A stretch of DNA of 20,000 nucleotides from Chiloscyllium plagiosum (Eukaryota). Within the stretch, counting starts at the first letter, position 1; the number at the start of each line of letters is the position of its first letter. The translations under genes were made by a program, and so were the position numbers. The stretch lies in contig NC_057756.1 in the NCBI RefSeq assembly GCF_004010195.1, positions 3,875,577 through 3,895,576 of the forward strand, read 5' to 3'. The notes under the pieces are model-generated. The model was given only the letters and a program-made list of their open reading frames with translations, was not told the origin of the DNA and did no database searches. Below, piece after piece: positions 1 to 20,000 of the stretch.

Positions 1-582
1 TTGATAACAGACGGCATCGACACAGTAGGAATATATCCATTTGTAATGTGCACAGATTTTATGGTTAAAAAGAAGTTTAGAGTCATTTTGTAAAACTGCT
101 AATCGTGATAAATTCCGGCGACTCAGAGGTTGTCATTTTTCTGCATCTCATTCAATCAACGTGTTATGGATTCGGGACCTTTGCGATTCCTTCCAGGAAG
201 ATGGATGAAAGCTGGCAACTAGAATTTGAGTGAATTTCATTGTTGATGTTTAAATGCATGTTGTTCCAATAAATAACTTTTCTGAGGTAGTCTATTTTGC
301 TTGAGTTGTAGCATGTAAAAGCTGATGAAATTTGAGAAATTTAAAGATATAAACAATTTTTGAACAGACCGTGTGTAACACTGTAAACGGGAAGAGTGAT
401 TTCAATGTTGTGGTCGTCTCTACCGGACAAAACGTTTTAGATTAACAATGTTTAAAAATCAGACATTACAATAGATTGCAACTCACTGCCGCAGTCGGTC
501 GTGGAATATCAGTGATTTACTGTTTGATGACAGAGAAATGTTACTTTTTTACACAAACCATCCATGTTACCGGATTGATAAA

Positions 583-682
583 TGGGATTATGGTATGTTA
601 TGAACAAGAAGAATAGCCATGACCTGAATGAATGATGAGGCAGACTTAACAGGCTAAATGTTTACATCTGCTATTAATCCCC
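583..682 (+). mobile_element. Very old CR1-type 3' tail remnant
   Basis: AGCCATGACCTGAATGAATG...GCAGACT...GGCTAAATG...CTGCTATTAAT resembles a common CR1 3' UTR ending; recognised by eye only. Confidence 0.45.
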
Positions 683-1269
683 TTGACTGCAGGTTCGTTA
701 TGCCAATCCAAAATGCAACAAATATGGGCTGCACGTATTTTTCTCCCTTTAGTGCACAGTGAATGTTGTCAAAATACTATGTAGAAGAACTTGTGGGAAT
801 TCACGATGAGAACCTTTTAACATGAAAATGAACACTGGCAATGTAGGACAGGAAGAAACATGTTGAACATTAATTCCGTTAATTCCTTTGTTTCCATTAC
901 TTGTAGAGCTCAGTCAGGCAGAAGATAGAATGAAGATATTAGGTGAGTCTTCATTAAATTTACACAGACTTGGACAATATCATTTGGAATGCAGACTACT
1001 GACTGCCTTAGAAGTACTGATGTCCTGATATTCAATACACCACATAACGGCTGAGACAAAGACAGCGGCTGCAATACCTCTAGATAATAACCGATGGCTC
1101 TCGTTGTAATTCGAAATTTGATAATTTCTGCACATTTTGCAACACTATTCGTGCTTTCACATACGTCTGCTGATATTTTGCACTTATGCAATAAATGGTG
1201 GAAGTTGAAGGGGCAGGCGACATTGAACTGATTGTGGTATTCGAATCAGTATCAAATAAACCTAATGAT

Positions 1270-1490
1270 GATATAAAGCAACCAGATTACCCCATGTTCG
1301 ACGAGTCCAAAAGTAACAAGGTCGTCCAAAATACGTGAATAACATTTTTTCTCTGAATGATGTCTGACAAATCAGCTCCCTTGTGCTAGAATCGTTCATT
1401 TGTGAAATCTATGACAAGTACAGGCCAAGAAACTATAAATTCAGCAAAGCTCTTTTCGAGAGGATATAAGCAGATGTTGAAGCGATTGAC
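1270..1490 (+). mobile_element. Possible very old CR1 3'-region remnant
   Basis: Patchy resemblance to the CR1 C-terminal region (GAGTCCAAAA.., TTTTTTCTCT.., TTTGTGAAATCT). Confidence 0.3.
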
Positions 1491-3004
1491 ACATAGAAAA
1501 CTTTTCTTTTCAGCCCAATATTCATTGTGTTTCAAATCGCAGGAAAGAACAGAATATAATTTTATCGACCTGTCCTGTGCTGTATGAAATGCATGATCAT
1601 CAAGTACTAAAAGATTTTAAATCATAATGAATGTCATTTGTGTTTGTAAAATCTTGGTGACCGTCCTCTCCCAGATATGCTGCCTACATTAAGTAAACTA
1701 CTGATGTTTGAGTTGCTGTAAGGTTCTTGTTTGTATGATGGAAAGCCATACCACGCCGGTTGGCTGTTATATCATTCTTAAAAGCTATGCATACTGCTAC
1801 AACTCTGTAAATCAATTGAAAGAAGGAACTCCATTCATTTCTTGATACGTTTGTTAGCTGTTAGTTTGTTATTTCAATGAATTAAATGACCGTACTAACT
1901 AAGAACAACTCAGTATTTTTGCATTATTCACTCTCAAATATCCATGCCAGGACATGCAAAAAGGTTTTTAGTCGCGCCTCAAAACTTATAGAAGATAGAA
2001 CATTACAGCACAGTACAGGCTTTTTGGCCCTCGATGTTCCGCCGCCGTGTCACACTAATCTGAAGCCCATCCCACCTACACTATTCCATGTACGTCCATA
2101 TGCCTGTCCAGTGACGACTTAAATGCACTTAAACTTGGCGAATCTACTACCATTGCAGGCAAAGCGTTGCATACCCTTACTAATGTCTGAGTAAAGAAAC
2201 TACCTCTGACACCTCTCTTATATCTATCTCCCCTCACTTTAAAGTTGTGTTGCCTCGTGTTTGCTGTCCCCATACTTGGAAAAAGGCTCTCCCTGTCCAC
2301 CCTAACTAACCCTCTGATTGTCTTGCATGTCTCTATTAAGTTACCGCTCAACCTTCTTCTCTCTTACGAGAACAGCCTCAAGGCCCTCATCCTTTCCACG
2401 TAAGACATTCCTTCCATACCAGGCAACATCCTAGTAAATCTCCTCTGCACCCTTTCCAAAGCTTCCACATCCTTCTTATAATGCGGTGATCAGAACTATA
2501 CACAATACTCCAAGTGTGGCCGTACCAGAGCTTTGTACAGCTGCAGCATAACCTCCTGGTTCCGGAACTCAATCCCCCTATTAATAAAGGCCAAAACACT
2601 GTATGTCTTCTTAACAACCCTGTCAATCTAGGTGGCAACTTTCAGGGATCTGTGTACATGTACACCGAGATCTCTCTGATCATCTGCACTCCCAAGAATC
2701 TTACCATTTGCCCAGTATTTTGCATTCCGATTACTCCATCCAAAGTGTATCACCTCACACTTGTCAACATTAAATTCCATTTTCAATCTCTCAGCCCAGC
2801 TCTTCATCCTATCTATGTCTCTCTGCAACATACTACATCCTTTGTCACGATCCACAACTCCATTGACCTTCGTGTCGTCCGCAAATTTACTAACCCACTC
2901 TTCTAAGCCCTCATCCAGGTCATTTATAAAAATGACGAACGACAGTGGACCTGACAAAGACCCTTGCGGTACGCCGCTAGTAACTGGACACCAAGATGAA
3001 CATG

Positions 3005-3177
3005 AGAGAAAGTGAGGGCTGCAGATTCTGGAGATCAGAGCTGAAAATGTGTTGCTGGAAAAGCGCAGCAGGTCAGGCAGCATCCAAGGAACAGGAGAAG
3101 GCTTATGCCCGAAACGTCGGTTCTCCTGTTCCTTGGATGCTGCTGACCTGATGCGCTTTTCCAGCAACACATTTTCA
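3005..3177. mobile_element. Short foldback non-autonomous element (Penelope pLTR-like, partial hammerhead) inserted in the CR1 RT
   Basis: 15-bp TSD ACCAAGATGAACATG at 2990-3004 and 3178-3192. Inverted arms 3042-3099 and 3121-3177. Loop GGCTTATGCCCGAAACGTCGG. Confidence 0.9.
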
Positions 3178-3757
3178 ACCAAGATGAACATGTTCCATCA
3201 ACTACCACCCTCTGTTTTCTTTCAGCACGCCAATTAATTATTCAAACTGCTTTGTCTCCCACAATCCCATTCCTCTGCATTTTGTTTAATAGCCTACTAT
3301 GGGGAACCCTATCGAATGCCTTGCTGAAATCCATATTCACCACATCAACCTGTTCACTCTCATCTACCTGTTTGGTCACTTTGTCAAAAAACTCAATAAG
3401 ATTCGTTAGGCACGATCTACCCTTCACAAAACCGTGCTGACTGTCCCTAGTCAGATTATACTTTTCTAGATGGTTATAAATCTTATCTCTTATTACCTTT
3501 TCCAACACTTTACCAACAACTGAAGTGAGACTCACTGGTCTGTAATTACCAGGGTTTTCTCTACTAACCATTTTGAACAAGAGAATCACATTTGTTGTCC
3601 TCCAGTCCTCAAACACTATTCCTGTCGACAATGATTATTTGAAGATCAATGCCAAAGGCTTGGCAATCCCTTCCTTTGCTTCCCAGTCGATCCAAGGATA
3701 GATCCCATCCAGCCCTGGGGACTTGTCTATTTTCACACTCTGCAATATTTCTAATAC

Positions 3758-3974
3758 GTTGAAACTTTATTGCAGGAACAGCACAGCAGGTCAGGCAGCA
3801 TCCAGGGAACAGGAGATTCGACGTTTCGGGCACAGGCCCTTCTTCATTCCTGAAGAAGGGCCTGTTTCCAAAACGTCGAATCTCCTGTTCCCTGGATGCT
3901 GCCTGACCTGCTGTGCTGTTCCAGCAATAAATCAACTTTGATCTCCAGCATCTGCAGACCTCACTTTCTCCTCG
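3758..3974. mobile_element. Short foldback non-autonomous element (Penelope pLTR-like, hammerhead at centre) inserted in CR1 ORF2
   Basis: 14-bp TSD AATATTTCTAATAC at 3744-3757 and 3975-3988. About 80-bp inverted arms 3766-3846 and 3851-3931 around TTCC. The unpaired tail GATCTCCAGCATCTGCAGACCTCACTTTCTC is shared, in opposite orientation, with the 3005 element. Confidence 0.92.
3846..3881 (+). ncRNA. Minimal type I hammerhead ribozyme motif (mutated copy)
   Basis: ATTC-CTGAAGA-A-GGGCCTGTTTCC-AAAAC-GTC-GAAT. Stem I (ATTC/GAAT), the CUGANGA box and the GUC site are present. The opposite arm preserves intact stem II and GAAA (GGGC-CTGT-GCCC-GAAAC-GTC). Confidence 0.7.
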
Positions 3975-5349
3975 AATATTTCTAATACCTCTTCCTTGTG
4001 AACCTCAATTTCTTCGAGTTTAGATGGAATTGTCTCTGTATCTTTCTCGCCAACATTTTCATTTTCTATAGTGAACACTGTCGAAAAATATTTATTTAGT
4101 GCTCCCCTATCTCCTCTGACTCCATACACAACTTCTTACAATTATCCTTGATTGGCCCTAATTTAACTCTCGTCATTCTTTTATTCCTGACAAAACTATG
4201 GAAAGACTTAGGGTCAACGCTGATCCTATCCACCAACAACTTATCACGTCTCCTCCTGGCTCTTCTGAGCTCTCTTTTTAGGTCTTTCCTGTCTTCCGTG
4301 TAACCTTCAAGCGCCCTAACTGAGTTTTCTCATTTTGTCCCAACAAAAGCCTTCTTCTTGACCAGGGATTCCACTTCCTTAGTAAACCACGGCTCACACA
4401 TTCTATATCTTCCTCCCTGCCTGACAGGTACATACTTATCTAGGACGCACAGGAGTTTTTCCTTGAATAAGCTCCACATTTTTAATGTGCTGCAGTTTCC
4501 TTCCCCATTCTACGCTTCCGAAGTCTTTCCTAATTGCTTCGTAATTTCCCTTCTCCCAGCTGTAACTCTTGCTTGGTGGAGTAAACCTATCCCTTTCCAT
4601 CACTGAAGTAAACCTGACAGAATTGTGATCGCTGTCTCCAAAGTGCTCACCTACTTCCAAATCTAACACCTTGCCAGGCTCGTTTCCCAGTACTAAATCG
4701 AAAGTGGCTTCGCCCCTTGTAGGCCTGCCTCCATACTGTGGCAGGAAACGCTCCTGCACACATTGGACAAAAACTCACCCATCTATAGTACCTGTACTGT
4801 AGTGATCCCAGTCAATATTTGGATCGGTGAAGTCCCCCATGACAACTACCCTGCCTCTCTCACTCCTAAAGAGAATCATCTTTGCTATCCTTCCCACTAC
4901 ATCACTGAGTGTATTCGGAGGTTTGCAGAACACTTCCAGCATGGTGACTTCTCCTTTCCTGTTTCTAACCACAGCCCATACTACCTCAGTTAACGAGCCC
5001 CCAAAGACCCTTTGTACAACTGTAATATTGTCCCTGATCAACAATGCCACACCTCCCCCTCTTTTGACATCTTCTCTGTTCTTACTGAAACATCCGAATC
5101 CTGGAACCTGCAGTAGCCATTCCTGTCCCTGCTCTATCCATGTCTCCGTAATGACCACAACATCGAAGTCCTAGGTACCAACCCACACTGCAAGTTCATT
5201 CACTTTATTTCGGATTCTCCTCGCATTAAAGTACGCACACTTCAAACCAGGTGCTTGCTTGCCAGTGTCAGATACTTGATTTTAGAACTCCCTACTCTCA
5301 TCCTCTTCTGTTCCTGTCCTATAATTTTGGTTCCCATCCCCCTGCTGTA

Positions 5350-5603
5350 TTAGTTTAAATCCACGTTAATAGCTTTAGCGAATTTCCCACCCAGAATATT
5401 GGTACCCCGCTGGTTTAGGTAAAGACCATCCTGCTTGTAGACGTCCGACCTACCCCAGAAATAGCTCAAATTATCCAAAAACCCGAAACCCTCCCTCCTG
5501 CACAATCTCTGTAGCCACGTGATCTACTTCTTTCTCTCCGTGTTCCTCACCTCACTAGCACGGGTAGCAAACCAAAGAAAACATCTCAGTTTGTCCTGGC
5601 TCT
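5350..5603 (-). pseudogene. C-terminal remnant of CR1 ORF1 (SGNH/GDSL esterase-like)
   Basis: Manual translation gives RARTN*DVFFGLLP / RASEVRNTER / WLQRLCRREGFGFLDNLSYFWGRSDVYKQDGLYLNQRGTNILGGKFAKAINVDLN*. DGLYLN corresponds to the DGLHL block of CR1 ORF1 esterases. Stop codon at 5350-5352. Confidence 0.85.
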
Positions 5604-5649
5604 GTTCTACTTACCCTTCGCAGAAGTCCTATGCTCGCTCCTCCCTCAC

Positions 5650-5908
5650 TGGCCTGAAGTTAAGAAGTTTAAATATACTTACCGGCCTTCCCAACAATCA
5701 CTTCGCACCAACATCACCTCCTCCCGGCTCCCGCCTCCTGCCTCCCGCCTCCCGCCTCCCGCCTCCCGCCTCCCGCCTCCCGCCTCTCACTGCTCCGAAG
5801 TGGACCGTTGGTCTAAAGTTAAGAAGTCTAAATATACTTACCGGCCTTCCCAACAATCACCTCGCACCAACGTCACCTCCTCCCGGCTCCCGCCTCTCGC
5901 TGCTCCGA
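5650..5908 (-). repeat. Two tandem monomers in the CR1 5' UTR, one with a (CCTCCCG)n expansion
   Basis: 5650-5798 and 5809-5908 are near-identical. The first is 49 bp longer because of seven extra CCTCCCG-type heptamers (array about 5718-5786). Confidence 0.9.
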
Positions 5909-7434
5909 TGTGCTTTGAAGTGCTGTTTCAGTTTTAAGTCACAAAAGGCCAAACGATAAATATAGTAAAACAAAAAGATAATACAGTCGAATGATCACAA
6001 ATGGATCGGTAGTGCACTCAGAGTAGATGCCCCCCTCACTTTCTCTGTACTGATGCTTTACAATATGTCAGCTTTGCAGTGGTCAGGTTGTGCAAGTATC
6101 ATCAAAAAATCACTATTGGTCTTCTGACTGTGAAGAATCATCTATGTGCTGTGCTTCCAACAGAAAACCATCCAAAAATGATATCTGCATTTGAGCAATT
6201 TTGTATCATTTGTGAATTTATGTTCACAATTCGAAATGTTGTTCGGAAGTGAGAGATAATTTAACAATTCCACGTTTTTAAAACTAAAATTTTATTGAAA
6301 AAGAAATGATGTCATATATTTGCTCTGACAGAGCGTCAACTTGACGACCAAATTAAAAGTAAGTGTTTATTTTATTGTCCTCTGATTTGTATCAAAATTC
6401 TCCGAGTTATATCAAGCTTTTGAGTGAACGCTCTTTCTTGACTTTATTCGAACTGACCTCTTTCCACTGAAATGCGATTGTTTTAGAGCTGAAAGATAAA
6501 TGTGGAAGTGAAGGCAAGTATTCACCTGTGAATGAGCAAATATGCTTTCCCGTACGTTTGATGCAATATAGGAATAAATGAATAATGTTTTGTACAATCA
6601 TTATTATATTGACAAAACTAAAACACTGTTGAACACATGCCAAAAAAAAACATATTCTGGTGCTGGTGTACCGTTGCTCTTCTTATAATGTTATGACTTA
6701 TTAATGCTTTAACACGTGACAGATTGCTGTACTGTAAAAATAATTAAAATTTGAATTTGTGTCACTGGATGAGATTTTTTAAATGTGCCAGATAACGGTC
6801 AGGTACTTTTTCTTAGTAGCTTTTGAGATACACAGAGAGCAGATAAAGACACAATTGTTATATAGTCCTGTATAGTGAGGTCAGATGTAAGCATTTATCA
6901 TTGTGCATTTTAAAGAATCAGACAACAACCAGCAATAAATCTCCACAATATGTGAATACTTATTGTCACATAAAATGAAGCAGAATTGTTATGTGAGTTG
7001 ATTAGATTATTAACTAAATCATATTTGCTTATACACTGCGGACATTATAAATGTTTGAACACCATATACAACAGGTATGGTTGGCACCAAGGCTGAATTT
7101 TTAGCTCATGGAATTCCTTTCATCTTGCTCTTTCTCTTTGCAGAATATTTTGAACTCCAACGTTCCGGTCCTGTGGAGTTTAATATGAAGGAGTGAGATT
7201 AGATAACACCTTCTACCACATTATTATTAGCACCACAACCGTCATCATTCTAGCAAGAAAGGTGCATGTAACAGTTTTCTTTCTTCTCTCATGCCTTGGA
7301 AAAACATCATATATATGCAGGTTAACGTACGTTTTTTGGGAGGCAAAAAAAATTATTTGTCTTGCAACAATCCATTCGTGTATCACTTTCTACTATATTT
7401 TGGAATTCCACATTTTCTTCTGGTACCAATAATC

Positions 7435-7570
7435 ATTGATTCCCTTGCCAGAGAAGAACAAATTTAGGCATCTCTGCTTTGGAAATAATTAATGATGCGA
7501 CTTCTACAGCCTTCTGAAGAAGATCTAGAAATATACAAGGTGAAGGCTCTTCATTTCTAGTCTGAAAGAG
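7435..7570 (-). mobile_element. Possible very old CR1 3'-region remnant
   Basis: CCCTTGCC..ATCTCTGCTTTGGAAATA..CTTCTACAGCCTTCTG resembles the reverse complement of a CR1 3' region. Confidence 0.35.
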
Positions 7571-7826
7571 CAGCCGAAATTAAAAAGGAAACACTTGTCC
7601 CCTGACATTTGACGAGTAAACCTTCTATTCAGAAAAGAAAAAGTCAGGCTGTCATAAACCTCATAGAGTCCCTCCAGCGTGGAATCAGTCCATTCGGCAC
7701 AAAACTCGGATGAGTAACCCACTCGCCTCCGCTATTATCCTTACTAATGCGCCTAAACTTCACATCCCTGAACACTATGGACAATGTAGCATTGTCAATT
7801 CATCTAACCTGCACATTACTAGATTG

Positions 7827-7981
7827 TGGAAGGAAGCCGGAACAACCAATCAAAGACACGCAGTCACAGGGAAAACGTGTAAACTTTTCCCCGTTTTCCC
7901 TGTGACTGCGTGTTTTTGATTGGTTGTTCCGGCTTCCTTCCACCAATCAAAACACGCAGTCACAGGGAAAACGTGTAAACT
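7827..7981. repeat. Direct-inverted-direct triplication of SINE sequence
   Basis: 51-bp inverted repeat 7827-7877 / 7892-7942 (one mismatch), followed by a direct re-copy of about 7846-7885 at 7942-7981. Confidence 0.92.
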
Positions 7982-8160
7982 TCCTATCTTCCTGGTGGTG
8001 GAAATTGAATAAAGATTCGTTCACTTTGTGTCTTTCACTGTGTCTCACAGCTGCACACACACGCCATGGGTGCTGGGGGAAAAAAAAAATAAGCACTACC
8101 GCACTTAGGTGGTAGTGTGGGGAAAAAAAAAGAAGAAAGGAAAAAAAATAGAAAATAAAT
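7982..8160 (+). mobile_element. 3'-terminal fragment of an unidentified A-tailed retroelement
   Basis: AATAAA at 8008-8013, 9-bp stem-loop CACTACCGC-ACTTAG-GTGGTAGTG at 8094-8117, A-rich tail to 8160. Flanked by ACGTGTAAACT (7971-7981) and ACGTGTAACCT (8161-8171). Confidence 0.65.
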
Positions 8161-8659
8161 ACGTGTAACCTCCACACAGCAACTCACCCGCAGCCAGATC
8201 GAACCTGAGTCCTTGACGGTGGGAGGCAGCACTGCTTGCAACTGAGCCACCATGCTGGCCAAATTGAAACGACACCTTTACTCTATTAAAGGATAAACAT
8301 CTTAACACCAGAACAGGTAAACATTCCGCATAAGATATATAGATCTCAAAAGTTTTCGATACAATTAACCTGCACTGAACTATATATAATATAATCTCAT
8401 CATTCCTTCACTTGGGAGACATAAATCAGTCACAATTTCCGTGAAGTTGACTCACGAGTGCACTGTGAGATGGATGAAATTTCTTTGACAGAAAAATGAC
8501 AGAAGACATGTCACTACATAAAATTGCGTTACCTGAAGGCCGAATTTCAGAACCAAGTCCGGAAAAAACAAAACCGCACCACATTTTGAAAATCTGCAGT
8601 GCTTATTCAATATTTTGTTGTATTCTTCTGGTCAATATGAGCAGTTTTAAGTTGCATTG

Positions 8660-8831
8660 CATCTTGCTCAATCAGCCAGCTTTATGTGAACTCGGTTAAC
8701 ATAACTATTCAACAGTGTCATCTTCACAGAATGGGTGCCAAAGAATTGCCACTGGACTCGAAACGTTTACTCTGTTATCTTTGAACATATACTGTCCCAT
8801 TTGCTGAGATGCAACAAGTTATTTTTGTTTC
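8660..8831. mobile_element. Highly decayed copy of a hammerhead-bearing foldback element
   Basis: CCAAAGAATTGCCACTGGACTCGAAACGTTTACTCTG at 8738-8774, followed by a decayed ...TGCTGAG...TTTTTGTTT arm. Faint opposite arm GTTAAC...CAGTGTCATCTTC. Confidence 0.45.
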
Positions 8832-11144
8832 ACCAAATAATTTCCAAGTTATCATTTTTACCGCAAAAATTGTTCTAAATTATTTCAATTGCTCACCTGA
8901 GATGTTGATGCGAAGATCAAATGTCTGAGAGCCATGTACAAATTCTTTCGTATTGCTTCTCCCATGAATCAGTAAAATAAAATCAATTCATGCAAGCAAA
9001 CTGTAATTTTTTGATCAACCATTTATATTTTTGCATTATATTCTGCAGCACAGTTTCTTACAATGCACTGTAACCTCTTACAGGTTGCCAAACTTGCCAA
9101 ACGTCTTTGTAAAATCCACCTGCATTGCAATAGCTGCCTCTTTCGTACTCATAGTACATGTTTGTCTTTAAACAAAAACAAAACAAATAGGTTAAACGTT
9201 ATTGGTATTTCAGAAATTTCTTGTAGCTAGTCATATTTGTTTCGTGGAAATGCTAAGTTAATATTTGATGCAGCCACATTTAACTGACAGACGTCATTCC
9301 TTTTTGGCAGAGCATTTTTTGTTTGTGGTCTCCCTAACCTCTCTGAAAAAACGCTACATTTTTACTTTTCTGCACAATGTCGTCTCTCAAGAGTCCACTC
9401 CGTTTATGGTATTTCAAAAGCAGCACATTTCCGAATTAATGAACCACATGCTTTGTTCCTGTGATGAAGTCCATCAGGCCCAGAGACCTCTTAGTCCTCA
9501 GTTCCATCATGTATCTCCCTCAGCATTACTTTACTTATGATTAGAATTTAATGAAGTTTCTGCTCTTTCAGTCATCAGAGTTTAGGTACTTGTGACATAC
9601 CTTGGATTTCACATTCACAATACAGACGCTATTCCACCGTAGGTTCAGTCCTGCCTGATCCCACAGTCTGCTGAACATCGTACGTATTTGTCGAATTAGA
9701 AATGCAACCAACAGATCGTGTGAATACGTTTACCGTTTTCATTGAGCAAATGTTTGTTTGGAATTAAAGATCCGAGTGCACTATTAGGAAAGATAACTTA
9801 ATTAATGCTCAATGTGCAATCTAATGAAACGCAACCTTAAAGTAAATGGCACAAGGGGAGGGCAGAGGAATATTGTGAAACGTGATGTCAAGTCTGGGAG
9901 GCGAAAACAATTGAAGCATCAGTGTTAATGCATATAGATCAATCAAATTCATCCAACCAAATATTAAGTAAAGAGAGACAAAACGGCAGTACAAAATGCA
10001 GAGTGTAGACAAGGTTATGTTCCTTCAGTATTTGTGCAATTTAAAAAAAGTTTTATGGAATGGTAATTTCACTCTTATCAGTTTAATTGAAATTGCATCG
10101 TATCATTAAGAAAATATAACGAGTTACGGGAGCCATTCAGCGTAGAAACAATCAAGACGTATTTCAAAACAATTCTTTACCATGAAGTTAACTTACAACA
10201 TCTAAATAGCAGCCGTTGTAAACTGCAATTGCAACTCAGACGGACTGTTCCTTTGATCACTCATCCTGGATTGGAGGAGGAGTCTCAATTTGTCAGTTGT
10301 GACTCAGAATTGGAGCAACTTTATGTTAGACTTGGTTTTGAGGACTTAATAAAATTGTCAGAAAGTAATATCCTTCCTGATCTACCACGCTATTCTTAAT
10401 ACTGATATCGGAGGCGTTCTTACAGAAAAGGAAATGCTCAGGTTCTTCATATCTTAAGTGTTGCAAGTCGCGAATTTGGGAAGGAAAAATCATCAGAAAC
10501 ATTGGAAGATCCCAACGACAGAGGATGAAATCTTGAGTTTATGGGAGGACCTAATGCTGTCCACAGAATTGTCTTTCATTACTCACGTGTTAATTGGATG
10601 AGATGTGTAAATTAGGGGGATGTGGCTAACAATGACATCAATGGTGAATACAATTATTGCCACGTGACCCTGAAACGTTTGTTTTCTAATACCACTCCAG
10701 TGCGACATTTACCTCCAATCTGAGCTGTGATTAATAGGGCAAATGGGATCGATGTGAAAGCCAGATTGGGAATAGTCTCTGACCTCTTCTAATTATTAGA
10801 TTAAAAAAGTTTTAATAAAGATCACAAAAAATAAACTGTTCTTTGATATTTCTTCTGCAACAACACAATTCAAAGAACTATATCAATAACAATTCTGCAA
10901 TGCCTCGAAGCATCCCAGCATATTCATTTAGATTACAGACATCATAAAGTTCAAATCATTGTAAATATAATAGTTTCCTCCGAACAAAAACACAACAAAA
11001 CATGCAGTTACATATATAATGCAATTCCTGTTAGGTACAAACAGCATGTATATGTAGCTCAGAAAACGAAAGCATCCACAAACCAATACAAGGCCACTTC
11101 TCTTTTAGCAACCCAACAATATCCTTAGGCTGTCCAATGACAAC

Positions 11145-11616
11145 TGCAGAGAAGCCTGGCTGTTCAGGTCCATTGAACCCAGAAAGTCGCAATGCCAGTC
11201 GATAGAGTGGTCAAGAAGGCATACGGCATACGTTTCTTCATTAGATTGCACATTGAGTACAAGAGTTGATTGGTCATGTTTCAGTTATCTCAGATTTTGT
11301 TTCGGCATCAGTTGGAACATTGTTTACAGCTCTGGTCGCCATGTTACCAAAAGGATGTGGATAGTTTGTGCAGGATGCAGAGTAGGTTCACTAGTATGTT
11401 GCCAGTTATGGAGGACACTAGCTATGAAGAGATGTTGCATGGATTAGGATTATTTTCATTAGAAAGCAGAAGTTGAGGACGGACCTGATTGAGGTCTAGA
11501 AAATCATGAGAGGTAGAGACAAGATGGTTAGCAAACATTTTTCGTTTCTCGTTGTGGGAGAATCAATTACTAGGTGTCACAAGTTTAAGGTGAGCGGGGA
11601 AAGATTTAAGGGAAGT
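11145..11616 (+). mobile_element. CR1 LINE 3'-region fragment lacking its tail
   Basis: Translates to RHQLEHCLQLWSPCYQKDVDSLCRMQSRFTSMLP...SYEEML...LGLFSLESR and ITRCHKFKVSGERFKG, homologous to the 2150-2650 region of the large CR1. Confidence 0.9.
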
Positions 11617-13538
11617 CAGTGTTTCATCCAGAAACACAGAACTGCCATGGGGACTAAATTTGCACCTCAATACGCCAAAATCTTCATGCATATGTACAAC
11701 CATATTTCTTCTCAACGCAGGACCTCCAACCAATAATATACATCAGGTACATTGACGAAATTTTCTTGGTCTGGGCGCATCACGAGGAGTCGCTAAAACA
11801 ACTAACATTGATATCAATAAGTTCCCTCCCGTCATCAAATTCAGCATGGACTACTTTCTACCATTGTTCTAATTCTTGAACACATGCATCTCCATCAAGG
11901 ATGGGCAGCACAGCACCTCACTCGACCGCAAATCCACAGATAATCTTATGATGTTACATTTTTCCAGTTTCCACACGAAACATATTAAAACAGTCGTCCC
12001 CTATCCACAAGCCTGACGCATACACATGATCTATTTAGATGAGGAGGAACGCGACGGGCACCTGGAAGTGCTCAAGGATGTCCTCGTAAAACGGGATAGA
12101 ATGTTAAACTCAGTGATCACCTGTTCCAATGCGCCACAGCGAGAAATGAACTCCTCAGGAGATAGACATGAGCTGCAAACTTCATTATCCAATGCTTCCC
12201 AAGACCGAAAAACTATGTCATTTTCTTCGCAGACTGCAACACGTTATCAATGAGGCTGAGAACTTTGCCAAGACTTTCCCCACACATCCTGTTTTCCCTT
12301 TTAAATAACCACCAATCCTCAAACACATGATTTTTCGTAACAAACTACCTGGCTTTCAGGACAACACCATGCAACCATGCCACGGTAGACGATGCAAGAA
12401 TGTCAGAATGTCGACACGAATGCCACCATTCTGCACCGGGACACCTCCCACATGTACGTGGCAGCTACTCATGTGACTCGCCAACCTTGCCTATCACATA
12501 GGCCGCAGGCATGTTACATTGCCAAAATCAAGCAGAGGCTATGTCAATGGATGAATGGACACCACACAACAATCAACAGACCGGACTGTTCCCTCCAAGT
12601 CGGAAAACACTTCAGCGGTCCAGGACATTCGACCTCGGACCTTCAGGTGACCGTCCTCCAAGGCAGACTTCGGGACAAGCAACAACGAAAAGTGGACGAG
12701 CAATGGCTGATTCCCATGTGCATGGCCTCGGCCAGGAGCTTGGGTTCATGTCACACTGCAGGTCACCCAATTGCACAATACACACAATTAGACAGAAGCA
12801 CACGCACAGACAGACACACAGACACAAAGACATAGGCACTTCTACACATGCTCGCATGTGCGCACACATGCCCACCCACTCCTACAGACCAAAACACTCA
12901 CGCAGGCACTCCCTTATATGTTCACACATATACTCCCATAGTCACACATACACCCTTTCACAGACGTATATCCAGTTACACTCACACTCATACACATACA
13001 GATGTTGTCTCACAGACATTCATAACTCCCACACGCCACACATACATCTACATGCAAGCATATACATATAAGTTTATGGGTGAATTTGTACTTACAGAAT
13101 TACATTTTACTTTGCGCAATAACTGCATGAATACATGCAAGATTCTGTAAATCCTTTTTTCAGATTAGAATTTGTCTGACAACTGTGGCACAGACATTCT
13201 CACACAGGACAGCTCATAACTGCATTATCTGGGGTGACATGATACTAATCGTTAACGTTCACTTGAGAATGTAACTTGTAAAACAGTTTTGCGGTTGACA
13301 TATGAAAGAACTGAAACCAACATGGTCACTCTAAAAGGTGGGAGAATTAACAAACGATCCAGGTTTTATTCAATATATAATTTCAGTTACTTCACACTTC
13401 AAATTTTGGTATAAATTCTGTATCTTAAGAACTTATACTCCATAACCACTGAATGAAGAAGCTGCGCTCCGAAAGCTGGTGCTTCTAAATAAACCCTTTG
13501 AACTATAACCTGGGGTTGTGCGATTTTTAACTTTGTAC
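11617..13538 (+). mobile_element. 5'-truncated, decayed Penelope-like element (RT + GIY-YIG endonuclease, CA-rich 3' region, terminal pLTR-like segment)
   Basis: RT motifs TAMGTKFAPQYAKIFM, RYIDEIF (YIDD-type, 11748-11759) and RKSTDNLMMLHFSSFH. GIY-YIG-region motifs CYIAKIKQRLCQWMNGH and VGKHFSGPGH...RKVDEQWLI. Many stops and frameshifts. Terminal segment has a hammerhead-like motif and AATAAA at 13488-13493. Confidence 0.9.
13446..13481 (+). ncRNA. Decayed minimal hammerhead motif at the Penelope 3' terminus
   Basis: CCAC-TGAATGA-A-GAAGC-TGC-GCTCC-GAAA-GCTG-GTG. CUGAUGA-like box, stem II with one mismatch, GAAA, palindromic AGCT helix III and CAC/GTG stem I. The core and cleavage triplet are mutated. 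Confidence 0.6.
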
Positions 13539-15355
13539 ATTTAAGCAACTATGGTGAAACAAAATTTGGTTCGCAGTCGAACTCGATTTTCTTAACGAAA
13601 TGCTCCTGACTAAAAACGCCAGGTGTATTTTTTTGTCCAAACTGTCACAATGTTTACCTCTGTTCATTCGCAAAATTGTCTTACCAACGACTATGCAGGT
13701 CTTTAAGCTGGGCCATTGGAATTTCGTTCCGCTCGGATATCGGATTGGCTTTCTTCCAACTCGATTTCGTAGGTCAGCATTGATCTTCTCCCGTATCTTC
13801 TTGGGTTGTTGCATGTCGTTCTACCACATGCCTTGTTGTGAGTCTTCACTTCGACGTGACTTCAAGGTACTTTTATTCCCGTTGCCCCCGGTCTCTGCGG
13901 GTGTTCTGTAATGTTTGAAGTAATGAATACAGTTCAAATCAGTAAATGGAGGAGAGTTAACGTATTTCACTATTGATGGGAAGCTTTGAAACGTGCACAA
14001 ATGAAATGAACTCAAGCTGCCAGAATGTTTCATCAATACTGTTCTAATACACAACACTCGGACTGTTGGTTCGGAGTTTTCTCTGACACTGCTGATTTCT
14101 TTGGTCTGATTCTGATAACTGAACTCTGTGACAAACAACTGCAGGTTCAAGTATAATTTAGTTTAATTAATTTTCTTTCAGGGTACAGTTCCCTAAATAT
14201 TGATGCTTTTAGATATTTTTCTGACACTGTGTTTATTTGAGTACACTTGATATCTCATTCACGTGTATGTTATACATAAATCAATCAATCTCTTATTCGA
14301 AAATCATGCTCTATTCTGGCACCATGACATTTCCACACCTGACATAGCTGTGATGCTGTGCAATGCTATGACTGGCAATCAAAAGTTGGAAATTCCTACG
14401 TGGTCCAAAAATTTATTTTAAGTCTTGTTCGCATAATTTCATGAAATAACTATCTCTCCTTAAACGCATACCTACTTCTGCCCCAAGTACCGCTCTACAA
14501 AACCTGGAAACCAACCATATACTGCTTAGCTGGAAAAATTATGAAGTGTCTTTCATCCCATTACTCGTTTGGTATTCTACCACCGTCACAGTATCCATTG
14601 ACCACTACGTTGTGTAATTGTCTCACTAGATTTATACAAAATTGAGGTCTGAATTGAAATAGTGCTCTTACATTCCACGGCTCTTGCATCACAATATATG
14701 ACCAATATATTTTCATTTTGATATCTGTTGGTAAACTGGTTATTAGAATACATAAAAGACAAAATATAACAGTTTGGTCTTCTCAAAATAATGCGTAGTT
14801 TGAATTTTCTTGATAGGTATGTGCTCCAGTAATGTTATCAGAATGCATTAATGAAGGAATCCCCTTTTTATAGATGGACATTCCATCTGGTAGAAGAGAA
14901 AAGAAGGCTGGAATGAAAAATTGCTCGATATTGCAACTTTTCATAAAAGGTCATTACCAGCGCTGAAACTTTTTATATAAATGATATCTTCTCATATGCC
15001 TGTATTATTATTTTAACTTATTCTCACACTCAAGCAAATAATCACTCCATTTACAAAATCTTTTTCCACTGCACTCTTTTTGAAACACATTTGATTTTTA
15101 AAAAGCATTTATTTTAAAATTGGTTTCATCACCCTTTCATTGTTCTCTTGTGTAAGGTATATGTTTTCCCTTGCCGCTCTTTATACTTTGATGAATGATG
15201 TGATCATCTGTCCATCTTGTTTAAGTTGTACTGTTCATTTCCGGACAGGTTATACTCTCAAAGTCACCGTTCAACTTCACGGTGAATTTTGGCCCTTCAC
15301 TTCAGCCGTCAATTACGTTATTATGTTGGTACTTGGAGAATTCAGCAATCCATTC

Positions 15356-15384
15356 ATATGTATATATATATATATATATATATA

Positions 15385-15436
<52 letters not shown>
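15356..15436. repeat. (TA)n microsatellite, interrupted
   Basis: Two TA runs separated by ATGTGTG. Confidence 0.98.
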
Positions 15437-15441
<5 letters not shown>

Positions 15442-15669
15442 TCTTAACTGATCTATTTCCTCCTCTGATATTCCAGGTCAGTAAAATTTAACGAGTTGTC
15501 ATCCACATGCATTCGCATTGTGTTACGAAATTAAAACGCAAAGCATCACATATTCTTCTCTCTTCAAATGGCCCATCATGTTCAATTACTGTAAGGCAGA
15601 CGGTAACTTGGGGTGCCTTTGTCTGAGCTCCTGAATTAATGATGTCATATGACACAATGCTATGCGAGT

Positions 15670-15893
15670 ACAGAAGCAAATTACTGCAGATGCTAGAATC
15701 TGTACTAAAAGTTAACACTTCTGGAAATCGCAGCGGGTCCGGTAAAATCCGTTTAGATAGAGCAAGCCAACGTTTCATGTGTTGATGATGAAGAGCCTAA
15801 TGAAGATTATCCAGACTTGAAATGTTAGCTTGCTCTCTCTCCACGGATGCTGCCTAATCCAATGTGATATCCAGCATATTATTCTTTCGTTTA
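15670..15893. mobile_element. Older foldback hammerhead-type element of a different subfamily
   Basis: Tail ACTGCAGATGCTAGAATC. Imperfect arms about 15721-15777 and 15818-15874 (AGAGCAAGCCAACGTTTCA / TGAAATGTTAGCTTGCTCT). Centre CCTAATGAAGATTATCCAGACTTGAAATGTTA resembles a decayed hammerhead. Confidence 0.75.
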
Positions 15894-16193
15894 CACCACG
15901 TAAGTATGACATTAGTTATGGGAGATACTAAAACTTGCTACTGCACGTAGTTATCTCAACAAATGTATCATCATAAACACCGTTGTTACTGCTATGATTT
16001 TCCTAACACATGTATAGATTGAAATCTGCCAGAGGCATTGCCTCTTAACAAAATAACCATTCGTCCAAAATTGCAGCTACTATTAAGGGCTGTCTGTTGA
16101 TATTAGGGACTCAAATCCACTATGAATGATCATGTCCTCACCTGTGTATACCATTTTTTTTTTTTGGATTTGTTGTGCTATTCAGTCTCAGAT

Positions 16194-16499
16194 GGGCGGC
16201 ACGGTGGCACAGTGGTTAGCACTGCTGCTTCACAGCGCCGGAGACCCGGGTTCAATTCCCGCCTCAGGTGACTAACTGTGTGGAGTTTGCACGTTCTCCC
16301 CGTGTCTGCGTGGGTTTCTGCCTGGTGCTCCGGTTTCCTCCCACAGTCCAAAGATGTGCAGGTCAGGTGAATTGGCCATGCTAAATTGCCCGTAGTGTTA
16401 GATAAGGGATGATGTATGGGTGGGTTTCGCTTTGGCGGGTGGGTGTGGACTTGTTGGGCCGAAGGGCCTGTTTCCACACTGTAATGTAATCTAATCTAA
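16194..16499 (+). mobile_element. HE1-type tRNA-derived V-SINE, full length
   Basis: A box TGGCACAGTGG, B box GGTTCAATTCC, V-domain CTGTGTGGAGTTTGCACGTTCTCCCCGTGTCTGCGTGGGTTT...CTCCGGTTTCCTCCCACAGTCCAAAGA, CR1-like tail GGGCCGAAGGGCCTGTTTCC..CTGTAATG(TAATC)n. Confidence 0.95.
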
Positions 16500-17828
16500 C
16501 ATTGTCAGGTCCCAGCAAAGTCACTGCTAATGTGTTAAAATTAAATTGATATAATTCAATGTCCTTCGTTAAGTTCGTTAGTACATCTTTTGGACGGCAA
16601 GTGAATTCAATTCCAACACATAATATTTATCATGTTCACAGCAGTATCACATAGTTACTGTTGCTTCATATTTTTACTTCTACCTCTTGTTTCTTGACCC
16701 TGTTTTCAGAAATTGAGAATTATACGTTACGTTTAATCCCCTGCCCCAATTTCTTCCATTGCATTTTTACTCATTTTTTTTTACAAGAGTTGATCCCTCA
16801 TCGTGTTTATTTAATTTATTGCCATTTACATACCTTGTTATACCATTCGTGAATGGAACGGTTGTGGCACAGGCCCCACCTCGACAGTGCTGGACACACT
16901 ATTTGAAAATGTTCCCAGAGAAAGTGCTGACGTCAAACGAACTAGAACCCAAGCATTGCCTTTCAAATTTTCATTCATGCATTCACAAACAGAATCATGT
17001 TCATCTTTGCCAGTTTGTCTCTGGATAAACAGTAATCTGAACATAAATGCCTTTTCGTTTTTGCGTTTATATTAAACTTACATTGTCTCATGCTGGCTCA
17101 GCCGACCTACTGGGCGATTTATTCCCATATTTTTCGCACTAATATGGATTTCAACCACCAATCCCTCGCTCCCTCCATCATGTAATTATCCAACACATTT
17201 TATCACGGACAGACAAAAAAAAATCTGAACTCTCCAGACTCTCATAAATTAACGACGTGAAAAGTGACAAATAAGTGGAATATGCGTTCTCAACTTCACA
17301 TCTTTTACGTCCTCCCATTTGAGTGGCCTCCTTTACCTGGTTGTCATGAACACTTAGCTGATGCATTATGCAGCTCTCATTCTCAGTGAAAAATAATGAA
17401 AAAGAGAACTTCTCACATTAAGTAAAAATCCCAGAAACTGAGAGTTCTGTGTTCTAGTCCTCTGAATTTTAATATCTCTGTAACTTTCAATCACAAGATC
17501 CCGTCAGTGATCATTGACAAAGTCATAACATTCATTTCTGAAGGAGAAGTTCCATAGAATGAAGCGTCCACGTAATATTACACGTATCCAATTGCTATAA
17601 TGTCTAAAGCTCAGCTTCCACGTCAAGATGTGTGTTATTTACTCCCCATTATATTGTAATGTATTTTGAGCAAGCTCTTCGTTTCGTGGGTTGGTTAACT
17701 GTCCAGACAATTCCCTACTAAAGTCCAGAAACTCTGTTCTATGGTAATAGAATAATTAGCGCTTTCCATATGAAATCTCTACTGGAACTGAATTTTGGCT
17801 CACTACTGCAGGACACATTAAATAATTG

Positions 17829-17892
17829 TTATCACTATTATTATCATTATCATCTCATCCCTTATCATTATCATCATCTCCATCAACATCAT
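17829..17892. repeat. Degenerate (CAT/TAT)n low-complexity repeat
   Basis: ATCACTATTATTATCATTATCATCTCATCC...CATCAACATCAT. Confidence 0.85.
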
Positions 17893-18419
17893 GCAGGATC
17901 CCAGGACATATATCTGAAGCAGAAAGAAGGTAATTTGAGAGAAATGATAACGATTTTGATTCAAATTTGAAACAAAGCAATTATTAGTAGCTTCACAGTT
18001 ATTGCATCTGCTTTGCTTTGAAATTGACAAGAATCACAAATTTCATCTTAAATGGTTTATATTTGCAATCATATTCGCCACAAGTGGTATCATTTCATTG
18101 CTGAATTTCATACTAGGTAGTGGACAGTCTGACATTCAAATCGATGCACACCCTGATAACGAAACCAAAACTCATTGCTTGCACAAATATTTTGGGCAAG
18201 AAGACAATCTCAATTACTTAGAAGTGCCAGTGTGACTGCAAAACGTGAAAATTAATAAACAGATAATTGAAACGGTGCAAATGAAATCCATTTTGTTGAG
18301 CAAAACTGTGATTAAAAACAACTAAATAACACCGTATGAAGCTGAATCAAATTATAACAGAAACGCAATTGGAATACTTTATATTTATTTGGAGTCAAGT
18401 AAACCTTTGCCATTGTGTC

Positions 18420-19780
18420 TGCGTATCTTGAGGCAGAAGGATGTTTTTCCGGCCATTCCTGAGCTTAAGTATATGCGAGCAATAATATTATGCAAGGAAT
18501 GAAAGATTCTCTTGATGAGTTAATTGGACGGGACGGGGGGGGGGGATTAAGAAATGTGGGGACGTAAGCTGTTGCGATCAGCAGTGATGAGACAAAATTG
18601 AATGTTGAGAGTGTTGCAGACTCAGAGCGACGAAGGTAAGTAGACATGGCAGTCAAGAGGAGAAAACGAATACTGCAGATACTGGAGATCAGAGTCGAAA
18701 AGTGTGGTGCAGGAAAAGCACAGCCAGTCATGCAGCATCCGAGGAGTAGGAGTAGTCGTTTCGAGCATAATCTCATTTTCAAGAAACTGGTAGGCAAGCG
18801 CACGATAAACAATGAGGGAAGACTGATAAATTAAATTTCATTTATCTCATGAATTTTGACAGACAAAGAGACGAATTGAGGGCATAGATTGTTACATGGG
18901 GCTGCAATAATCAAGCTATTACAGAAGCATGGCTGAAAGAAGGACCAAACAGGCACCACAATGTTCTGGAGTACTGATGGCATTGGAAGAATTTAATGGG
19001 AAGCAGGAGACGTGAGGAGCGAATCTTTTAATTGTGAAAAACATCACAGCAGTACTAAGAAAGGGTATTAAGGGATCATCCATTAATATTATACTTGGCT
19101 GAAACTGGAAAAGTAGAAGGATGTGATCATTTTTATCGGTTTGGAAGAGAGGCCCTAAAGTAGTATATGGGAAATTAAAGGCCAAATATATGGAGCGAGA
19201 GTAGATAGCTGAAAGGATAACAATGTTGTAGTAATAGTTGTTGTAACTTTCCAAGCATAGATTGTTACTGCAATAGCATTCAGGGCTTCAATGGGGAGAC
19301 ATTTGATCAGTGTGTTGAGGAAATTAGATTGAAGATAATTATTTGCAGAACGTCCTACAATATAATGGTTAAAATACCTATTTGACCTGCAAAATAAGGC
19401 AAGAGAAGTGATTCGGGTGTCAGCTGGTGAGCTCTTTTGGATCATTGACTATGTTTTTACTAGTTTTACAACAGCAACCAGAATGGATTGGCGTACAAAA
19501 CTTAAGTATCTAAATTGGGGAAAGGCCAGCTCGACATGAACTTTCGAAAGTTGTTTGGTGGAGGCTGTTCACAGGTACATGGATATCTGGCAAGTGAGAG
19601 GCTGTCAAAGGTGAGATAACGGACATTAACTAATAGCATGTTCCTTATCGTGTGAAGGGTAAAGTCAGCATGAGTAGGAATATTGGATGACAAGACATTC
19701 GAGGCTGGTGTCAAAATAATAAAGGAGGAATATGTCAGGTTTAGGCAGCTAGGATCAAGTGAATTCCTCACGGAGAGGAG
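18420..19780 (+). mobile_element. Old CR1 fragment (ORF1 end/linker plus endonuclease region of ORF2)
   Basis: Decayed homology, in the correct order, to the large CR1: DELRA, AITEAWLKEG, NVLEY, KNITAV, NFPSID, LNWGKA and later linker sequence. The 18420-18655 part is weaker. Confidence 0.8.
18657..18786 (-). mobile_element. Single-arm copy of the hammerhead-type element nested in CR1
   Basis: GAGGAGAAAA..ACTGCAGATACTGGAGATCAGAG..GGAAAAGCACAGC..GCAGCATCC..CGTTTCGAGCATAA aligns with the long arm of the 3005 and 3758 elements. It ends at the decayed hammerhead. Confidence 0.85.
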
Positions 19781-19804
19781 TGGCAAGACATGTAGACAGA
19801 GAGA

Positions 19805-19917
19805 CTGATAGATCGATCGATCGATCGAGATGTTGGTATCGATAAACAGATAAGTAGATAGATAGATGGATGAGAGATAGATAGACAGACAGATAAGTAG
19901 ATAGATAGATAGATAGT

Positions 19918-20000
<83 letters not shown>
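19805..20000. repeat. (GATA)n microsatellite with GATC/GACA variants, running off the window end
   Basis: Directly visible tetranucleotide array. Confidence 0.98.

Follow-up and report, generated by a model that had tools for sequence, protein, structure and literature searches.

The systems closest to the locus analyzed here are Penelope-like elements (PLEs), in particular those that carry an endonuclease (EN+). For these, the available part of Arkhipova et al. 2013 (PMC3846280) describes (i) an inverted pLTR, (ii) a tail at one end, and (iii) palindromes at the inverted junction; self-priming was proposed from similar palindromes, and TATA/Inr-like letters were reported in rotifer pLTRs. 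A bias of PLE insertions for microsatellites has also been reported in the literature. In the work of Frangieh et al. 2024 (PMC11167929) on PAc (Poseidon of Anolis carolinensis), the enzyme nicked both strands of the target and extended each of them, and there were two adjacent internal start sites for the reverse transcriptase (RT), the genomic tail being the stretch between them; hammerhead mutants were without effect on insertion in vitro. According to the accessible portion of Cervera and De la Pena 2014 (PMC4209133), metazoan PLEs carry minimal hammerheads (min-HHR) that are present as thousands of solo copies per genome, and dual min-hammerheads are found 100 to 700 bp apart on opposite strands. 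A literature search combining hammerhead, Penelope-like, and shark returned only a review and no paper on such elements in sharks.

The locus lies in a stretch of 20,000 nucleotides of Chiloscyllium plagiosum DNA, here called the window, in which an insert of 217 bp (3758-3974) has landed in a decayed LINE. The features of the host and of the insert are as follows.

2628 to 5170, minus strand: decayed LINE with AP-type endonuclease and reverse transcriptase, host of the insertion (Pfam on open reading frames [ORFs])
4775 to 5170, minus strand: Exo_endo_phos domain (E value, 4.4e-7)
3242 to 3634, minus strand: RVT_1 domain (E value, 1.4e-15)
2628 to 2990, minus strand: RVT_1 domain (E value, 3.7e-11)
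3744 to 3757, no strand: left copy of the target-site duplication, AATATTTCTAATAC, 14 nt, 100% identical to 3975-3988
3758 to 3846, minus strand: inverted "short" arm, unit positions 5 to 93 on the minus strand
3847 to 3850, plus strand: symmetry centre TTCC, which with A3846 gives ATTCC, the first bases of the plus arm
3846 to 3936, plus strand: body of the "long" arm, unit positions 0 to 93, minus 3 bp
3937 to 3974, plus strand: "tail," an extra 37 to 38 nt, TTTGATCTCC...CTTTCTCCTCG, at one end of the insert only
3975 to 3988, no strand: right copy of the target-site duplication, an exact match to 3744-3757

An inverted-repeat scan returned arms at 3766-3846 and 3851-3931, 81 nt each, 95% complementary and separated by 4 nt, and alignment to family copies extended the arms to the left end of the insert, so that the left arm covers 3758-3846. 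This agrees with the first-pass annotation, which had described a 217-bp insert with a 14-bp duplication and inverted arms of about 80 bp. At its outer end, the short arm reads GTTGAAAC, which is complementary to the short 3' end ...GTTTCAAC of the repeated unit. This arm has neither the tail nor C3 and so holds no hammerhead; it carries one private change, at unit position 77. The long arm has lost 3 bp near 3932 (family AATAAAGTTTCAAC, here AATAAATCAAC), and an ATG at 3897-3899 opens a short frame through the tail (MLPDLL..., 42 aa in longer copies). As RNA, the insert has a predicted folding energy of -162.6 kcal/mol, compared to -59.7 ± 4.5 for shuffled sequences (z = -23). Since the fold is far below that of the shuffles and the exact 36-nt hammerhead motif described below matches the genome 8,512 times versus 0 for a reversed control, the structure is not due to chance. 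Judging from the predicted fold, RNA of the window copy would form one long hairpin in which the hammerhead would be locked in 89 bp.

The architecture matches the published insertion architecture of PLEs, and the shark family is a further example of a known element class. In common with EN+ PLE insertion units, as far as the available parts of Arkhipova et al. (PMC3846280) and Craig et al. 2021 (PMC8557442) describe them, it has a head-to-head inverted copy of the terminal repeat, a one-sided tail of 30 to 40 bp, variable target-site duplications, palindromic inverted junctions, and a terminal repeat that holds the first ORF codons and TATA/Inr-like letters. It differs from the units described in those parts in that nothing lies between the arms, there is no ORF and no direct pLTR, and the insert consists of two copies of the last 94/131 nt. 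The window insert is an inert, mutated by-product of this known retrotransposon class.

The same LINE contains another head-to-head dimer at 3005-3179, which is older, belongs to a related subfamily, and is flanked by a 13-bp duplication, CAAGATGAACATG, at 2992-3004 and 3180-3192. It again has one long and one short arm, namely, an inverted long arm from 3005 to about 3099 and a short arm from 3100 to 3179; in both arms, the truncation falls within the hammerhead or past it. A third relative, older and with a single arm, lies at 18657-18785 on the minus strand; it is 74% identical to the unit plus tail, and its boxes have decayed (TTGAAAA..., GAC). Elsewhere in the window, two overlapping open frames on the plus strand (5465-5959), in which the peptide PPPASRL recurs and a segment of about 50 aa is duplicated, are probably a tandem DNA repeat.

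The plus strand at 3846-3881 reads ATTC-CTGAAGA-A-GGGC-CTGT-TTCC-AAAAC-GTC-GAAT, which comprises the following parts.

3846 to 3881, plus strand: minimal type I hammerhead motif, mutated here (read from the sequence)
3846 to 3849 with 3878 to 3881, plus strand: stem I, ATTC/GAAT
3850 to 3856, plus strand: CTGAAGA box, followed by an unpaired A at 3857
3858 to 3861, plus strand: stem II GGGC, followed by the loop CTGT and by TTCC at 3866-3869 (GCCC in the family)
3870 to 3874, plus strand: AAAAC (GAAAC in the family), followed by GTC at 3875-3877
Between 3877 and 3878, plus strand: predicted cut

ATTCC at 3846-3850 corresponds to the 5' strand of stem I plus C3, and the centre TTCC belongs to the first bases of the plus arm, in line with the earlier placement of the inversion point at the 5' edge of the ribozyme. 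The first-pass annotation had assembled a complete hammerhead by combining the two arms. A minimal type I motif is indeed present beside the centre, but the full motif of family copies sits in one arm, so that piecing it together from two is unnecessary. In an alignment of 30 copies (the window copy and 29 others), the plus arm motif is intact (...GGGC-CTGT-GCCC-GAAAC-GTC-GAAT) in 28, the exceptions being the window copy and one other (L005). Family copies have the catalytic boxes CUGANGA ... GAAA ... UH in type I order, with AAAAC in place of GAAAC in the window copy, and the 28 intact copies together with the 8,512 exact 36-mers bear out the expectation of a conserved CUGANGA/GAAA core in the family. 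The aligned relatives have an unpaired A after CTGANGA. In the family copies, GAAAC-GTC gives the palindrome ACGT without a loop 3, and helix III would form only between two copies; this is the palindromic helix III (ACGU) of the PLE kind that had been recognized from the window.

The window plus arm has three substitutions, two in stem II and one in GAAA, which are predicted to be disabling, so that the hammerhead of this copy is in all likelihood broken. The change of GAAA to AAAA had been listed before and stands, as does the verdict on the motif, but it is one of three substitutions (plus the 3-bp deletion) and not the only one. The AUGA of the minus arm, which had been taken for a second mutation of this copy, is nothing of the kind. 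The inverted arm reads ATGAAGA in every aligned copy, and C3 is missing from it in all 240 genomic copies that share the window junction; it never had C3 because the centre TTCC belongs only to the plus arm, and the inverted arm therefore starts 5 nt later.

To count base pairs, we used 25 aligned relatives from a BLAST-based collection (72 to 100% identity), the rows of which are decayed genomic copies and not independent. Stem II was paired in 92.9% of the cells, and one of its pairs switches from GC (19) to AU (5); G10.1-C11.1 (pair 19-30) was GC in 15, GU in 9, and other in 1 of the 25 relatives. Stem I was paired in just 61% of the cells, its second pair being unpaired in 23/25 relatives. 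Pair 34-37 was AU in 22/24 relatives, and pair 35-36 was CG in 15, UG in 4, AU in 2, UA in 1, and other in 3. Pairs changed on both sides numbered 3 versus 3.0 in shuffles of these 25 decayed, nonindependent rows. Covariation, the suggested test of stems I and II, thus lends what appears to be modest support to the hammerhead helices. An isolated 51-nt piece is predicted to form stems I and II at -9.1 kcal/mol, which is no better than shuffles.

Rfam returned 0 hits in the whole window at the gathering score. Over 3700-4030 at E values of ≤10, there was no hammerhead and only hairpin look-alikes, the best being mir-3158 with 46 bits versus a gathering score of 97, and the intact tandem copy L095 (440-940) gave no hammerhead match either. 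The absence of such matches is expected, since the motif is without helix III. On the microRNA precursor models, the hairpin at 3783-3915 scores 46 bits for mir-3158 and 41 bits for mir-1791, far below the thresholds. A pattern search for other hammerheads in the loci, with a spacing rule that misses this family, gave 15 single matches that by eye were mostly unrelated to it. Compared with the min-HHR as presented in the accessible portion of PMC4209133, the shark motif shares (i) the type I form, (ii) a 4-bp helix I, (iii) an unpaired base between A9 and 10.1, (iv) G10.1-C11.1, (v) the lack of loop 3, (vi) the palindromic ACGU (15.2-16.2), (vii) its place within the terminal repeat of an element with RT and GIY-YIG, (viii) solo copies that number thousands in the genome, and (ix) pairing on opposite strands at a distance of 100 to 700 bp. 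Helix II, in contrast, has 4 bp here and 7 to 8 bp in the Schistosoma families described in that portion, and the window copy has its three substitutions.

We then consider the family to which the insert belongs. A search of the genome (3.56 Gb) with the insert gave 1,460 first-look candidates; the 40 that were scored were all 96 to 100% identical over nearly the full length, and at least 39 other copies are 96 to 97% identical to the window insert over 214 to 217 of 217 nt. The repeated unit, ATTCC...GTTTCAAC, has 94 nt and is found with or without the 37-nt tail; it inserts either singly or as a head-to-head dimer, and each such insertion is flanked by a target-site duplication of its own. 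Likewise, each copy in the 30-copy alignment has its own duplication, and duplications ranged from about 6 to 16 bp across copies in the sampled loci. The first 20 bases of the motif, when not preceded by the left arm of the window, matched the genome 2,956 times, and in the 30 loci inspected, monomers start at (A)TTCCTGAAGA, each again with its own duplication. The short 3' end, ...AATAAAGTTTCAAC, lies 94 nt from the start and is common to monomers and to the outer end of the inverted arm; the long 3' end is the short end plus the 37-nt tail and finishes with ...CTTTCTCCTC(G). An exact 30-nt anchor was found at 18,614 genome places and an exact 17-mer of the tail at 14,709, with unique sequence following the tail in most copies.

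We based a census of arm ends on the first 100 anchor places, which are on one contig and gave 73 regions with 97 arms, and inspected 60 junction-selected loci besides. The 5' ends of 55/97 arms were within -3 to +6 of the A of ATTCC, 12/97 continued upstream into further element sequence (the parent 3' untranslated region [UTR]), and the remaining 30/97 were mostly truncated further in, 3 of them ending a few bases upstream. The 3' ends were short (94-97) in 34/97 arms, intermediate (100-111) in 7/97, and long (126-142) in 56/97. Single arms accounted for 49 of the 97. In all 24 dimers, a long end (126-142) was combined with a short or intermediate one (94-108), i.e., there was exactly one tail; because single arms are long in 32/49 cases, this pairing is far from random. 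The arm that is complete at the centre was not correlated with the arm that bears the tail. The stub form constitutes a large share of the sampled insertions.

These data bear on the possibility that the insert is a MITE or foldback DNA transposon moved by cut-and-paste, for which the long inverted arms and the flanking direct repeat would speak. The length of the duplication is not fixed among copies, however, the outermost ends are not mutual inverted repeats since the tail is unpaired, single-arm monomers are common, and the sequence belongs to a retroelement. We consider this explanation next to impossible and already refuted by the monomers and the PLE link; the earlier assignment to a retroelement rather than to a DNA-type MITE is upheld by the variable duplications, the monomers, and the PLE terminus.

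The parent was located by walking out from copies that read through the tail. In copies that extend upstream of ATTCC, the unit is preceded by a 3' UTR and, farther out, by coding sequence. One locus (L178) contains an ORF of 292 aa, with the RT C terminus, a CX2C linker, and GIY-YIG, which is separated from the downstream unit by a short 3' UTR. The Pfam GIY-YIG match in this frame has an E value of 4e-4 and 21 bits, below the curated cutoff of 22.6. The frame has 166 longer homologues, the best of which are from two sharks, and many carry RVT_1 (PF00078) and GIY-YIG (PF01541). When the Pfam GIY-YIG model was run against the genome, only one weak hit was obtained; a genome search with the L178 frame gave 146,119 first-look candidates, of which 134 were scored and were 87 to 100% identical. 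The unit starts, with its first bases, 90 to 380 nt downstream of the endonuclease (EN) frame and on the same strand in 24/30 loci; of the others, 3/30 have a partial unit and 3/30, all with unread stretches, do not show it. By homology, the repeated unit is identified as the last 94 to 131 bases of a very abundant PLE with RT and a GIY-YIG EN, and the prediction that a PLE of this kind would share the terminus proved correct. None of the loci examined held a full-length parent that bears the unit at each of its ends. Without an upstream promoter region and without any ORF, the window insert would be dead on arrival.

Two side observations concern the parent and its copies. An annotated shark protein homologous to the parent RT/EN (P0001) has a C terminus (...LMKGLRPKR...) that looks as if the frame had run on through the 3' UTR and into a related hammerhead, and these residues are probably a gene-model artifact and not the real C terminus. 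Near 16.16 Mb of contig C1, two copies of the element that are separated by about 3 kb, L103 (minus strand, from about 905) and L172 (from about 470), lie directly next to a tandem repeat with a period of about 21 nt (...CTCTGTAACAGGCCCCAGGGT...).

The link to the parent also weighs on a SINE-like origin, in which the element would be mobilized by a LINE such as the family that hosts the insert. The variable target-site duplications would fit, as they fit any target-primed reverse transcription, and the insert does lie within a LINE. Nevertheless, PLE copies have this unit as their 3' terminus in the 24 loci mentioned above, there is no A-rich or microsatellite tail in the 30-copy alignment, and head-to-head dimers with a one-sided 37-nt tail are hallmarks of PLEs in the available parts of the PLE literature, all of which makes this origin barely credible.

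The tail is read through at 2,161 places; among the first 100, 21 have one continuation in common. Read-through into the PLE ORF was expected but rejected, as the frame ends at 42 aa and gives way to another unit in a 224-nt tandem. The copies L095 (337-1204) and L103 (minus strand, approximately 260-900) are tandems that lack an ORF and repeat every 224 nt (94 nt of unit, 37 nt of tail, and 93 nt of spacer), with an intact motif in each repeat, and L095 has 3 to 4 units inside one target-site duplication. The diagnostic junction of this tandem occurs at only 39 genome places. Metazoan retrozymes are reportedly short repeats that have type I hammerheads but no ORF. The tandem derivative with the 224-nt period is similar to these, whereas the window insert differs in that it is not a tandem and has its ends off the cut site.

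The first-pass annotation had called the insert retrozyme-like. A system of this type, in which tandem hammerhead transcripts self-cleave at GUC, circularize, and are copied back into DNA as circles, would be consistent with the ORF-less tandems, with the one multiunit copy that has its own duplication, and with a palindromic helix III that suits cleavage as a dimer. It would lead one to look for arm ends at the predicted cut, yet only 1 of the 97 census arms has its true 5' end beside it (at +33, the cut being after +31), and copies are not permuted around the cut. The 39 tandem junctions also contrast with the 18,614 arms, the window insert is neither a tandem nor bounded by the cut, and the hammerhead mutants of the anole PLE inserted in vitro like the wild type (PMC11167929). 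The retrozyme-like label is a poor fit, and we consider this route highly improbable.

Transcripts were sought in RNA runs. The single-cell poly-A run X19 gave 1,057 placed reads, 98% of which continue into unlike flanks, and there was no pile-up of molecule ends; run X20 gave no placed reads, and X1 and X2 are contigs of uncertain kind. Long perfect hairpins, if transcribed within host RNAs as the X19 reads suggest, could feed small-RNA pathways.

The remaining question is whether the palindrome is itself the mobile unit, as originally claimed, or whether its mirror half arises anew with each insertion. As a self-propagating foldback nonautonomous element, the 217- to 220-bp palindrome would be transcribed whole, moved by the PLE enzyme in trans, and pass on its junction. 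The many near-identical copies, the 240 genome occurrences of the exact 28-nt junction around the centre, and the identical left ends in 26 of the 30 aligned copies are in keeping with this. Several observations are not. (i) Among 30 loci with the window junction, the tail is on the right arm in 12, as in the window, and on the left arm in 14; a junction that occurs with either tail position makes inheritance from a single foldback master impossible. (ii) Three of the 30 (L061, L069, and L077) keep only a 12-nt inverted stub at this same junction, and 1 has an internally deleted arm. (iii) Junctions vary widely among otherwise identical copies, and many different ones were seen in the dimers of the inspected loci. 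(iv) In 51 distinct window-junction dimers (5 more were skipped for truncation or indels), we found 4 sites, in 4 dimers, with the same nonreference base in both arms, versus 13 one-arm sites at unit positions <86; had the palindrome been inherited whole, such sites would have required paired mutations. Since independent mutation would give essentially no mirrored sites, the two arms are copies of one template. (v) The left end of the insert is the short 3' end of monomers and thus reads as an RT start and not as an RNA 5' end. (vi) The 240 junctions are few compared to the 18,614 arms. (vii) No copy in the 30-copy alignment shares a 5' flank with another. The foldback element is thereby largely refuted, and we regard it as very unlikely. 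The tail on either arm, the varied junctions, the outer end that coincides with the monomer end, and the mirrored variants argue instead that the mirror arm is made at each insertion, so that the foldback is likely a by-product and not the mobile unit, its mirror half being built during landing.

With good probability, the insert is a head-to-head two-armed copy of a PLE end, most likely produced in one event in which the enzyme copied one short RNA from both nicked strands. The short and long 3' ends would represent two internal RT start sites, like those measured in vitro for the anole PLE, and each nicked target strand would prime at one of the two. Both cDNAs would then run to the 5' end of the RNA, at the A of ATTCC. 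This A sits in an initiator-like TCATTC, and a TTTTATC box, read from its letters, lies 26 to 32 nt upstream in the parent; the start of the RNA at ATTCC is deduced solely from the DNA copies and from these promoter-like letters. What places the symmetry axis at the 5' edge of the hammerhead would then be the likely start of the template RNA at this point, not the making of ends by the ribozyme. Finally, the two cDNA ends may be joined by self-priming, by a template jump, or by microhomology. The window junction is the perfect hairpin with a 4-nt loop (GGAA/TTCC) that would be expected of a self-primed full-length cDNA.

Two simpler routes were considered as sole explanations. Pure snap-back for all dimers was rejected because the tail is on the copied arm in 14/30 loci. 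Two independent cDNAs as the only route are not easily reconciled with the 12-nt inverted stubs, and they explain poorly why the window junction, with its single nucleotide of microhomology, recurs 240-fold. Taken singly, each of these two routes leaves some of the forms unexplained. The reading as a two-armed copy made at both nicked strands has close parallels in PAc (PMC11167929), which likewise has two start sites spaced by the length of the tail, a hammerhead near the ORF start, and no reads that end at the hammerhead cut. A difference is that the strands of PAc show no difference in start site in vitro, whereas all 24 dimers of the shark family combine one long and one short end.

By itself, the insert is of little importance, and its architecture of inverted terminal repeat, one-sided tail, and minimal hammerhead is already in print. 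The approximately 18,000 stubs may, however, be read as a fossil record of Penelope integration, a reading with three parts that we advance tentatively, since taken together they are possible rather than probable. (i) The dominant template would be a very short RNA, with an initiator-like start that coincides with the 5' edge of the hammerhead and with priming only 94 or 131 nt downstream. If so, most insertions would be promoter-proximal "suicide" copies. (ii) The nicked strands would use the two RT starts in strict alternation, giving one tail per dimer. (iii) Both arms would come from the same RNA molecule, which would imply one dimeric enzyme acting on one RNA, with the gap closed by self-priming or by an end-to-end template jump. 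The family offers thousands of near-identical insertions with readable junctions, in which it can be asked which strand starts where, how the two cDNAs join, and where the RNA begins. It would allow an in silico test of how PLE integration is completed.
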